Part shown: piece by piece, positions 1 through 64,000 of the stretch
Position numbering within the stretch: the stretch's first letter is position 1
Layout of the letters: each line of letters starts with the position of its first letter
Assembly: GCA_050949565.1 (NCBI GenBank)
Contig: JBMNFY010000017.1
Coordinates: 384,001-448,000, forward strand
Length of the DNA stretch: 64,000 bases
Direction of reading: 5' to 3'
Source: Kiritimatiellia bacterium
GTDB taxonomy: Bacteria; Verrucomicrobiota; Kiritimatiellia; RFP12; UBA1067
Made by a program: the position numbers and the translations under genes
The notes under the pieces: model-generated
Database searches by the model: none
The model's input: only the letters and a program-made list of their open reading frames with translations
What the model was told of the DNA's origin: nothing

Positions 1-266
1 GCGATGATGTCGCCGGATGCCGCTTGGATGCCAGCAGCCTTGCCGGCCTCGCCAGTCTTGAGCGGGTTCTCGACGATCTTGTCCACACCGCAGGCGCGCG
101 CGATCTCCAGCGTATCGTCTGTCGAGCCGGCATCCGCTATCACGATCTCGCAGCGGCCCTGCGGAAACTTCTGCGCAGTAATCGCTTGAAGGCACGCCTG
201 CAGGGTCTTCCCGGAGTTCAGGGTCGGGATAACCACACTCACATACGGAACGGCGTCCTGCTGCAT
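1..266 (-). CDS. Glycosyltransferase family 2, N-terminal part (runs off window)
   Basis: Manual translation: MQQDAVPYVSVVIPTLNSGKTLQACLQAI...IVIADAGSTDDTLEIAR, the GT2 'SVVIP.N' and 'D.GSTD.T' motifs; not in the ORF track because it is truncated. Confidence 0.85.
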   Translation of the reverse strand, partial: MQQDAVPYVSVVIPTLNSGKTLQACLQAITAQKFPQGRCEIVIADAGSTDDTLEIARACGVDKIVENPLKTGEAGKAAGIQAASGDII

Positions 267-528
267 ATCCTTTTCTCGCATCCGGGAATCACTCCAACAA
301 CCACAAAAAAACGGCCGAGACCTTTTCGAAACGTTCCGGCCATTCAAATGACCCAAACAAGGTACCATTCTGTTGGCCTTTTGACCACAAGATCCTTAGT
401 TCAGGTGAAAATCAATCATACCCGAGAATTGACCCGTCTCCCGAATCCCGCTATATTTGTGGGTCTTTACAGGGCGGCGCATGCCCGCAGCGTGTGGCGC
501 AGAAGTTTCGCCAAGGAGTTCATCATCA

Positions 529-1911
529 ATGAAGGCAGTAGGTTCCGAATTCCCATTTTTTGACGACGCTCTCGTCAAGCGCTATGCGGACAAGATTCGT
601 GCGACAGGCAAGATTGATCTGAGCCTGTATGAAAAATACAATGTCAAACGCGGCCTGCGTAATGCAGACAGCACCGGCGTACTCGTCGGCTTGACCGCCA
701 TTGGCAGTGTTCACGGCTACATGATCTCGGAGAGCGAAAAGATCTCTGTTCCGGGAAAACTCTTCTACCGCGGCATCGACGTGAACGACTTGGTGAAAGG
801 TTTCCAAGAAGAACAGCGACCTGGTTTCGAGGAGACCGCCTACCTGTTGCTCTTCGGTGACCTGCCCAACACACAGGAACTCCAGGTTTGGAACGACTTG
901 TTGGATACCTGCCGGCGTCTGCCGGACGGTTTTAAAGAGAGCGTAATCATCCGTTCGCCGGGCAAGGACATCATGAACAGCATCGCGCGCACGGTGCTGA
1001 TGGCCTATCTCTATGACCCGACACCGGATCAACTGGATATCGAGACAACGCTGCGCCAAAGCATCTCGCTAATTGCTAAATTCCCGGTGATCGCTGCCTA
1101 CGCCTACCAAGCCAAAGCCCACTACCACATGGGACACAGCTTGTTGATGCGTTACCCGGAAGTCGGGAAAAGCACCGCTGAAAACCTCCTGCTGCTAATC
1201 CGCGAAGACGGTATCTATACACCGCTGGAGGCCGAACTGCTCGACCTCTGCCTGGTGTTGCACGCCGAACACGGCGGCGGCAACAACTCCGCCTTTACCA
1301 CGCACGTCGTATCGTCGTCGTTCACCGACACCTACGCTGCTGTGACTGCCGCCACACTTTCACTGAAGGGCCTGCGCCACGGCGGCGCCAACCTGCGTGT
1401 GATGGAGCAGATGCGCGAAATCAAAGAGCACGTCAGGCGATGGGACGATGACGACGAGGTCGCCGCCTACCTCACCCGTATCCTCAACAAGGAGGCAGGC
1501 GACGGCACGGGGCTGATCTACGGCCTCGGACATGCGGTCTACACACTCTCTGACCCACGCACTGAAATCCTGCGCGAAAAGGCGCGCGCGCTGGCCCACG
1601 CCAAGGGCCGCGATGAGGAGATGGCGCTCTATGAGACCATCGAGCGCCTCGGCCCCGAACTCTTCAACAAGAATCGCGCCAAGCCGCGTGACCTCTGCGC
1701 CAACGTGGACTTTTTCTCGGGCTTCGTCTACGACATGCTCAACATCCCAGTTGACCTTTATACGCCGATCTTTGCGGTCTCACGTGTGGTCGGCTGGTGC
1801 GCACACCGCATCGAGGAGCTGCTCAACAGCGGACCAATCATCCGGCCGGCCTACAAGGCGGTTTTCGAGCAACGCCCATACACGCCTATGGCCGAGCGAA
1901 GCGAAGACTGA
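529..1911 (+). CDS. gltA: Citrate synthase (citrate/2-methylcitrate synthase family)
   Basis: LHAEHGGGNNSAF, GLRHGGAN, YGLGHAVY..SDPR and ANVDFFSG motifs; AAGGAG RBS before ATG 529. Confidence 0.9.
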   Translation: MKAVGSEFPFFDDALVKRYADKIRATGKIDLSLYEKYNVKRGLRNADSTGVLVGLTAIGSVHGYMISESEKISVPGKLFYRGIDVNDLVKGFQEEQRPGFEETAYLLLFGDLPNTQELQVWNDLLDTCRRLPDGFKESVIIRSPGKDIMNSIARTVLMAYLYDPTPDQLDIETTLRQSISLIAKFPVIAAYAYQAKAHYHMGHSLLMRYPEVGKSTAENLLLLIREDGIYTPLEAELLDLCLVLHAEHGGGNNSAFTTHVVSSSFTDTYAAVTAATLSLKGLRHGGANLRVMEQMREIKEHVRRWDDDDEVAAYLTRILNKEAGDGTGLIYGLGHAVYTLSDPRTEILREKARALAHAKGRDEEMALYETIERLGPELFNKNRAKPRDLCANVDFFSGFVYDMLNIPVDLYTPIFAVSRVVGWCAHRIEELLNSGPIIRPAYKAVFEQRPYTPMAERSED

Positions 1912-1913
1912 AC

Positions 1914-3086
1914 ATGGAGATCCGGAATTACAAACCTACAATGCGCTACCGCCCCTTCGGCGCCCGGACTAACGTACTTGTGTCGATGCTGGGCATCGGT
2001 GCCATGCGCCTGCCGCTGACGCCGGAGGGTGCGATTGACGAGACGCGTGCCAATGAACTGATTGAGACAGGTCTGGAAGGCGGTATCAACTACATTGACA
2101 CTGCCTATGTCTACAACGACGGCGCAAGTGAAATGATCGTGGGCGATACGTTGCAACGTGGCTGGCGCGACAAGATATACGTCGCCACCAAGATGCCGGT
2201 CTGGGAGTTGGAGAAGCCCGGCGATCAGGAGCCGTTCCTCCGCACGCAACTCGAACGCTTGCGCATGGACCAGATCGACTTCTATCTGTTGCATTCGCTT
2301 AACGCGCGCTATTGGCAGAATGTCCTGCGCTCTGACTCGCTGGCTTGGCTGGACGAGGAGAAACGGCGCGGCCGCATCCGGTTCGCTGGCTTTTCGTTTC
2401 ATGACGATTTCGACGTATTCAAAACAATCATCGACGCTTACGACTGGGATTTCTGCCAGATCCAGTACAACTACGCGCAACACGATATTCAGGCCGGTAC
2501 GCGCGGCCTGCAGTACGCGCACAGCAAAGGGATCGGCGTTTCGATCATGGAGCCCCTCTTCGGCGGCTTCCTGACCGGACCGCAAATGCCGCCCGGCGCG
2601 AACCAATTGTTTGAAGAGAATGGTGTAAACCCCGTGGCAAGCGCGTTGCGCTGGGTCTGGAACCAGCCCGAGCCGGCGGTCGTGCTGAGCGGCATGAATG
2701 AGAAATATCAGGTGAAGGAAAACCTGCGCATCGTTGAGACAGCCGATGTCGGAGTGCTGACCGAACGTGAGCGGCAGGTGCTGGAACAGGTCTGTAGCTA
2801 CATGCGCGAGAATGTGCCGATCCCCTGCAGTAAGTGCGGTTACTGCCTGAAGAGCTGTCCGGTGGGTGTCAAGATCCCGGTCGTCTTTGACCTCTTCAAC
2901 AAGCATTTGCTGGTCGACCGCAAACACACGTTGCAACCGGCGCTCTATCGCGGCATGCTCCCTTCGGAAAAAGCATCCGCCTGCGTACAGTGTGGCGCCT
3001 GTAAGAAACATTGTCCGCAGTCGATCGATATTCCCTCCTGGCTGGGGAAGGTAGCTGCCGAATTCGAAGGAGAAAAGACCTCATGA
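1914..3086 (+). CDS. Aldo/keto reductase with C-terminal 4Fe-4S domain
   Basis: LGIGAMRLP, GINYIDTAYVY, IYVATKMP, DFYLLH; C-terminal CxxCxxC...CP and CxxCxxCxxxCP. Confidence 0.88.
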   Translation: MEIRNYKPTMRYRPFGARTNVLVSMLGIGAMRLPLTPEGAIDETRANELIETGLEGGINYIDTAYVYNDGASEMIVGDTLQRGWRDKIYVATKMPVWELEKPGDQEPFLRTQLERLRMDQIDFYLLHSLNARYWQNVLRSDSLAWLDEEKRRGRIRFAGFSFHDDFDVFKTIIDAYDWDFCQIQYNYAQHDIQAGTRGLQYAHSKGIGVSIMEPLFGGFLTGPQMPPGANQLFEENGVNPVASALRWVWNQPEPAVVLSGMNEKYQVKENLRIVETADVGVLTERERQVLEQVCSYMRENVPIPCSKCGYCLKSCPVGVKIPVVFDLFNKHLLVDRKHTLQPALYRGMLPSEKASACVQCGACKKHCPQSIDIPSWLGKVAAEFEGEKTS

Positions 3087-4024
3087 CCAACGAAGCCCAG
3101 CAAGCCGCCTCCGAACTGATCCCAAAGCCCATCGCCGAGGTTCAGCAGGTGCTGGCCGACGAAGTCTCGCAAGGACGCGAGTTCGTCGACATTGCGCTAC
3201 GCTGGCTGGCCGAGAACGGCATCAGTTTCGTGGTCAACGTACTGGTCGCGCTGTTGCTGCTCGCGATTGGCATGGTGGTGATCCGCGTCTTGACGCGTAC
3301 GACCCAAAAAGCGTTAGGGAGATCCGGTCGCGTGAACGCGCTGCTCCAAAATTTCCTTTGCAGCGTGGTGAACAAAACCGCGTGGGTGCTGTTGTTGATG
3401 ATCGTGATACAGCGCCTCGGCGTCAACATCGCGCCGCTGATCGCCGGTCTGGGCGTCACCGGCTTCATCCTCGGCTTTGCCTTTCAGGAGTCGCTCGGTA
3501 ACCTCGCCGCAGGCATGATGATCGCCATCAACCAACCGTTCCAGATCGGCGACTATGTGACGGTCGGCACGATCAGCGGCACGGTCAGAGAACTCAACAT
3601 GATGGCCGCCACGCTCTTCACGGCAGACAACATCAAGGTGCTGGTGCCGAACAAGGTCATCTGGGGAGCGCCGATCACCAACTACACCGCCACCGACAAG
3701 CGCCGCATTCAAATCGCGGTCAACATCGCCTACGGCGCGGACATCTCTAAAGCCAAGCGCGTCGCCCTTGATGTGCTGCGCGCCGATCCGCGCGTGCTGG
3801 ACGATCCCGCGCCAATCGCCGAGGTCATCGCCATGGGCGACTCCGCAGTCAATCTGGTGTTGCGCCCCTGGACCACGCCTTCAGACTACTGGGCGACCTT
3901 CTTCGCGCTCAACCAAGCGGTCAAAGAAGCGTTCGACCGTGAGGGCGTCAAGATCCCCCTCCCGCAGATGGACATCCGCGTCAAAAGCAGCATCCCGAGC
4001 GGCGAGCCGCCCAGTAAGGGCTGA
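3083..4024 (+). CDS. mscS: Small-conductance mechanosensitive channel
   Basis: TM segments, GFAFQESLGNLAAG, PFQIGDYV, VPNKVIW..ITNY. Confidence 0.88.
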   Translation: MTNEAQQAASELIPKPIAEVQQVLADEVSQGREFVDIALRWLAENGISFVVNVLVALLLLAIGMVVIRVLTRTTQKALGRSGRVNALLQNFLCSVVNKTAWVLLLMIVIQRLGVNIAPLIAGLGVTGFILGFAFQESLGNLAAGMMIAINQPFQIGDYVTVGTISGTVRELNMMAATLFTADNIKVLVPNKVIWGAPITNYTATDKRRIQIAVNIAYGADISKAKRVALDVLRADPRVLDDPAPIAEVIAMGDSAVNLVLRPWTTPSDYWATFFALNQAVKEAFDREGVKIPLPQMDIRVKSSIPSGEPPSKG

Positions 4025-4037
4025 AAAGAGCGCAACG

Positions 4038-5309
4038 CTACGGCGTTGCGTCACCTTCGAGGGTGGCGGCGGGGAGCCAGCCGCGGCGGCCTGCGGCGTC
4101 GATGCGCACCCAAGGGCCCGCCTGTTCGAGCGGCACAACCGTACTGCCGGGATTGAGCGTGAAGAGCAACGCGCTTTGCTGCGAAGGCGCAAAGCGCACC
4201 TCCGCGCGTCGTGTGAGGTGGCGCGTGGAGAGCGCTGTCTTGCTATGCAGCCGGTATCCTGTCGCCAGGCTGCCCACTAAAATCAGCAGCCCGACACCCG
4301 CCGCAAGCACTTTGTGCGTCCCGACCAACAGGAAGAACACGAAAAACGCCACCAGCACGCCGCCGCCTGCCACCAGTAGCGGCACGCTGTGACGCAGCGT
4401 CTGATCCACCTGTTCGCGCGTGATGATCTGCGCGTGGGTAACGGAAGTTTTCGGATATGCGGTGTCGATCACACGCACCTCTTCGGTCACGGCCGCGTCT
4501 TGGGTCACGCCGAAGGTCAAGCGGAAAGGCCCTGCCACGCTCTCTTCATACTTTCCGGTCGCGGGATTGAAGAAGCTGAAACGCGTTGCCGCAATCTCGG
4601 TGGCGTTGGTACTCTGCGGAATGAAGACCTGTTCGCTCTTCAGATGTGTCGCTTCGCGCAACAGCTCTTTCGGCGGATAACGCTTGAAGTACGGTGAATC
4701 GGGCGGCGCAGGCATAGCCGCCTGATCGCCGAGCCATCCCTCGCCGCTCAGTTCAAGCGAAAGCGTGATGATGTCGCCGGGCTGCACGGTGTTCTGCGAG
4801 AGTTTTCCTTCGAGGTTGAAGTTGCCGATCGCGCCGGAGAAGTTGTCGGGACGCCCGGCTTCGGGCAACGGCCTCACGCGCAGCGTGAACGGCTCAAGCT
4901 GCTTTTGCTTGGGGAACGACTGCCAATGCGAGAAGAAGCCGGCGGAACGCCGTTCGACCAGCATGCAGTGTACCTGCGGCCTGAAAACACGGTCGATCGG
5001 CTGGTGGCAGCGCGCCTTAGCGATGAAACGGTGCATCGTGAAGGTCTGCGTACCGCGTGTGACGCGGCTGCCTTCGGCGTTCTCAAGCCGTCCGACGGTG
5101 ATCAAATCGGGATTGTTCGGAAAACCGGTGACCCGCACATCCTCCACCTCGCTGCCGAACGTGACCTCAAGTTCAAAGTGAATCTCGAACGCCTGATTCA
5201 CATAGAGCGTCTCGGGCACCGTCTTGAAGCGTCCGCCCAGAATCTCACCCGCATGCACCGGTAGCGCGAGCAGCAGAAGCAGGCTCAACCAGCGGGCAGA
5301 ACAACGCAT
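4038..5309 (-). CDS. BatD-like protein with C-terminal SH3b domain
   Basis: Signal peptide, LPEAGRPDNFSGAIGNF BatD motif, two TM helices, SH3-like WVRI...GWLP. The frame is open upstream to ATG 5780 through a repeat mosaic, so the start is uncertain. Confidence 0.75.
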   Translation of the reverse strand: MRCSARWLSLLLLLALPVHAGEILGGRFKTVPETLYVNQAFEIHFELEVTFGSEVEDVRVTGFPNNPDLITVGRLENAEGSRVTRGTQTFTMHRFIAKARCHQPIDRVFRPQVHCMLVERRSAGFFSHWQSFPKQKQLEPFTLRVRPLPEAGRPDNFSGAIGNFNLEGKLSQNTVQPGDIITLSLELSGEGWLGDQAAMPAPPDSPYFKRYPPKELLREATHLKSEQVFIPQSTNATEIAATRFSFFNPATGKYEESVAGPFRLTFGVTQDAAVTEEVRVIDTAYPKTSVTHAQIITREQVDQTLRHSVPLLVAGGGVLVAFFVFFLLVGTHKVLAAGVGLLILVGSLATGYRLHSKTALSTRHLTRRAEVRFAPSQQSALLFTLNPGSTVVPLEQAGPWVRIDAAGRRGWLPAATLEGDATP

Positions 5310-5319
5310 CGAAAGTTTG

Positions 5320-5750
5320 ATAACGCAGAGACGCAGAGGCGCAGAGGTTTTTACGGGATGGCGTCGTGACCGCAGAAAGTTGAAAGTTGAGCGTTGAAAG
5401 TTGAGCGTTGAAAGTTTTTTTAACGCAGAGACGCGGAGACGCAGAGATCTTTTACGGGGTGGCGGCGTGACCGCCGCTGGGAGGGGCAAGCGTCTGCTTG
5501 CCCGCGGACGAGCAGACGCTCGTCCCTCCCGGTGCTCCGCAATGGAACCTGAAGTCATCCTTCCGCACAGCGGAAGGCGGCTCGTGGGGACACTCGCCCT
5601 CCATTGCTCGTCCCGGCGGCTCGTGGGGACACTCGCCCTCCATTGCTCGTCCCGGCGGCTCGTGAGGACACTCGCCCTCCATTGCTCGCCTCGGCGTCTC
5701 GTGAGGACACTCGCCCTCCAAATCATGTCAATCATGTCAATCATGTCAAA
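5320..5750. repeat. Composite REP-like repeat mosaic
   Basis: AACGCAGAG-type 3x9-mers, GTTGAAA/GTTGAGC heptamers, GACGAGC..GCTCGTC hairpin, 39-bp tandem x~3.7 (5576-5720), AATCATGTC x3; 5430-5603 recurs at ~23175-23350. Confidence 0.85.
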
Positions 5751-5796
5751 AAAACCTGAAACCAAGGGACGTGTACGCATCAGCCGTCTTTACCCC

Positions 5797-6678
5797 TCAT
5801 CGCCCGACCTCCGTTTCGATGGCCGAGGCGGTGAAGATGCGCGCCCCCCACGTCGCTTCATCGTGCCGTTCATTCGCGAGCGTCATCAGAACGGAGGCAC
5901 TGAAGACCACAGTCAATAGCCCGCCGGTGAGCAGACATGTTTCCGAGAGACTGCGCAGAAAGACGCGACCGATACCGCGACGTCGCAGGAGCCGAAAGAA
6001 CACGCCCAACCAGAAGAGGCTCCATCCGGCCAGGGCAGTGGCCGCGCGCACGGAACAGGGAAAAGCGTAGTGCCAGAAAAAGGCGGTGCGCGACCAAGGC
6101 AATTCGGCCTGTGCTCGTCCGGTCTGGAGCGCGAGCGCAGCGGCAAGCCCCTGACGCGTTTCCGGCGTGACACCGAGATAGCGCTCGGCGCGTTCAAAGG
6201 CGGCGGCCGCATTGACACCGTCACCGGCCATGACCAACACGCCGCCGAGGTTCTGGAAGAGCGGCCCGTTGCACACGCCGTCGGCGACCAGCCGGTTATA
6301 GGTGGCGGCGGCCTGAAGATAGGCGTCAGGCGTCGTAGCGGCTGCGGCCTGCGCACCGGCCTGTTCCCAGAGAAAGGCGCGGGCGGAATCGTCAGGGGAA
6401 GCAGCGGACGCACAGGATACCGCGAGCAGAAAGACGCCGACCGCCATTTTCAAAACAGACGCGCAGTGACGAAACGGCGCACAAATGGCGATGCCGTTTT
6501 TGATAACGCAGAGACGCAGAGACGCAGAGGTTTTTCGACGAAGTGTGGGGATTAAGTGTATCTTCGCGCACAGCGCGAAGAGAAAGCGGTGCCGCGACCC
6601 GCGTACAGCGCGGCTCTTGTCACCGCACTCCAAATTTTGCGCACTCACCTGTTTTTCATGAAGTTTCATGTGTTTCAT
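5797..6678 (-). CDS. BatE-like TPR membrane protein
   Basis: TPR-like AAATYNRLV..G..NGPLFQNLG..AAAAFERA followed by TM helices, in bat operon context. ATG 6678 overlaps the batD stop (ATGA); alternative start 6447. Confidence 0.7.
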   Translation of the reverse strand: MKHMKLHEKQVSAQNLECGDKSRAVRGSRHRFLFALCAKIHLIPTLRRKTSASLRLCVIKNGIAICAPFRHCASVLKMAVGVFLLAVSCASAASPDDSARAFLWEQAGAQAAAATTPDAYLQAAATYNRLVADGVCNGPLFQNLGGVLVMAGDGVNAAAAFERAERYLGVTPETRQGLAAALALQTGRAQAELPWSRTAFFWHYAFPCSVRAATALAGWSLFWLGVFFRLLRRRGIGRVFLRSLSETCLLTGGLLTVVFSASVLMTLANERHDEATWGARIFTASAIETEVGR

Positions 6679-8774
6679 GGTTGTTCACCCTCGTCATTCA
6701 CGCTTGGCTGCTCGGCGAGTGCTGCATCGATGGCGGGCAGGAGCGCGAGCAGGTCGCTGACGACAGCGGCGGTGGGGACGGCGGTGTCGGGCCGGTAAAG
6801 GGCTTCGTCAAGGCGCGCCAGCAAGGTGCGGCATGCGTACGCCGGTTCATCTGAAACACCGCGCCCGCACAACAGTTCGGCCACATCGCCGGGTGTCAAC
6901 GCACCGCCGGTCACATCGCAGCGTTCAGCCAGATAGGTACGCACGGCTTGCGCGGCACGCGCGGGATCGTCTGTGCGCCGCAGCACAGCGAGCGCACGGC
7001 GCAACGCCCCGCCATGGCGACGGCGGGTACGCAAATTTACCGTGAGCGCCGCGAGAGGCGTTGCCAACGCGGTCAACAGCGCGAGCAGCGGACCGGCGAT
7101 CAGCAGCGGCAGCACCATACGGTGACGCGGCAGCAGCGAATCGGGACGCGCACCACGCGCATCGAGCGTGATGCCGGTCGGCAGCGGGCGCGTACGGCTG
7201 TCGAGTACACCGGTCAAAACATCGGCGCCATCCACGGGATCGGCTGTGGCGATCTGCGTGGTGGCACGCGCTTGGATCGGAACCGGCGCGGTGGTGATAG
7301 TGCGATAAGCGCGTTCGGCGGTATCGTAGTAGGACAGGCGGATCGGCGGAAACTCCAACGTACCCTCGCGCGTCGGACGCACACGGTATTTGAAACGCTT
7401 GCCGTTGGGCAGGGTATCGGTGCTTACGCTGTCATCATAGATGCGGAAATCGCGGGTAAGATCGGACTGGAGGCTCAACAGCGGCGTACGCAGGTTGGAG
7501 ACGCTGATCGCGCCGGTAATCTCCAGTGTGAGCGTGAGGGGGTCGCCGACTTTGCAGACAGTGGTGTCGAAAGCCGCCGTGGCCTGCATCTCCTTGCCGA
7601 CCGAACCGATGAACGTTTCGGGGCGCCCTTCATCCGGCGGTGGCACGACACGTACGGTGACAGCCGGGCCGATGGTGTAAACGTCGCGGGTCACAGCTTG
7701 ACGGTCGGCGGTAACATCGCTGATAACGGTACCTTTGAAAGTGAGCGGGCCGAAAGTGAACTCCCCCTCGTTGGCGGGCGTGTAGTCGAGATCAAGCGTA
7801 TAGGCGCGGTACTTCTTGCCGTTGATGGTGACGCGCGTAGGCGGCAGACGGAAGCGGATGGGGCGCGGGCGGAACGGGTCGTCATCGCCGAAGAGGCGTC
7901 CGAAGCCGCTGCTCATGTCGCGCGTCTTGTAGTCGTTGATCGCAAAGCTCGGCTGGCGTCCGCTCTGATCGATCAGGTTGTTGAGGATTTGATTCAAGTC
8001 GGGCCCCTTAAGGCCAGGCGTATCGTGACGGATCTCCAAGAAATCGGCGGCGAGATGAGGCAGCAGATTGGGATGGATCGGCTCATTGTTTTCGGCGTAG
8101 GAGTCGGGCAGTTCAGCGACCGCGACGGAAAGGGTCACCGTGAAGGGCTCCTCGACCAGCACCGTGGTGGACGAGGCACTCAGCGAAACGATCACATGGT
8201 CTTGCCGCTCAATACCTTTGACCTGCACCGAGGGGCCGGACTCGGTATAGCTTTTACCATCGACGGTCACGCGCACCGGCCCGGCGCGGTAAACACCCTC
8301 TACACCGGGTTTGATCTGATAGGCGAAGACGCGGCCTTCATAGACTTCGCGCGTCATGCGGCCATTGATGATCGAGATGCTGGAGCGGCTGTTGCTGTGC
8401 TGCCCGAGGAACTGGATATCGGCTGGCGGCAAGCCGGAGAGATCGGGCATATCCAGCCCGCGGTCGGCGCCCGCGACCTCAATCGTGAGGTTGAAGCTCT
8501 CGCCCAGATAGATGCTGGGGCGTGAGGATGTAACCTTGAGCGAGACGTCGGCAAGGGCAGGAAATGCGCAAAGGAAAAGGAGCGAGAGGATCGAGTGAAT
8601 CGAAAGAATCGACCGATTCGATTTTCTCGATTCCATCGACCCCATCGAGGCTCTTGCAAAATCCCTCGTGGCATGGGCGTCCCGCCCATGAAACACGGGC
8701 AAGATGCCCGTGCCACACCTGTAAGCAAGGGGTTTTGCAAGACCCTTTATCGCTTTTGTCTTTCGCCCGAACAT
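6675..8774 (-). CDS. batD: BatD family protein
   Basis: Signal peptide, repeated Ig-like Bat domains, PPPDEGRPETFIGSVG motif, C-terminal TM; alternative start 8645. Confidence 0.8.
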   Translation of the reverse strand: MFGRKTKAIKGLAKPLAYRCGTGILPVFHGRDAHATRDFARASMGSMESRKSNRSILSIHSILSLLFLCAFPALADVSLKVTSSRPSIYLGESFNLTIEVAGADRGLDMPDLSGLPPADIQFLGQHSNSRSSISIINGRMTREVYEGRVFAYQIKPGVEGVYRAGPVRVTVDGKSYTESGPSVQVKGIERQDHVIVSLSASSTTVLVEEPFTVTLSVAVAELPDSYAENNEPIHPNLLPHLAADFLEIRHDTPGLKGPDLNQILNNLIDQSGRQPSFAINDYKTRDMSSGFGRLFGDDDPFRPRPIRFRLPPTRVTINGKKYRAYTLDLDYTPANEGEFTFGPLTFKGTVISDVTADRQAVTRDVYTIGPAVTVRVVPPPDEGRPETFIGSVGKEMQATAAFDTTVCKVGDPLTLTLEITGAISVSNLRTPLLSLQSDLTRDFRIYDDSVSTDTLPNGKRFKYRVRPTREGTLEFPPIRLSYYDTAERAYRTITTAPVPIQARATTQIATADPVDGADVLTGVLDSRTRPLPTGITLDARGARPDSLLPRHRMVLPLLIAGPLLALLTALATPLAALTVNLRTRRRHGGALRRALAVLRRTDDPARAAQAVRTYLAERCDVTGGALTPGDVAELLCGRGVSDEPAYACRTLLARLDEALYRPDTAVPTAAVVSDLLALLPAIDAALAEQPSVNDEGEQP
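8648..8746. mobile_element. 99-bp MITE-like element, copy 1
   Basis: Terminal inverted repeats AGGCTCTTGCAAAA / TTTTGCAAGACCCT; internal REP-like hairpins CATGGGCG..CGCCCATG and CACGGGCA..TGCCCGTG; near-identical 99-bp copy at 45647-45745. Confidence 0.75.
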
Positions 8775-8780
8775 CTACGT

Positions 8781-10370
8781 TTACCAGTCCCTCTCACCCG
8801 GCACCATCGGCATCTTGCGCATGCGCTCTTTCTTTTCCTCTTCGTGCTCTTTTTCACGTTCGAGCGCCTTGCGCAGCAGCTCCTGCACGTCTTGCGGCGG
8901 CTCGGGCTTCTGCTCCTGCGGCTCAGGCTGCTGCTCCTGCTCTTGCTGCTCCTGCTGTTGCTCTTGCTCTTGTTGCTGCTGCTCTTGGTTTTGTTGTTGC
9001 TGATCCTGCTGCTGTTGTTGCTGCTGCTGTGCTGTTGGTTCGGCTGTTTGGGCAGCAGTTCGCGAATCTCCAGCAAATCCTTAAGCGCCTGCTCTTGCAA
9101 CACGCGGCGTTCGGTCTCGGGCGGTTTTTTCTCGACGACTTCGCTTTGAAGTCTCTCGACGTGCTCGGCGATCTTCTCGATCTTGGCTTTGTCCTCAGCG
9201 GTGAAGAGGCGGCATGTTGGTGTCGGTCTGCGCCTGCTGTATGTACTGATCGGCCCACGCAGGGAAGCGTTCACGGAAGAGGCGGGTGAGTTGCAGGGCT
9301 TCGGCCTGTGAGTCGCGCGTTTCCAAATACTTGAGCTTCAAGTTGTGAAGCGCGTTGCTCTGGCAGAGGATGTCTTCGTCGATCGCGGCGTTAGGCGGCG
9401 CGACGGCCTTCCAGAAGTTGTACACGAGTGGCTCGATCTGAGCGGTTTCATTTGCGGCTTCAGGCAGCAGATCCTCAAGCGCCACAGCCGCACCCTTCAT
9501 GCTGTCGCGCGCCAGCTCAATCTGCTGCGCGACCATCGCCTGTTGCTGCGCGTTGGTGACCGCCTGAAGCATCTGTTGCTTGAGCGGAATCCAGAGGTCG
9601 GCTTGCTGTTGCTGACGCTCGGCCAACGCCTCGGCCTTGGCAATCAGCGTCGGGGCGTCATTGGTGTGGAGGGTAGCCGATTCCTCAAGCAACGCGCGCT
9701 GTTCTGCAAGCAGGGTTCCCAGCAGTTGGTCTGGCGGAGTCTGGCCGTGTTTTTCCAGCACCTCCGCAATATGAGCGTTCTCGCGCGCCTCGGCCAGCGG
9801 CGCGACCGCGCGCGTCAGATTGCGGTCACGACGCTCGTCCTGCGGCGTGTCGCGCAACGCACGTTGAAAGGCGACAGCGGCCTCTTCCAATGCTTTAGCC
9901 TTGGCTTGCGGATCTTCTCCCGCACCTTCGGCACTCGCCTGTTCCATCAGAATCAGGCCGAGCAACTCGCCCGCGCGCGCACCGCTCTTGCGCGAGGCGA
10001 GCAACGGGCGCAGGGTCTGCACCGCGTTGGTCATGTCCTGCGCGGTATAATAGGCGTACGCCGCGTTGTAGCGGTACTCCTCGGCCTCTTGCAAGTCTGC
10101 GCCGCGCGCGGCGGAAAGAAAGGCTTCCGCCGCCTCTGTGTGGCGTCCTTTGCGCAATAGTGCCTGGGCTTCGCGCGCACCGGCGCGACCGGGGGCAACC
10201 ACGACCGGCGGACGATTGGTGGCAGAGGACTCGGGGGATGGATCGGACGTTGCATCCGTTTGCGCACGGCCAGCCGAAATGACCAACAAAACAATGATTG
10301 CGGCGGCTGTTGTTGCAGAAGCGGGGGCGGTGCGCGTACGGCTGCCCTTAAACCGTCCGCGACTGAAAGC
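8781..10370 (-). pseudogene. BatC-like TPR/coiled-coil and Q/E-rich C-terminal part of a BatB-BatC fusion, frameshifted
   Basis: TPR (YRYNAAYAYY), Q/E-rich linker and typical BatC ending MPMVPGERDW-stop (TAA at 8781-8783); coding sense switches frame near 10370, 9205 and 9030. Confidence 0.7.
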
Positions 10371-11346
10371 AAGCGGCGGCCAGCAGGCAGAGCAACGCGG
10401 GAATGAGGAAGAGCTGATAACGCTCCTGATAGCGATTTTCGATCTGCTCTTGCTGATCTTTAGCGGCGATGTGCGGCAGCAGATAACGGCGATAGATCGC
10501 ACCGAGCGTGGTGTGCGCCGTGCCGGCCGTGCCGAGCGGGACGTAGCGGCCACCGGAAGCGTCGGCAATCGCGGTAAGCGTTTCGCTCATCAGGCGCGTC
10601 TTGACGGCACTGCCCTTGAATTGCTGAACCCCCTGCCCACCCTCGCCGGGAATGGTGGCACCGGTTTCATCGCCGATGCCGACCGTGAAAATGGGGATAT
10701 TGCGGCGGGCGGATTCGGCGGCGGCTTCCAACGCATCGCCTTTGAGATCCTCGCCGTCTGAAATGAGCAGGATGGCGTTGTACTCGTCGAACGCAGGATC
10801 GAGCGCCTCCAGCGATTTACGGATGGCATCGCCGAGATTGGTCTCGCCGCGCGGGGCTGACTCCGGCGAGACGCCGTCGAGTGCCTGGCGCAGGAAAGCG
10901 TAATCGGTGGTGAGTGGACAGAGCAAGCTACCTTTACTGCGGAAGGCAAGCAGCGCGGCGCGGTCGCCCTTCAGATCATCGATCAGATCCATGATATCGG
11001 CCTTGGCGCGCTCCAGCCGGTTGGGGTGAACATCGGTAGCGAGCATTGAGCGCGAGACATCAAGCGCGATCATCAGATTTCGGCCGCGCGTGAAGACCTT
11101 CTCATCCTTGCGCCCCCATTGCGGCCGGGCGGCGGCGAACACCAGCAAGGTCAGACCGATCATCACCAGCGAGAACTGCGCATAGAAGGCACTCGTCGAG
11201 TGCGCGGGCACCAGCTTTGGCTGCAACGTCGGCGCGATCAGCATCGCCAGCCGTCGCTGCGCACGCCGGTACAGCCAGAGCCACAACATTCCGATCAGCG
11301 GGACGAGCGAAAGCAGAAGCAGTAAAAATGGATAAACAAAACGCAT
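10348..11346 (-). CDS. batB: BatB-like vWA domain protein (5' part of probable BatB-BatC fusion)
   Basis: AAARPQWG, ALDVSRSMLATDVHPNRLERAK (MIDAS), CPLTTDY, LLISDGED. Confidence 0.85.
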   Translation of the reverse strand: MRFVYPFLLLLLSLVPLIGMLWLWLYRRAQRRLAMLIAPTLQPKLVPAHSTSAFYAQFSLVMIGLTLLVFAAARPQWGRKDEKVFTRGRNLMIALDVSRSMLATDVHPNRLERAKADIMDLIDDLKGDRAALLAFRSKGSLLCPLTTDYAFLRQALDGVSPESAPRGETNLGDAIRKSLEALDPAFDEYNAILLISDGEDLKGDALEAAAESARRNIPIFTVGIGDETGATIPGEGGQGVQQFKGSAVKTRLMSETLTAIADASGGRYVPLGTAGTAHTTLGAIYRRYLLPHIAAKDQQEQIENRYQERYQLFLIPALLCLLAAACFQSRTV

Positions 11347-11354
11347 CGTGGAAC

Positions 11355-11386
11355 AGTTAGGAGTTAGGAGTTAGGAGTTAGGAGTT
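11355..11386. repeat. Tandem heptamer arm (AGTTAGG)x4.5
   Basis: Direct reading; reverse complement of the CCTAACT/CCTAAAT arms at 11811-11835 and 11931-11962; contains the stop codon of the four-helix-bundle gene. Confidence 0.9.
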
Positions 11387-11784
11387 GTGTAAAGGGATTC
11401 GGGGTCGAAGTCTGGGGATTCACACACGGAATTGTCTTTCTCATGAAGGGTCTTGGTTGTGGCCGAGAGAATGCGCACAAGCTCATCACAATCGTTGAAC
11501 AAGGGACCAAAGGTAGCGGTCGGGATGTAATCGGTATCATGCAAAAGACGTAGCCAATACCGGGTCTCCAAGGATTCCTTGAAGGCGATTTGAATCTTCG
11601 CCGCAAAGTCCTTTCTGGAGTATGCGCCGCTGGCCTCTTCGATATTGGCACCAATCGAAGTACCGCAACGCAGGATCTGCTTTGACAAAACGTACTCACT
11701 CCGTTCCTTGCACAGCCACTGGAAGAGCCTGACAATCCGAATGGCGAACGCATAGCTCTTCGTCTTTATCGGCGTGTCTCTCAT
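11371..11784 (-). CDS. Four helix bundle protein (TIGR02436 / 23S_rRNA_IVP / Avd-like)
   Basis: KSYAFAIRIVRL...LSKQILRCGTSIGANIEEA...SRKDF..K.QIA.KE..ETRYWL family signature; AAGGAG RBS. Confidence 0.9.
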   Translation of the reverse strand: MRDTPIKTKSYAFAIRIVRLFQWLCKERSEYVLSKQILRCGTSIGANIEEASGAYSRKDFAAKIQIAFKESLETRYWLRLLHDTDYIPTATFGPLFNDCDELVRILSATTKTLHEKDNSVCESPDFDPESLYTTPNS

Positions 11785-11810
11785 GTCAACTCCTTGTTCC
11801 TTCTGTTTCC

Positions 11811-11962
11811 AACTTCTAACTAACTCCTAACTCCTTGCCTATAACTTGAGCGTTAAAAGTTGAACGTTGAGCGTTAAAAGTTTTTTAACTCTGAACGCTG
11901 AACGTCGAACGCTGAACGCTGAAGTCGAAAACTCCTAAATCCTAAATCCTAACTCCTAACTC
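11811..11962. repeat. CCTAACT heptamer arm interrupted by a ~95-bp GTTGAGC/GAACGCT inverted-heptamer element
   Basis: The nested element at 11829-11923 recurs at 21927-22027 and 24135-24226. Confidence 0.85.
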
Positions 11963-11967
11963 CCCCC

Positions 11968-13005
11968 TCAGAGGAGCCTCCTCGTGAGGCTCATATTGAG
12001 GGTAAGTGCAATAGCCACGAGGGCGGCACCCCAGAGGAGGTAACGGACAAAGTGTTCGTCGAACCGCTGGTAGATTTCGCGGTCGATGCGGGTGGTTTCG
12101 AGAGAGTTGATCTCATCAAGCGCGGCCTCGAGCCCATCGTGATCGCGCACGCTGAAGTAGCGACCGGAGGTTTTGGATGCGATGGACTTAAGTTGCGTCT
12201 CGTCGAAGGTGGCGTTGGCGTAGGCGATGGTCTCGCGACCAAAGAGGTCGCGCGTCTTGAAAGGAGTGCGGGCGTTCGAGCCGACGCCGATGGTGTAGAC
12301 GCGGATACCGAGCTTGGCGGCTGCGTCGGCGGCCTGTTCGGGCGTGATGATGCCGGTGTTCGATTCGCCATCGGAAAGCAGGATGATGATGCGCGTTTCA
12401 GGCTCGGCATCAACCAGACGCGCGACACCCGTGGCGAGTCCGTCGCCGATCGCGGTGAGCGTCTCTTCTTGATCGATCGGCCGTCCTTGGGCATCGGTCT
12501 GCGCACGCGGAATCTCCACGCCCTTCAAGACATGCACAAGCGCACGGTGGTCGGCCGTGAGCGGTGCGCGCGTTGAGGCGTACCCGCCGAAGGTGACCAG
12601 TCCGATCAGATCATCGGGACGCGCTTCGACAAATTTTGCGAATGTCTCTTTCACCACTTCGAGACGTGTCTTCCACTCGTTTTGAGACGGCGAAAGATCC
12701 AACGCCTCCATGGAACCTGAAACGTCGACCACCATGCCGATGGCAATGGCATTGACTGAACGACGCGCGCGGGAAAGCGCGGTGCGTGGACGCGCGGCGG
12801 CAATAATCAACAGTAGCGTACCCACCAAAAAGAGCGGGGGCACAAGCGCAGCGGCGGTGGCGCGCCAACCGGCGGTTCGGGCGGGCAACCGGTGCGTCGC
12901 AGCAAAAAGCACACCTGTGCGCCGTCCGGTACGGTACAGGAACCAGACGGCAGCAGCCCAAGGCAGCAGCAGTAGGAAGGCTAAAGGTGTGGCGAAGGAC
13001 AACAT
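11968..13005 (-). CDS. batA: BatA vWA domain protein
   Basis: AAARPR, VVDVSGSMEALD, DLIGLVTFG, TAIGDGL, ILLSDGESNTG, ALDEINSLE. Confidence 0.88.
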   Translation of the reverse strand: MLSFATPLAFLLLLPWAAAVWFLYRTGRRTGVLFAATHRLPARTAGWRATAAALVPPLFLVGTLLLIIAAARPRTALSRARRSVNAIAIGMVVDVSGSMEALDLSPSQNEWKTRLEVVKETFAKFVEARPDDLIGLVTFGGYASTRAPLTADHRALVHVLKGVEIPRAQTDAQGRPIDQEETLTAIGDGLATGVARLVDAEPETRIIILLSDGESNTGIITPEQAADAAAKLGIRVYTIGVGSNARTPFKTRDLFGRETIAYANATFDETQLKSIASKTSGRYFSVRDHDGLEAALDEINSLETTRIDREIYQRFDEHFVRYLLWGAALVAIALTLNMSLTRRLL

Positions 13006-13015
13006 GAGTGATTGA

Positions 13016-13190
13016 GGATTTAGGAGTTAGGATTTAGGAGTTAGGATTTAGGAGTTGGAGTTGGGGCTTGGAGACAGAAGTGAGAGTTGGGGTGCGAAAA
13101 AAGAGGCGAGAGGTGAAAAGAGTAAAAGGTGTTGCGTACATGATTCATTCCTTAAAATTCCTAAATCCTAAATCCTAACTTCTAACTCCC
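13016..13190. repeat. Empty AGTTAGG/ATTTAGG inverted-heptamer cassette
   Basis: Left arm GGATTTAGGAGTTAGG... 13016-13062, right arm CCTAAATCCTAAATCCTAACT 13150-13190, enclosing ~85 bp. Confidence 0.8.
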
Positions 13191-14164
13191 TCTTGGGTGC
13201 GCTCTGAGTCCTCACGGATGTAGGTGCGGGCGCGGTCAGTGGCGGCGTCGGTCATCTCGGTCGTGGCCTTTTGGCCGGCGAACTTTACAAGGTCGGCGGA
13301 TTCGAGGAACGTTTTGAGCTTGGCTACAACTTCGGGCGTGAAAGAGGGATGATCGACGGCGACGGCGAGAAATTCCTGTGTGGTCTGCCCGGGGGCGCGG
13401 ATGCCGCGCGTGCGTTCAATGTAACGGCGCACCACCATGGTCAGCTCAATGTAAAACTCTTTGAAGAGCCCGCGGGTCGGCAGGTTGCGTCCCAACAGGC
13501 GTTGCAGTTCGAGCATGGCGCGGTCAGCAGGCGGCATACGGAATTCGCGCACACGCCGGTTGAGCCGGGTGAGGCCGAAGAGTGCGGCCGCGAGCGCGGC
13601 AACTCCGGCCAGCACCGCGACGATCCAGAGCGCGACCGTACGCGCGGTGGGCGGAACGTAAACCGGTTCGGGATTAACCTCCGGATCGCCGGTCACCGGC
13701 GGACGCGCGCCCTCGTCCGGGAAAATCACTGGCCGCGTGGCAAAGGTCGAGGAGTGAGAGGCGTCGGTCACAGTGACCGCGAAGGGTGCCAAGCGGTAAC
13801 GCTTGGCGGCCGGCTCGGGCACCAGCCGCCAGCGGTAGGTTTGACGCTTGCGCCCGTTGGCAGCGACGGGCTGGGCGGCGAAATCCTCAGCCATGCTGAA
13901 TCCGGCGAAGCGGTCGCGCAGATCCGGCAGCGTGACCTCAAGATGCTCCGGCGCCTCGACCGTGACGGTCAGCATGAAATCCCGGGCGGGGGAAACGCGC
14001 TCGGGCGCGGACTCAAGCTTGATCGCGACCTCGCCATGCGAAAGGTCGGCGGTAAAAGCGAAGAGAGAATGAATAGTTAAGAGATAATAACTAATAACTG
14101 CTAAAGCAAGCCATGTGGTTCGTGGCTGGCGTCTAAAAGATCGAAAATGTCGGATCCCAATCAT
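13175..14164 (-). CDS. Bat-operon membrane protein (BatD-like N-domain plus DUF4381-like C-domain)
   Basis: Signal peptide, TM helix, KEFYIELTMVVRRYIE...QTTQEFL...ADLVKFA motif typical of the gene between DUF58 and batA. Confidence 0.75.
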   Translation of the reverse strand: MIGIRHFRSFRRQPRTTWLALAVISYYLLTIHSLFAFTADLSHGEVAIKLESAPERVSPARDFMLTVTVEAPEHLEVTLPDLRDRFAGFSMAEDFAAQPVAANGRKRQTYRWRLVPEPAAKRYRLAPFAVTVTDASHSSTFATRPVIFPDEGARPPVTGDPEVNPEPVYVPPTARTVALWIVAVLAGVAALAAALFGLTRLNRRVREFRMPPADRAMLELQRLLGRNLPTRGLFKEFYIELTMVVRRYIERTRGIRAPGQTTQEFLAVAVDHPSFTPEVVAKLKTFLESADLVKFAGQKATTEMTDAATDRARTYIREDSERTQEGVRS

Positions 14165-14205
14165 CGCTATTAGTTATTAGTTATTCATTATTCGTTATTC
14201 ACTAT
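14068..14205. repeat. Empty AATAACT/TATTAGT inverted-heptamer cassette
   Basis: Left arm 14068-14100 (AATAACTAATAACTG), right arm 14168-14205 (TATTAGTTATTAGTTATTCATTATTCG...). Confidence 0.75.
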
Positions 14206-14208
14206 CCC

Positions 14209-15087
14209 CTATCTTTTCCGTGCGCGGCGGCGGAAGAGCGCGCGCACATCATCGATGTACGGGGCATCGGTGGAGAGTCGGATGAAATCAATGCCGGTGC
14301 GCCGCAGAAAACGCAGAAGCTGATCGTTTTCGGTAGCGGCCTGTGTGCGAAACGCCTCGCGCACCATGGCGGATGAGGTGTCGACCAGCAACAACTCGCC
14401 GGTCTCGGGGTCTTGCAACTCAATGAGGCCAACATCCGGCAGCGCGGCTTCGCACGGGTCTGAGATCGGGCAGGCGATGACGTCGTGGCGACGCGCGGTG
14501 ACGCGCAGTTCGCGTTCGTAGCCTGTGTCTTGGAAGTCTGAGACGAGGAACACCACGGCCTTGCGCTTCTGCACGTTGTTGAGGAAGCGCAGCGCAGCGG
14601 TGATGTCGGTGCGTTCACGGGTTTCGTCCGCCGCTAACACTTCACGCACGAGGCGCATGACCGCCGTGCGGCCTTTGCGCGGCGGGATGGATTTGAGGAT
14701 ACGGTCGCTGAACAGGATCAGCCCGATCTTATCCTGATTGCGAATTGCGGTCATGGCCAGCAGGCAGGTAATCTCGGCGGCAAGCTCTGATTTGGAGCGT
14801 GTACCGGAACCGAAAATCTGCGAGCCCGAGACGTCGACCAGAAAAACGACGGTGAGTTCGCGCTCTTCCGAATAGCGCTTCACATGCGGCAGGCCGGTAC
14901 GCGCCGTGACGTTCCAGTCGATCGACCGCACGTCGTCGCCGGGCACGTAGGCACGCACCTCGTCGAACTCGACGCCCTGCCCTTTGAAGACCGAGTGGTA
15001 GTCGCCGGAGAGGCGGTCGTCGATGAGATGCGTCGTGAGGATCTTGATCCTCCCGACCTGCTTCATCAATTCTGTCGTATCAATCAT
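14209..15087 (-). CDS. DUF58 domain protein
   Basis: GDYHSVFKGQGVEFDEVRAYVPGDDVRSIDWNVTAR, EERELTV...DVSGS. Confidence 0.92.
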   Translation of the reverse strand: MIDTTELMKQVGRIKILTTHLIDDRLSGDYHSVFKGQGVEFDEVRAYVPGDDVRSIDWNVTARTGLPHVKRYSEERELTVVFLVDVSGSQIFGSGTRSKSELAAEITCLLAMTAIRNQDKIGLILFSDRILKSIPPRKGRTAVMRLVREVLAADETRERTDITAALRFLNNVQKRKAVVFLVSDFQDTGYERELRVTARRHDVIACPISDPCEAALPDVGLIELQDPETGELLLVDTSSAMVREAFRTQAATENDQLLRFLRRTGIDFIRLSTDAPYIDDVRALFRRRARKR

Positions 15088-15089
15088 GA

Positions 15090-15188
15090 TAGAGTGAATA
15101 ACTAATAACTAATAGTGAATAACTAATAGTGAATAACTAATAGTGAATAACTAATGGTGAATAACTAATGGTGAATAACTAATAACTG
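15090..15188. repeat. Tandem heptamer arm (AATAACT/AATAGTG) ~13 units
   Basis: Direct reading; inverted partner arm at 15582-15612. Confidence 0.9.
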
Positions 15189-15203
15189 TGAGATTACGGA
15201 GAG

Positions 15204-15566
15204 TTAAGCGGGCGATTGTTTCTTGAGAGTAAGAAGGCTACTGGTCAACAAGCGAAGCATCTCTTCGCAATCTGCGTAAATACCCGAAAAATCGCGGTGT
15301 GCGAGATAGTCGGTTTCATGGAGTAGTTCAAGCCAAAAAGCGGTTTCCGATGCTTCTTTCAAGGCGATCTGGAGCTTCAAAATAAAATCCTTCCTGCTAA
15401 TGGCATATTTAGACTCAGCGATGTTTGCGCCGATACTTGTACCACTGCGCAGAACCTGTTTGGACAAGACGAACTCTCTCTTCTTTTCGGTTAAGAATTG
15501 AAAAAGTCGGACGATTCTAATCGCAAACGCTTTACTTTTTGTCTGAAGTACGCCATCGGTTTTCAT
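15204..15566 (-). CDS. Four helix bundle protein (TIGR02436 / 23S_rRNA_IVP / Avd-like)
   Basis: KSKAFAIRIVRL...LSKQVLRSGTSIGANIAES..AISRKDF..KLQIALKEASET.FWL; visibly more AT-rich than its neighbours. Confidence 0.9.
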   Translation of the reverse strand: MKTDGVLQTKSKAFAIRIVRLFQFLTEKKREFVLSKQVLRSGTSIGANIAESKYAISRKDFILKLQIALKEASETAFWLELLHETDYLAHRDFSGIYADCEEMLRLLTSSLLTLKKQSPA

Positions 15567-15613
15567 GCAAAATCTCTCCCAACTATTAGTTATTCATTAT
15601 TCACTATTCGTTT

Positions 15614-16597
15614 TTAGGGTACGGGGAGGGTGTTCAGGATGTCGGTGATGATTTTGTCGGTGGTGACCTCTTCGGCTTCGGCTTCGTAGGTGAGCATGAT
15701 GCGGTGGCGCAGCACATCGTGGGCGATCTCCTTGACGTCCTGCGGCGTGGCGTAAGCACGACCGTGCATCATCGCGTTGGCGCGCGCGGCCAGATTAAGG
15801 CAGAGCGTCGCGCGCGGCGAAGCGCCCATCTGAATCTGGTGCGTGAGCTTATCGAGTTTATGCGTTGCGGGGTCGCGTGTGGCGAGGACGATGTCGAGGA
15901 TGTAGTCGCCCACCTTTTCGTCGCAGTACACCTGATCGAGCGTGTCACGCAACGTTTGGACATCGGTTGCGGTGACGACAGCCTTGACCGACGCAGACTG
16001 CTTTTGAGTGAAGCGGTTCATGATGCGCCGCTCGTCATCGCGCGACGGGTGCGTGATGATACATTTGAGCATGAAGCGGTCGACCTGAGCCTCGGGCAAC
16101 GGATAGGTACCCTCCTGCTCGATCGGGTTTTGCGTGGCCATAACCAAGAAGGGCGCGGGCAGCGGATAGGTGTTTTCGCCGATCGTGACCTGATGCTCCT
16201 GCATCGCCTCAAGCAGCGCGCTCTGCACCTTGGCCGGGGCGCGGTTGATCTCGTCCGCCAACAGCAGGTTTGTGAAGACCGGCCCCTTCTTGGGCGTGAA
16301 GGTCGCATCCTTGGGGTTGTAGATCATCGTGCCGATCACGTCGGCAGGCAGCAGATCCGGCGTGAAGGAGATGCGCTGGAATTGCAGGCCGAGAGCCTGC
16401 GCCAGCGTTTTGACCGAAAGGGTTTTGGCAAGCCCCGGCACACCCTCAAGGAGGATGTGCCCACCGGTAATCAGAGCGATGAGAAGACGGTCAATCAGCT
16501 TCTCCTGCCCCACGATTACCTTGTTGACTTCTTGGCGGATCGCCGTCAACGTCTCGGCCTGCGCCGCGACTAGGTTAGTGGTTTTTTCTAAGTTCAT
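15614..16597 (-). CDS. moxR: MoxR family AAA+ ATPase
   Basis: GHILLEGVPGLAKT, RISFTPDLLPAD, LADEINRAPAKVQSALLEAM, ATQNPIEQEGTYPLPEAQVDRF. Confidence 0.95.
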   Translation of the reverse strand: MNLEKTTNLVAAQAETLTAIRQEVNKVIVGQEKLIDRLLIALITGGHILLEGVPGLAKTLSVKTLAQALGLQFQRISFTPDLLPADVIGTMIYNPKDATFTPKKGPVFTNLLLADEINRAPAKVQSALLEAMQEHQVTIGENTYPLPAPFLVMATQNPIEQEGTYPLPEAQVDRFMLKCIITHPSRDDERRIMNRFTQKQSASVKAVVTATDVQTLRDTLDQVYCDEKVGDYILDIVLATRDPATHKLDKLTHQIQMGASPRATLCLNLAARANAMMHGRAYATPQDVKEIAHDVLRHRIMLTYEAEAEEVTTDKIITDILNTLPVP

Positions 16598-16598
16598 T

Positions 16599-17771
16599 TT
16601 AATTAACTTGGGGCGCGGGCTTTGCCCCCGCATCGGGTTCTGCTTTAGGTTTCTCTTCTTTCTTAGGCGCTTCTTCTTTCTTCACCTCGGCCTTGGGCGC
16701 CTCCTCGTCCTTCGCCTCGTCCTTCGCCTCGTCCTTGGGCTCCTCCTTAGGTTTGACGAAATCGGCGCGGCTCTTGGTCATGTTCTCCGCGTTGTAGGAG
16801 GAGATCGCGTAGGCCCACTTGCCGGACTTGGCGTTGAAGTCGTCCACCTTCTTGGTGAGTGCGGCGTTTTCGGTCTCGTTCGTGCCGACCGGCGTGAAGG
16901 CGGCGTTCAGGCGGATGTAACGGTCGGTGCCGCCTTCAGCGACACCGCCGATCTTGGCGGTGTAGCGTTCGCCGTTCTTGAGGGCGACGGTAAAGACCGC
17001 GCCGGTGGTCAGGCCGAGTTGCTCGTCGGTGAGGGCGGGATCGACAACGGCGTTGAAATTCAGATAGCTGAGCGCCGACTCGACGCTGTAGGTCTTGGAT
17101 GTATCGAGTTCTTCCTTGTCGCCGAGGCCTTCCAGTGTCCAGGTGCCGTCCTTTTTGGCGAGCTTGACGGTTTTGCCATCGCGCGTCATTTCGGCGGCCG
17201 TCACGTCGGCCGAAGGCACCGAGGCAATCCGCGTATCGGTCCAGCTTTTGACATCGCCGTCAAAGGCATCGAGCGAATCCTTGACAAGCACCACGGTGTC
17301 GCTGCCGTCAGCCGCGACATAGCGCCCGTCCGGATAACCGCCGCCGCCGAACTGCGCCATTTCGCCTGTGGGCTGGCGCATGTGCTTGTCGCCGAGGCGT
17401 AGCGTAGCGAGCGATTTGCCGTCGGCGTTCTGCAGGTCGATCAAAATGGGGTCGTCCAGTTTCTTGCCGGAGGCCACATGGCCGGCCTTGAGATCGACGA
17501 GCTTGAGCAGGTTTTCCCGGATCTTGGTGATGTCGGCGGGATAGCCGTACAGCGATTCGATCACCCAGCCCGCATCGGTACTGGCGAGCACCAGCTTCTT
17601 GGCGGCGGGGCCGGCCTCGATCCGCGCGACCGCGCTGATGTCGAATTTCTTAACTACGGGCTTGCCGACAATCGAGGGGGCTTTCATTTTCCTGCTAGAG
17701 CTGCTGAGGTAGGCGAGCGCGACCAGTACGGCCGCAACAGCGGTAAGTATGATCAGTTTCTTGTTGGTCAT
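16599..17771 (-). CDS. DUF4340 domain protein
   Basis: N-terminal TM anchor, GWVIESLYGYPAD, LRLGDK; usual position after gldG-like gene; K/E-rich tail. Confidence 0.75.
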   Translation of the reverse strand: MTNKKLIILTAVAAVLVALAYLSSSSRKMKAPSIVGKPVVKKFDISAVARIEAGPAAKKLVLASTDAGWVIESLYGYPADITKIRENLLKLVDLKAGHVASGKKLDDPILIDLQNADGKSLATLRLGDKHMRQPTGEMAQFGGGGYPDGRYVAADGSDTVVLVKDSLDAFDGDVKSWTDTRIASVPSADVTAAEMTRDGKTVKLAKKDGTWTLEGLGDKEELDTSKTYSVESALSYLNFNAVVDPALTDEQLGLTTGAVFTVALKNGERYTAKIGGVAEGGTDRYIRLNAAFTPVGTNETENAALTKKVDDFNAKSGKWAYAISSYNAENMTKSRADFVKPKEEPKDEAKDEAKDEEAPKAEVKKEEAPKKEEKPKAEPDAGAKPAPQVN

Positions 17772-17843
17772 GGAACAATCCTTTTAAACGGTGAAAGTGA
17801 GTTCCGGCGGCGGGCACGGCAACGCGCCTGCCGCCGGTGCATG

Positions 17844-19742
17844 TCAATGTCGTTTCTTGCGCTGTACGCCGCGGAAGATGCCGAAGCCGATCACCAGCAA
17901 CGGAACCAGCGCGATGTTCACGACTTTAAGGGTGAGGCCGAGGCGCTCGATATCCTTGTTCAGGTTCTTGCGGACCTCCTTGAGCTGTTTGCGCGTCTCC
18001 GCCTGCGTCTTGCGGAACTGCTCCAACTCGGCCTGCTGCTCCTTGGAGAGGATCAGGCGCTCGTTGCCGCTCTTCTTCTGCTGGAGATCGGCGAGGCGCT
18101 GCTGGGTCTCCTGCAGGGCGGCCTCGAGGCGCTCTTCTTCGGCCTGCCACTGCTTCATGGCCTTGACCTCGAGCTGGTCGACCTTGACGAACGGGCGGTT
18201 GAACTGGCCGCGCGAGCGCACCCCGATCAGCTCTTCGCGGCCGGCTAACTGCTCAACCGTGTTGCCGAAGAGCGTCAGGTTGTCGTTGATCGGCTGCGCG
18301 ACCTGGCCGAAGAGCGAGTTCATGACCTGCACGCAGAAGCGGTCGTGAAGGAAGTCGGCGTCGCCGAAGACCATGACCGTGCTGGTGCCCGAAGACAGGT
18401 GAGTGGGCACGGCGTTGGTGGCGGTCTCGGTCCCGTTGGTCGAGAGACCGTTCGGGAAGGCGGTTTTGAAGGTGCCCTGCAGGCGCGCGGCGAGAATGCG
18501 CTGAGCGCCGTCAGGCTTGAGCTGGGCGCGCATGGCACTCATGCCGAACTGCGCGTTCATCTGATCCACCAGACAGGCGTTGTCCGTGGAGGTGGTGATG
18601 AGCGGCGTGAAGGTGATCTCCTTGGGCGTGTTGGCCGAGAGCGCACCGGCGAAAGGCAACATCACCTGCGAAAGCTGCGCGGTGATCAAGTCGTCCTTCG
18701 ACATGTTGGCGGTACCCAGCGAAAGGAAGGCGGGATTGTCTTCCACACGGCCATTACCGGCGTTGAGCTTGGTGGCCGCGCTAAGATCGGCAACGACCTT
18801 AGTGGTATCGAAGGTCACGCCCCACGCCTCGAACAGCTTGCCGAGGGTAGAGGGACCCGCCTGTCCGCCGCCCATCTGCATCATCATCGGATTCTGCTGC
18901 TGGTTGGCCTCGAAGTCCGCGATGTTGAAAGGATCCACGCAGACGATCAGGCGACCGCCGCGCAGCACGAACTGGTCGATCGCAAAGAGCGCCTTGTCCT
19001 CAAGGTTCTTCGGGTGTACCACGATCAGCGTCGTGACATCCGCGTCGATCGCTTCGGTATCAGGCTGGATCTCGCGCACGGTGTAATCCTTGCGCAACTC
19101 ACGGAAAACAATCCAGCCCTGATCCTGCTGCTGGCGGCGCATCATCATGGGATTCGGCGGCGTACCGAGCACACTCAGACTGCTGAGCACGCCGACGACC
19201 GGCTTCTCGGGCCAGGCCACGCGCGTGATCAAGCGGGTGATGTCGTACTCCAGAGTCGCCTCAGTACGCGGATTGAAGCCGGGAATGACCGCCTCGGTCT
19301 CGCCGCAAACCGCGACCAGGCCGAAGTAGACCGGTTTGCCGAACGGGTTGGTCTGCTGCGGCTCGATGCCGTAGCGCTGCGCCCACTCTTCAGCATCCGA
19401 GTCGGGTTTCGGGTCGTAGGCTTCGAGCACGATGTGCCCCTTACCAGCCAGTTCGTACTCTTTGAGCAGATCCTGCACTTGGTTGGCGTAGGTCTTGAGG
19501 TACATCGGCATCTCATCCGCCGACGCACTGAAGTAGAACTTGAGCGTCACGTCGTTTTCGAGTTTGCCGAGCACCTGCTTCGAGCCGTTCGAGAGCGTAT
19601 AGAGCTGCTCGGCGGTCAGGTCGACGCGCAGGCGCAGGTTGGAGATAATCAGATTGACGGCACCGATGATGACCAGCAGGATCAACAGTCCCGCAAGGCC
19701 GGAGCCGAAGCGTGAGAGAAATTTCGATTTATTTGCAGACAT
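17844..19742 (-). CDS. GldG-like ABC transporter auxiliary component
   Basis: RVDLTAEQLYTLS.GS, LEYDITRLI, LFAIDQFVLRGG.LIV.VDP, LIGVRSRG, coiled coil and C-terminal TM. Confidence 0.88.
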   Translation of the reverse strand: MSANKSKFLSRFGSGLAGLLILLVIIGAVNLIISNLRLRVDLTAEQLYTLSNGSKQVLGKLENDVTLKFYFSASADEMPMYLKTYANQVQDLLKEYELAGKGHIVLEAYDPKPDSDAEEWAQRYGIEPQQTNPFGKPVYFGLVAVCGETEAVIPGFNPRTEATLEYDITRLITRVAWPEKPVVGVLSSLSVLGTPPNPMMMRRQQQDQGWIVFRELRKDYTVREIQPDTEAIDADVTTLIVVHPKNLEDKALFAIDQFVLRGGRLIVCVDPFNIADFEANQQQNPMMMQMGGGQAGPSTLGKLFEAWGVTFDTTKVVADLSAATKLNAGNGRVEDNPAFLSLGTANMSKDDLITAQLSQVMLPFAGALSANTPKEITFTPLITTSTDNACLVDQMNAQFGMSAMRAQLKPDGAQRILAARLQGTFKTAFPNGLSTNGTETATNAVPTHLSSGTSTVMVFGDADFLHDRFCVQVMNSLFGQVAQPINDNLTLFGNTVEQLAGREELIGVRSRGQFNRPFVKVDQLEVKAMKQWQAEEERLEAALQETQQRLADLQQKKSGNERLILSKEQQAELEQFRKTQAETRKQLKEVRKNLNKDIERLGLTLKVVNIALVPLLVIGFGIFRGVQRKKRH

Positions 19743-19766
19743 AACAGACTCCAAAAGATTTCAATG

Positions 19767-20510
19767 TCAGGAGGCCTTACGGTTGTCGGTGACCACATGC
19801 GCAGCGGCCAGCATGAAGACCATGACGCCGATGTAATAGCCGATGTCGTAAAAGTCGATCACACCGCGGCGCATGGCGTCGAAGTGCTGCATCAGACTGC
19901 ACGACGCGACCGCGTTGACGATGCCAGCCGGCACGCCCCACCCCGAGACGGCATTGATCACGGGGTCGAACCCGATGATCAGCAGGAGGAGGCAGATCGC
20001 AAGGGCGATCACAAAGCCAATCACCTGACTGCGCGAGAGCGCCGAGGCGAACACCCCGATCGCCACGCAGGCACCGGCGAGCAGGAACGAGCCCAGATAG
20101 CCGCAGAAGATCGCGCCCATGTCGGGGTCGCCCAGCCAGACCGTGGTCAGCACGATCGGGAAGGTCAGCGCCAGCGCGATGCCGATAAAGGCCCACGCGG
20201 CAAGGAACTTACCCACGAGCGCCTCGGCCAGCGTAATTGGGAGGGTGAGCAACAACTCGATGGTGCCGGTGCGCCGCTCCTCGGCCCAGAGGCCCATCGT
20301 CGCCGCCGGAACCAGCAGCAGGTAGACCCACGGATGCCAGAAGAAGAACGGCGTCAGGTTGGCCTGGCGACGCTCGTAGAACATGGTCACGCCGAACGTG
20401 AGGAAGCCGACGAGTACCAAGAAGGCGACGAGAAAGACATACGCCACGGGCGAATCAAAGTAAGCTCTGAATTCGCGTTGGAAAATGGCCTTAACATTTT
20501 TTAGGTTCAT
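19767..20510 (-). CDS. GldF-like ABC-2 permease
   Basis: REFRAYFDSPVAYVF, TMGLWAEERRTGTIELLLTLP, GKFLA. Confidence 0.9.
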   Translation of the reverse strand: MNLKNVKAIFQREFRAYFDSPVAYVFLVAFLVLVGFLTFGVTMFYERRQANLTPFFFWHPWVYLLLVPAATMGLWAEERRTGTIELLLTLPITLAEALVGKFLAAWAFIGIALALTFPIVLTTVWLGDPDMGAIFCGYLGSFLLAGACVAIGVFASALSRSQVIGFVIALAICLLLLIIGFDPVINAVSGWGVPAGIVNAVASCSLMQHFDAMRRGVIDFYDIGYYIGVMVFMLAAAHVVTDNRKAS

Positions 20511-21238
20511 TATTTGGAGGTCTCCTCGGTCATGGTTAGGTTACGGAACACCACATCCAGGCGGCCCTGGGGACCCTTGGCGCGCAGTTCGTCCGGCGTA
20601 CCGTTGGCCACCACCCTCCCGTCTGAGATGATGATCGCGCGCGTACAGACTGCATCTACCTCTTCAAGAATGTGCGTGGAAATAATGATCGCCTTGTCGG
20701 CCGCCATCTCCTTGATCATCTGGCGCACCACGAACTTCTGGTTCGGATCCAGACCGTCCGTCGGCTCGTCCATGATCAGCACTTGGGGATCGTGGAGGAT
20801 CGCCTGCGCGAAACAGGTGCGCTGGCGGTAACCTTTGGAAAGCGTCTCGATCGTCTGGTTGCGCACGCTCTCGAGCCGGCTTTTGACGATCGCATTTTCG
20901 ACCTTATCGCGCAGCTCTTTTCCCATGTAGCCGCGCACCTTGGCGATGAAGGTGAGAAAATCTGTCACGGTCATGGTGTGATAACTTGGCGCATTCTCCG
21001 GCAGATAGCCCATGCAGCGCTTGGCGGCCACGGGGGCAGTTATGATGTCATGGCCGCAGATCGTGGCTGTTCCCGACGTGGGCGGGATAAACCCAGTAAT
21101 CATGCGCATCGTCGTTGATTTTCCCGCGCCGTTCGGCCCGAGAAAGCCTAGGACTTCACCCTTCTCCACGGTAAAGGAGACATCCTTAACCGCTTGGAGC
21201 GAGCCGAAGTCTTTTCTGAGGTTACTTACGGTCAGCAT
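20510..21238 (-). CDS. GldA-like ABC transporter ATP-binding protein
   Basis: GPNGAGKST, LSKGYRQR, LIMDEPTDGLDPNQ, STHIL. Confidence 0.93.
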   Translation of the reverse strand: MLTVSNLRKDFGSLQAVKDVSFTVEKGEVLGFLGPNGAGKSTTMRMITGFIPPTSGTATICGHDIITAPVAAKRCMGYLPENAPSYHTMTVTDFLTFIAKVRGYMGKELRDKVENAIVKSRLESVRNQTIETLSKGYRQRTCFAQAILHDPQVLIMDEPTDGLDPNQKFVVRQMIKEMAADKAIIISTHILEEVDAVCTRAIIISDGRVVANGTPDELRAKGPQGRLDVVFRNLTMTEETSK

Positions 21239-21372
21239 CTGGTTCCTCTATTTGTTGGTTGACGCAACACCCGGCCTATACAGTCCAGGTAACAAAAAGT
21301 CATGCAAAAGAAGGTAGCAGATGGTGTGCCACAATGTCTACCACGCATTACGCGGGCGTCCCCGCCAGCAGG

Positions 21373-22050
21373 AAGTTGAGCGTTGAAAGTTGAGCGTTTT
21401 TTTAACGCAGAGACGCGGAGACGCAGAGATTTTTGCAGGGCACCGGCATCGCTATCGCCGCAGGTCGCATGTCGCGAGTCGCGATTGCGACCACCCAGTG
21501 GTCGCAATGATGAGTGTGAAAGCCCTGCTCTGCCTTGGCCGAATCCGATCCCGATCCCGATAGCGATCCCAACGGCGGCGTGAAACGCCGCCCGGACGAG
21601 CAGACGCTCGTCCCTCCCGGCGCTCCGCGAGTCCGGTCATAGGCTGGAGGGCGAGCGTCTTCGCGAGACGCCTTCCGCGCCGTGCGCGGAATCACAGCCC
21701 CGAAGGGGCGGCATCACCTTAGCCCAGGGCAAGCGCAGCGCAGCCCTGAGTCATGGAGTGCAAGGCATGGTGGCCTGAAAGGTCACTTCAAACTTGCAGA
21801 GCATCGCTATCGGTATCGCTATCGGTATCGCGCGAGTCGCAGGTCGCCAGTCGCAAGCCGCGAGTCAACCTGATGAGTGTAAAAACGGGCGGAAGACGGG
21901 CGCCGAGCGTACGCGGGACATGCGCTAACTCCTTGCCTATAACTTGAGCGTTAAAAGTTGAACGTTGAGCGTTAAACGTTTTTAACTCAGAACTCAGAAC
22001 GCTGAACGTCGAACGCTGAACTCTGAAGGTGAAAACTCCTTGCCTATCAC
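21373..22050. repeat. Composite REP-like repeat mosaic
   Basis: Heptamer, hexamer (ATCGCT/ATCGGT) and 9-mer modules, palindrome ATTGCGACCAC-CCA-GTGGTCGCAAT, REP hairpins; 21498-21660 recurs at ~28150-28315 and 21675-21830 at 22821-22980. Confidence 0.85.
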
Positions 22051-22173
22051 TTACACCGGCCAGAGTTATCCTCATTTACATTCCCGTGCGAAGCGCGGGC
22101 GGCGAGTTAACCAATCACGAAAACACTAAAACACGGCTTGTCCCGCGTATCACAAGTGTGTTACAGTGGCGAC

Positions 22174-22431
22174 ATGAAAACAGCCGTACTACACACGCGA
22201 ATTGATCCGAAATTAAAAACCCAGGCGGAAACTGTTTTTGAAAAGATCGGCCTTTCGTCATCGGACGCGATACGCATTTTCTACAAGCAGGTCGTTCTCC
22301 GTAAAGGGCTCCCTTTTGACGTCTCGATCCCCAACAAGGAAACGGCGGAGACTCTTGCCAAGAGTCGCCGAGGTGAGGACGTAGAAACGTTCGACTCCCT
22401 TGACGAACTTTTCGAGAGTTGGGAGAAGTGA
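22174..22431 (+). CDS. dinJ: RelB/DinJ family antitoxin
   Basis: RIDPKLKTQAE.VF..IGLSSSDAIRIFYKQV....GLPFDV.IPN.ET; extended -10-like TGTTACAGT just upstream, possibly leaderless. Confidence 0.88.
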   Translation: MKTAVLHTRIDPKLKTQAETVFEKIGLSSSDAIRIFYKQVVLRKGLPFDVSIPNKETAETLAKSRRGEDVETFDSLDELFESWEK

Positions 22432-22700
22432 AAAAGGTTTCGCAAACCAAGCAATTTCGCCGTGATGTGAAACGCATGCAGAAACGTGGCAAGGACTTGT
22501 CCAAACTCCAGGCTCTCGTCCGCTTGTTGGCGTACGGCCACCCGCTATCCCCCCAACACCGCGATCATCCACTGCTTGGAGATTGGGCTCCATCCAGAGA
22601 CTGCCATATCGAACCGGACTGGGTTCTTATCTACACGCCGGGCCCCGATACCCTCTTGCTTGAACGAACAGGGACACACGCCGATTTGTTTGGGAAGTGA
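22428..22700 (+). CDS. yafQ: YafQ family mRNA interferase toxin
   Basis: TKQFRRDVKR...HRDHPLLGDW...RDCHIEPDWVLIY...RTGTHADLF; GTGA overlap with the antitoxin stop. Confidence 0.92.
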   Translation: MKKVSQTKQFRRDVKRMQKRGKDLSKLQALVRLLAYGHPLSPQHRDHPLLGDWAPSRDCHIEPDWVLIYTPGPDTLLLERTGTHADLFGK

Positions 22701-22744
22701 AACCGGCTTCTACCGAATTAGGAACGGAAACGAGCCTTGAGAGG

Positions 22745-23510
22745 CGGTAAGGCGGTAAGGCAGTAAGGGGCAGCAGGCAATAAGCTTTGGTGCGCAAAAT
22801 TTGGAATGCGGTGATAAGAGCCGCGCTGTGCGCGGAAGCACAGCCCCGAAGGGGCGGCATCACCTTAGCCCAGGGCAAGCGCAGCGCAGCCCTGGGTCGT
22901 GGAACGAAAGGCATGGTGGCCTGAAAGGTCACTTCAAACTTACAGAGCATTGCTATCGGTATCGCTATCGGAATCGCTATCGCTATCGGTATCGGTATCG
23001 CCGCAGGTCGCATGTCGCGCGTCGTGAGTCAACCTCTCTTATTGCGACCACCCAGTGGTCGCAATGATGAGTGTAAAAGCCCTGCTCTGCTTTTGCCGAA
23101 TCCGATTCCGATCCCGATAGCGATCCCGATCCCGATCTGGATGAGGCTTTAAACCAGAAACAAAGGACAGAAAAACACCGCAGAGACGCAGGGATTTTTT
23201 ACGGGGTGGCGGCGTGACCGCCGCCGGGGAGGGACGAGCGTCTGCTTGCCCGCGGACAAGTGACACTTGTCCCTCCCGGTGCTCCGCAATGAAACCCGAA
23301 ACCATCCTTCCGCACAGCGGAAGGCGGCTCGTGGGGACACTCGCCCTCCATCGTAACTAAGGGACAGGTATTTAGACGCTCTTAAATGGTCGGATGCTCA
23401 AGGAACAGGGGCACGGACATTCCTGTCCGTGGCACGGGTTGGAAAACCCGTGCTCCTTTCGCCGCGCATAACGCGGCGTGGTCAAGCGGACGCTTGACCC
23501 TCCCGGTGCT
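22745..23510. repeat. Composite REP-like repeat mosaic between the TA modules
   Basis: GGCGGTAA 8-mers, module shared with 6590-6645 (inverted), CCCGAAGGGG..AGCCCAGGG..CCCTGGG element, (ATCGST)n, palindrome at 23041, REP doublet at 23408-23456. Confidence 0.85.
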
Positions 23511-23553
23511 TCGCAAGTCCGGCAAATTGTCGTCCCACTCATCCGTGGATGTG

Positions 23554-23811
23554 TCAGCGGTACACTTCACGGCGGTGTCCGATGCGGATGACGACAACGA
23601 CAAGCTCACAGTCACGAATCGCGTAAACAATTCGCCAGTCACCTACGCGGACGCGGTAGAGGCCTTCCACGCCGACCAACTTAACAGCATCAGGTGGTCG
23701 AGGATCGTCCTCAAGAGACTCGAATTTGAGGACAACGCGATGCCGCACGTCGCTGGGCATGTGGTCGAGTACCTTGCACGTCCGTTTATCTAAGCGGACG
23801 GAGAACTTCAC
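23554..23811 (-). CDS. RelE/ParE family toxin
   Basis: LEDDPRPPDAVKLVG...YRVRVGDWRIVY.I.D..LVVVVIRIGHRREVYR. Confidence 0.92.
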   Translation of the reverse strand: MKFSVRLDKRTCKVLDHMPSDVRHRVVLKFESLEDDPRPPDAVKLVGVEGLYRVRVGDWRIVYAIRDCELVVVVIRIGHRREVYR

Positions 23812-24074
23812 GTCTCGGCCACCCGTCCCGCCAGATATTCGTCAAGGGTGTTAAAGGCGGCGGGATTGCGGTCGTACTCCTTGAGCACTTTCGTGGCGGC
23901 TCGAACATCCTTTGCGTCTTCAAGCTTCTGGAGCAGGGCGAGGTCTTCAGTTGAAATTAATGCGGCGACCGGCTTCCCGCGCCGGGCGAGGACAACCCGC
24001 TCGCCTCCGTAAGAAACGCGGTTGATCGCCTCCGCCAGTCTGTTGCGCGCCTCGACAATGCTGAGCGTGGTCAT
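23808..24074 (-). CDS. Phd/YefM family antitoxin
   Basis: LSIVEARNRLAEAINRV...ERVVLARRGKPVAALIS.EDL; GGAG RBS; overlaps the toxin start. Confidence 0.9.
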   Translation of the reverse strand: MTTLSIVEARNRLAEAINRVSYGGERVVLARRGKPVAALISTEDLALLQKLEDAKDVRAATKVLKEYDRNPAAFNTLDEYLAGRVAET

Positions 24075-24104
24075 GGTGTTTTGTCTCCTTCCTTTCATGT
24101 CCAT

Positions 24105-24133
24105 AATGTACACAACCGCGCGTTGCGGGTCAA
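24105..24133 (-). promoter_or_regulatory. Sigma70 promoter of the phd-relE operon
   Basis: TTGACC-N17-TACATT on the minus strand; overlapping imperfect palindrome TGTCCATAATGTACA as a possible antitoxin operator. Confidence 0.65.
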
Positions 24134-24274
24134 TAACTCCTTGCCCATAACTTGAGCGTTAAAAGTTGAACGTTGAGCGTTAAACGTTTTTAACTCAGAA
24201 CGCTGAACGTCGAACGCTGAACTCAGGTACAAAGGGATCGGTATTGACTCGCGACCCGCGACGTGCGACTTGCA

Positions 24275-24630
24275 GCCAACCCTGCCCCCAAAAATCTGCG
24301 TTAAAAATCTAAACCACGAACCACACGAACAACACGAAAGCAGTGCTGTGCCTTTTCGTGTATTCCGTGTATTTCGTGGTTAAACAAACCCGAGCAATGC
24401 CCCTCCAAAATCTGCGTCATCTGTGTAATCTGTGGATAGAAAAAACCGAGCCATGCCCTTCCAAAAACCTTGGCGTTCTTGGCGCCTTGGCGGTTCCAAA
24501 AACCCGAGCAATGCCCCTCCAAAATCTGCGTCATCTGTGTAATCTGTGGATAGAAAACCAAGCAACGCCCCTCAAAAAACCTTCGTGCCCTTCGTGTCTC
24601 CGTGGTTAAAACAACCGAGCCCTGCCCCTG
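24275..24630. repeat. Linker-plus-3x9-mer array, copy 1
   Basis: Linker AAAACC(C)GAGCAATGCCCCTC(C)AAAA with core at 24391, 24447, 24505, 24559, 24616 (period 54-58), alternating with different triplicated 9-mers. Confidence 0.85.
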
Positions 24631-24742
24631 TCACCGCGCGGACTACCCCAGCCTGAAAAAACGCTTCACTTCCCCCCGTTGGATGGTATACACTTGAACC
24701 GTTGATTTTGGATTGTCTCAATCAATAAACAAGGATCACGCC

Positions 24743-27700
24743 ATGAACATTAAAACACGCATCCTTCCCGCACTACTCCTTGCCGCCGTGCTGTTACCCT
24801 TCTCAGTGTACGCCTACACCTACGGTGATTACACCTACACCGTCTATGACGGCAAAGCCACCATCACCGACTTTAATTCATCCTACTCCGGATCCTTGAC
24901 CATTCCCTCCACCCTCGGCGGCTATCCCGTCACATCCATCAGCTACAGAGCCTTCTACAACTGCTATCGCCTCACCTCCGTCACCATCCCTGACAGCGCC
25001 ACAAGAATCGGCGACGAAGCCTTCTCATCCTGCACCTCCCTCACAGCGATCAACGTATCGAAAAACAACCCGGCCTACACAAGTACCAACGGCGTCCTCT
25101 TCAACAAAAACTTGACCACTCTGATCCAGTGCCCCGGTGGCTTCTCTGGATCCTACACCATCCCCGACAGCGTCACATCCATCGGCGACAGCGCCTTCCG
25201 CTCCTGCGACATCCCTCACGGCAATCAACGTATCGGAAAACAATCCGGCCTACACAAGTGCCAACGGTATCCTTTTCAACAAAAGCTTGACCGCTCTAAT
25301 CCAGTGCCCCGGTAGCTTCTCCGGATCCTACACCATTCCAGACAGCGTCACATCCATCGGCGACAGCGCCTTCTACGACTGCACCAAACTCACCTCCGTC
25401 AACATCCCTGACAGCGTCAAAAGCGTCGGCGACTGGGCCTTCGGCTGGTGCGCGTCCCTCGCCTCCGTCACCATCGGGAACAGCGTCACCGACATCGGCG
25501 GCTACGCCTTCTGCTACTGCTCCTCCCTCGCCTCCGTCGTCATCGGAAACAACGTCATCGCCATCGGCGACAGAGCCTTCTACAACTGCGACTCCCTCAC
25601 CTCCGTCAACATTCCCGACAGCGTAACAAACATCGGCGGCTGGGCCTTCGGGAACTGCTATCGCCTCACCTCCGTCACCATCCCTGACAGCGTAACAACC
25701 ATCGGCTACTGGGCCTTCCGCTCATGCACCAACATCACCTCCGTCACCATCGGAAACAGCGTCACAAACATCGGCGACTACGCCTTCGGAGACTGCTCCG
25801 CTTTGCAGTGCGCATATTTTAAAGGCAATGCTCCCTCTAGAGGTTACGATGTTTTTTTAAGATCCACTCAAACGACCGTCTACCGGCTACCTTATGCCAT
25901 AGGCTGGCCGACTGTGCCCAACTCTTGGTGTGGTCGACCGACTGCGTATTGGACTTGGCCGGTTACTGTGATGTTTGACCCGCTGGGGGGAGCAGTAGAT
26001 CCGTCAAACGCAACCATGAGCTACGGTTTCGCCTACGGTGTCTTGCCTGTACCGATGCTGGCCGGACATTTCTTCGGGGGCTGGTGGACCGAAGCCGGCG
26101 GCACGGGAACGCAGGTGACAGACACGACTTTAGTGACAACAGCGTCAGACCACACCCTCTATGCCAAATGGATCAACCCATACGCTGTCGGGAACGGCGA
26201 AAACGCCGTGCCGGTCGGCAAGGTCACGGCGGCTTGTCCATCCAGCTTGGCGGGGTCGGTTTGTTGGACGACGGCGACATGGCGGGGCTCGAATGGAGCG
26301 TGACCGGACGGGGCGTGCTGTCCTTTGACTGGAAGGTGTCGAGCGAGGCGGATTGGGATGTGCTGCGGTTCTACGAGGTCGGAACCGGAGAAACGAATGT
26401 GATCTCCGGCACGGGCGCGGAGTGGACGCGGATCACGCGGGTCGTGGAAGCGGACTCGCCGCACACGTTCCGCTGGGAATATGAGAAAGATCCGCATGGC
26501 GACTATGTCGGTGATGACTGCGGCTGGATCGATGCGTTCGACTGGGCGCCTTTCTTTGATCTGACCGTTAACGGCGGCACGGGCGGCGGCACTTACACCA
26601 ACGGCACAATCGTGACCGTCTCGGCGGACACACCCCCCGCTCACTACCTGTTTGATGTGTGGACAGGAGACACCGGCGCCGTAGCGAACGTACACGCGGC
26701 GACCACCACCCTGACCATGCCGGCGACGAACGCCGTGATAACGGCGACGTACAAGCCGATCCTCTATCCGGTCGAAGTCGTTGGCGGCCAGGGCAGCGGC
26801 GGCTACGCCTACGGCTCCACGGTGACGCTGAGCGCGGATATACCGGAAGGCAAGCGCTTCTACCGCTGGGCGGGCGACACGGCAAACATTGCCGACCTCA
26901 ACGCGCCGACGACCACGGTGTATTTCGCAGGTGAGTCGCTGGCGGTGACCTCGACCTATTGCGTACCGCTGACCGTGACGCAGGGCACGGGCAGCGGATG
27001 GTACCCCGAGGGAGCGACCGCCGTTGTGAAGGCCGACCCCAATCCGATGTGGATGGAGTTCGCAGGATGGATCGGCGACGGCGCAGGCCAAGTGGAAAAC
27101 GTCTTTCTGGCGGACACGACAATGGTGATCCCGACGCGGCCTTCCGCATTGACCGCCACCTACACCGACTCGGTGGCGCGCGTGGCGGGCTGTTACGGGC
27201 GCGCGTTCACGCGCTCGGGCGTGGAAGGCGGCATTTCGACGGACTTTGCGGCAGGCTCTCCCTCCGGCACGCCAGCAGTCAAGCTGGGCGGGGCGGGTGT
27301 GGTTCCGGACAACGGGTTTGCGGCCTTTGAAACCTCGGTTTTCGGCAGCGGAACCGTCACGTTCTGGTGGCGGGTTTCGAGCGAACGCGATGCCGACTAC
27401 TTGAAGTTTCTCGTGGACGGCACGCAGGTCGCCGCCCTTTCTGGAACGAAAGGTCCATGGACGCAGGTTTCGCAACGGATCGAGGGCGCGGGCGCATCCC
27501 ATGTTTTGCGCTGGGAATACGCGAAAAACGATTCCTTCGCCAGCAGTACCGATGCGGGCTGGGTGGACGACATCGTTTGGACGGGAGACATTCCCGAACC
27601 GGTGCTCTCGCCCGACATTCAAGAGACGGCCTTCACCAACGGGGTGTTCGGCATCCGTTTCCTGGGCGAACGCGGCATTCCCTACGCGGTCTACAGCAAC

Positions 27701-27847
27701 GCCACGCTCAACGCGGACGGCTGGGCGTTCATGCAGACCGTGACGCAGGAAGAGGGAGAAACCAACGGCGTGTTCCGTTTCGGCACGGTTATTCTCCCGC
27801 CCGTCGGCCAGCGCTCCGGCTTCTACCGCATCAAGAGCGGGCCTTGA
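24743..27847 (+). CDS. BspA-type leucine-rich-repeat surface protein with InlB-B/Flg_new repeats (two frameshifts)
   Basis: Signal peptide; TpLRR 'SVTIPDSVTSIGDSAF..C..L' repeats; FGGWWTEAGGTG..LYAKW repeat. Extra G near 25208 (by comparison with the sister repeat) and a missing base near 26222 join ORFs 24713-25315, 25137-26303 and 26084-27847. Confidence 0.8.
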
Positions 27848-27860
27848 GATGCAGTGGAAT

Positions 27861-28316
27861 CCTCCGCGCAAAGCGCGGAGGCTCCATTTAGGATTTAGGA
27901 GTTAGGAGTTTTTTTTTAACGCAGAGGCGCAGAGACGCAGAGGTTATTGCGACCACCCAGTGGTCGCAATGATGAGTGTAAAAACGGGCGGGAAGACGGG
28001 CACCGGGTGCGCACGGGACATGCAATGGGGCTCGCGCGGGAGACAGCCCCAAAATGCGCCCATCATGCTGTAAATGGTCACGGGCGGGGCGCGGCTGCGC
28101 GGTACAAGGTTTTAACCTCATCTTTGTGACCACTGAGTGGTCACAAAAAGTGGTCGCAATGATGAGTGTAAAAGCCCTGCTCTGCTTTTGCCGATTCCGA
28201 TTTCGATAGCGATCCCGATCCCGGCGGCGGCGTGAAACGCCGCCCGGACGAGCAGACGCTCGTCCCTCCCGGTGCTCCGAGAGTCCGGTCATAGGCTTGG
28301 AGGGCGAGCGTCCCCG
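27861..28316. repeat. Hairpin plus composite REP-like mosaic between convergent genes
   Basis: CCTCCGCGC-AAA-GCGCGGAGG hairpin, TTAGGAG heptamers, AACGCAGAG 9-mers, palindromes at 27946 and 28124, block homologous to 21498-21660. Confidence 0.8.
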
Positions 28317-28317
28317 T

Positions 28318-29157
28318 TCACAGCATATCGCGTATACGGTTGGCTTCGCGGATGTATGCGTCGAGACGCTCCCAGTCCCGCTCCTCCAAGCAACGCGTGA
28401 AGACGGTTAGGCGATCGGAGAAGGCCGCAATAGCGTCAAGGATCGCATCGCGGTTCTGCTCGAAGATCGGCACCCACATCTCGGGTGAACTTTTCGCGAG
28501 GCGCACAGTGGAAGCGAATCCGCCGCCCGCTAGACGCGGCACGGCGTACCCGGCCTTCTCCTCGCTCTGGACGGCGAGCGAGAGGGCATAGGCGGCCACA
28601 TGCGAAAGATGCGAAACGTATGCGGCGTGGCGGTCATGCTGTTCGGCGGTCATGAACTCGAACTTGAGGCCGACCGCGTGGAAAAGCTCGAGCGCGGTCT
28701 TGCAGGCGTCCGGTGCGCTCCACTCGAGATCGCACAACAGCACGGTTTTGTTCCGGAAAAGTCCTTCCAGCGCGGCGTCGGGACCGGCGTGCTCCGTGCC
28801 CGCCATGGGGTGCGCCGCGACGTACCGTTCGCGATTCGGATGCTCGCGCACCGCGTCGGCAATACGTAGCTTGGTCGAACCGAGATCGATCACGGTCTGT
28901 CCGTCACGCGCGGTGTCGAGCAATCGCGGCAGAAGCGTTTCGATGGCGTTGACCGGTACCGCCAGCAACAGCACGTCGGCCTCGCTGGCGGCTTCGTCCA
29001 AGGCGACGACGCGGTCGACAAGACCGAGTTCGAGTGCGCGCGCCGCATGTGCCGGATCGGTGTCCACGCCGAGCAGCTCTTCGGCCAGATCTGACTTACG
29101 CAAGTCGCGGGCGAACGAACCGCCGATCAAGCCGAGTCCGATGAAAGCGAGTGTCAT
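28318..29157 (-). CDS. tyrA: Prephenate dehydrogenase
   Basis: FIGLGLIGGSF, DLGSTK, HPMAGTE..G, HDRHAAYVSHLSH, GGFASTVRLAKSSPEMW. Confidence 0.92.
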   Translation of the reverse strand: MTLAFIGLGLIGGSFARDLRKSDLAEELLGVDTDPAHAARALELGLVDRVVALDEAASEADVLLLAVPVNAIETLLPRLLDTARDGQTVIDLGSTKLRIADAVREHPNRERYVAAHPMAGTEHAGPDAALEGLFRNKTVLLCDLEWSAPDACKTALELFHAVGLKFEFMTAEQHDRHAAYVSHLSHVAAYALSLAVQSEEKAGYAVPRLAGGGFASTVRLAKSSPEMWVPIFEQNRDAILDAIAAFSDRLTVFTRCLEERDWERLDAYIREANRIRDML

Positions 29158-30032
29158 GTCGAAGCCTGAGGTTGGAGGTTGGTGGACGCGCCGCCGCACG
29201 TCCCGATGGGTTCCGTCAGACCGAACAGGCCAGCAGCGTTGTCCCAGAGAATCTGCCGCTGTTGGTGCTCCGTGAACGGCAACGCGAGGAAGGCGCGTAG
29301 CACGGCCCGCGGCGACTGCCACGGGGCGTCTGTACCAAACAGGATGCGCGACGTACCGTGCCGTTGCACCATGCGCACGATTTGCTCGTCAGGCATCCAG
29401 AAGAGCGTGTGTGACAGATCAAGGTAGATCGGGCGGCCAATGAGCTCCGCCTCCGCCTCGTCCCACATCTGGAAGCCACCTAAGTGCGCAGCCACAACCG
29501 TCAAGCGCGGGTACGCCGCCAGCAACGCCGCCAGCGTGCGGGGCGTCGTGTGAAAGGGTGACGAAAAGACACGCTCACCGCCGGCATGCAGGAAGACCAA
29601 GAGGCCGCGCTCGACGCAGCCGCTCCAGACCGGTTGCACGCGCGGATCATCCAAGGTGAAGGTCTGGTACTCGGGATGCAGCTTGACACCGCGGAAGCCA
29701 GCCGCCTGAATGGAATCGAGCGTGGCCGGGATGTCGGACGTGTCGGGGTGGATGGTCGCGAGGCTGCGCACCGGGCCGCAGTTGATCTTGGCGGCCCAGG
29801 CGTTGATCGACGCCACCTGATCGGGGCGGGTCGCGACGGGTAGATTGAGCGCACCGCAGATGCCGGAGCGGGCGAGGTCTGCCGTCAGCCCGGCCACAGT
29901 GCCGTCGAATGCCGGCGGATTGCCAAAGCGTTGCGCGAGCGCGTCCACCGCCTTGGGGGCCAGTTCGTCTGGATACAGGTGGACGTGGCAGTCAAAAACC
30001 AACGGTTGTTTTTCTGGATGAGTCGTTTGCAT
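29154..30032 (-). CDS. Amidohydrolase family 2 protein
   Basis: FDCHVH, RGVKLHP.YQ, FLHAG, VAAHLGG, ILFGTDAPW. Confidence 0.88.
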   Translation of the reverse strand: MQTTHPEKQPLVFDCHVHLYPDELAPKAVDALAQRFGNPPAFDGTVAGLTADLARSGICGALNLPVATRPDQVASINAWAAKINCGPVRSLATIHPDTSDIPATLDSIQAAGFRGVKLHPEYQTFTLDDPRVQPVWSGCVERGLLVFLHAGGERVFSSPFHTTPRTLAALLAAYPRLTVVAAHLGGFQMWDEAEAELIGRPIYLDLSHTLFWMPDEQIVRMVQRHGTSRILFGTDAPWQSPRAVLRAFLALPFTEHQQRQILWDNAAGLFGLTEPIGTCGGASTNLQPQAST

Positions 30033-30097
30033 TTGGAATGCGCGACATTGTATGCTTCCCCCACGAACCACGCAAGCGAACTCTGACCTGCTTCCGG

Positions 30098-30126
30098 TTG
30101 CCGGATTGGATTGAAAATCGTATAAT
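30098..30126 (+). promoter_or_regulatory. Sigma70 promoter, probably leaderless transcript
   Basis: TTGCCG-N17-TATAAT ending 7 nt before ATG 30134; no SD. Confidence 0.6.
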
Positions 30127-30133
30127 GCGGGCC

Positions 30134-30667
30134 ATGAAACAAGGATGGATAGTATGCGCGGTTCTCTTGGCCGCAAGCGTTGTGGCGCAGGCCCGAGGCA
30201 TCAAAATCTGTTTCGAGGCGGAATCCGCTACGGCTGTGGAGGCCCCGATGGTCGTGGTCTCGAATGGCGTTGAGGGGGCTTCCGGTGCTTACCTTGAGAT
30301 TCCCGAAGGTGCCGGCAACCCGCCTAAGGTCGAGGCCGGCAAGGCGGTGTTTACCGTTGACGTGCCGGAGGACGGCGCGTTCACGCTCTGGTGCCGTGTC
30401 TGGTGGGAGGATGAGTGCGGCAACTCCTTCACGGTCAAAATCGACGACCAACCCGCCTTTCTGTTCGGCGAGGACGCCACCTACAAGACCTGGCACTGGG
30501 TCAAATACCCGGTGGCGCGCACCACACCGCCGATCAAGCTCGCCAAAGGTTCGCACACGCTGACCTTCCACAACCGTGAGGACGGCGTGCGGCTTGATCA
30601 GGTGCTGCTCAGTGCGGACAAGCGCTTCGTGCCGGTCGAAATCGAGACCCCGGGAATTCGTCCATGA
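30134..30667 (+). CDS. Secreted galactose-binding-like (CBM-like) domain protein
   Basis: Signal peptide; FEAE...GASG.YL...LWCRV...NSF.V.ID...WHW...LAKGSHTL....REDGVRLDQ. Confidence 0.65.
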   Translation: MKQGWIVCAVLLAASVVAQARGIKICFEAESATAVEAPMVVVSNGVEGASGAYLEIPEGAGNPPKVEAGKAVFTVDVPEDGAFTLWCRVWWEDECGNSFTVKIDDQPAFLFGEDATYKTWHWVKYPVARTTPPIKLAKGSHTLTFHNREDGVRLDQVLLSADKRFVPVEIETPGIRP

Positions 30668-31968
30668 AGACTGGGCGCCTCCATGGCTGGTTGCAGGTGA
30701 CCTTCCGCTGGGGAGCACTGCTGACCCTCTGCACGGCGCCCACCCAGTGGACCCTGATCACCAACCCGCGTTTGGGCCTGGCCGACTTGCTGCTGGCGGC
30801 GACGGCCGGCGTGTGGGGGCTCGACATCCTGCTGACGCGCGGCTGGCGTCGGCTTTGGGCGGCACGACCGCACTGGACGCATCTGCTTTTCACACTCTGC
30901 GCCGCTACGGCGGTCTGCACGGCGGTCGACCGTGGCGAGGCGCTCAAAGAGCTGGTACAGATTTTCGAATACTTTATCGTGGGAGCCATGGTCTTCGCCG
31001 CTTTCCTGCGCGAGCGTGATGACACCGCGTTGGTCGGCGCGCGCCTCGTCAGTCATCCGCCGCTCTTTCCGACGCTGGGCGTGGTCACGGCAGTGGTGCT
31101 GGCGCTGGCGCTGGTGCAATACTTTTCGCCGGCGGGGCACCGTTCGATTGCTTGCTTTGCTGAACCGAAAACACTGGACATCATCGTGAACGTTCTGGGT
31201 GGCCGGGAGAGCCCGCTGCTGGTCGGCGGGACCTTCGGCAACCGCAACGTGCTGGGCGGTTTCATGACGTTGGCGTTACCGCTGGCGGCCGCCGGTGCGC
31301 TGGGTGCCGTGCGCGGGATCGTCGCGCGTATCGGCTGCGCACTGCTGTTGCTGGCCGGGCTGACAGTGATCCTGTCAGGCGCCGCCTACTGGGCGGTGAT
31401 CATCGCGGTGGTTGCACTGGCTGCGACGCGCGGCGTGAAAGTCTTCATCCCCGTCGCGCTGGTGCTCGTCCTGTGGCAGGCGTGCGTCCTGCCGAACCTG
31501 CCGCGCGAGAATGATCTGTGCCACTTCGAGTCGGTCGCGCTCTACGACGATGCGGGACAGCCCACCCGACGTTATCCCGAGTGGCAAGCAGCCGCCAGTA
31601 TGATTCTCACGCATCCTTGGTTGGGCGTAGGCCCCGGCAACTATCAGCGGCAGGTGGGGCCCTTTTACGGACAGGTGCCGAACGCCACCGGACCGGCGGA
31701 GCCCGACATTCAGAATCTCTATCTCGTGCTGGGCGCGACCTGCGGCCTTCCGGCGTTACTGGCCTTTGGAGCGCTACTGACCACCGCCATCGGCTCCGCG
31801 CAAAAGGCCGGGCGGGCGGGCGTAGCCGCAGCGCTGGCGGCTTTTTCGCTGGCGTGCGTATGGCATCCTTTGTTAGTGCGCGGGCTCGGCCTGCCGCTTG
31901 TCTTTGTTCTCGCGCTAGCGCGCCACCCGCAACAGGAGAAGGCTCCCGATGGACCCATCCCCCTCTGA
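30664..31968 (+). CDS. O-antigen ligase (Wzy_C) family membrane protein
   Basis: Multi-TM; GTFGNRNVLGG, R...WQAA..MI..HPWLGVGPGNY, NLYL. Confidence 0.75.
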   Translation: MKTGRLHGWLQVTFRWGALLTLCTAPTQWTLITNPRLGLADLLLAATAGVWGLDILLTRGWRRLWAARPHWTHLLFTLCAATAVCTAVDRGEALKELVQIFEYFIVGAMVFAAFLRERDDTALVGARLVSHPPLFPTLGVVTAVVLALALVQYFSPAGHRSIACFAEPKTLDIIVNVLGGRESPLLVGGTFGNRNVLGGFMTLALPLAAAGALGAVRGIVARIGCALLLLAGLTVILSGAAYWAVIIAVVALAATRGVKVFIPVALVLVLWQACVLPNLPRENDLCHFESVALYDDAGQPTRRYPEWQAAASMILTHPWLGVGPGNYQRQVGPFYGQVPNATGPAEPDIQNLYLVLGATCGLPALLAFGALLTTAIGSAQKAGRAGVAAALAAFSLACVWHPLLVRGLGLPLVFVLALARHPQQEKAPDGPIPL

Positions 31969-33787
31969 GGCCCCGAGAATTTTTGAACTGCCCGCACACA
32001 AGTTTCGTACGCGGTTGCTACGTCTGCTGATACGGCTGATTAAGCGTCCGATCGAGAGTATCAGCGGCCTGCGCGCCTGCGACCGTGTCTATGCGCGCGC
32101 CTGGAAGATGCCCAAGGACATCCCGTTCAGCGACCGCGCGATGCAGGCGGTCGGTGTGCGCGTCAACTTCTCCGCAGAAGAGCTGCAGAGCATACCGAAA
32201 GAAGGCCCCGTGGTCGTGGTGTCCAACCACCCTTTCGGCGGCATCGAAGGCGTGATCCTGCTCTCGCTGCTGCGCCGTGTGCGCCCTGACGTCAAGGCTA
32301 TGGCCAACTTCCTGCTGGGCGCGATCCCGGAAATGCGCGAGGACTTTATCTTTGTCGATCCCTTCGCCTCGAAGAGTTCGACCAAAGCCAACCTGCGCCC
32401 GATCAAGGAGAGCCTGACCTGGCTAAAAGAGGGCCACCTGCTGATCGTCTTCCCGTCGGGCGAGGTCTCCAGCTTCGACCGCCGCACACTGCGGGTGCGC
32501 GATCCGGCTTGGAGCCCCAGCATTGCCGCGCTGGTACGTAAAACCGACGCCACCGTGGTGCCTATGTACTTCCCGGGGCACAACGGTTTTCTGTTCAATC
32601 TGGTCGGCTTGATCCATCCGCGATTCCGCACCCTGTTGCTGCCGCGTTACATCGCCAACAAGAAAGGCCGCACGCTCACCCTGCGTATCGGTACGCCGCT
32701 CACGACCAAGGCGCTGGAACCGTTCTCCACGGATGACGTGCAACTCATCAAGTACATGCGCTTCCGCTCCTACCTGCTGGCCGAGCGCGAGACCCACCGT
32801 ACGCGGCGCTTCATCACGCTCAATCCGCCGATGATGCCGCCCGACCCGATCATCGCGCCGATACCCGCCGATGTGCTGACCGCAGAAATCGCGCGCCTGC
32901 CCGAGGCCAACCTGCTGATCGCCTCCGGCGACCTTTCGGTCTACATCGCAGCCGCAGAGCAGATCCCCGCCTGCCTGCGCGAGATCGGGCGCCTACGCGA
33001 AGTCGCCTTCCGCGCCGTGGGCGAAGGCACCGGTAACGCGATCGACCTCGACGACTTCGACAACTATTACAACCACCTCTTCATTTGGAACGCCGCCCGC
33101 CAAGAGATCATCGGCTCCTACCGCCTCGGATTGACCGACGAGATTCTGACCGAACACGGTGTCAAAGGCCTTTATACCCGCACGCTCTTCAAGTTCGACG
33201 AACGGCTGATGGAGCGGATCCCGCCAGCCATCGAGATGGGACGCTCCTTCGTCCGCACCGAATACCAGAAGGCCTATACCTCGCTTTTCCTGCTGTGGAA
33301 AGGGATCTCCGCTTTCATCGGACGCAACCCGCATTACCGCGTGCTCTTCGGCCCGGTCAGCATCACCAACGAGTACCGCGAAGCCTCGCGTTGCATGATC
33401 CTCGCCTCGATGCGCCAAACCTGCATGGCGGACGATCTGGCGCATCTGGTCAAGCCGAAGTTCCCGCCCAAGCCGCCGCGGCGTTCGGAGTGGTGTCTCA
33501 AGGAGTACACCGAGTATCTCAACGACATTGACCAAGTAGCGGGATATGTCGCGGAGATTGAGCCCGACGGAAAGGACATCCCGGTATTGCTGCGTCAGTA
33601 TCTGAAACTCAGCGGACGCCTGCTCGCCTTCAATGTCGATCCTGATTTCAGCTCGGTCGTGGACGGCCTGATCATGGTGGACCTGTCTCAGTCCAGCCCC
33701 AAAACCATACGCCGCTACATGGGCAACGAGGTCGCCGAGGCTTATTTCAAGGTTCACGGTATCACTGAGACACCGCAGACGGAGTAG
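31949..33787 (+). CDS. PlsC-type acyltransferase fused to GNAT (OlsF-like / 'putative hemolysin')
   Basis: VVSNHPFGGIEG, VFPSGEVS; EIGRLREVAFRAVGEGTG..IDLD.FD.YY, EMGRSFV..EYQ, PVLLRQYL, FNVDPDF. Confidence 0.85.
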   Translation: MDPSPSEAPRIFELPAHKFRTRLLRLLIRLIKRPIESISGLRACDRVYARAWKMPKDIPFSDRAMQAVGVRVNFSAEELQSIPKEGPVVVVSNHPFGGIEGVILLSLLRRVRPDVKAMANFLLGAIPEMREDFIFVDPFASKSSTKANLRPIKESLTWLKEGHLLIVFPSGEVSSFDRRTLRVRDPAWSPSIAALVRKTDATVVPMYFPGHNGFLFNLVGLIHPRFRTLLLPRYIANKKGRTLTLRIGTPLTTKALEPFSTDDVQLIKYMRFRSYLLAERETHRTRRFITLNPPMMPPDPIIAPIPADVLTAEIARLPEANLLIASGDLSVYIAAAEQIPACLREIGRLREVAFRAVGEGTGNAIDLDDFDNYYNHLFIWNAARQEIIGSYRLGLTDEILTEHGVKGLYTRTLFKFDERLMERIPPAIEMGRSFVRTEYQKAYTSLFLLWKGISAFIGRNPHYRVLFGPVSITNEYREASRCMILASMRQTCMADDLAHLVKPKFPPKPPRRSEWCLKEYTEYLNDIDQVAGYVAEIEPDGKDIPVLLRQYLKLSGRLLAFNVDPDFSSVVDGLIMVDLSQSSPKTIRRYMGNEVAEAYFKVHGITETPQTE

Positions 33788-33793
33788 TCGGTC

Positions 33794-34393
33794 ATGGTTT
33801 CTGAAGCATTCCTGAATTCATGGGTGTTCTCTTGGTGCGTGGTGCCGCTGCTAATCTTCGTCGCGCGCATCATGGATGTCAGCATCGGTACCCTGCGCGT
33901 GATTTTCGTGGCCAAGGGATACCGCATCTATGCACCGATCCTGGGCTTCTTCGAGGTCATCATTTGGCTGCTGGCGATCCGGCAAATCTTGAACCACATC
34001 AATAACCCGATGTGCTATCTAGCGTACGGACTGGGGTTCGGCGTGGGCAACTACGTCGGCATCAGGCTGGACGAGCGACTCTCGCTGGGCACAGTGCTGG
34101 TGCGCATCGTGCCGAAGCTCGACACCACCAACCTGATCGCGCATCTACGCGAATCAGGCTTCGGCGTGTCGCTGGTCGATATCGAGGGCATGTCCGGCAA
34201 GTTGAAGATGATCCTCACCGTCACCAAACGCAAGGATTTGAAAGAGATGATGCAGATCATCCAGTTGCACAACCCGAACGCGTTTGTCACGGTCGAGGAT
34301 GTTAAGACCGCCAAAGAAGGCTACTTCCGTCTGCCCCCCGAAAAGACCGGATCGCCGCTCTGGATATTCGGCGGCCCGCAAAATCAAAAGTGA
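33794..34393 (+). CDS. DUF5698/DUF2179 (UPF0316) membrane protein
   Basis: LIFVARIMDVSIGTLRVIF, GFFEVIIWL, YGLGFGVGNYVG, PNAFVTVED. Confidence 0.85.
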   Translation: MVSEAFLNSWVFSWCVVPLLIFVARIMDVSIGTLRVIFVAKGYRIYAPILGFFEVIIWLLAIRQILNHINNPMCYLAYGLGFGVGNYVGIRLDERLSLGTVLVRIVPKLDTTNLIAHLRESGFGVSLVDIEGMSGKLKMILTVTKRKDLKEMMQIIQLHNPNAFVTVEDVKTAKEGYFRLPPEKTGSPLWIFGGPQNQK

Positions 34394-34397
34394 TTAC

Positions 34398-37300
34398 TCA
34401 CTTCAGATAGAGCAGAAGGCCGGACGGATAGAGCACGGCGTTCAGCAGGTTTTCGTCCTGCACCCAGCCGGGATTGACGCTGTGCCCAAAGGGAGCACCG
34501 CTGCCGCGCCACTGCGTGTCAAAGGACGCGCCACCGCTAATGGTGTCGTAGCTGATCAGCGGGACGGTCTGCTGGCCGCTGGTCCAGTTGGACACGCGGT
34601 CGACCACCACCTGTCCGCCGCCAAGCACGGTGAGGCCGCCCGACACAGTGATCTGGTCTGCGGCTGGTTGCGCGCCATCGTAGTCCACGTACAGCACGGC
34701 ACCATCCGCCAAAACCAACCCCTGCTCGAAGACACGCGGGCCGGTCAACTGGAAGACGGTCGGGGGCACCTCGGCATTCGCCACGTAGCCGGAACCGGTG
34801 ACGGTGACCGCATCAGTAGCCACGCCGTTCAGGATCAGATCGGCATCAGAGGCAAGATCAATCGTCGCGCCCGTATGCGGCGCAGCCGCGAAGCTCGTGC
34901 CGGGCGTGCCGCGTCCGAACCACTTCCACGCGAGATAGGCCTCGACCTCCGCGCATTCCGCATCGGTGAGCGCGCGCGTGTAGATCAGCACTTCAGCCAG
35001 CCGCTGGCCGCCGCAGTGGGTGCCGTCAGAGTACTTGCGGCCCGGCCGGTCGCATGCGAAAGCACCCGCGAAGACAGCATCTGTGGTCGTCAAGCTGACG
35101 ATCTGATAGCCTGCGCCGTTCAGACCGGTGAGGGTACCGTTGACCGGCGCGCCGTCGATGCGGGTGACACCGCCGGTGACAGCGAGCCAACTGCCCCACA
35201 ACACGGCCGGCGTGTTGCTGATGTAATTGGGGCCGCGCACGAAGTAGTTGAGGTCGCCGCTGCCGGACATCATGTGGCCGCCGCCCGCCTGACTGCCGAT
35301 GACCCAGAAGACCGTGCGGATGCCGTTCACCTGCGCGTTCCAGAGCAGCCACTGCGTGCTGCCGTACTGACCGAAGTCCAGCACCGGCTTGCCGTTCAGC
35401 GCCCCCGGCAACAGGGTCGGCGGCGTGATGGCAATCCCATCGGGCATACGGTTCTCGACGAGAACCTGAGTGTTGGTGTAGCGCTGGTCTGGATTGGCGT
35501 ACGCATAGGCGTAGGGATAACCGGCACCGCGCACGTCGGCCCACTGGAGCACCTCGTGGGTGCTGCCGGGTTTGAACGTCAGCGACTCAGCGCACGAGGC
35601 GTCGACCCGGAAGGCAAGCGCGTCGGTCACCGGCAACTCGTCGTGCAGTTCGTCGGCCGGCGACAGGGTGAGCGTGCCCGCCGTGACCTGATACGTGGCC
35701 GGCGTCGAACCGCCGGAGGTCAACGCAAGCTTGCCGCCGCCGGTCACGGAGACCGCATCTGCCCCTTGAATCTCGCCCAGCACAGCGAGCCGGCCAGTTT
35801 CCACATGCAGGCTACCGCCCAGCGACTGCACACGTCCCACCACCGGCAACGTCGGCGCAGCGTAGCCAACCGAGGCACGCCCGAACCACTTGGCGTTCAG
35901 GTAAGCTTCCGTCTGCTGCCGCTCGGCGTCGGTCAGCACGCGGTCGTACAGCAGGATTTCACCGAAGCGCAGGCCGCCGAACCGACGGGGGCTGCCGCGG
36001 TCACCCGCGATATAGGTCTGCACGGTATAGGGCGCACGCGGTTTGACGATGAACGAGAACAGCCCGTAACCGCCGGAGAAACCGCGCCGCACACCGCACA
36101 CGTTTTGACCATCGAGATACGTCCATCCTTGACGCACATCAAGGTCAGCCGATGCCGGATGCCAAATCGGCGTATACGGGTTACCTGTCCCTAGATAGTT
36201 GGACCACTCTCGATAAAATGGATATGTAGTGGGCGTGCCGAGGAAACAGCCGCCTCCCTCCTGACTACCATGCACAGCGAAGGCCGAAAGAACCTTCGCG
36301 CGCGTACCGTCGAAGGTCAGAGCGGTACCGTCTTTGACGGCAGGTCCAAGATCAATCACCGGACGTCCGTTCAACTCGTCGGTGCGCAACACGGGATTCG
36401 CGCCCGTGAAGCCGATCGGCAGGTTGTTGGTGGAGAAGTCCCGGATGTCGGTGATGGTCGTTCCGTCGACCGTCACGCCGCCGGGACGCGACGCATCGAG
36501 CCAGAGCGAAGGGTTGGGCGCGGGCTGCGCGGGAGACTCCAAGTGGCTGACATCCAGCCGGTCGAGACGGGTCTCCAGAATGCCGGAGAAAGCAGCGCCG
36601 TCAAGCACACGCAACGTGGCCGCGCCTTCGCGACGCGCAGTGCCCGCACCCTCCAACGCAGCGAGCATAACGTTGCCGGTGCCGGTGCCGGTATCCAGCA
36701 CCGCGCCATCCGCGAGCGCGACGCGCCGCAGGTCGCCGAACCATTTGGCCGCGAGCAACGCCTCCATATTCATGCGCTCCTTCTCGGTCAGCGCGTAGTT
36801 GAAGAGCACCACCTCGCCGAGGCGTTGCCCGCCGCATTGCACTGTGGACACCCGGTCACGGCTAAACTGGTTGGCGGCAGCGTTGGCGGTAGTGACAAGT
36901 TGCACCAACTGGTAACCGCCGTTCAACACGCCTCGTTGCCAATAGGAATCCAACTTGAGACCGTCAACAAAAATCCGTCCGTTTTTGACGCCCGCGGCGG
37001 CGTCGCCATTGAAAAGTCCGGGCTCCGTGCTGTCGCCCCATGTGGCAGCCCCACGGTGAAAGTCGACGCCACCGGTATGGCCGAGCAGAAAGCCGCCGCC
37101 GTTCTGGCTGCCGAGCAACCAGAAGGCCGTGCGGATATTGGCGATCTCCGCGTTCCACGAGAGGTAGCGTTCGGTGACATGGCTGGTTCGAGAGTAGGAC
37201 GCCGGGGCAGAGCTAGCGTAACCGTAGTAGTTGAAGTCAATCACCGGACGACCGCCGAGCGCGTTGAGCAACAGGTTCGGCGGGTTATTGATCAGATTGT

Positions 37301-40300
37301 TGGTGGCGGCGGCCCAGCGGCCGTTGAAGCGGACGTCGGACCAGTTGGTGACGTAGCCGTATTGGTCGGTCATGACCGAGCCGTTGTCGGCGCTGGCATC
37401 CACATGGAAGACCGGATCCAGCGCATAGGCGCGATCGGTCCGCGCAAAGGCCAGACGGCCAGCCTGAATATCAAGCCCGCCGGTCAATAGCGCGCTGTTG
37501 CTGACTTTGAGATCACCGGCGCCCAGCTTGGTCAGGCGACCGGCGCCGCAGGCAACATCGACCGAGAGCGTGTCGCCTTCCGCGAGGGTGAGTTGCGCTG
37601 CGCCGAGCAGTTCCAGGCGGCGGATGTCGGCGATCCACTTGGCGGTGAGGTAACTCTCGATGGCGGCACGCTCGGCTTCCGTCACGACGTTGGTGCAGAT
37701 GAGCACCTCGCCGAGACGCTGTCCGCCAGTGTAACTCGGTGAGACCGTGCGGTAGCGCGCGAACTGGTCGGCGCGTCCGCGTTGCAGGTCTGGATTGACC
37801 GACCCGTCGGTATCGTCGACAAAGGACAGTACCTGATACCCGCCGTTAAACGGTGTGCGCGTATCGAAGGCGAATGGCTCGCTGTCCACGTAACTGCGTC
37901 CGTAACGGGTGTAGAACTTCTCCTGATTCCAGAGCGGTGTGCGATAGGTTTTTTTCACATCAGGAGCACGGATGAAGTCGTTCACGATCGAGCAACCGAG
38001 CAGATAACCGCCGCCTTCGTGCGTGCCGATCGCCATGAAGAAGGTACGCACCGGGTAGACCTGCGCACTCCAGCGCAGGTAGCGGCCGCTCTCATACGGG
38101 CCGAACGCCACGATCGGCAAGCCGTTGGCCGAGGCCGGCAGAAGCTGCGGCGCCGAACCGTCGTTCTCGCTGTAGGCATGCATCCACTCATCATCGAGCA
38201 CGCCCTTGCGCACGTCCCACCACTGCGTGACACGCCCGGCGGCGTTGGTCAGGAGCGTATCAGGGCGGGAAGCGTCGACCCAGAAAGCCGGCACCACCGA
38301 AGCCGGAATCGTCGCGGGGCTCACGCGGACCGGCAGCAACGTGCTGCCCTCGACGGTCAGCGTGCGCAGCGTGGTCGGAACCGGGAAGGAGAAATCACCG
38401 GTGCCGTTTTTGCGGAAGGCTCCGTGGCCGCTGAAAGCGGTCACGGTCAAGGATGCGGCGCCGGTATCAACGATGGCGTTTTGCAAATCGTCGAGCGTGA
38501 CGAGGTCCAGCGTTGTCGGGCTGCCGGTCGCGACGAAGCGGCCGTTGCCGCTGACCGAGGCGACCGCCAACGGTGCCCCTCCATTGTTGAAGGTCACGGT
38601 GCCGCTGAGCGCAAGCGTGTCGATCGAGAACGCGCCGGCCGGAACGTTCAAGGTTCCGGCGCCACTGACCTGCTCCACGCGATTGAAAAGACCGAGCGTG
38701 ACCACCTGCGAGCCGGAGAGGTTGATGACCGGCGCATAGTAGGGACGGTTCAGGGTCAGGGTGCCGGGGCCAGTAATATCGGTCAAGATCCAAGGTTCGG
38801 TGCCCGCGTCATTGACAGTGAGGTCGCCAGACATAGAAAGGCTGGTGACGGTCAGCGCATTGGTGACGGTCAGCGTGCCGCGCCCATAGAGCCGGCCAAC
38901 CGTCAAGTTCGCGCCGGGAACGGTGAGCTGCGCATTGCCGACCAAGGTTATCCCGTTCCAGACCTTGTCGCCGGCCGGGCCGAGGATCTCAACCGGGCCG
39001 CAGTTGTTGAGATAGAGCGTGCCGTCAAAGTTCGACACATCACCGATCGTGGCGGATGCCACGGTATCGTCAAACCGCACGACGCCACTTCCGGTCAGGG
39101 CGGCAATCTCAACCGTATCCGTGGTCTTGAAAACCACAGTGCCGATGTTGCTGTCGAGCGCGCCGACGGCCACCGGCTTCGTCCCGGCCTGCACGGTCAG
39201 TGTCGCGTTGGTCATCTGGATATCCTCGACCGTCAACGCCCCGCATCCGGAAGCGTCGAAAGTGCCCGACCCGGAAAGCCAGCCGACCGCAAGGGCAGTG
39301 CCGTCATTGGTAACGGCGAGGGTACCGCCGACACGCACCTCACCGAGGCCGATGCCGTCGTCCAGAGTCAGCGCGCCCTCACCGTACACGGTACCGATCA
39401 CCGGATCGCCAGCCAGCGGAGCGGCCAGTGTGAGCGCCTCGCGGTAGAGACCGACGTGCTCCAGCAGGATCGGCGCGCTGGAAGTCAGCGCGCCTGTACC
39501 GCGCAACATCCCGACCGCATACGCGCCTTCGCCCGCGAGGTCCAGCGTACCGGCGAGTTTGACGGTGTCAACATCGACCGGACCTTCCGCAAGCACCTGA
39601 CCCGCACCGGTCAGCACATTCACGCACAGCGTACCGCTGTCGGCCCGTCCCACACTGCCGGTACCCGCAATCTCAAGGATACGCAGATCGGGGCCGCGGA
39701 ACCATTTGTCGGTCAGGTAGCTCTCGACCGCCTCGCGTTCGGCAGGAGTCAGAATCTCCTCAAAGACTGCGACCTCGGCCAGGCTTTGTCCGCCGCTCTG
39801 CGCGTTGAAATACCGATCGTTGGCGAACCGCCCGACGGTCAAGCCCGTCGTGGCGGTGTTGGTAGCGATCAACGATATTAGATGGAATGCACCAGAAAGG
39901 CCGGTCGTACGTCCATTGCGGATCTGACGGTCAATCTGTGTCTCGCCACACCACAGGTCGTTGGGCAGGTATTCGCGAAAGAGTGAGGCCTCGGGGAACA
40001 TGTAGCCGAGCGGCAGAGGCGTACCGTTGTTCCCTCGGTGCAGATGATAGGTGTCGGTCGCACCGAGCAGAAAGCCGCCACCGAACTGGCTGCCCAACAC
40101 CCAGAAGACCGATTTCACACTGCCGGTGAATTCGCGCGACCAGTGCATGCCGCGAATCTGGCCGGTGGAGAATGGCATGATACCGAAGTCGACGACCGGC
40201 AGGCCGTTCAGCGCATTGGCGGTCCAGAGCGGCGCGGTGTCGGGCGGCACAGCAAAGGGATAGCCAGCGCCGCGCAGGTCACGCCACTCCGTGACGGCCC

Positions 40301-40642
40301 CTCGTCGTCCGCTGTGATGCTGGACGCGGCGGAGGCATCGACATGAAAAACAGCCCGCGCAAAAACTGTATCCGGGCGTGTGGCCGGCGTAGCACCGGAA
40401 ACACCGGCATGCAACGCGCCCTCGCGCAGCCGCACGACACCGTTGAAAAGCCCCGGGTCTTGCAGGATCAGCAGACCGCTGCCGGCCTTGTCGACCACGC
40501 CGGTCCCGGTTTGCGCGACCACGGTGTTTGTTTCGCCCGCAGGCACCGTGATCGGCAGCGTATCGTTCATGAATGGACCTTGCGCGTACAGCAACGGCAC
40601 GATGGAGACAAAAAGGCACGACAAAAGGCGGAGTGTTTTCAT
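34398..40642 (-). CDS. Giant secreted protein with ~4-5 LamG-like modules and autotransporter-associated beta-strand repeats (one frameshift)
   Basis: Signal peptide MKTLRLLSCLFVSIVPLLYA; repeated (F/W)xDAS...W.D...LNG.PV.DFG...GSQ.GGG...GG..L.EV......VE.YL..KWF modules; missing G in a G-run near 40298 joins ORF 40208-40723 to 34398-40619. Confidence 0.78.
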
Positions 40643-40761
40643 CTGCGTAAATCCTTTCTCGACTTCCACATAACTTGTATAATAGTGCCGTTTTTTAGGT
40701 GAATCAGCAAGTGGAAACCGCATCCCCGAAAAGTTAGAATTCAGGAGTTAGGATTTAGGAG

Positions 40762-41982
40762 TTGAAAGCGGACGTGTTACGGACGGAGGTGACCACGCAC
40801 GCCTTGCGTGCTGTGCGGCTTGCCGGTGTCGTTGTAGGGCTACTGGGGGTCGCGGTTTGCCAAGCCGCAGGTGTGGTCGGCGGACAGGTTGAGATGCCGC
40901 TGGACGACGCTGTGTACGCGCGTCTGGGCAAGGCAATCCGTCACGAGGCCTTCTCCAGCAACCGAGTGTTTCGGATCGCGGACCTTGCCGCCGCGATGAA
41001 CCGGCGCGAGCCGCTCGGCCTCGTGCCCGCGACACCGGCGCAGACACCGCTGGACGACGCCGCACTGCATGAACGCGCGGCACGGGCGACGTTTGCGCTC
41101 TACACGCTTTCTGAGGCGGACTACAAGTCCGGGAACACTGCACGCTTGGGCGCGGCCTTTCTGATCCATCCCGGCATAGCCGCGACTTGCTTCCACGCCT
41201 TCAAAGGTCTGGATGAACCGTTCGTAGCGGCGGGATTGACGGTCGAAGGGCGGCCGGTCACCGTCGTCAAAATTCTGGCGCTCTATCCGCTGGAAGACCT
41301 CGCGCTGCTGCAAGTGGAGGGCGCCGGTGATACCGTCCAGTGGCTGCCGTTGCGGCCGGATACGCCTGCAGGAACCCGTGTCCGTGCGATCGGCCATCCG
41401 CTGAATAAATACTTCTTCGCGGTCGAAGGGATGGTCGCCCGCTATGGCATCAAAAACGGTCCGGGGGGCGAGCGCTTGACGCGCTTGCATCTGATGATCC
41501 ACTCGATCGGCGGATTCAGTGGCGGCGCGATCATCGACAATGCGGGCAACGCGGTGGGCATGCTCGACAGCATTGAAACGCTTAAAGCCGGCGCGGCGAC
41601 CTACGACATACACTCAGCGATTCCGGCGGCGGCGATCCGGGCGCGTTTCTTCGAACCCTACGCCTGCGGGATGACACCTGAAGCGGTCGCGGATCTGTTG
41701 CGGCCAGTCGCCACACCGAGCGCGTCGGTCGATGTCCACACCATCAAAACCGAAGGTGCGAAAGGCGCCGCGATCAGCGAGATACGCAGCAATGCGCCTC
41801 ATGCGTATACGGTACGGATTGAGGACAAGAGCGGCAAAGTACTCGCCCACGGTCGGCCCTCCGACGCGTTGCGGGCGGGACTGCCGGAATGGGCCAAATC
41901 GCTGTACGATGAAAACGTCAGGGCCGCTGGAGCCAAGGCCGACGCCATCGCACCGCCGGATGGCATGGAGCAACCCCGATGA
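40762..41982 (+). CDS. Trypsin-like (S1) serine protease, secreted
   Basis: Triad motifs ATCFHAF, EDLALL, GGFSGGAIID..G.AVGM; start uncertain. Confidence 0.7.
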   Translation: MKADVLRTEVTTHALRAVRLAGVVVGLLGVAVCQAAGVVGGQVEMPLDDAVYARLGKAIRHEAFSSNRVFRIADLAAAMNRREPLGLVPATPAQTPLDDAALHERAARATFALYTLSEADYKSGNTARLGAAFLIHPGIAATCFHAFKGLDEPFVAAGLTVEGRPVTVVKILALYPLEDLALLQVEGAGDTVQWLPLRPDTPAGTRVRAIGHPLNKYFFAVEGMVARYGIKNGPGGERLTRLHLMIHSIGGFSGGAIIDNAGNAVGMLDSIETLKAGAATYDIHSAIPAAAIRARFFEPYACGMTPEAVADLLRPVATPSASVDVHTIKTEGAKGAAISEIRSNAPHAYTVRIEDKSGKVLAHGRPSDALRAGLPEWAKSLYDENVRAAGAKADAIAPPDGMEQPR

Positions 41983-42038
41983 AAAGGCCGTTTTTCTCGC
42001 GAGGTTGACGACTCGTCATCATCCTCGGCATGTAAGAA

Positions 42039-42800
42039 TCAGGTCGAGGCGAAAAAGGCGTCGATCATGCGGCGCGCGATGCTGACACGCGAGGGAATCG
42101 GCGGCAGGTCGTCGCGACCGAACCAACCGGCCTCGGCAATCTCGACACCGTCGGGCGTGATCTCGCCGCTTTCATACTCCGCCGTGAAACCGAACATCAG
42201 GTTGTTGGGGAACGGCCAGGGTTGGCTCGATGCATACCGGATGTTTGTGACACGCAGGCCAACCTCCTCCGCGATCTCGCGCGCCACCGCCTGCTCAAGC
42301 GTTTCATGCGCCTCGACAAACCCGGCCACCAAGCTCCAGAACGGCAGCACGCCACCGGCTTTGTGGGCCAGCAGAATCCGGTCATCGCGCGCGATCAGTG
42401 TGATCACGACGGGATTGATGCGCGGGTAGGCAATGTGATTGCAGGCCGGGCAGATCATCGCGCGCTCAGTGGCGTGGCGTTGCAACGGCGCGCCGCAAGC
42501 ACCGCAAAAGCGGTGGACACGACGCCAATGCATGAGTTGGCTGGCCAGTCCAACCTGAGCATAACGCTGCGGCGTCACGAGGTCGAACAGCGCGCGTAGG
42601 CCCATCCGTTCTGCGCCGGGAACAGGTGCCTCTGCGGATTCAGCGGCGAAGACTCTCTCTCCCGCCCCCGCCGTCGTCGGCGCGGAGAGCGGTTCCACAA
42701 GGTCAAAGGCAAGCGGGTCCGCATCAAACAGCCAAGATGGTCCTTCGGGGGTTTGTCTGACCCAGAGCTGATCTGCAGAAAACAGCAGTAGCCCTTTCAC
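42039..42800 (-). CDS. nudC: NAD(+)/NADH diphosphatase
   Basis: HRFCGACG, CPAC...YPRINP, AGFVEAHETLEQAVAREIAEEVG, SQPWPFP. Confidence 0.92.
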   Translation of the reverse strand: MKGLLLFSADQLWVRQTPEGPSWLFDADPLAFDLVEPLSAPTTAGAGERVFAAESAEAPVPGAERMGLRALFDLVTPQRYAQVGLASQLMHWRRVHRFCGACGAPLQRHATERAMICPACNHIAYPRINPVVITLIARDDRILLAHKAGGVLPFWSLVAGFVEAHETLEQAVAREIAEEVGLRVTNIRYASSQPWPFPNNLMFGFTAEYESGEITPDGVEIAEAGWFGRDDLPPIPSRVSIARRMIDAFFAST

Positions 42801-44752
42801 GAAACGGGCACCTCCACATGGGCGCGGATAGCCGCGCGCAATGCGGTGGCATCCGTCTTAGTGAGCCGCTCCAGCACACACTGCCAGCGGTAAGCGATGC
42901 TCCCTCTGCGATCAAGAGGCCGGTGCCTGAAGAGCGCTTCAAAGGCCCTCCGACGCTGGAGGTATTTCCACTGCACCTGCTCAAAACTTTCCTGGAACGC
43001 CTCAAGATAGCATACGGCAAACTCGTCAGCATTGGGCATCAGCGCGGCACGACGATTAATCGGTCCCGCATAGGCGGCGGCGTCACGATCAAGGCGCATG
43101 TCGTACTGCGCGAAGGAGCCCGAGTGTTCGGAGACGATCAAATGCGCAGGCAAGCCTTCGGCGTCCAGCACGATCACCTCGTCACCATCGTCAAACATCA
43201 CCTGCAACTCAAGGTTGGCGCGTCCCACAATGGCGTTGACAGCGGCAGCAGCGCCCAGCAGGCGCGCCAACCGACGGTTAAACTCGGGATTCGCATAGTG
43301 ATCCGGAGGTATCTTGTCGGTGGCACAACCGCCGACGTAGACGCGCTCAAAGTAGACCGACCAAAAACGCGCACCCCTGTAGGCCGCATTTTGACCGTTG
43401 TAGGTTTCGGCAATGCGCCCGACAGCAAGACGTGGCGGCAGGTTCATACCAAGCTGCTGGCAACCGAGACGACGGTCCAGAATATAATCCGTGTAGTCCA
43501 TGGCCTCCATCACCGCACGCAGCAATTCCTTGCCATCATCGAGATGTTCTTTGACGCCCCATTTCTGGAAACGCAGAATGCGCAGCTCTGGTTCCTCCCT
43601 ATCGGCTTCTTTGATCTGCACCATATAAACCGGCGCCCGGCGTGACGCCGGCGCACGTATCGAGAGAGAGCGGCCAATACGCCCGATATTGATGTATTCG
43701 ATGGTGTTATATTCACGCAGATAATTAAAGATCATCGCTTTGGCACGCGGATCACAGAGCACCCTCAACTCAATGTCCTCAGGATGCGCGTCACTTTCAT
43801 CACAGACTGGATCGAAAATCAACTCGCCCTTCATAATGCGGCAACCAGGCAACCACTTGACCTGACGGTAGAACTCAGGCGAAATATCCTGTATCAACTC
43901 GCCTGCATCGACGGCGTTGGGTTGCTGGGTCAGCGCAGAACACATGCGGTTGCGCCACTTGATGTTGGCGGTTGACTCGTCGCGCAACTCTGCGGGTAAC
44001 GCCGCACGAAAAGTATCGAGCAGCTTTCGATAGGCCTCCCGCAGCGCGTCGATCGGCAGGGTTGCGGCGTCCAGAGTTTCAAAGGCCTGCCGGGTGAACG
44101 TACAGCCCGGCGGGAAGATATCGATCTCCGGATTCCAGAAACGGTTCTGCCGCGCGGTATACTCCACGATCTCTTCAAGCTGTTGCCGGAAGAGATCATC
44201 CGGCAATTCCTCAATGCTGGCGAATTGGGCGAGCGTGAGGAACCGGGTGCCGGTGGAGCGATTGTGGTAGTAGATCGGCTGCGTCTCAATGGCGGCGAGT
44301 GAAGAGGTAATCAGAAGACGCATCTCTTCTGCCGATACCGGCAGACGACTCATGCGCCAATTCTCGCCGCGCGCGCGCAAGGCGTCGCGCACCCGTGCGT
44401 CGTGCGTGTTGAGGAAGCGGATGCACCGTTTGGAAACCAGCTTCTGCAGCATCTCGTCGGCTTCGAAAGCAAGCTCCATCGCGCTGGGATCAGGACGGAT
44501 CAGCACCATGCGTTCGTCAAAAAGCAGATCCACCGAACGCGCTATCTCCTCTTCGATTTCAAGATCGCTCAGCGGTTCCAGACCGGCTTGCTGCCGTTCT
44601 CGATTCTGTTCCTTGACCCAGGCGAGGCGTTGCGTCACGTGGACGCCCTTCAACGTGATCAGCCAGCCCGACTTCAAAAGGATCGTGCCGACCCTTGAGA
44701 TGAGTTGCCCGTTCGCATCGCGGGCGAAAAGCGGTTCTCCGAGAATTTTCAT
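42797..44752 (-). CDS. Hypothetical protein, 651 aa
   Basis: Long ORF with 4-nt overlaps to both folD and nudC; no confident family. Confidence 0.75.
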   Translation of the reverse strand: MKILGEPLFARDANGQLISRVGTILLKSGWLITLKGVHVTQRLAWVKEQNRERQQAGLEPLSDLEIEEEIARSVDLLFDERMVLIRPDPSAMELAFEADEMLQKLVSKRCIRFLNTHDARVRDALRARGENWRMSRLPVSAEEMRLLITSSLAAIETQPIYYHNRSTGTRFLTLAQFASIEELPDDLFRQQLEEIVEYTARQNRFWNPEIDIFPPGCTFTRQAFETLDAATLPIDALREAYRKLLDTFRAALPAELRDESTANIKWRNRMCSALTQQPNAVDAGELIQDISPEFYRQVKWLPGCRIMKGELIFDPVCDESDAHPEDIELRVLCDPRAKAMIFNYLREYNTIEYINIGRIGRSLSIRAPASRRAPVYMVQIKEADREEPELRILRFQKWGVKEHLDDGKELLRAVMEAMDYTDYILDRRLGCQQLGMNLPPRLAVGRIAETYNGQNAAYRGARFWSVYFERVYVGGCATDKIPPDHYANPEFNRRLARLLGAAAAVNAIVGRANLELQVMFDDGDEVIVLDAEGLPAHLIVSEHSGSFAQYDMRLDRDAAAYAGPINRRAALMPNADEFAVCYLEAFQESFEQVQWKYLQRRRAFEALFRHRPLDRRGSIAYRWQCVLERLTKTDATALRAAIRAHVEVPVS

Positions 44753-45627
44753 AGGCGGCGGGCGGCTTCGAGTGTGTTGGCCAGTAACATGGTGATGGTC
44801 ATCGGGCCCACCCCGCCGGGCACGGGGGTGAGCAGCGAGGCGACCTCGCTCACAGATGCGGCGTCGACATCGCCGACGAGACGGAAACCGTTTTTCTTGG
44901 AGGCATCGGGAATGCGGTTGACCCCCACGTCGATCACCACCGCACCGGGCTTAATCATGCTGCCCGTGACCGTGCCCGGTCGCCCGGCCGCGACCACCAG
45001 AATGTCCGCCTGCCGCGTGTGGGTTGCGAGATCACGTGTGCCGGTGTGGCAAACCGTGACAGTGGCATTGCCGCCCTCGGCCTTGCGCATCAGCAGATGC
45101 GCCACCGGCTTGCCGACAATGTTGCTGCGTCCGATCACGACCGCATGCTGTCCAGCGGTCTGCACCCCGGTTTTGAGTAGCATCTGGATGATACCGTGCG
45201 GTGTGCAGGGTAGGAAGCAGGTCTCACCGATCATCATGCGGCCGACATTCACCGGGGTGAAGCCGTCCACATCTTTTTCGGGGGCGATCGCGTTGATAAC
45301 CGCGGCTTCGTCGATATGGCGCGGCAACGGGAGCTGCACCAAAATACCGTGGACACGCGGGTCGTCGTTCATGCGGCACACCAGGGCCAGCGCCTCCTCC
45401 TGCGTAGTCTCGGCCGGCACGCGCACATCCAGCGAAAACATGCCTGCCTCTTCACAGGCGCGTTCTTTGGCGGTAACATACGAGGTGGAGGCCGGATCGG
45501 TACCGATCAAGATCACGCCCAACCCCGGCGTCACACCACGATCGGCTTTAAGATCGGCGACCTGTCGCGCGATTTCCGCACGCATCTCGGCGGCGAGTTT
45601 TTTTCCATCAAGCAGCGTTGCACTCAT
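44749..45627 (-). CDS. folD: Methylenetetrahydrofolate dehydrogenase/cyclohydrolase
   Basis: HGILVQLPLP, EKDVDGF, PCTPHG, GRSNIVGKP, TPVPGGVGPMT. Confidence 0.96.
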   Translation of the reverse strand: MSATLLDGKKLAAEMRAEIARQVADLKADRGVTPGLGVILIGTDPASTSYVTAKERACEEAGMFSLDVRVPAETTQEEALALVCRMNDDPRVHGILVQLPLPRHIDEAAVINAIAPEKDVDGFTPVNVGRMMIGETCFLPCTPHGIIQMLLKTGVQTAGQHAVVIGRSNIVGKPVAHLLMRKAEGGNATVTVCHTGTRDLATHTRQADILVVAAGRPGTVTGSMIKPGAVVIDVGVNRIPDASKKNGFRLVGDVDAASVSEVASLLTPVPGGVGPMTITMLLANTLEAARRL

Positions 45628-45646
45628 AGCTCATCGTATTCTTTAA

Positions 45647-45745
45647 GGGCTCTTGCAAAGCCCCTCGTGACATGGGCGTCCCGCCCATGAAACACGGGCA
45701 AGATGCCCGTGCCACATCTGCAAGCAAGAAGTTTTGCAAGGCCTC
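45647..45745. mobile_element. 99-bp MITE-like element, copy 2
   Basis: Same length and near-identical to 8648-8746; TIR GGGCTCTTGCAAAG / TTTTGCAAGGCCTC; TTAA lies on both flanks. Confidence 0.75.
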
Positions 45746-45931
45746 TTTAATTAAGTTCAAACTGAAAAAGTCTCATCGCGGCATCCGACTCACGGCGCAT
45801 GACCGAACGACAAGTACGCTCCAAGTGTAGCAAAGATTCGTATGCGTCGCATCTCAAAGTTTCAGATTGTCGGCGAGGCCTTTTTTTGTTAAAAAAGACG
45901 CGTTGATAAAGTGACAAATCGGAGGTGTTTC

Positions 45932-46840
45932 ATGAATGCTATCAAACGTCGCTCTTTTTTGAAAACGTCTGCCTCTGCCGCCGCCGTCAGTGCGCTGCCG
46001 AGCATTCCGATCAATGCGCAAGAGGCCACTGCGCCGGCCGCCACGGTGATTGTCGTGCACGGCACGGACATCCCCAAAATGCTGGCTGCGGGTATCGCCA
46101 AACTGGGCGGATGGGATGCCTTCATCAAGCCCGGCATGAAGGTCGTCATCAAACCTAACGTCGCTTGGAACTCTAAGCCCGAGCAGGGCGGTAACACCCA
46201 TCCCGACTTGGTCAAGGCTTGCGTGCTGGCAGCCGAGGCTCAGGGTGCCACCAAGATCTCCCTGCCGGAAAACCCGTGCCATCCGGAAAAAGCAACCTTC
46301 CAAGCGAGTGGCATCGCCGACGCGCTGAAGGGTACCCAAGCACGGCTCTACCGTCCCGCCAAGGGGGATTACCAAGCCATTGAGATTCCGAAAGGCAAGG
46401 TCGCCAAAACGGCCAACGTGCCCAAGGACATTCTGGAGTGCGACTGCCTGATCAATATGCCGGTGGCCAAACACCATAGCGGCGCGACGCTCACGCTCTC
46501 CATGAAAAACTGGATGGGCTCGATCGCCAATGAGGATCGCCGCGCTTGGCATCGCGACGGCCTGCACCAGTGCATCGCCGACTTCAGCACCTTCATCCGC
46601 CCGAAACTGGTGGTCATTGACGCCACGCGTATCATGCTCACCAAAGGACCGCAAGGCCCCGGCGACCTGGAGCACCCGAACGAGGTGATCCTGAGCACCG
46701 ACCCGGTGGCGGCCGATGCTTATGCCGCGACGCTTTTCAAAAAAGCGCCGTTCGATATCGGCCATATTCAGATCGGCCACGAAATGAGCATCGGCTGCGG
46801 CGATCTCACAAAAATCAAGGTCGAGCGTATCGAAGTGTAA
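45932..46840 (+). CDS. DUF362 domain protein with Tat signal
   Basis: KRRSFLK Tat motif; VVIKPN..W...PE...NTHPDLV, INMPVAKHH....TLSMKN.MG, DPVAADA. Confidence 0.88.
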   Translation: MNAIKRRSFLKTSASAAAVSALPSIPINAQEATAPAATVIVVHGTDIPKMLAAGIAKLGGWDAFIKPGMKVVIKPNVAWNSKPEQGGNTHPDLVKACVLAAEAQGATKISLPENPCHPEKATFQASGIADALKGTQARLYRPAKGDYQAIEIPKGKVAKTANVPKDILECDCLINMPVAKHHSGATLTLSMKNWMGSIANEDRRAWHRDGLHQCIADFSTFIRPKLVVIDATRIMLTKGPQGPGDLEHPNEVILSTDPVAADAYAATLFKKAPFDIGHIQIGHEMSIGCGDLTKIKVERIEV

Positions 46841-46844
46841 CCCC

Positions 46845-48245
46845 ATGATGACCCGCCGCAACCTGCTCCGCCTCATTCTGTTCGTCGCGTTCGCCCTGCT
46901 CGCGCTGGGCGTGTTGCCCGAGGCATGGCGACGCTGGAGCGTGCTGTTGCCCAGCCTGAGCCCACTGCTCAGTCTGGGCGGTGCTCTCGCCGCCCGCAGC
47001 GCCGGTCTGCTTGCCTTGCTCGGCTTGCCTCTGCTGGTGTTGCCGCTTTTCAAAGGACGCTTTTTCTGCTGGCGACTCTGCCCCATGGGCTTCGCCGCTG
47101 AAATGGTCAGCCGCCTCAACCGCCGCAACACCGGCCTGATCCGCCGCCTTCCGTTTATCGGCAAGGGCCTGGCGCTCCTGATCATCGGTAGCGCGGCCAT
47201 CGGCTGGCCGTTGTTGATCTGGACCGACCCGCTCTGTATCTTCAACGGCTTTTTCGCGGCCTGGCGGAAACCGTTTACTTGGCTCTCAGCCGTCACCGCC
47301 AGCGGCTTTGTCCTAATCCTGCTGGTCAGTCTGATCGCCCCGAACATCTGGTGCCACCGCCTCTGTCCGCTGGGTGGTCTGCAAGAGTGGATCACGCAAC
47401 TCGGCAACCGCCTGCGTGCGGCACGCAAACCGATCACGCAAGAAACCGCGACTGCCCTCTCGCGCGCACGCGCAGGGCGGCGCGTCTTCCTTGGTTTCGC
47501 GTTGGGCGGCCTCACAGGCGTGCTCTACCGCCACTTCGGCATGCAGGCCGCAGCAGCCGTTGCATCACGCGAAGCCGCCGCCAGCCAGCGCGGCCAAGGC
47601 CGAGGACTTGGTCGGGGTCGCCGACGGCGGGAGCAAGCATCCGGCGAACAGGGCACCTGCGGCCACGATCATGACCACGGCCACGACCATGCATGCAAGT
47701 GTGGCCCCGAGCACCATATCGCCATCCGTCCTCCGGGCGCGACCGCCACCGGCTTCAACGCACGCTGCGCGCGCTGTGGTAACTGCATGACGGCATGTCC
47801 CTACGGCCTGATCCTGCCCGACCTCGGCAGCGCCGGCATCGATGGACTCTTCACACCGGTTCTCGCCTTCCGCAGCCGCAATAACCAACAGGAGCAGTTC
47901 TGCTTCCAAGAATGCACCGCCTGCACGCAGGTCTGCCCCACCGGTGCCTTGCGCCCGCTGACTGTCGAGCAGAAACAGCAGACCGCCATTGGTCTCGCCC
48001 GTGTCTTCAGGGGCCGCTGCATCGCCTGGGAAAAACAGGAGTACTGCGTGGTCTGCCAAGAGTACTGCCCCTACCACGCGATTATCGAAGTCGAACGCAA
48101 CGGCGTCATGTGCCCGATCGTCGATGCCGACAAATGCCGCGGCTGTGGTGCCTGCGAGAGCCAGTGCCCCGCGTTGCCGATCGCCATCGTGGTGAACGGC
48201 CGTTCCCGCCAGCCGATCCTCGCTCACCCCTCACCGCAGTTGTAA
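46845..48245 (+). CDS. Membrane polyferredoxin (NapH/MauN-like plus NapG/MauM-like 4Fe-4S domains)
   Basis: GRFFCWRLCPMG, WCHRLCPLG, IRPPGA, four CxxCxxxCP-type clusters. Confidence 0.85.
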   Translation: MMTRRNLLRLILFVAFALLALGVLPEAWRRWSVLLPSLSPLLSLGGALAARSAGLLALLGLPLLVLPLFKGRFFCWRLCPMGFAAEMVSRLNRRNTGLIRRLPFIGKGLALLIIGSAAIGWPLLIWTDPLCIFNGFFAAWRKPFTWLSAVTASGFVLILLVSLIAPNIWCHRLCPLGGLQEWITQLGNRLRAARKPITQETATALSRARAGRRVFLGFALGGLTGVLYRHFGMQAAAAVASREAAASQRGQGRGLGRGRRRREQASGEQGTCGHDHDHGHDHACKCGPEHHIAIRPPGATATGFNARCARCGNCMTACPYGLILPDLGSAGIDGLFTPVLAFRSRNNQQEQFCFQECTACTQVCPTGALRPLTVEQKQQTAIGLARVFRGRCIAWEKQEYCVVCQEYCPYHAIIEVERNGVMCPIVDADKCRGCGACESQCPALPIAIVVNGRSRQPILAHPSPQL

Positions 48246-48258
48246 GCCATACGCAACC

Positions 48259-48807
48259 ATGAACGTTCTGTTGCACACCTGTTGCGCACCCTGCGCCAGT
48301 CACTGCGTGCTCGCCCTGCACGAACGGGGCCACGCCGTGACGCTTTTTTACTCCAACGCCAACATCGCGCCGCATGACGAGTTCCTCAAGCGTCTCGATG
48401 CCGTGCACCTGCTGGCGGAACGTCTGCGTGTGCCTTTACTCATCGACGAGCCCGACCACGACGCCTGGCTCCGCGAAGTGGCGCACGGATTGGAGCAAGA
48501 GCCGGAGCGCGGGGCGCGTTGCGCGCGCTGCTTCCGCTACAGCCTCAGCCGCACGCACGAAGCCATGGTGGCCCAAGGGCTGGACGCCTTCACCACTACG
48601 CTCACCGTCAGTCCGCATAAACACACGCCGACGATCTTTCAGGTCGGCCGCGACTTGGACGCCGCGCGCTTCCTGCCCATTAATTTCAAAAGGAAGGACG
48701 GCTTCAAGCACAGCATCGAGTTCGCCAAACTCCTTGAGCTTTATCGCCAAAACTACTGCGGCTGCGAATTCAGCTACCGCAGCAATATCACTGTGCCGAA
48801 GTTGTAG
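48259..48807 (+). CDS. queH: Epoxyqueuosine reductase QueH (DUF208)
   Basis: LLHTCCAPC, EPERGARCARCF, FTTTLTVSPHK, LYRQNYCGCEFS. Confidence 0.92.
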   Translation: MNVLLHTCCAPCASHCVLALHERGHAVTLFYSNANIAPHDEFLKRLDAVHLLAERLRVPLLIDEPDHDAWLREVAHGLEQEPERGARCARCFRYSLSRTHEAMVAQGLDAFTTTLTVSPHKHTPTIFQVGRDLDAARFLPINFKRKDGFKHSIEFAKLLELYRQNYCGCEFSYRSNITVPKL

Positions 48808-51359
48808 GCCAGCCGCGCCTTCTTCCCTGCAGCGTCATAAGTCACGATCCAACGCGCGGGCAACGTTTCCGTAGACCCAAACGGCCCTGTGAACGTGCCG
48901 GTACAACTGGCGATCGTGTACTTCTTGAAACGCGAGAGCTGTTCCGGATTTTCGACATGCAACGTGAACGTCGATAGATCCAGATCACCCGCCACATGCA
49001 GCGCGTCCGACTCGCCTTCGGGCGAAACGCTCACCGACAGCGTGCAACCGGCGATCGACGCCGCATTCTCGGCCAGCGTAAGCGTACCGAAACCGCCCGC
49101 ATCGCCGGGCGCGAGCGTGTCGGTCACCGTCAGCGCCGCCAGATTCGTGACCGTGCCGCCGCCGCCCAGTCCCGCCAGCGTCTGCGTCTTGCCGTTGACA
49201 TTGAAGACGCCGTTAGATCCCGCCATGACCGTGTTCGCCGTGGGCAGGACATCGTCCCGCCCCCACCTGAGCATGCCGCCCTCGACCACAGTCACGCCAT
49301 TGTAGGTGTTGGTGTTGAGCAGGGTCAGCATCCCATCGCCCCGCTTGATAAACCCGCCATCCTCCGGTGCCCCGGTGTACAACGGTTGCTTGATTGAGAT
49401 ATTCTTGCCCGCCGTATCGAAAATCGCGCCGCCTTCGCGCACATGCACGAAGATGTTGGTCAACCACTTGTCGTTGTTATTGCCGACGAGTTTTTCCGTT
49501 GTCCCCAGGAAATTGTCCGTGTTGACTCTAGCCTCAACCGTACCGCCGTTCAGGAACAACATCCCCTTTTGGTTGGGGAAATTGATATCGATGTAGAAGT
49601 TGTTGAGCCGCATCACGCCGCCGGTGTTGACGCTCACCACCGTGTTGGACGGATTGCCCGTGTTTTGGGAAATGCGTACCCCGTTGGCGATAAGCGTCCC
49701 GCTGCCGCTCACCGTGGTGAATCCGTATGTCGAAGCGATGCCGTTCAGGATTTCGTCGCAGCTCGTGGTATCCACTACACCGTTCGTAACGAGAAGGTGC
49801 CCGCCATCCACATTGACGTATAGTTTGGAGGTCGTCTTCAGCAGACCGCCTGCCACCAGCAACGTTCCGCCGGAGACCCGCAGCCCCGGACCATTCTGGA
49901 CGCCGCAAAAACGCGTCACCAGATTGGTGCCGCTGGCGACAACCAACGTTCCCGCCGCCGTGTGAAGCGTGCCGAAGCTGTTCACCGCCGTCGGTCCGGG
50001 ATCCAGAATCACCGTGCCACTCCCGGTCTTATAGAGTGTGGCGTTCGTATCAGCGCACACGATGGTGCCGCAAATCGTCTGCGTGTTTGTCTGCGGATCG
50101 AACGTCGCCGTCACGGCATTAGTCACCCAGATCGTCCGGTTGGCGGCGAGTGTATGCGACTCGCTGGACTGGAGCGTCGCGTCCGTCAGGAAAACAAGGT
50201 TCGTGGCTGGCGACGACGGAACGGCGCCCAGATTGTGATCCGCGACAACATTCAACCGCCCGCCTTTTAAAACAGTAGCGCCGTTAAAGGTGTTGGTCCC
50301 CCGCAGATACAGCGTGCCGCTTCCTTGCTTCGTCAGTCCGCCGTCATCCGGTGAACCCCGCAATTTGGCGATCACCGTGATGTTGCAGTTCGGGGTGTCG
50401 AACACCGCACCGCCCGACAGCACATTGACAAAAATGTTCGTCCAGTTCGGATGGTAGGTGCCCAGCATGTCCCGCGTTTTGGTCGTGTCCCGCGCCCGAA
50501 TCGTGCCGCCGTTGAGGTTCATGGTGGCTTTTCGGTCCGCCGAATGGTTTGTCTCAAACCAAAACTCGTTGAGCCGGATCGTGCCGCCCGTGTTGATGTT
50601 GACGCCCGAGAAGCTCGCCCCCTCCTGATTCTTGACAATGCGCATCCGGTCTAGGATCAGCATGCCGTTGCCCCCCACCGTCGTGAATCCCGGCGAATTA
50701 AAGGCATTCAAAAGCTCCTGATTACTGGAGAGGTCGCAGACCCCGTTGGTCACCAAAAGCGTGCCGTATTCGCTGACCCGGGCGAAGGGGCCCGCCGTGG
50801 TTTTCAAAAGGCCACCGCCCACGACCAGCGTGCCGCCGCTCACCCAAAAAGCCGGACCGTGCTCCGGGTCGCTGCCTGCCTCTGTCACAAGGTTCGTACC
50901 GCCCGCGACCTCCAGCGTGCCGCCCGCAGTCTTGAACGAGTAGAAGACATTCGAGACCGCGCCCTGCGGGTTCAGAACGACCTTTCCACCACCGGTCTTG
51001 GCCCAGACCCCGACATTCGTGACCGGCGCGGTCAGCGTGGCGATCATGCCCGCATCGACCGAAGCGCCACCGTGCATCAGCAACGGACCGCCGCCGATCG
51101 CATACCCATCCGCCGTGAAAGCGAGATTGTTGAGCGTCACCGGATCGGCCGTAACCGCCCTCGGCCCTTCAGCACCGAAGGTCGCGTTGTTAGCGGCATC
51201 ATTGGTCTACACCGTACCCGCGCCGGACCAGTTCGCATCCGTCGTATTCCACGACGCACTGGTTGTGCCGGTCCAAGTATAATCGGCCGCACTCACCGAC
51301 CACGCCGCCACGGACAGCGCAACAACCAAACCCTTCAAAATCTCGGTGTACGTACGCAT
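48774..51359 (-). pseudogene. Secreted autotransporter-associated beta-strand repeat protein with in-frame TAG at codon 51
   Basis: GGAG RBS and signal peptide from ATG 51359; TAG at 51207-51209 where TGG fits (NWSGAGTV*TN); GLTKQGSGTLYL..TNTFNG.T repeats. Confidence 0.75.
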
Positions 51360-51638
51360 CTGACTTTCTCCATTTCATTTATTATCAATTCGACCAACAC
51401 CCAAAACAAACACTGGTGCAAAGTATACGTATTCCGCGTGTGCCTGACAAGACGCGACTGTAACAGACGGTAATCGGTTAGTGACAGTCGTCAGAGGCGC
51501 CAATCCCAAATCTAAAATCACAAATCAAGTGTTTTGTCCAGCGGGCTCGACAACCCGCGGTCTGAGTGTTACATTCAAAGCCATCTGTAGCCGGGGAATG
51601 GTTGCCCCGGTTTCCTATCCATTTTCAACGAGGCACCT

Positions 51639-52736
51639 ATGGCATTCGGCAGCGGCAGTGTGAGTTTCCGGCTCTTTTATCTTCAACAACAATACGACTC
51701 CAGTTTGGTCGACGCTTTTGCACGGCATGTTGCGCCGCCGATTGACTCGCTCAGCCGCGACCCCATCCACGGCTGGGTGACCGGGCGACATCTTTTCGAC
51801 CGCGCGATTGCGGATGAAACTTGTGTGATCGGCCCCTACCTGCACGCGCAATGGCTACGCGCCGAGAAGAAGGTGCCACCCGCCCTGCTGCGCGCGTATG
51901 TGCAGATGGAAGAGGATCTCGAATGTCGCGCGCGAGAAGTCGAATTCTTGCCGCGCGCGGTACGCGCCGAAGTCAAGCAGCGCGTCACCGACTCACTCTT
52001 GCCCAAGATGCCGCCGACCTTGACCAGCATCCCCGTGGTGGTCGACTTCCGCAACGACCTGCTCGTGGCCAGCGCGATGTCCGACAAGCAAATCGACACC
52101 CTCGCGCCCGCCTTCAAGGAAACCGCCGGCACGCTGCCGATCCTGCTCACGCCCGAGACCGCCGCCATGCGCCGCAAGCAGATCAATGCCAACGATCTCG
52201 ATCCGGTCAGCTTTTCACCCGACACCACCCTCGATCCCCCCAACGAGCCCACGCTGGGCATGGACTTCTTCACTTGGCTCTGGTTCACTTGGGAGAAGGA
52301 AGGCGGCGTCTGTCATCTACCTGACGGCCGCGAGTTCGGCGTGATGCTCGAAGGCCCGCTCACCTTCTTTCGCGAAGGCCAGGGCGCACACGAAGCGGTC
52401 CTGCGCAAAGGCTCGCCGCTCAACAGCCGCGAGGCCGGCACGGCCCTGCTCTGCGGCAAGAAACTCAAGCGCGCGAAGGTCGTGATCGCCCACAGCGACG
52501 ACGTCTTTAGTGCGACCATCGACGCCGACTTTGCCTTCCGCTCGCTCAAACTGCCCAAGGGCGAACAGACTGATGCGGACGGCCGCTTTGAAGAGCGCAT
52601 GCTCATGATCGAGACCTTCTGGTCGGCGTGGCTCGCGCTCTTCGACCGCTTCTTGGAACTGCGCACCGACGCGCAGGCGTGGCCGAAAACCCTCAACGCC
52701 ATGCGCCAATGGATCGCCCGTTTCGGCGAACCTTGA
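51639..52736 (+). CDS. RdgC-like recombination-associated protein
   Basis: MAF.SGSVSFR.F, GW.....FD, R.EKKVPPALL, LG.DF.TWLW, GKKLKRAK..., FRSLKLP...F.ERM; resembles bipartite RdgC-like proteins. Confidence 0.6.
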   Translation: MAFGSGSVSFRLFYLQQQYDSSLVDAFARHVAPPIDSLSRDPIHGWVTGRHLFDRAIADETCVIGPYLHAQWLRAEKKVPPALLRAYVQMEEDLECRAREVEFLPRAVRAEVKQRVTDSLLPKMPPTLTSIPVVVDFRNDLLVASAMSDKQIDTLAPAFKETAGTLPILLTPETAAMRRKQINANDLDPVSFSPDTTLDPPNEPTLGMDFFTWLWFTWEKEGGVCHLPDGREFGVMLEGPLTFFREGQGAHEAVLRKGSPLNSREAGTALLCGKKLKRAKVVIAHSDDVFSATIDADFAFRSLKLPKGEQTDADGRFEERMLMIETFWSAWLALFDRFLELRTDAQAWPKTLNAMRQWIARFGEP

Positions 52737-52749
52737 TCCGGCGACCGAC

Positions 52750-53394
52750 ATGCAGAATGACCCCGTCACGCCCCAAGGCCGCCAGCACGTCACGATCGGC
52801 GAACAAGTTCTGACAATCGAAACGCCGCCTGACCTTGATGCGCTGCTCGACCGCGCCGCCGCAGTGGATCCGCAGGCTGTCGATGCAATCCCCTACTATG
52901 CGATCCTCTGGCCGGCCGCGCACGGTCTGGCGTGCGACCTCTGGGAACAGCGCGAACGGCTACCGCGCCTGCACGTCATTGAACTGGGCTGCGGTCTTGG
53001 ACTGCCGTCGATCCTCGCGGCGCGGCTCGGCGCGACCGTCACGGCTACCGACTTCCACCCCGATACCGGCGACTGGCTGCAGCACAACGCCGCGCTGAAT
53101 CATGTGCGGATCGAGTACCAAGTCCTTGACTGGAACGATTGCCTAGACCGCTCGCATCCGCTGTGCGAACAACCGGTGCCGCTGGTCATCGGCAGCGACT
53201 TGCTCTACGAGCGACGCCACATCCCGGCGTTGGTCGGTGCCATCGATGCGCTCTGCGCCCCCGGCGGCCAGGCGGTCATCGCCGATCCAGGACGCGACCA
53301 CCTACCGCTCTTTGCGGCAGCCATGCAGGCGACCGGCTGGCACGCCACCCTGCACCCAGCAGACGATATTTACGTCTGCCGTTTTGAACGTTGA
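52750..53394 (+). CDS. SAM-dependent methyltransferase (Methyltransf_16-like)
   Basis: PYYAILWPAA..LA, VIELGCGLGLPS, ATD, LDW, IGSDLLYE, IADPGR. Confidence 0.85.
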   Translation: MQNDPVTPQGRQHVTIGEQVLTIETPPDLDALLDRAAAVDPQAVDAIPYYAILWPAAHGLACDLWEQRERLPRLHVIELGCGLGLPSILAARLGATVTATDFHPDTGDWLQHNAALNHVRIEYQVLDWNDCLDRSHPLCEQPVPLVIGSDLLYERRHIPALVGAIDALCAPGGQAVIADPGRDHLPLFAAAMQATGWHATLHPADDIYVCRFER

Positions 53395-53433
53395 ACGCAG
53401 AACGTCCGATGCCGAAGAAACCTGAAAAACCCA

Positions 53434-54396
53434 TCAGAAAAAGCGTGATGCCTGGCGGACATCGTCAGCGATTTGGCGCGCGAGTGTCTCAGGCGACGTA
53501 AAGGCGCGTTCATCACGCAACCGGGCGAGGAAGGCGACCTCGATGGTTTGTCCGTAAAGATCACCATCGAAATCCAGCAGATGTGTTTCCAGCAACGCGC
53601 GGTCGGGGATTGCGTCCGTGAAAGTCGGGCGCATGCCCAAATTGGCAACACCGTTGAACGTCTTCCCCTGCGCCTTCACGCGCACGGCATAGACACCGTT
53701 GGGCGGCAACACTTCGGCACTGGGTTGCAGATTAGCGGTGGCGATACTCAGCGTGTGCCCTACGCCGCGGCCGCGGATCACGGTATCGCGCACGGAGTAG
53801 GGTCTGCCGAGCATGGCTGTCGCGTCGTCGAGACGCCCCTCGCGCACGGCAAACCGAATGCGCGTACTGGAAATCTCCATGCCTTGGTATTCGGCGTACG
53901 GCACGATCGTGACGCGAAATCCATACGGCCGCCCGAGTTGCGCCAGCAACTCGGGCGTACCGGTCGCACGTCGGCCAAAACGCCAGTTGCGTCCGCAACG
54001 GATCTCGCTAAGCTTGGCGGACGCACTGCTTGTCGCGGTCTGCGACGCGATGCGCGGCGGGCCGCACAACCAACGGACAAAAGTCTCCGGTTCTTGCACC
54101 GCCAGTTTCCGCGTGAACTCAAGCGCCAGTATGCCATCGACCCCGCTCTGCTCCAACAATGCCAGCCGCTCTTCCGAGGTGCTCAGCAGGGGGGGACACT
54201 TTGAGGGGGCAAGCACCGCCAGCGGGTGCCGGTCAAAGGTCAACGCCCAAGCTTGGCCGTCCAATTCGCGAGCGCGTTCGACCGCGCCGGACAGCACACG
54301 CTGGTGGCCAAGGTGGACTCCATCAAAAAAACCGGCGGCCAAAACCACGGGGCCCGGGATTTTACGGAATTGCGCGGGCTGGGAAATGATCTTCAT
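53434..54396 (-). CDS. ribF: Riboflavin kinase / FAD synthetase
   Basis: GFFDGVHLGHQ, ISSTRIR, TANL, PNGVYAV, ANLGMRPT, ETHLLDF. Confidence 0.95.
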   Translation of the reverse strand: MKIISQPAQFRKIPGPVVLAAGFFDGVHLGHQRVLSGAVERARELDGQAWALTFDRHPLAVLAPSKCPPLLSTSEERLALLEQSGVDGILALEFTRKLAVQEPETFVRWLCGPPRIASQTATSSASAKLSEIRCGRNWRFGRRATGTPELLAQLGRPYGFRVTIVPYAEYQGMEISSTRIRFAVREGRLDDATAMLGRPYSVRDTVIRGRGVGHTLSIATANLQPSAEVLPPNGVYAVRVKAQGKTFNGVANLGMRPTFTDAIPDRALLETHLLDFDGDLYGQTIEVAFLARLRDERAFTSPETLARQIADDVRQASRFF

Positions 54397-55127
54397 GGCA
54401 AGTGAGCGTGTGCGGCCTGCGCCAGCGGGATCACACGATCCGCGAGTTGGTTGGACGTCAGTGCGAGGATATCTTCAAGCGGCAGAGCGTCTTTCACATG
54501 AAATGTGCCGGACGCTGTGCGGCGCAAGGCGTCCAAACAGGCGCCACACCCAAGCGCTTGGCCGATGTCGTGAGCCAACGTGCGTACGTAAGTGCCTTTG
54601 GTGCAGTCCACCTCAAAGGTTACCAGAGGTGGTGCCCACACTGTCAGCATCATGCGGTAGATGTGGACAAAACGTTGTTTGCGCTCGACCTCTTGGCCTT
54701 TCCGCGCCAGTTTGTAAAGCGGCACACCGTTGACTTTAATCGCCGAAACCATCGGCGGCGTCTGAAAGATATCTCCTGTAAGCGCGGCCATCTGCGCCTC
54801 GACCTGCTCGCGCGTCACATCCTGCCACGGCTTTTCCTCCAGCGTCTCACCGTCGCAGTCTTGCGTGGAGGTGGTACGGCCAAGCCGCATTTCGCCGGTG
54901 TAGGCTTTGTCGCCGCCCATGATACGGTCTGAAAGCTTAGTACCCTTACCAAGCAAGATCACCAACAATCCGGTGGCGTTGGGATCCAGCGTGCCGCCGT
55001 GCCCGACCTTGCCGATACGGAAGGTTTTGCGGATATCGCGGACGACATCGTGCGAAGTCGGTCCGCTCGGTTTATCAACCAGTAGCACACCGTCCAGAGA
55101 GGTCTGAGAGGGAGAAAAAGCAGTCAT
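54393..55127 (-). CDS. truB: tRNA pseudouridine(55) synthase
   Basis: DKPSGPTSHDVV, KVGHGGTLDP.ATG, PPMVSAIK, CTKGTYVRTL. Confidence 0.96.
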   Translation of the reverse strand: MTAFSPSQTSLDGVLLVDKPSGPTSHDVVRDIRKTFRIGKVGHGGTLDPNATGLLVILLGKGTKLSDRIMGGDKAYTGEMRLGRTTSTQDCDGETLEEKPWQDVTREQVEAQMAALTGDIFQTPPMVSAIKVNGVPLYKLARKGQEVERKQRFVHIYRMMLTVWAPPLVTFEVDCTKGTYVRTLAHDIGQALGCGACLDALRRTASGTFHVKDALPLEDILALTSNQLADRVIPLAQAAHAHLP

Positions 55128-55171
55128 GGTCACGCACAGAATGAAAGCAACAAAGGCGGACGCACGTCGCG

Positions 55172-55552
55172 TCAGACTTCCGGCTCCGTCGGTTCATCCG
55201 CCTGAGGAACATCAAGCTGACTCAGCACCGCGAGGACACGGTCGCCTTTTTCGATCGAGGTATCGAGTTGGAAACGCAGACGCGGGGTGTACTTGAGTTT
55301 CAGCTCGCGGTTGATGATCGTTTGCAGATCGGGCGCTTTACCGGCTAGCTTGCGGATAATCGCCGAGCGTTCGTTTTCATGACCAAAGATCGAGACGCTC
55401 ACCGTGGCGTTGCGCAAATTGCGCGCGGTCTCGACCTGCGTCACCGTAACGGCACTAAGATCGACCGGTTCGCCTGCAAAAACTTTATAGAGCGCCTCGC
55501 CGATCGCGCGCCGCAACAGCGCATTCACGCGTTCAAGACGGTCGACAGCCAT
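55172..55552 (-). CDS. rbfA: Ribosome-binding factor A
   Basis: RLERVN, VTVTQVE....L..A.V, LKYTPRLRF..D.SIE. Confidence 0.92.
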   Translation of the reverse strand: MAVDRLERVNALLRRAIGEALYKVFAGEPVDLSAVTVTQVETARNLRNATVSVSIFGHENERSAIIRKLAGKAPDLQTIINRELKLKYTPRLRFQLDTSIEKGDRVLAVLSQLDVPQADEPTEPEV

Positions 55553-55588
55553 AACACCTCCTTATGGGGCCGCAGAAAGCGGTTGCAC

Positions 55589-58192
55589 TCACAGAGTACG
55601 CGGCAGTTCCTCCAGCGCATAACACTCGACGGTGTCGCCGACCTGGAATTCTTCGAATCCGCTGAACAAAATACCGCACTCCTGTGCGCCCGTGATTTCG
55701 GAAACCTCGTTCTGGAAGTGCTTCAGCGATGCGAGTTTGCCTTCCCACAGCTTCTCCTTTTTGCGGAACACCCGGAACATGGCGTCCGCGCGGATCACGC
55801 CGTCCAGCAACTGACAGCCCGCCACGCGACCGGTCTTGCCGATATCAAAGATCGCGCGGATCTCGGCATGGCCCTTGATCACTTCCTTGTACTCGGGCGG
55901 CAGCAGGTCGAGCATGCGCTGTTTCACGAAGTCAAGCAGTTCATAAATGATGCGGAATGTGTTGACGCGCACGCTGTGATGGCGCGCCAGTTGTTGCACA
56001 CCGGCATCGCAGTTCACACTGAAACCTACGACTATGGCTTCGCCTGCTGCGGCCTTGTTGATGTCCGTAGCCGACACATTGCCGATCGTCGAATGGATAA
56101 TGTTGAGCGAAACCTTCTCGCTCTTGATCTCTCCGAGCGCCTCGCAGACCGCCTCGGCCGAGCCCTGCGTATCGGCCTTCACAATCAAGGCCAACTCGCG
56201 CCGCTGCGTTTCTTTGAGCTGATCCATCAAGGCGTCCAGTGAGGTGGCCTTGGTGCTGGAAAGCTCCACCAACTTGCGCTCTTCGGCGGCCTCCTCGGCC
56301 AAACCGCGCGCACGTTTTTCATTCAGCATGACGCGGAACGCCGCACCAGCCTCAGGCACGCCGGACAGCCCCATGCACTTGACTGCCGTCGCGGGCGACG
56401 CCGATTTGACACGCCGACCACGGTCATCGATCAGGCCACGCACGCGCCCGAAATGCTCGCCGCACAACACCACATCGCCGACATTCAGCGTTCCGCCCAT
56501 GACCAACAGCGTGGCCGTCGGCCCGAGCCCCTGCTCAAGTTGCGCTTCGACGACATAGCCGTCCGCCCGCCGGTTCGGATTGGCGGTCAGTTCCAGCATG
56601 TCGGTCTGCAGGAGAATCATCTCCAGCAACTGATCGATGCCCTGACCAGTCATGGCTGAAACTTCGGTACAAATGATATCGCCGCCCCACTCTTCCGGCG
56701 TCAATCCATCCCTTTGCAGCATCTGGCGCACCCGATCCGGCTTGGCAACCGGCAAGTCGCACTTATTGATCGCCACCATGATCTGTACACCGGCTTGTTG
56801 CGCGGCCTTAATCGCTTCGCGCGTCTGCGGCATGACACCATCATCGGCTGCGATAATGATTACCGCAATGTCAGTAAGCATAGCACCGCGGGCGCGCATG
56901 GCCGAGAAGGCCGCATGACCGGGCGTATCCAAAAAGGTAATCTTGCGTCCGCTGACATCCACCGTGTAGGCGCCGATGTGCTGAGTAATGCCGCCGGCTT
57001 CGCCCTTCACAACACGCGTATTGCGGATACGGTCCATGAGCGAGGTCTTGCCGTGGTCGACGTGGCCCAGGAAGGTCACGACCGGCGGACGCGGCAACAT
57101 ATCCTCGGGCTTGTCTTCCGGAATGTCATCGTCTGCGTCCTCGCTGCGCAGCACCGGGCGGCGCTCGACCGAACGCTTGGCACGCTCAAGCTCAACCTTA
57201 AACCCGTACTTCTCCGCGATCTTTTGCGCGACATCCAACTCCACGCGCTGGTTGATCGAGGCCAAGATGTTCAACTGCATGAGATCGGCAATCAGGCGGT
57301 TAGGCCGGATGCCCAATTTTTCAGCCAGTTCTTTGACGACCACCGCACCGCGCAGGGGAATCACGCGATCCGGCGGCACTGACGTATCCCGCTGGGACGG
57401 TGTGCGGGCACCTGAGCGTTGCCCGGGAACACCGCGTGCCGCAATACGTCCGGATTCTTTCTCGCGCCCGCTCTTCTGGACCTGCGTCCGCGTCACCTTG
57501 GGCGGCTCGCGGGTGGCCCCTTTGGAAATCCGGCCGATAAAAGCGGAGGCCAGTTTGTCTTCGGTCTCAAACTCATCGTCGTCCTCATAACGAGACGGTT
57601 TCGACTTGCCAGCGGTCTTAGCGGTCGTCTTGGCAGCGCGGTCGTCGGCCTTAGCCGCAGTCCGAGCCGGGGGAGCGGCATCCTTGGCAGCATCCTTGGC
57701 AGCATCTTTGGCAACGGTCTTGGTCTTGGCGACTGGTGCCACCGGCGCGGCGGCCGCTTTGTCGGTCGGCGTGACGAGGTCCAAGGCGGGTGCAGCATCA
57801 TCGGGCGTCGCGGCTGCTGCCGCCTCCGCTGTCGGCGTCTCGGCCGGTGCTTCGGCTGCGGGTGCCTCTGGGGCGATACCGCGGGCCTTTGCGTCCATCT
57901 CCAGCGCACGGGCGCGATTAACCTCCAAAACTGCCAACTCGGCCTGCAACTGCGCCGCGCGTCGTGTCGCAGCGGCTGTCCGCTTCTCTTGGTAACGGGC
58001 GGCGCGTGCCGCGTTTTCCGCCTCGATGTCGTTCGCGCTCCGCTTGGCAAACACTTCCTGCAGACGCGACGCATCCGCCGTGTCGAGCTGAGAAAGCGGC
58101 GAGTAGGCCTCGATGTCCAAAGCATCGGCCTGTTTGAGCACTTCCAAGCTGGAAGTGCTCATCTTTTTCGCAAGTTCACATACTCTTATCAT
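55589..58192 (-). CDS. infB: Translation initiation factor IF-2
   Basis: [45 protein letters not shown]. Confidence 0.98.
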
Positions 58193-58199
58193 AACTCTC

Positions 58200-59459
58200 T
58201 TACTCTCCCGCCTCGTCCACACCGCTCGCAGCCTGAGCCGCAGCCCAGATCTTGTTCACGGTCTCTTCATCGAGTCCCGTCACTTCCTGCAAGTAGGGCT
58301 TCTCGGCATCAAGGACGCCATCCGTCGTCAGGAAGCCATTGGCCACCAAGGTGGACGCGGTCTCTTCACTGATATCCAACACCTCGGCCAGATCCTTGAC
58401 CGCAGTTTCGCGCTGTTCCTCAAAGGACATCTCTTCGCCGCTCTTCTGGATATTGACGCGCCAGCCTGTGAGCTTCGAGGTGAGGCGAACGTTCTGGCCG
58501 CGTTTGCCGATCGCCAGCGAAAGCTGGTCCGGCGCGACGGTCACATGCACCGTGCGGGATTCGTTCGGATCAATCGTGACCGACTCCAGCTTGGCCGGTG
58601 CCAGCGACTGCGTCACGTACTGTCGGATATCCTCATTCCAGCGCACGATGTCAATCTTCTCGCCGTTCAACTCGCGCACGATATTGCGCACACGCACGCC
58701 GCGCAGTCCGACGCACGCGCCGACCGGATCAACCTTTTCGTCCAACGTCTTGACGGCGATTTTTGTGCGGTAACCCGGATCGCGGGCGACCCCCATCACT
58801 TCCACAATGCCATCCGCGATCTCAGCGACCTCAAGACGGAACAGGGCCTTAACGAACTCCGAGCAGGCGCGCGACAACACCACCGCCGGGCCATTCGCAC
58901 CGGACTGCACGCGGTATACATACGCACGCAGACGATCACCGATGCTATACTCCTCGTTGGGCAGGCGCTCCTTGCCCGGCAGGATAGCCTCAGTCTTACC
59001 CAGTTCCACAATCAGGTCGCGGTGAATGATCTGCCGGACGGTTCCACTGACAATGTCACCGATGCGGTCTTTATACTCGTCATAAACGTTTTTGCGTTCC
59101 GCCTCGCGAATTTTCTGCAAGATCATCTGACGCGCCGTCTGCGCGGCGATGCGTCCCAAATGCGAGGGCGGAATCTCAACGTCCAGCGTGTCTCCGGGCT
59201 GCACGTCGCGTTTCAACTGGCGCGCCTGCCGCAACGGCAATAAGCCTGCGCCGCTCTCCGTCTCAGAGACCACGACGGTATCAAACGCCCTGATCTTCAA
59301 GGTCTTACGGTCAACATCCACGCGAAGGGCATCAGAAACATCTAAGCTCTTACGGGCGGCCTGCTGAATTGCCGACTCGATCGCCTGGATGATGATCTCC
59401 CGATTCACCCCGCGGTCACGCTCCAAATAACTGATAATCGACAGCAGTTCATTACTCAT
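58200..59459 (-). CDS. nusA: Transcription termination/antitermination factor NusA
   Basis: GRIAAQTARQ.I.QKIREAER, ARDPGYRTKIAV, DPVGACVG.RG.RV, LAIGKRGQNVRL. Confidence 0.97.
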   Translation of the reverse strand: MSNELLSIISYLERDRGVNREIIIQAIESAIQQAARKSLDVSDALRVDVDRKTLKIRAFDTVVVSETESGAGLLPLRQARQLKRDVQPGDTLDVEIPPSHLGRIAAQTARQMILQKIREAERKNVYDEYKDRIGDIVSGTVRQIIHRDLIVELGKTEAILPGKERLPNEEYSIGDRLRAYVYRVQSGANGPAVVLSRACSEFVKALFRLEVAEIADGIVEVMGVARDPGYRTKIAVKTLDEKVDPVGACVGLRGVRVRNIVRELNGEKIDIVRWNEDIRQYVTQSLAPAKLESVTIDPNESRTVHVTVAPDQLSLAIGKRGQNVRLTSKLTGWRVNIQKSGEEMSFEEQRETAVKDLAEVLDISEETASTLVANGFLTTDGVLDAEKPYLQEVTGLDEETVNKIWAAAQAASGVDEAGE

Positions 59460-59493
59460 CACTGCACCGCCTTCCGCTTCACGATTCCACAAC

Positions 59494-59520
59494 AAAAAAG
59501 AGCGGGGAGCCCCCACCCTT
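59494..59520 (-). terminator. rimP-leader-type attenuator hairpin upstream of nusA
   Basis: Minus strand AGGGTGGGG-GCT-CCCCGCTCT-TTTTT between the promoter and nusA, as in the conserved leader of rimP-nusA-infB operons. Confidence 0.7.
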
Positions 59521-59548
59521 CTTATTCCCTAAAAAGCACAATCAACGC

Positions 59549-59577
59549 ATGGTAGCTTATACATGGGGCGGTGTCAA
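59549..59577 (-). promoter_or_regulatory. Sigma70 promoter of the nusA-infB operon
   Basis: TTGACA-N17-TACCAT on the minus strand. Confidence 0.75.
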
Positions 59578-59779
59578 TCGACAATGCAACATAATTCGCA
59601 ACACCCAGATCGAAAGGGCGCCTTTGCCAGGCCCATTCGCCACCCGCGCCGAAAGTAAAGAGAAGATACAGCCGGCAAACCGTCCTCTTGCAGGAACCAC
59701 CACTTGCCGTCAGACTCGCCGACGCACACGAACCCGCACGTCAGCAAGACGAGCGGCAACGACAACAACAGAACCCTGC

Positions 59780-59976
59780 TTTACCATGAAACATGAAACT
59801 TCATGAAAATTAGAGACTCCCCTTGGCGTTCTTGGCGCCTTGGCGGTTCAAAAAAGCCGAGCCATGCCATCCCAAAATAGTCTGTGTCCATCCGTGGATA
59901 AAAAAACCGCGCAATGCCCTCAAAAAAGCTCTGTGCCCTTTGTGTTCTCTGTGATCCAAAAAACCCGAGCAGTGCT
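59780..59976. repeat. Linker-plus-3x9-mer array, copy 2
   Basis: Linker core at 59858, 59908, 59966; module CTTGGCGTTCTTGGCGCCTTGGCGGTT identical to the one at ~24469. Confidence 0.8.
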
Positions 59977-59977
59977 T

Positions 59978-61715
59978 TTACCTCAGCATGAAAACCATGC
60001 CGTCAGAGAAATAGAGCCAGACCGTGCCGTTTCCCGCCCTCTGCAGATGCCAGCGCTCGTCCGGCAAGTTGGACCTGCTGAACATGCCCGTCGTCTGCGC
60101 GGAGAGCTGAGCGACCGCGTAGCGTTTTCTCCGGCTGAGTTGCGTCACATCCACCACATGCAACGCCACACTGGAGATATCGACATCCCCGTTCAGGGTG
60201 AGCGTGTCACTGGCGCCCTCTGCCGTCACGTCCAGCAGGTACACACCCTCCAAGAGGGCACCCTGACCGATTGTGATTAACTGGGTGCCGATGGACGGCG
60301 TGCCGCCCGGCGAGAACTCCGTGTGGAGCGTCCCGTTCACCACAGGCCCACTGCCACTGACCGTATTGGTCACCGTGAACGCACCGAGATCAAGCGTCCC
60401 CGCCTCCTCCACGGCAATGGCGCTGCCGGGCAACAGGGCGTCGACGCACCCGAACTTCAGCGTGCCACCGCTGACCGTCGTGCCTCCCGTGAAGGTGCCC
60501 GCGCCGCCCAGTGTCAATGTGCCGTTACCGAGCTTGACCAACCCTCCGCTGATGTTCTCGGCCAGCGTGACCTGCCCCACGACCGCAGGCGTGAGGCACC
60601 CCCCGCCACGCAATGTCACATTCAACTGATCCCCGGCACCGTAACCGCTGCCGGCGGAGGTCACGAGAATGTTCGTCACCTGACCGCAGAGGGGACTCTC
60701 CGGCTCCAGGTCAACCAGCGCGATGGCCGTCGCGCCGATACCCGCCCCGCCGCTGACCAGTACAGCCGGCGCGCCGATGTAGCCCGTGCCCCGGATACGA
60801 GAGCAATGGCGCTCACGCCGTAACCCTCGGGTGCGACCAACGGCTGATTGAGCGTGACAGTGTACCCGCCCGTGTCGATCCGTGCGCCGCCCGCACGCAC
60901 ATAGGCGGCCGTCAACCCCTCTATCTGCATGGTGTTTGCTGCGGCCTTGAGCAGCCCACCGTTGAAGTTGAAGTGACTAGGCGTTGTGGTGTTCGGCGTG
61001 TTGTTGCCGAACAATGCATCCGCCCTATGAAGCGTCAATTCGCCGGCATTCAGGTTCACCGCGCCGAGGATATTGGTTCCACCGCGTGCAAGGTTGATCC
61101 TCTTCTGGATCACTGAACCGCCGCGGTCAAACATCTTAGCGCCGGATCCCAGAAGATTGACTTGGGCGGTGATCCTGTGGCCGTTGGCGTATCCGAGCAG
61201 CACTTCGCCACCTCTGGTGTCGCCGCCGCCGTACGAGCCGCCGAAAATATTCAGCACGCCCACCTCCCTGCTCCACGCGACCAGCAGGCACCAACCGTCC
61301 ACCGTGACCTTGCCCCCAAACAGGTCTATCACACCGACACTGCCGTCACCGAGCGCGCCGGGACCGCCGACCGCGATCTCACCGCTGCACAACTCACCGC
61401 CGGTAATGCGGTGATAACCGTAACCGCCGAGATTACCCACCACATGGAAGGCATCGGCCGACACACCCGTGCTGACATTGAGCACACCCGAATGCTGAAT
61501 GATCGCGCCGGAAGCACCGAGCCCGTTGCCGACATGCAACTTTCTGTTCGCCTCTCCAGGCAACGCCTGAACGTTCAACCCGCCATCCAACACCATCACG
61601 CAACGGTCGCCGGCATTCGTGCCCACCCGGATGTTGCCGACGCCGGTCAACTGCGACGCACCGTTGACCCTGACTGTGACCGGCGAGCCGCCGCCCAAAA
61701 TGCCGACCCTGATTC
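59978..61715 (-). pseudogene. 5'-truncated, frameshifted autotransporter-associated beta-strand repeat protein
   Basis: GGLVKLGNGTLTL.G..TFTGGTTV..GTL repeat; missing G at 60789-60792; no start or signal peptide, sequence turns into an opposite-strand AraC fragment near 61710. Confidence 0.7.
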
Positions 61716-62113
61716 CGCCGCGCGGCATTGAACTGCGGGCCAGCACCGACAGCCTGACCCACTCCGACCCGCTGATCCGAACCATGCTGCAGTTCTTCCG
61801 CGACAACCTTCACCGTAGCATCGGGGTCGATGACATCGCCGCCGCGCTCGGTCAGACGCGCCACAAGTTGGAGGCGCACGTAAGCAATGTGCTGGGGCAG
61901 ACCATCTACGCCACGCTCATGCGCCTGCGCCTGTATGAAGTCAAGCGACGTCTGTCTCTGACCGACCAACCGGTCAAGGAGATTGCCGAAACAACCGGCT
62001 TCTGCCATGCCCAGCACTTGAACAACGCTTTCCGCCGGTTCGAACACTGCACGCCCACCGCCTTCCGCAAGCGCGAACGGCGGCAGCGTGCAGCGCAGAC
62101 ATTGACCACCTAG
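61700..62113 (+). pseudogene. C-terminal fragment of a XylR-type (LacI-sensor plus AraC HTH) regulator
   Basis: IPPRGIELRASTD is the end of the XylR sensor domain, followed by AraC HTH (LSLTDQPVKEIAETTGF....LNNAFRR....TPTAFR); the N-terminal sensor is missing. Confidence 0.75.
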
Positions 62114-63441
62114 ACGCGCATCTCCCAGCCTTTTTCGTACTCGCGCGCCCAAAGCTCGGCACCGGGACTGCCAGCCGCCAGACGACCGGTCTCCGGATTG
62201 ACCTTGACCGTCTCGCCGGTGCGGTGCGCGATGTTGGCGAGGTGTGTCAGCAGAGTGCTCGTATGCGCGATCCCTGCCGGCGCGGCCGTCGCCGGGTTCT
62301 TCTCGCGGATGCAGTTCACGAAGTTCGAGAGATGCGTCGCGTCGAGCCCCTGGGTCGGGTCAGTCCGGTTGGTGGCGTCGCCCACGACATCTTTGGCGGT
62401 CCACTTTTTAAGCTCTTTGCCGCTTGGGTCAAACAGCGTGCAGACGTTGTTCGGCGTGAAGAGCACCGCGCCCTTCAGCCCGTAAATCATGCACCCCGTG
62501 CTGAAACCCTCGTAGGGCCGTGCCCTGACCGAAGTAAGCCCCTCCCACGTCATAAAACGGTTGCCGGGGAACTCAAAGGTCGCGGCTTGCGTGTCAAACC
62601 ACTCCCAGTCGTCGCCCTCATGGAAGAGACGCCCACCCCCGCAAGTAACCCGCGTGGGGAAAGTGGCATTCAGCGCCCAGCGCGCGATGTCCACGTAGTG
62701 CGTGGCGTTGTTGCCGCACTCGCCGGTACCCCAGTGGTGGAACCAGTGCCAAGTGTAATGCACCACATTGTCCTGATACGCGCGGCGCGGCGCCGGGCCC
62801 TGCCACAGATCCCAATCCAGCCACTCCGGCACCGCGACTTTGTTGCCCTTGCCGATCGGCGCGCGTTGCGTCGCATACCAGCAGCGCGCAAAACGCGGCG
62901 CGCCAATCAGACCGCCGTGAACCTCCTTGATCACCTGCTGATACACTGTAGATGAGCGACGCTGGCTGCCCATCTGGAAGACCGCGCGGTATTTGTCAGC
63001 CGCCTCGACCAGCATCTCGCCCTCGCGGGGATTGTACGACACAGGTTTCTCCACATAGATCGCCTTGCCCGCCTGCATGGTCATCAATGCGGCCGGGGCG
63101 TGCCAGTGATCCGGCGCGGCGCACACCACCGCATCCACCTCCTTGTCCTCCAGCACCCGCCGCAAATCCTTCTCTTTCTTGGGCGTCTTTTGCGTCCGCT
63201 TGAGCACCTCGGCCGCCGCATCATCGAGTGCGCGGGCGTCCACGTCGCACACGGTTGCAATCTCCACGCCCGGCAGTCCCGCCAGCGTCTTCATCAGGCT
63301 GAACCCGCGCCCTTTGGCATGGCAACCCATGACCGCCACGCGCACCCTGTTGGACGGCGCGTCCTGACCGAGCGTTCCCGACGCGACGCTCGCTACCGCC
63401 GCAGTTCCCAGTGCCGTCTTCATGAAATCCCGTCGCTTCAT
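62110..63441 (-). CDS. Gfo/Idh/MocA oxidoreductase with Tat signal
   Basis: KRRDFMK, VRVAVMG, VCDVD, APDHWH, YVEKP, QMGSQRRS, LDWDLWQGPAP. Confidence 0.92.
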   Translation of the reverse strand: MKRRDFMKTALGTAAVASVASGTLGQDAPSNRVRVAVMGCHAKGRGFSLMKTLAGLPGVEIATVCDVDARALDDAAAEVLKRTQKTPKKEKDLRRVLEDKEVDAVVCAAPDHWHAPAALMTMQAGKAIYVEKPVSYNPREGEMLVEAADKYRAVFQMGSQRRSSTVYQQVIKEVHGGLIGAPRFARCWYATQRAPIGKGNKVAVPEWLDWDLWQGPAPRRAYQDNVVHYTWHWFHHWGTGECGNNATHYVDIARWALNATFPTRVTCGGGRLFHEGDDWEWFDTQAATFEFPGNRFMTWEGLTSVRARPYEGFSTGCMIYGLKGAVLFTPNNVCTLFDPSGKELKKWTAKDVVGDATNRTDPTQGLDATHLSNFVNCIREKNPATAAPAGIAHTSTLLTHLANIAHRTGETVKVNPETGRLAAGSPGAELWAREYEKGWEMRV

Positions 63442-63569
63442 TGTCATCCTCCAGTTTGCGTTCTTATCCGCGCGTTATGGTAACGATTTCCGTGCAATTC
63501 AGCAATTGCACACTCGAAAAAAAACATGCAAATTATTCAGGGACCAGCGAGACGCAAGACACCGGCGCA

Positions 63570-64000
63570 TCACGGTTGCGGTTGAGCACCGCGACCGCGC
63601 CCGATACGCTCAAGCGGGATACGCTTGAACCAAGGCGCCAGTTTCCGGAACACCTCGCTCTCCTGTACCTTGAATCCGGTCTGATCAGGTTCGTTACTAT
63701 CCGGCAAGGTCTCCGTCATGAATGCAACACGCTGCCGCCCTTCCTCGCTCTGAGGGAAGGTCTCGGCGTCCTTCGCATGAACCGCCCCGAACACGAGGTT
63801 GTCGCGGAACGTCAAGCGCGGCACCGCCGTCTCCTTGACCGTTCCGTGCATTTGCAAGAAGCGCGGACAGTTGATCGCCACATTCTTTTCAAACACGTTG
63901 TGCAACGGCAACTTCGGTTCATCCTCCATGATGTTCACCAGATGCGGATAACGATCCTTCCACGGCGACTCCTGCCAGTTGACCGCCTCCAGTTTGGCCG
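63570..64000 (-). CDS. C-terminus of a probable right-handed beta-helix protein (partial)
   Basis: LEAVNWQESPWKDRYPHL..I....P..P..NVF..NV and FKRIPLERIG ending typical of parallel beta-helix carbohydrate-active proteins. Confidence 0.55.
   Translation of the reverse strand, partial: AKLEAVNWQESPWKDRYPHLVNIMEDEPKLPLHNVFEKNVAINCPRFLQMHGTVKETAVPRLTFRDNLVFGAVHAKDAETFPQSEEGRQRVAFMTETLPDSNEPDQTGFKVQESEVFRKLAPWFKRIPLERIGRGRGAQPQP

Follow-up and report, generated by a model that had tools for sequence, protein, structure and literature searches.

Heptamer-enclosed genes in a bat operon

The window analysed here (64,000 nt of contig JBMNFY010000017.1 from a Kiritimatiellia bacterium) carries a bat operon on the minus strand, in which profiles identified moxR (AAA_3 ATPase, 15614-16633), a DUF58 gene (14209-15087), a batA-like VWA gene (11968-13005) and a batB-like VWA gene (10348-11346). 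Two stop-to-start spacers of this moxR-DUF58-batA-batB series are exactly filled by cassettes lying on the same strand. Cassette 1 (11347-11967, 621 nt) makes up the whole spacer from the batA stop to the batB ATG, and cassette 2 (15088-15613, 526 nt) that from the moxR stop to the DUF58 ATG. The only ORF in each belongs to PF05635/TIGR02436, namely 4HB1 (11371-11784, 137 aa) and 4HB2 (15204-15566, 120 aa, pI 9.4), both again on the minus strand. The statement of an earlier note on this DNA that two TIGR02436 genes interrupt the bat operon was confirmed with the profiles of TIGR02436 (E 5.5e-30 and 3.1e-30; 103.8 and 104.6 bits, cut-off 24) and PF05635 (97.6 and 90.5 bits, cut-off 33.8). The G+C content is 50.5% for 4HB1 and 44% for 4HB2, with flanks at about 61%.

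To our knowledge, PF05635 is a common bacterial protein family to which no function has been assigned. Avd, the only relative studied, is a pentameric barrel essential to diversity-generating retroelements (DGRs). A search by sequence only, with a profile built from eight relatives, found 2RLD (E 2e-45 over residues 1-115) and 2GSC (E 0.0096) in the PDB, both entries containing five chains.

Inverted heptamer arrays, as the earlier note had described, enclose each paralog. The downstream arm of cassette 1 (11355-11386, minus strand) consists of 4.6 copies of AGTTAGG on the plus strand (100% matches in TRF), corresponding to AACTCCT in the mRNA sense, and the final codons and stop of 4HB1 fall within it. 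It pairs with an outer upstream arm (11930-11963, minus strand; TRF, TCCTAAA x4.4 at 11933-11963), the two being 94% complementary over 32 nt (11355-11386 versus 11930-11961). An inner upstream arm (11811-11835, minus strand) is composed of GGAGTTA units in sense, the last of which supplies the GGAG ahead of the 4HB1 ATG. The upstream arm is split by a nested, dispersed 94-nt hairpin repeat (11836-11929, no strand assigned), a feature missed in the first reading; the genome contains 17 near-full copies (at least 75 nt), and more copies lie in the window near 21925-22030 and 24135-24225. In cassette 2, the downstream arm (15093-15184, minus strand) is made of the 14-nt double heptamer AATAACTAATAGTG, reported by TRF as 5.8 copies at 15104-15184. 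The upstream arm (15582-15612, minus strand) reads GAATAGT/GAATAAT/GAATAAC in sense (TRF, TTATTCA x2.9 at 15590-15609), and 24 nt of the two arms (15093-15116 versus 15582-15605) are 92% complementary. The host codons, which the earlier note placed within about 10 nt of the arm ends, lie at distances of 1-8 nt (stops, 11968 and 15614; ATGs, 11346 and 15087).

No promoter-like or terminator-like sites were found inside the cassettes, and Rfam gave no match across 10000-17000. For neither cassette was a transposase gene or other mobility enzyme found, and no target-site duplication was seen at filled versus empty junctions compared among related operons, where overlapping stop and start codons are replaced by the cassette. 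Both negatives agree with the first reading, and an assignment to IS elements or MITEs was rejected on these grounds. Other spacers of the same operon, not remarked on in the earlier note, hold arrays without a gene. These are inverted arrays in the g329-batA spacer (13006-13174, minus strand; 13010-13056 with 13159-13189) and a solo array of cassette-2-type heptamers that fills the DUF58-g329 spacer (14164-14205, minus strand).

Occupancy of the same spacers in related operons

A comparison of 20 related operons, covering the batA-batB spacer in 19 operons (the window and 18 relatives) and the moxR-DUF58 spacer in 21, revealed empty sites, which the earlier note had proposed to look for, together with decayed and replaced states. 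The batA-batB spacer has a 4HB gene in six operons (one frameshifted), a decayed cassette with arms kept in two, a solo array in one, gene-less hairpins of other units in two and an unrelated ORF in one. It is empty in seven (-4 to 19 nt, mostly a stop/start overlap). At the moxR-DUF58 spacer we found two intact 4HB genes, one frameshifted copy, three relics, seven empty sites, two GxxExxY cassettes (one internally deleted), four gene-less hairpins and two other inserts. Arrays are absent from the relatives' empty spacers. L031 and L040 have an intact 4HB gene in the g329-batA spacer, which is gene-less in the window. The cassettes are hence inserted, variable units and not fixed syntenic genes, as first suggested.

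The moxR-DUF58 site of L031 and L032, which belong to the same genus, holds a PF13366 nuclease (GxxExxY) cassette with CACAGAT arms where the window has 4HB2 and GAATAAC. Since the other cassette's arms leave no trace there, the arms evidently move with the gene. These sequences show that cassettes come and go at operon spacers and are replaced as whole units. Cassette 1 or its relic occupies one site in 8 of 19 operons from several genera, so it is an old resident whose current mobility is not demonstrable. For 4HB1 'orthologues', dS was saturated in eight of ten pairs (batA dS, 0.58-1.5), and dN/dS was 0.08 and 0.14 in the only two pairs computable. The protein is hence constrained by purifying selection, and its alleles predate the flanking sequence.

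Heptamer arrays and their link to the protein family

The genome of the window contains 1,055 period-7/8 arrays, of which only 32 lie within 300 nt of any of 22 cassette genes and 1,023 are not near one. The copy 1 unit (AACTCCT/AAATCCT) accounts for 166 of them and is among the commonest; 158 of these 166 are intergenic by crude gene calls, and most stand alone. Arrays therefore exist also apart from cassettes. The idea that each paralog has its own heptamer thus holds for the arms, but the copy 1 unit, with its 166 arrays, is not confined to that paralog. The 4HB2 unit was found by TRF in only two arrays of the genome. Each of the five commonest array families has a member adjoining a cassette gene. 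When all TIGR02436 genes of the genome were tested for inverted arms, as the earlier note had advised, a flank-complementarity score of at least 12 was reached by 9 of 9, against 20 of 593 crude control genes, making such arms far commoner around this family. The same score was reached by 6 of 6 GxxExxY genes, and a score of at least 14 by 4 of 7 4HB-suffix genes.

A wider sample of 133 loci from many phyla and metagenomes gave a similar picture. Arms with a score of at least 12 were present at 58 of 73 loci (at least 14 phyla) and at 40 of 60 metagenome loci, and of the periodic arms, 49 of 50 in the former set and 32 of 33 in the latter had a period of 7. The co-variation of heptamer and protein phylogeny that the earlier note had anticipated was recovered (Mantel r 0.445; 0 of 2000 permutations as high), although common descent of whole cassettes may account for part of it, and the rows are non-independent. 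Units differ between subfamilies: AATTA-type (AATTACG-type) units occur at 43 of 73 loci of subfamily 1 and at 0 of 60 of subfamily 2, and AGTGG-type (AGTGGG-type) units at 10 of 73 and 47 of 60. Cross-phylum pairs with about 80% amino-acid identity have AATTACG in common, and dS was saturated in the 10 of 15 such pairs that were computable; the heptamer is conserved beyond neutral expectation. The upstream host gene is co-oriented at 97 of 102 loci (95%), compared with 64.8% for ordinary genes, and at 9 of 9 loci in the window's own genome. The orientation of the ORF is fixed relative to the arms, with purines making up a fraction of 0.58 in the upstream arm and 0.46 in the downstream arm. 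Arm length has no peak at five units, which a pentamer reading one unit per subunit would predict. The encoded proteins are mostly basic (median pI 8.9-9.3).

Such data might also fit a 4HB protein that is a domesticated, trans-acting host regulator, binding heptamer arrays as RNA or DNA to tune translation, stability or termination, with the arrays beside its own gene as autoregulatory operators. TRAP, a ring protein, reads spaced repeats, and such a regulator would resemble proteins of this kind. The many intergenic arrays of the copy 1 unit, the array-family members beside cassette genes, the basic proteins under purifying selection and the excess of heptamer conservation over neutral expectation all speak for it, and MacGregor (2015, PMC4679880) suggested, in the text available from that paper, that TAACTGA arrays near start codons control translation. 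Nevertheless, we consider a regulator unlikely. Presence and absence, frameshift, deletion or a swap with an unrelated nuclease at one spacer among close relatives would be unexpected for it, as would the low G+C and the spread of near relatives across phyla. Inverted arrays around the gene itself are the rule, and with only two arrays of its unit there is no 4HB2 regulon.

An incidental association, in which arrays are slippage-prone simple repeats or insertion hot spots and small genes land within array hairpins with no tie between protein and repeat, seems less probable still. It would agree with the sheer number of arrays, the non-coding hairpin element inserted into a cassette 1 arm, the one-unit (7-nt) indels between natural variants and the over-representation of heptamer repeats in bacteria already published (cited in the available part of PMC4692102). 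It does not account for empty spacers devoid of arrays in relatives, a subfamily-specific heptamer that recurs across phyla and habitats, the fixed orientation of the ORF within its arms or the rarity of such flanks among control genes.

RNA folding and the nature of the cassettes

In the predicted RNA fold, the outer arms are paired in both the MFE and centroid structures (z -4.8 and -3.4), the upstream arm of cassette 2 (15582-15612) pairing with the downstream array. The proposal of the earlier note that the arms pair and bring the host stop and start together is borne out for this predicted fold only. RNA libraries were examined as assembled contigs, which cannot show RNA ends; contigs span both cassettes, and one, 2,869 nt long, extends from a point beyond moxR across the upstream arm of cassette 2 and the 4HB2 ORF without interruption. 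No excised or joined form was seen among the RNA-library contigs, and no contig skips a cassette. Contig breaks at arrays were equally frequent in a run of unknown kind, and one RNA-library contig lacks one 7-nt unit of the array at 14164-14205. Among 155 arm mismatches at 56 loci, those of G·U type on the sense strand were not commoner than those of A·C type (26 versus 36, p = 0.25), giving no pointer to selection on sense RNA over DNA. A gene for RNase III is present in the genome.

On balance, we lean towards both cassettes being members of a widespread class of selfish elements of the intervening-sequence (IVS) type, consisting of a PF05635 four-helix-bundle gene and two inverted, subfamily-specific heptamer arrays. 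Such a cassette would lodge exactly between a host stop and the next start, in sense orientation, and would be transcribed by read-through from the host promoter. The arms of the transcript may then form a basal stem of about 30 bp, looping out the insert and juxtaposing the host stop and start. The stem would probably be a substrate of RNase III, by analogy with ORF-bearing 23S rRNA IVSs, and its processing would let an operon tolerate the insertion. As for the encoded protein, probably pentameric and mostly basic, the word that it recognises is most likely the heptamer. Gain, whole-unit swapping (arms included), frameshift and internal deletion would leave gene-less hairpins and solo arrays; as a guess, cassettes might move when cognate arrays or flanking genes recombine or undergo gene conversion.

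The closest known parallel is the 23S rRNA IVS of Coxiella burnetii. According to the available text of Warrier et al. (2016, PMC4990558), RNase III cuts its 28-bp terminal stem, and its S23p ORF is preceded by tandem GACAGAT heptamers whose number varies between strains. Like the cassettes, an ORF-bearing IVS places a PF05635 (S23p) ORF between terminal inverted repeats that form a long stem (about 28 bp; a predicted stem in the cassettes), has variable-number tandem heptamers by an often decaying ORF and is regarded as selfish (PMC4990558), and one locus of the wider sample (L061) has GACAGAT/GACAAAT arms. Unlike an IVS as described there, the host transcript here is a protein-coding operon, the insert sits between stop and start instead of in a 23S rRNA helix, and the arms are longer arrays, each protein subfamily having a unit of its own; RNase III cleavage, demonstrated for the IVS (PMC4990558), is proposed for the cassettes by analogy only. 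A 23S rRNA insertion in the strict sense was ruled out, both copies lying between protein-coding genes in a region free of Rfam matches.

REP/REPIN-RAYT systems likewise comprise one gene flanked by inverted short repeats that are also scattered gene-less in intergenic DNA, with paired repeat and gene families, and the RAYT belongs to the Y1/HUH transposases, whose catalytic motifs are known. Single genes within inverted short repeats are shared with our cassettes; as to dispersed gene-less copies, arrays of the cassette 1 units number 166, and TRF found two for cassette 2. The 4HB protein, however, has no RAYT catalytic motifs and the repeats are tandem heptamers, not single palindromes; this identity was rejected, the enclosed gene being PF05635 and not a Y1/HUH transposase. 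Ssn proteins, GIY-YIG ssDNA nucleases with NTS/SRM repeats (Chenal et al. 2025, PMC11893778), resemble the proposed cassette proteins in that each member of a small protein family recognises a dispersed short repeat of its own, hundreds of copies of which lie around genes; as far as the available text goes, however, these repeats do not form tandem heptamer arrays, and nothing in it describes the gene as lying between them. Intergenic heptamers have also been reported from Beggiatoaceae, Bacteroidetes and Cyanobacteria (TAACTGA; PMC4679880) and from Xanthomonas (GGGAATC, 70-75 convergent pairs; PMC4692102). As far as the available text of both papers goes, they resemble our arrays in being abundant, intergenic and of period 7, sometimes in inverted pairs and variable in length between close relatives, but no protein partner or cassette is proposed for them, and 'four helix', 'S23' and 'intervening sequence' have 0 occurrences each in either. 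Our literature search found no publication tying PF05635 genes to heptamer arrays outside rRNA.

A role of the genes as Avd-type partners of a reverse transcriptase (of a DGR or a relative), with arrays as template or target repeats, is hardly credible and the DGR identity was rejected: PF05635 does resemble Avd, a related family of small, basic four-helix-bundle proteins thought to bind nucleic acid (in the available text of PMC10053308), and its closest solved structures have five chains, but no reverse transcriptase adjoins the cassettes, 16 kb separate the sole partial RVT_1 match in the genome (C8:45678-45992, outside the window) from the 4HB gene closest to it, and the operon spacers are too tight for a template and variable repeat pair.

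Returning to the selfish IVS-type cassette, we can tentatively extend it, although the extension is itself rather doubtful. PF05635 proteins, and in parallel GxxExxY nucleases, may each read their own heptamer, gene and arrays forming a transposase-less element that homes or gene-converts into cognate arrays and whose decay products would be the excess intergenic heptamer repeats. Since the arms would fold the insert out of the transcript, the same design could permit life in rRNA and in operons. The tie between subfamily and heptamer offers a direct hypothesis for the function of PF05635, namely that each protein binds its own heptamer, and candidate oligonucleotides can be read from the sequence. 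If linked to decaying cassettes, the published but unexplained excess of bacterial heptamer repeats would gain a source. If true, the design of the rRNA IVS would be a general way for small selfish genes to inhabit transcription units, even tightly coupled operons, while leaving these intact.

Two array-flanked cassettes in the bat operon

The host genes of the operon are all encoded on the minus strand, namely a moxR gene (AAA_3; 15614-16633), a DUF58 gene (14209-15087), g329 (a 329-aa gene with no family assigned; 13175-14164), and the batA-like (11968-13005) and batB-like (10348-11346) VWA genes. Two of the operon spacers are filled by small four-helix-bundle (4HB) ORFs on the same strand: 4HB1 (137 aa; 11371-11784) between batA and batB (cassette 1), and 4HB2 (120 aa; 15204-15566) between moxR and DUF58 (cassette 2). 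Both ORFs matched TIGR02436 (E-values of 5.5e-30 and 3.1e-30, respectively) and PF05635, and the arrays flanking each were mutually reverse-complementary, in agreement with the earlier note, which had described TIGR02436/Avd-like genes bracketed by inverted heptamers. An AGTTAGG array of 4.6 copies in cassette 1 (11355-11386) is complementary to 11930-11961 over 32 nt (94%). In cassette 2, 5.8 copies of the 14-nt double heptamer AATAACTAATAGTG (15104-15184) pair with 15582-15612, and complementarity extends over 24 nt at 92% or 36 nt at 81%. The arm ends, said to lie close to the host stop and ATG, were 1-8 nt away from these codons in both cassettes. The G+C content was 50.5% for 4HB1, 44.1% for 4HB2, and about 61% for their neighbours, and the cassette genes look foreign.

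Gene-less arrays were found as a pair in the g329-batA spacer (13010-13056 with 13159-13189) and in the DUF58-g329 spacer (14164-14205). Between the paired arrays (13060-13160), a short open frame starting M-(Y/H/Q)-(A/S)-T-P/T was recognized by eye; it occurs in the g329-batA spacer of four genomes (the window, L032, L035, and L036) and could represent either what is left of a cassette ORF or a conserved small peptide. Furthermore, the upstream arm of cassette 1 is interrupted by a 94-nt hairpin repeat (11836-11929) of TTGAACG-like units, which has 17 near-full copies (at least 75 nt) in the genome, with further copies in the window at about 21925-22030 and about 24135-24225. Its nested position suggests that heptamer tracts are landing sites for other small elements too. 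Longer intergenic tandem repeats also lie beside short arrays (5576-5720 and 24386-24578; 39 nt x 3.7 and about 58 nt x 3.4).

Repeat units and the proteins they flank

The assembly (4.66 Mb, 60% G+C) contains nine full TIGR02436 genes. All nine have short tandem repeats on both sides, the downstream repeat being complementary to the upstream one in the sense reading, and the unit (7 or 8 nt) differs at each gene. We scored flanks by the best ungapped complementarity between the 250 nt upstream and the 250 nt downstream of a gene. A score of at least 12 was reached by 9/9 of the 4HB genes (range 12-36) versus 20 of 593 control genes taken from a crude gene call (median 8), so that the inverted arms set these genes apart from others, as the earlier note had expected. 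Scores were at least 16 at all six GxxExxY (TIGR04256) genes of this genome and at least 14 at four of its seven four-helix-bundle suffix (TIGR04258) genes. Two GxxExxY genes 10 kb apart (C17:555128-555471 and C17:565156-565494) have common arms (AAACCATGAAACACATGAAAC...), and one of the pair is broken into two frames. At two 4HB loci, L055 (C18:11315-11632) and L057 (C8:62233-62547), the ORF extends into the array that follows it, so that the C-terminal tail of the protein is repetitive; one example of such a tail consists of PRNPETPK repeats encoded by an 8-nt unit.

Tandem repeats of the genome (at least three copies) are dominated by period 7 (630 rows) and period 8 (382 rows), and merging yielded 1,055 arrays in 181 unit families. 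Of these, 166 are built of the cassette 1 units AACTCCT and AAATCCT; nearly all of the 166 are in intergenic DNA, and most stand by themselves. Just 32 of the 1,055 arrays have one of the 22 cassette genes within 300 nt. The heptamer is thus not private to the gene: the proposal that each paralog has its own heptamer holds for the arms and fails for a gene-private word. A reading of the genes as masters and the arrays as satellites was set aside, because the same picture would arise if cassette genes had landed in arrays by abundance. With 121 arrays, the ACGCAGAG octamer family is the most frequent in the genome; it is present in the window at 5324-5447, 6506-6529, 21405-21429, and 27920-27943, and on contig C15 a GxxExxY gene (17355-17708) has arms of this unit.

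Locus searches built on two subfamily alignments extended the comparison. The subfamily 1 sample (4HB1/4HB2 alignment, one genome per species) comprised 80 loci spread over at least 14 named phyla, and the subfamily 2 sample comprised metagenome relatives of the own-genome paralogues on contigs C20 and C17. A flank score of at least 12 was obtained for 58 of 73 subfamily 1 loci with full flanks and for 40 of 60 subfamily 2 loci, and the period was 7 in 49/50 clearly periodic arms of the former and 32/33 periodic arms of the latter. The words differed: an AATTA-type word occurred in 43/73 and 0/60 loci of subfamilies 1 and 2, respectively, and an AGT[GA][GA]-type word in 10/73 and 47/60. The subfamily 2 word, (C/T)AGTGG(G/A/C), agrees with TAGTGGC, the arm unit of the member in this genome. 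In subfamily 1, AATTACG and its variants AATTAGG and AATTAAG recur in different phyla. Pairing the upstream flank of one locus with the downstream flank of another gave scores of at least 12 in 67/300 and 53/300 cases, which is not a clean null because loci share units; the own-genome gene set served as the clean control for arm complementarity.

The repeat unit clusters by clade on a tree of 82 proteins. As predicted, heptamer and protein phylogeny co-varied (Mantel Spearman r of 0.445 between protein and rotational heptamer distance; 0/2000 permutations as high), and the unit was common to within one letter in 90% of pairs below 0.25 protein distance and in only 8% of pairs above 0.5. The correlation alone is no proof of recognition, since the loci compared share ancestry and each gene is inherited along with its arms. 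Conservation at saturated synonymous sites is the stronger argument. AATTACG was present in all cross-phylum pairs at about 80% amino acid identity (Kiritimatiellota, Pseudomonadota, Chloroflexota, and Thermodesulfobacteriota), and in 10 of the 15 pairs, a set that leaves out the five with the Chloroflexota locus L071, synonymous sites were saturated at a dN of 0.13-0.24. A neutral 7-mer would be lost over such divergence; the heptamer is conserved beyond the neutral expectation. One heptamer per pentamer subunit was not borne out, as arrays become steadily rarer with length above 2-3 units, without a peak at 5. Some cassettes (L090, L070, and C17:1211488) lie within type I restriction-modification (hsd-like) operons, where the upstream array apparently belongs to the reading frame of the ORF before it; given that two cross-phylum loci have similar flanks too, the whole hsd-like operon may have been transferred.

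Gain, loss, and exchange in related operons

We compared the orthologous operon from 20 related genomes. The batA-batB spacer was comparable in 19 operons (the window and 18 relatives). A 4HB1-type gene within arms of the AACTCCT type is present in six, in one of them with an apparent 1-nt frameshift. Two have kept the arms, which enclose a remnant (309 and 163 nt) with an internal deletion. Seven are empty, with spacers of -4 to 19 nt that mostly overlap as TAATG/ATGA, as in the most distant operons. The remainder hold a solo array (one), gene-less hairpins of other units (two), and an unrelated ORF (one). The moxR-DUF58 spacer was comparable in 21 operons: two have an intact 4HB gene with arms that differ between them, one a frameshifted 4HB gene, three relics with ORF pieces (judged by eye), four gene-less array hairpins, and two other inserts lacking arrays, while seven are empty. 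In the two same-genus operons, L031 and L032, this spacer instead holds a PF13366/GxxExxY nuclease gene (3e-36) within inverted CACAGAT arms, intact in L031 (6917-7312, minus strand) and internally deleted by about 140 nt in L032, the arms being identical. Moreover, two relatives have an intact 4HB gene in the g329-batA spacer, where the window (13006-13174) has arrays only. The spacers are therefore empty, filled, decayed, or replaced among relatives, as would be expected of insertional cassettes rather than fixed, syntenic ones.

No arrays were present in the empty spacers of the compared operons, and no trace of 4HB2-type arms was seen at the same-genus nuclease replacement, so that the unit gained, lost, or exchanged is the gene together with its arms. 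In line with the earlier note, filled and empty sites showed no visible target-site duplication, and no movement enzyme was found. The inserts without heptamer arms at these operon spacers include a 154-aa ORF lacking a Pfam match in L040 (11137-11601, plus strand) and, at moxR-DUF58, those of L043 (1.8 kb) and L045 (0.5 kb), suggesting that the operon spacers are insertion-prone in general.

On a tree of concatenated host proteins, two operons with an empty batA-batB spacer (L037 and L038) were nested among filled ones, with weak support and none at one relevant fork; loss, separate gain, or allelic exchange may account for them. Between genomes sharing cassette 1, batA dS was 0.58-1.5, while 4HB1 synonymous sites were saturated in 8 of 10 pairs, and dN/dS was 0.08 and 0.14 in the two computable pairs. 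These values indicate a constrained protein whose alleles at one site are much older than their flanks, which whole-cassette exchange would fit better than plain vertical descent.

Cassettes as putative intervening sequences in mRNA

Cassettes mostly follow the transcriptional direction of their hosts. The upstream gene was on the same strand at 63/66 and 34/36 loci with both neighbours callable, against a baseline of 64.8% for the ordinary genes of this genome (binomial p of 3.5e-13); in the own genome it was so at 9/9 loci. Among the 102 loci, 71 were inside co-directional gene pairs and 26 closed a unit, the other 5 being placed otherwise. Neither promoter-like nor terminator-like sites were found inside the two cassettes, nor did these match any Rfam family. 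Both were covered by Logan contigs of three metatranscriptome libraries, in which DNA carry-over is possible, including a 2,869-nt contig that extends past moxR on one side and takes in both the upstream arm of cassette 2 and 4HB2. Contigs upstream of the long array of cassette 2 had 2-3x the depth of those downstream in runs X1 and X2 and flat depth in X19, although contig depth is unsuited to ranking parts of a locus. Contig breaks in arrays were alike in RNA runs and in a run of unknown kind, pointing to assembly as their cause, and the listed contig joints link arrays of like units, probably from other loci. Natural variants differing by a single 7-nt unit were found at 13159 and 14168.

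In predicted RNA folds, the outer arms were paired in both the MFE and centroid structures of both cassettes (z of -4.8 and -3.4), the stem starting 2-4 nt past the host stop and ending a few nucleotides before the host ATG. The genome also has an RNase III gene. In the Coxiella 23S intervening sequence (IVS), as described in PMC4990558, a 28-bp stem cut by RNase III closes the loop that holds a PF05635 ORF, and ahead of the ORF lie tandem GACAGAT heptamers whose number varies between strains. A Saprospiraceae 4HB cassette (L061) has GACAGAT/GACAAAT arms, which share their word with the heptamers of the C. burnetii IVS. Taking the folds, the RNase III gene, and the Coxiella precedent together, we read the two cassettes as most likely elements of the IVS kind that reside in an mRNA. 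Several observations limit this reading. Arm mismatches showed no G·U excess (26 G·U-type versus 36 A·C-type), so that this test for sense-RNA pairing cannot separate RNA-level from DNA-level function, and the assembled contigs, which are blind to RNA ends, contained neither an excised form nor a joint skipping a cassette. The missing movement enzyme, the many solitary arrays, and the long residence of cassette 1 at one site also count against it. If the cassettes are IVS-type elements, host transcription would carry them along and the arms would fold them out of the transcript's way; the stem would probably be processed, or melted by the ribosome that terminates before it, and the host cistron that follows would still be served; the heptamer would be the word read by the encoded protein.

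Several parts of this picture are already in print, namely ORF-bearing rRNA IVSs and their excision by RNase III (PMC4990558), the kinship of PF05635 with Avd (PMC10053308), the structure of the Xanthomonas S23p pentamer (cited in PMC4990558), the excess of heptamer repeats in bacteria (cited in PMC4692102), and intergenic heptamer arrays in Beggiatoaceae, Bacteroidetes, and Cyanobacteria (PMC4679880) and, with inverted pairs, in Xanthomonas (PMC4692102). PDB entries 2RLD and 2GSC were found as solved relatives of the 4HB proteins. The two heptamer-repeat papers (PMC4679880 and PMC4692102) make no mention of the 4HB family, and a search of openly available article texts found no description of PF05635 genes within inverted heptamer arrays outside rRNA, of subfamily-specific heptamers, or of a decay series to gene-less hairpins.

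What the first reader, a model, noticed from the sequence alone, without database searches (positions are those of the whole stretch)
24275..24630. CRISPR-like array whose 'spacers' are different triplicated 9-mers joined by a constant linker
Seen: a ~26-bp linker (AAAACCCGAGCAATGCCCCTCCAAAA-like) recurs every 54-58 bp. Between linkers are ~27-nt modules, each a 3x9-nt repeat ending GG(T/A)T but of different families: TTCGTGTAT-TCCGTGTAT-TTCGTGGTT; ATCTGCGTC-ATCTGTGTA-ATCTGTGGAT (twice); CTTGGCGTT-CTTGGCGCC-TTGGCGGTT; CTTCGTGCC-CTTCGTGTC-TCCGTGGTT. The module at 24312 is inverted and pairs with the next. No cas genes are present. From recollection, not verified here, such 9-mer triplets flank GxxExxY PD-(D/E)XK nuclease genes. 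Inference: an ordered collection of recognition or end sequences of several selfish-cassette families, acquired stepwise, possibly acting as a decoy or guide RNA.
Basis: partly seen in the sequence, partly recalled or inferred. Interest (0 to 1): 0.78.

Follow-up and report, generated by a model that had tools for sequence, protein, structure and literature searches.

The report
Array of orphan nuclease-cassette arms
This is not a CRISPR but a patch of selfish-looking repeat DNA: short triple-repeat "arms" that elsewhere bracket a tiny uncharacterised nuclease gene are strung head to tail here, joined by a 12-base junction motif that occurs about 150 times in this bacterium's genome.

Summary
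Window 24274-24629 holds five direct 3x9-mer modules, one inverted module that forms a hairpin, and five linker copies spaced 54-58 nt apart.

It is not CRISPR-like. The linker occurs 195 times at 109 loci in this 4.66-Mb Kiritimatiellia genome. The "spacers" belong to repeat families with 866 copies, against 38 in a reversed-sequence control. Cas1 lies on other contigs, and the array beside the strong Cas1 hit has an unrelated repeat.

The same module families form the inverted arms of GxxExxY (PF13366) nuclease cassettes, in 20 of 35 loci inspected in this bacterial family. The ATCTGYG module recurs across more than 12 phyla.

The linker has three parts: a tail that goes with the module before it, an invariant core CCGAGC-M-N-TGCC, and a head that goes with the module after it.

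A paralogous array differs from this one by exactly one 56-nt unit, with both breakpoints inside the core. A sister genome shows whole-unit indels and wholesale replacement of modules.

I found no evidence of polar acquisition. The array pieces recovered from two DNA metagenomes (2016, 2021) are unchanged.

Best reading (0.58): a gene-less stack of cassette end stubs, reshuffled by recombination at shared short repeats.

This scan has found the GxxExxY cassette system before in other genomes. I found no description of it in the literature I could search.

The parts
24117..24260 (.). Outer inverted repeat (arms 24117-24135 and 24242-24260, CGCGAC-type 8-mer units). It encloses the heptamer inverted repeat. 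It is part of the same mosaic spacer.
   Evidence: I2: 19-nt arms, 84% complementary; sequence
24150..24222 (.). Inverted tandem heptamers (TTGAACG / CGTTCAA type). This is the arm style that flanks four-helix-bundle (PF05635) genes in this genome.
   Evidence: period 7, 9.9 copies; the same heptamers flank the PF05635 gene at window 11464-11772; this segment recurs across the genus and family. Its fold is only weakly better than shuffles (z = -1.8).
24274..24307 (+). Degenerate first unit: a linker-like AGCCAACCCTGCCCCCAAAAA followed by a single CTGCGTTAAA unit.
24312..24381 (.). Gene-less hairpin: inverted module 24312-24338, loop 24339-24354 with a core-like AGCAGTGC..GCC at 24339-24352, and module 1 at 24355-24381 (TTCGTG/TCCGTG family).
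   Evidence: I1: 28-nt arms, 82%; -21.3 kcal/mol, z = -5.6
24383..24437 (+). Unit 2: linker 1 (core CCGAGCAATGCC at 24390-24401) plus module 2, ATCTGCGTC-ATCTGTGTA-ATCTGTGGAT (24410-24437). This unit is missing from the paralogous array at C17:1015561-1015960.
24438..24495 (+). Unit 3: linker 2 (core 24446-24457) plus module 3, CTTGGCGTT-CTTGGCGCC-TTGGCGGTT (24469-24495).
24496..24551 (+). Unit 4: linker 3 (core 24504-24515) plus module 4 (24524-24551), identical to module 2.
   Evidence: D2: 71 nt at 93%, identical across the linker core, head and module
24552..24607 (+). Unit 5: linker 4 (degenerate core CCAAGCAACGCC at 24558-24569) plus module 5, CTTCGTGCC-CTTCGTGTC-TCCGTGGTT (24581-24607).
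24608..24629 (+). Terminal half-linker (core CCGAGCCCTGCC at 24615-24626) with no module after it.
23557..24074 (-). Context, not part of the element: ParE toxin (23557-23811) and Phd/YefM antitoxin (23811-24074). A promoter-like site lies at 24133-24105 on the minus strand.
24743..25312 (+). Context: start of a BspA-type leucine-rich-repeat (LRR_5) gene, transcribed away from the array.

Best explanation
The array is non-coding repeat DNA. It is a stack of gene-less 'end stubs' of GxxExxY-nuclease hairpin cassettes.

In the complete cassette, a roughly 125-residue PD-(D/E)XK gene (PF13366) sits between two inverted arms, each made of about three 9-nt units.

Each 54-58-nt unit in the array has three pieces:
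- a short head (TGCC, then a C/A run);
- one arm;
- an A-rich tail ending in CCGAGC.

Units are joined at an invariant 12-nt core, CCGAGC-M-N-TGCC. That core resembles sequence just inside the left arm of one full cassette in this genome.

Such units are scattered over 109 loci of this genome. They are gained, lost and exchanged in whole-unit steps. The most likely mechanism is ordinary homology-driven recombination or slippage between the shared core and similar modules, which produces mixed arrays like this one.

What is shown: the anatomy, the genome-wide spread, the link of the modules to GxxExxY cassette arms, unit-scale indels with breakpoints in the shared repeats, and the restriction of the linker to one lineage.

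What is inferred: that the stubs derive from cassettes, that recombination rather than a dedicated enzyme moves them, and that the array has no host function.
For: 1. The linker profile finds 195 hits (E <= 1) at 109 loci. Nearly all have co-oriented modules on both sides.

2. There are 866 triplet modules in 371 loci, against 38 in the control. Of the 866, 599 have no adjacent linker.

3. The GxxExxY and four-helix-bundle genes of this genome sit between inverted tandem-oligomer arms. In the bacterial family, 20 of 35 PF13366 loci have inverted arms of at least 16 nt with period 8-10. Arms of this array's module-1 family bracket the gene in L011. Modules of the module-5 and module-2/4 families lie beside the genes in L022 and L032 without a scored inverted pair.

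4. The 28-nt ATCTGYG module pattern hits at least 120 stretches across more than 12 phyla. I analysed 80 of those loci, holding 94 modules. Of the 94, 41 have an inverted partner within 700 nt and 5 lie next to a GxxExxY ORF.

5. Linker columns 1-7 covary with the upstream module and columns 20-30 with the downstream module. Core columns 8-19 covary with neither (132 distinct junctions).

6. The unlinked array at C17:1015561-1015960 is identical to this one across module 1 with its tail and across the head with module 3. It lacks the 56-nt ATCTG unit, and both breakpoints fall in the core.

7. Comparison with sister genome G004, whose flanks are 92-99% identical:
- a 115-nt indel of exactly two units, bounded by a 13-nt repeat;
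- a 135-nt three-unit duplication;
- orthologous spacers with entirely different module sets.

8. The full cassette at C15:17358 is flanked by 8 left-arm stubs and about 17 right-arm stubs. Its left-stub spacer, GGGGGGCATTGCTACGG, resembles both its own 5' leader and the reverse complement of the genome-wide linker.

9. There is no Rfam match, no Pfam family at significance for ORFs across the array, and no structure in the direct units.
Against: 1. The direct units have no partner arm, so they are not simply hairpin cassettes that lost their gene.

2. The 12-nt core is nearly invariant in 132 different contexts, while its two central positions vary freely (CA 56, AA 35, AC 19, AG 18 and others). 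That looks like constraint or a joining reaction, not decay.

3. This genome (92% complete) has no GxxExxY gene with ATCTG or CTTGGCG arms.

4. In other phyla only 5 of 94 ATCTG modules lie beside a GxxExxY ORF.

5. Units in spacers between same-direction genes point against the genes 46 times and with them 13 times. This uses my own rough gene calls. It suggests selection or a transcription-linked mechanism.

6. RNA-library contigs match 24408-24483 and 24473-24529 exactly, so transcription is possible.
Confidence: 0.58

Rival explanations
1. Miniature cassette-insertion system. The 12-nt core is the crossover site of a site-specific recombinase, acting integron-like, that inserts and excises single [head-arm-tail] units. 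On this view the arrays are built actively rather than by general recombination.
For: - The core is invariant except for two central positions, which covary with neither neighbour.
- The paralog comparison shows a clean one-unit difference with breakpoints in the core.
- Two 100% identical ATCTG units each sit exactly at a core within this array.
- The strict linker pattern is found in 3 of 41 genomes searched, all in one genus, as expected for a lineage-specific enzyme.
Against: - Other unit-scale events have breakpoints inside modules, not in the core: the 13-nt CACACGAAGGCAC repeat and multi-unit tandem duplications.
- No recombinase has been identified.
- Deletion between two adjacent 12-nt direct repeats explains the paralog difference equally well.
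Confidence: 0.15
2. Functional transcript or DNA platform. The C-rich, G-poor, unstructured plus strand could act as a protein-binding sponge, for example a decoy for GxxExxY nucleases. It could also act as a Rho-loading region that stops antisense or read-through transcription.
For: - The plus strand has C/G = 1.65 in the array and 1.72 over all units.
- The plus-strand RNA folds less well than shuffles (z = +1.7; 193 of 200 shuffles fold at least as well).
- Units are mostly antisense to neighbouring genes, 46 against 13.
- RNA-library contigs contain array pieces at depths similar to those of the flanking genes.
Against: - The RNA data give no strand, no ends and no control for DNA carry-over.
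- Orthologous spacers in the sister genome carry different module sets or none, so no locus-specific role is conserved.
- This array lies between divergent genes, upstream of both.
Confidence: 0.12
3. CRISPR-like adaptive array that records invading cassette ends in order and makes guide RNAs.
For: Only the layout: a constant linker alternating with variable modules of similar length, and linker-like sequence at both ends of the array.
Against: - The linker is at 109 loci, and 86 of them have a single linker.
- The 'spacers' are multicopy families, and one is present twice in the array.
- Linker copies are only 77-91% identical to the first.
- Cas1 is on other contigs; the small repeat array about 4 kb from the strong Cas1 hit on C8 has a repeat unrelated to the linker.
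- There is no repeat hairpin or other structure.
- There is no Rfam match.
Confidence: 0.02
4. A plain 56-58-nt minisatellite whose copies drifted apart by point mutation.
For: Tandem Repeats Finder reports period 58, 3.4 copies and 68% matches.
Against: - Within every module the three cores are of one type, or differ by a single base, while modules differ from one another (for example TTGGCG x3 against TTCGTG/TCCGTG x3). Drift would therefore need parallel changes.
- Each module family occurs independently at many loci and in other phyla.
- The array shares a two-unit block with an unlinked locus.
Confidence: 0.02

Closest known systems
REPIN / REP sequences with RAYT transposases (Bertels & Rainey 2011, PMC3116915; PMC3337134). 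I saw only search listings and abstract openings.
   Same: - Short, high-copy intergenic repeats.
- Inverted doublets that form hairpins, as at 24312-24381.
- One small gene flanked by the same repeats in inverted orientation.
- Many more gene-less copies than gene-bearing ones.
   Different: - The flanked gene is a PD-(D/E)XK GxxExxY protein (PF13366), not an HUH Y1 transposase.
- The only RAYT-like gene I looked at, at C4:30024, has its own unrelated flanking repeat.
- The arms are three tandem 9-mers rather than a palindrome.
- Most units in this array are direct and unstructured.
BIMEs (bacterial interspersed mosaic elements) of enterobacteria. Their anatomy is recalled from memory; the term appears in papers listed.
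   Same: Mosaic clusters in which variable repeat units are joined by a small set of conserved linker motifs, scattered in intergenic DNA.
   Different: - BIME units are palindromic and alternate in orientation (recalled). Here the units are non-palindromic and head to tail.
- The units here belong to at least five sequence families that are also cassette arms.
CRISPR arrays
   Same: A constant segment of about 26-30 nt alternating with variable segments of about 27 nt.
   Different: - Not confined to a few loci.
- The 'spacers' are repeats.
- No adjacent cas genes.
- No conserved repeat structure.
- The genome's genuine CRISPR repeat is different.
Heptamer simple-sequence repeats of Xanthomonas and Nostoc (Rehm et al. 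2015, PMC4692102; abstract read)
   Same: Abundant intergenic tandem 7-nt units that are variable in copy number, lie close to gene ends and are often transcribed. The 24150-24222 heptamer element is comparable.
   Different: That paper interprets the repeats as G-quadruplex formers. It does not link them to flanked genes or to 9-mer triplets.
Integron cassette arrays and attC clusters (recalled from memory; not tested here)
   Same: Head-to-tail arrays of different units, each bounded by a shared recombination-site-like sequence. A one-unit difference has its breakpoints in that sequence.
   Different: - The units are 56 nt and carry no gene.
- The core has no attC-type inverted structure.
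- No integrase has been identified.

Membership tests
CRISPR array | Near-identical direct repeats confined to one or a few arrays | tested here: not met
   Linker copies are 77-91% identical to the first. There are 195 profile hits at 109 loci, 86 of them with a single linker.
CRISPR array | Unique spacers | tested here: not met
   The modules belong to families with 866 genome copies. Modules 2 and 4 are identical.
CRISPR array | Associated cas genes | tested here: not met
   Cas1 (PF01867) matches lie only on C8 and C6, not on the window's contig. The small repeat array (2.5 copies) about 4 kb from the strong Cas1 hit on C8 has a repeat unrelated to the linker. No other cas family was searched.
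REPIN-RAYT | Two inverted REPs forming a hairpin | tested here: inconclusive
   Met for 24312-24381. Not met for the five direct units, which are unstructured.
REPIN-RAYT | A cognate Y1 (HUH) RAYT gene flanked by the same repeat | tested here: not met
   Of seven PF01797 matches (four above the family cut-off), I inspected only the 164-aa one at C4:30024. It is flanked by a different repeat. The modules flank PF13366 genes instead.
GxxExxY (PF13366) cassette arms, gene-less form | An arm built of about three tandem units of 8-10 nt | tested here: met
   All five direct modules and the inverted one are 3x9 nt.
GxxExxY (PF13366) cassette arms, gene-less form | The same sequence family flanks a PF13366 gene in inverted orientation somewhere | tested here: met
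   - Module 1: L011, with a full inverted pair.
- Module 5: L022. The right arm is seen; only a 10-nt inverted match was scored.
- Modules 2 and 4: L032 (module seen beside the gene, no inverted pair scored), plus four loci of other phyla where a GxxExxY ORF lies within 250 nt of the module (L042, L085, L099, L113).
- Module 3: only near relatives, the ATTGGCG/ATTCGCG arms in L016 and L018.
The L022 and L032 matches were read by eye from the listing.
GxxExxY (PF13366) cassette arms, gene-less form | Mobilised or recognised by the nuclease | not testable with these tools
   No biochemistry is known. PF13366 is listed as function 'Unknown' in PMC3424549. There is no solved homologue by sequence.
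Simple tandem repeat (minisatellite) | Copies related by independent point mutations of one unit | tested here: not met
   Cores change in concert within modules. The families exist independently elsewhere.
Integron-type cassette array | A site-specific integrase and structured attC-like sites | not tested
   No integrase search was run. The core has no inverted-repeat structure in the sequence.

The most novel reading that the evidence does not exclude
The invariant core CCGAGC-M-N-TGCC is the crossover site of a lineage-specific miniature cassette system. That system captures single arms of different GxxExxY nuclease cassettes into arrays. The arrays then act as decoys or as an immunity record against those selfish nucleases. 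This would be a non-CRISPR way of cataloguing mobile-element ends.
Probability: 0.06. Interest if true: 0.85.

Novelty: new variant of a known kind. Interest (0 to 1): 0.55.

Why it matters
Dispersed mosaic repeats are a familiar kind of bacterial DNA, but these differ in three ways.

- Their building blocks are the arms of a cassette that carries an uncharacterised PD-(D/E)XK nuclease.
- One 28-nt arm family is conserved across more than a dozen phyla, including MAGs labelled as archaeal.
- I found no paper describing the link. Searching 'GxxExxY' found 3 papers and 'PDDEXK_3 / PF13366 / TIGR04256' found 2. None concerns repeats.

This genome adds a tractable detail: a lineage-specific 12-nt junction core at which whole units differ between paralogous arrays. 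That makes it possible to test whether these repeats move by a dedicated enzyme or by plain recombination.

In practice, such arrays should not be annotated as CRISPRs. They also explain why intergenic DNA turns over so fast between genomes that are 92-99% identical in the flanking genes.

Tried and rejected
- Rfam at permissive threshold on 23000-26000 gave only a chance-level match outside the array.

- Synteny in relatives: only the toxin-antitoxin genes match, at 72-73% in G003, G005 and G007. The array locus itself could not be compared.

- Sequencing runs. All four runs laid are Logan contigs that break at the repeats, so no contig spans the array.
  - Junction 24385-24413 is not covered in X13, and 24397-24521 is not covered in X11.
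  - Parts without RNA cover (24634-24680 in X15, and everything after 24633 in X16) prove nothing.
  - The joints listed, for example 24294 to 24440, carry sequence of other loci of the same genome.

- Replication-strand bias. On the negative-skew part of C17 the linker loci run 28 plus against 16 minus. That is too weak to explain the orientation bias.

- Test for a strand-specific RNA hairpin in ATCTG hairpins of other phyla: 28 G.U against 18 A.C mismatches, no clear bias.

- RAYT link: rejected for the one RAYT-like gene inspected, at C4:30024.

- Solved structures for the GxxExxY protein: none by sequence.

- My first module detector was too loose. It fired on 707 of 2000 random 45-nt windows, so I replaced it with the one.

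- I considered the linker as an RBS plus start-codon remnant, because the reverse complement of the consensus reads GGGGGGCATGG. The 'ATG' positions are the two variable ones, so it is not a conserved start codon.

- I considered a 2-nt target-site duplication at the central dinucleotide. The dinucleotides on the two sides of a unit do not match in this array (AA/CA, CA/AA, AA/AA, AA/CC; read).

Full report
**What is there**

The window is G000:C17:384001-448000, in a 4.66-Mb, 21-contig, 60% GC genome. Earlier notes of this scan describe it as an uncultured Kiritimatiellia from anaerobic digesters.

The 670-nt spacer lies between two genes transcribed away from each other. On one side is a Phd/YefM-ParE toxin-antitoxin pair on the minus strand (antitoxin 23811-24074). 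On the other is a BspA-type LRR gene on the plus strand, starting at 24743. The spacer is filled with short repeats.

- Five linker copies start at 24383, 24439, 24497, 24551 and 24608, spaced 56, 58, 54 and 57 nt.
- Five direct 3x9-nt modules lie at 24355-24381, 24410-24437, 24469-24495, 24524-24551 and 24581-24607.
- Modules 2 and 4 are identical.
- An inverted module at 24312-24338 pairs with module 1. The arms are 28 nt and 82% complementary. As single-stranded DNA the fold is -21.3 kcal/mol, z = -5.6.

I add three things.
- A degenerate unit lies at 24274-24307.
- A heptamer inverted repeat lies at 24150-24222.
- An outer inverted repeat has arms at 24117-24135 and 24242-24260.

The direct part has no structure beyond chance on either strand. 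On the plus strand it folds less well than shuffles (z = +1.7). On the minus strand z = 0.0. There is no Rfam match. ORFs that run across the array match no Pfam family at significance.

**It is a genome-wide repeat system, not a CRISPR**

A profile of the 30-nt linker finds 195 hits at E <= 1 (96 at E <= 0.01), grouped into 109 loci. Of these loci, 86 hold a single linker. The profile picks up three of this array's five linkers at that threshold.

Almost every hit has a module in the same orientation on each side. Several hits sit in higher-order tandem arrays with periods of 120-729 bp.

Independently of the linker, triplet modules of nine related core families occur 866 times in 371 loci. 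The cores are TCTGCG, TCTGTG, TTCGTG, TTGGCG, TCCGTG, TTCATG, TTCGCG, TTTGTG and TTTGCG. Reversed sequence gives 38. Of the 866, 599 have no adjacent linker.

Cas1 matches lie on other contigs. A small repeat array (2.5 copies) about 4 kb from the strong Cas1 hit on C8 has a repeat, GTCGCGCCCC...ATTGAAAC, that is unrelated to the linker.

**The modules are arms of small-gene cassettes**

The genome has PF13366 (GxxExxY) matches at six loci, one apparently split, and nine PF05635 (four-helix-bundle) matches above the family cut-off. Nearly all sit between inverted tandem-oligomer arms. One example is AACCATGAAACACATGAAACTTCATGAAA ... gene ... TTTCATGAAGTTTCATGTGTTTCATGGTT at C17:565153.

The GxxExxY arms have period 8-10. 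By eye, the four-helix-bundle arms have period about 7-8.

PF13366 is present in 47 of 61 genomes searched in this bacterial family. I inspected 35 loci: 30 fetched, one of which is from G000, plus the other five G000 loci. Twenty have inverted arms of at least 16 nt. Matches to this array's module families:
- L011 carries module 1's family as a full inverted pair.
- L022 has a right arm of module 5's family; only a 10-nt inverted match was scored there.
- L032 has a module of the family of modules 2 and 4 just upstream of the gene; the arm-finder scored no inverted pair there.
- L016 and L018 carry a near relative of module 3.

By record title, the hits include Planctomycetota, Verrucomicrobiota, Chloroflexota, Acidobacteriota, Cyanobacteria, Desulfobacterota, Nitrospirota, Proteobacteria and two MAGs labelled as archaea.

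I analysed 80 of those loci, holding 94 modules.
- 41 modules have an inverted partner within 700 nt, giving 30 distinct hairpins, most with loops of 20-100 nt.
- Only 5 modules, in 4 loci, lie beside a GxxExxY ORF.
- None carries this genome's linker.

So gene-less copies greatly outnumber gene-bearing ones, as in this genome.

**Anatomy of the linker**

Over 132 distinct junctions:
- columns 1-7 (the A-rich part) covary with the upstream module;
- columns 20-30 (the C run and A run) covary with the downstream module;
- columns 8-19, CCGAGC-M-N-TGCC, are essentially invariant and independent of both.

The exact core occurs 148 times, 136 of them inside linker hits. The reversed control gives 9. 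The two central positions vary: CA 56, AA 35, AC 19, AG 18 and others.

Same-family modules flank a junction 9 times of 132, where random pairing predicts about 15.6. The mixing of families in this array is therefore the norm, not a curated order.

The strict linker pattern is found in 3 of 41 genomes searched: G000, G004 and G002, all in one genus.

The full cassette at C15:17358 has 8 left-arm stubs upstream and about 17 right-arm stubs downstream. The spacer of its left stubs, GGGGGGCATTGCTACGG, resembles both the leader just inside its own left arm (GGGTTGCTACG) and the reverse complement of the genome-wide linker. This is my basis for reading each unit as a cassette end stub. It is an inference from similarity.

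**Dynamics**

An unlinked array at C17:1015561-1015960 is identical to this one through module 1 with its tail and through the head with module 3. It lacks the 56-nt ATCTG unit between them, and both breakpoints lie inside the core.

G004, a sister genome with 92-99% identical flanks, differs from G000 in several ways.
- At one locus it differs by a 115-nt indel of exactly two units, bounded by a 13-nt repeat.
- At another, G000 has a 135-nt three-unit duplication that G004 lacks.
- Orthologous spacers in G004 (and one in G002) carry completely different module sets, sometimes sharing only the linker.

Near-identical duplicate contigs within the assembly show a 372-bp duplication, a 331-bp block indel and a 58-bp heptamer expansion.

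At this locus I saw no variation in the pieces recovered. Contigs of DNA runs from 2016 and 2021 reproduce the pieces 24244-24396 and 24522-24980 (X11) and 24249-24384 and 24414-24980 (X13) with 0-1 differences. No contig spans the array.

**Orientation and expression**

With my own rough gene calls, linker loci between same-direction genes point against the genes 46 times and with them 13 times. For all module loci the counts are 83 and 48, p = 0.003. GC skew does not explain this.

The plus strand is C-rich and G-poor (C/G = 1.65).

RNA-library contigs from one study match 24408-24483 and 24473-24529 exactly, at depths like those of the flanking genes. There is no strand information, and DNA carry-over is not excluded.

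**Conclusion**

The array is one locus of a lineage-specific, genome-wide population of gene-less GxxExxY-cassette end stubs joined at a 12-nt core. It is reshuffled in whole-unit steps.

The CRISPR-like, ordered-acquisition reading is not supported. The link to GxxExxY cassette ends is supported.

Two things remain open: whether the invariant core marks a dedicated recombination site, and whether the arrays do anything for the host.

This scan has reported the GxxExxY cassette system at least eight times in other genomes, and also in this one.

In the literature I could search, I found only a table entry listing PF13366 as function 'Unknown' with multiple transfers (PMC3424549, passage read) and an incidental mention. 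Supplementary files were not consulted.

Noticed in passing
window 11464-11772 (-) and 15243-15542 (-): Two four-helix-bundle (PF05635, 23S-rRNA-IVS-protein family) genes, each between inverted tandem heptamer or octamer arms (GGAGTTA/TCCTAAC type and AATAGTGAAT type). They are inserted between operon genes.
   Followed up: partly
window 59823-59990: A second array in the window: three linker hits (59850, 59900, 59958), with two triplet modules called by the detector (CTTGGCG- and TCTGTG-type).
   Followed up: no
window 24713-27847: The LRR_5 gene downstream appears as three overlapping ORFs (24713-25315, 25137-26303, 26084-27847). It carries 69-, 138-, 175- and 207-bp tandem repeats. It may be frameshifted, or the repeat gene may be mis-assembled.
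   Followed up: no
G000 contigs C12/C16, C14/C15, C13/C17 end, C5/C18: The assembly contains near-duplicate contigs (for example C12 against C16, 99.5% over 35 kb). They look like alternative strain haplotypes. Their indels fall in repeat blocks.
   Followed up: partly
G000:C12:46558-48238 and at least 9 other places: A repeat of about 1.68 kb, present at 98-99% identity on C6, C7, C10, C17 and C20. It is probably an insertion sequence.
   Followed up: no
G000:C4:29790-30330: A RAYT-like Y1_Tnp gene (164-aa frame) flanked by its own inverted repeat, GGGGTCGTAGTTTGACATTAGACAT. This is a separate REP-type system in the same genome.
   Followed up: partly
G000, several loci (for example C17:1203241, C10:320917, C16:68435): At some loci the linker core is followed not by a triplet module but by something else. 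In some it is a REP-like palindrome (TTGCGACCAC...GTGGTCGCAA). In others it is a terminator-like hairpin (GAGCGTTGAA..TTCAACTGCTCTTTTT).
   Followed up: no
L102 (Chloroflexota MAG) and L106 (WOR-3 MAG): Direct arrays of the ATCTG module joined by other, lineage-specific spacers of about 20 nt. The 'arm plus constant spacer' layout therefore recurs with different spacers in other phyla.
   Followed up: no
L027 1492-1896 (-) = G000:C17:1382786 region: The longest ORF of this GxxExxY gene starts inside its left arm, so the arm would encode MEPQNTLNTRKNF. The gene follows a type I restriction S-subunit-like ORF; that name is my reading of the translation, not a search result.
   Followed up: no
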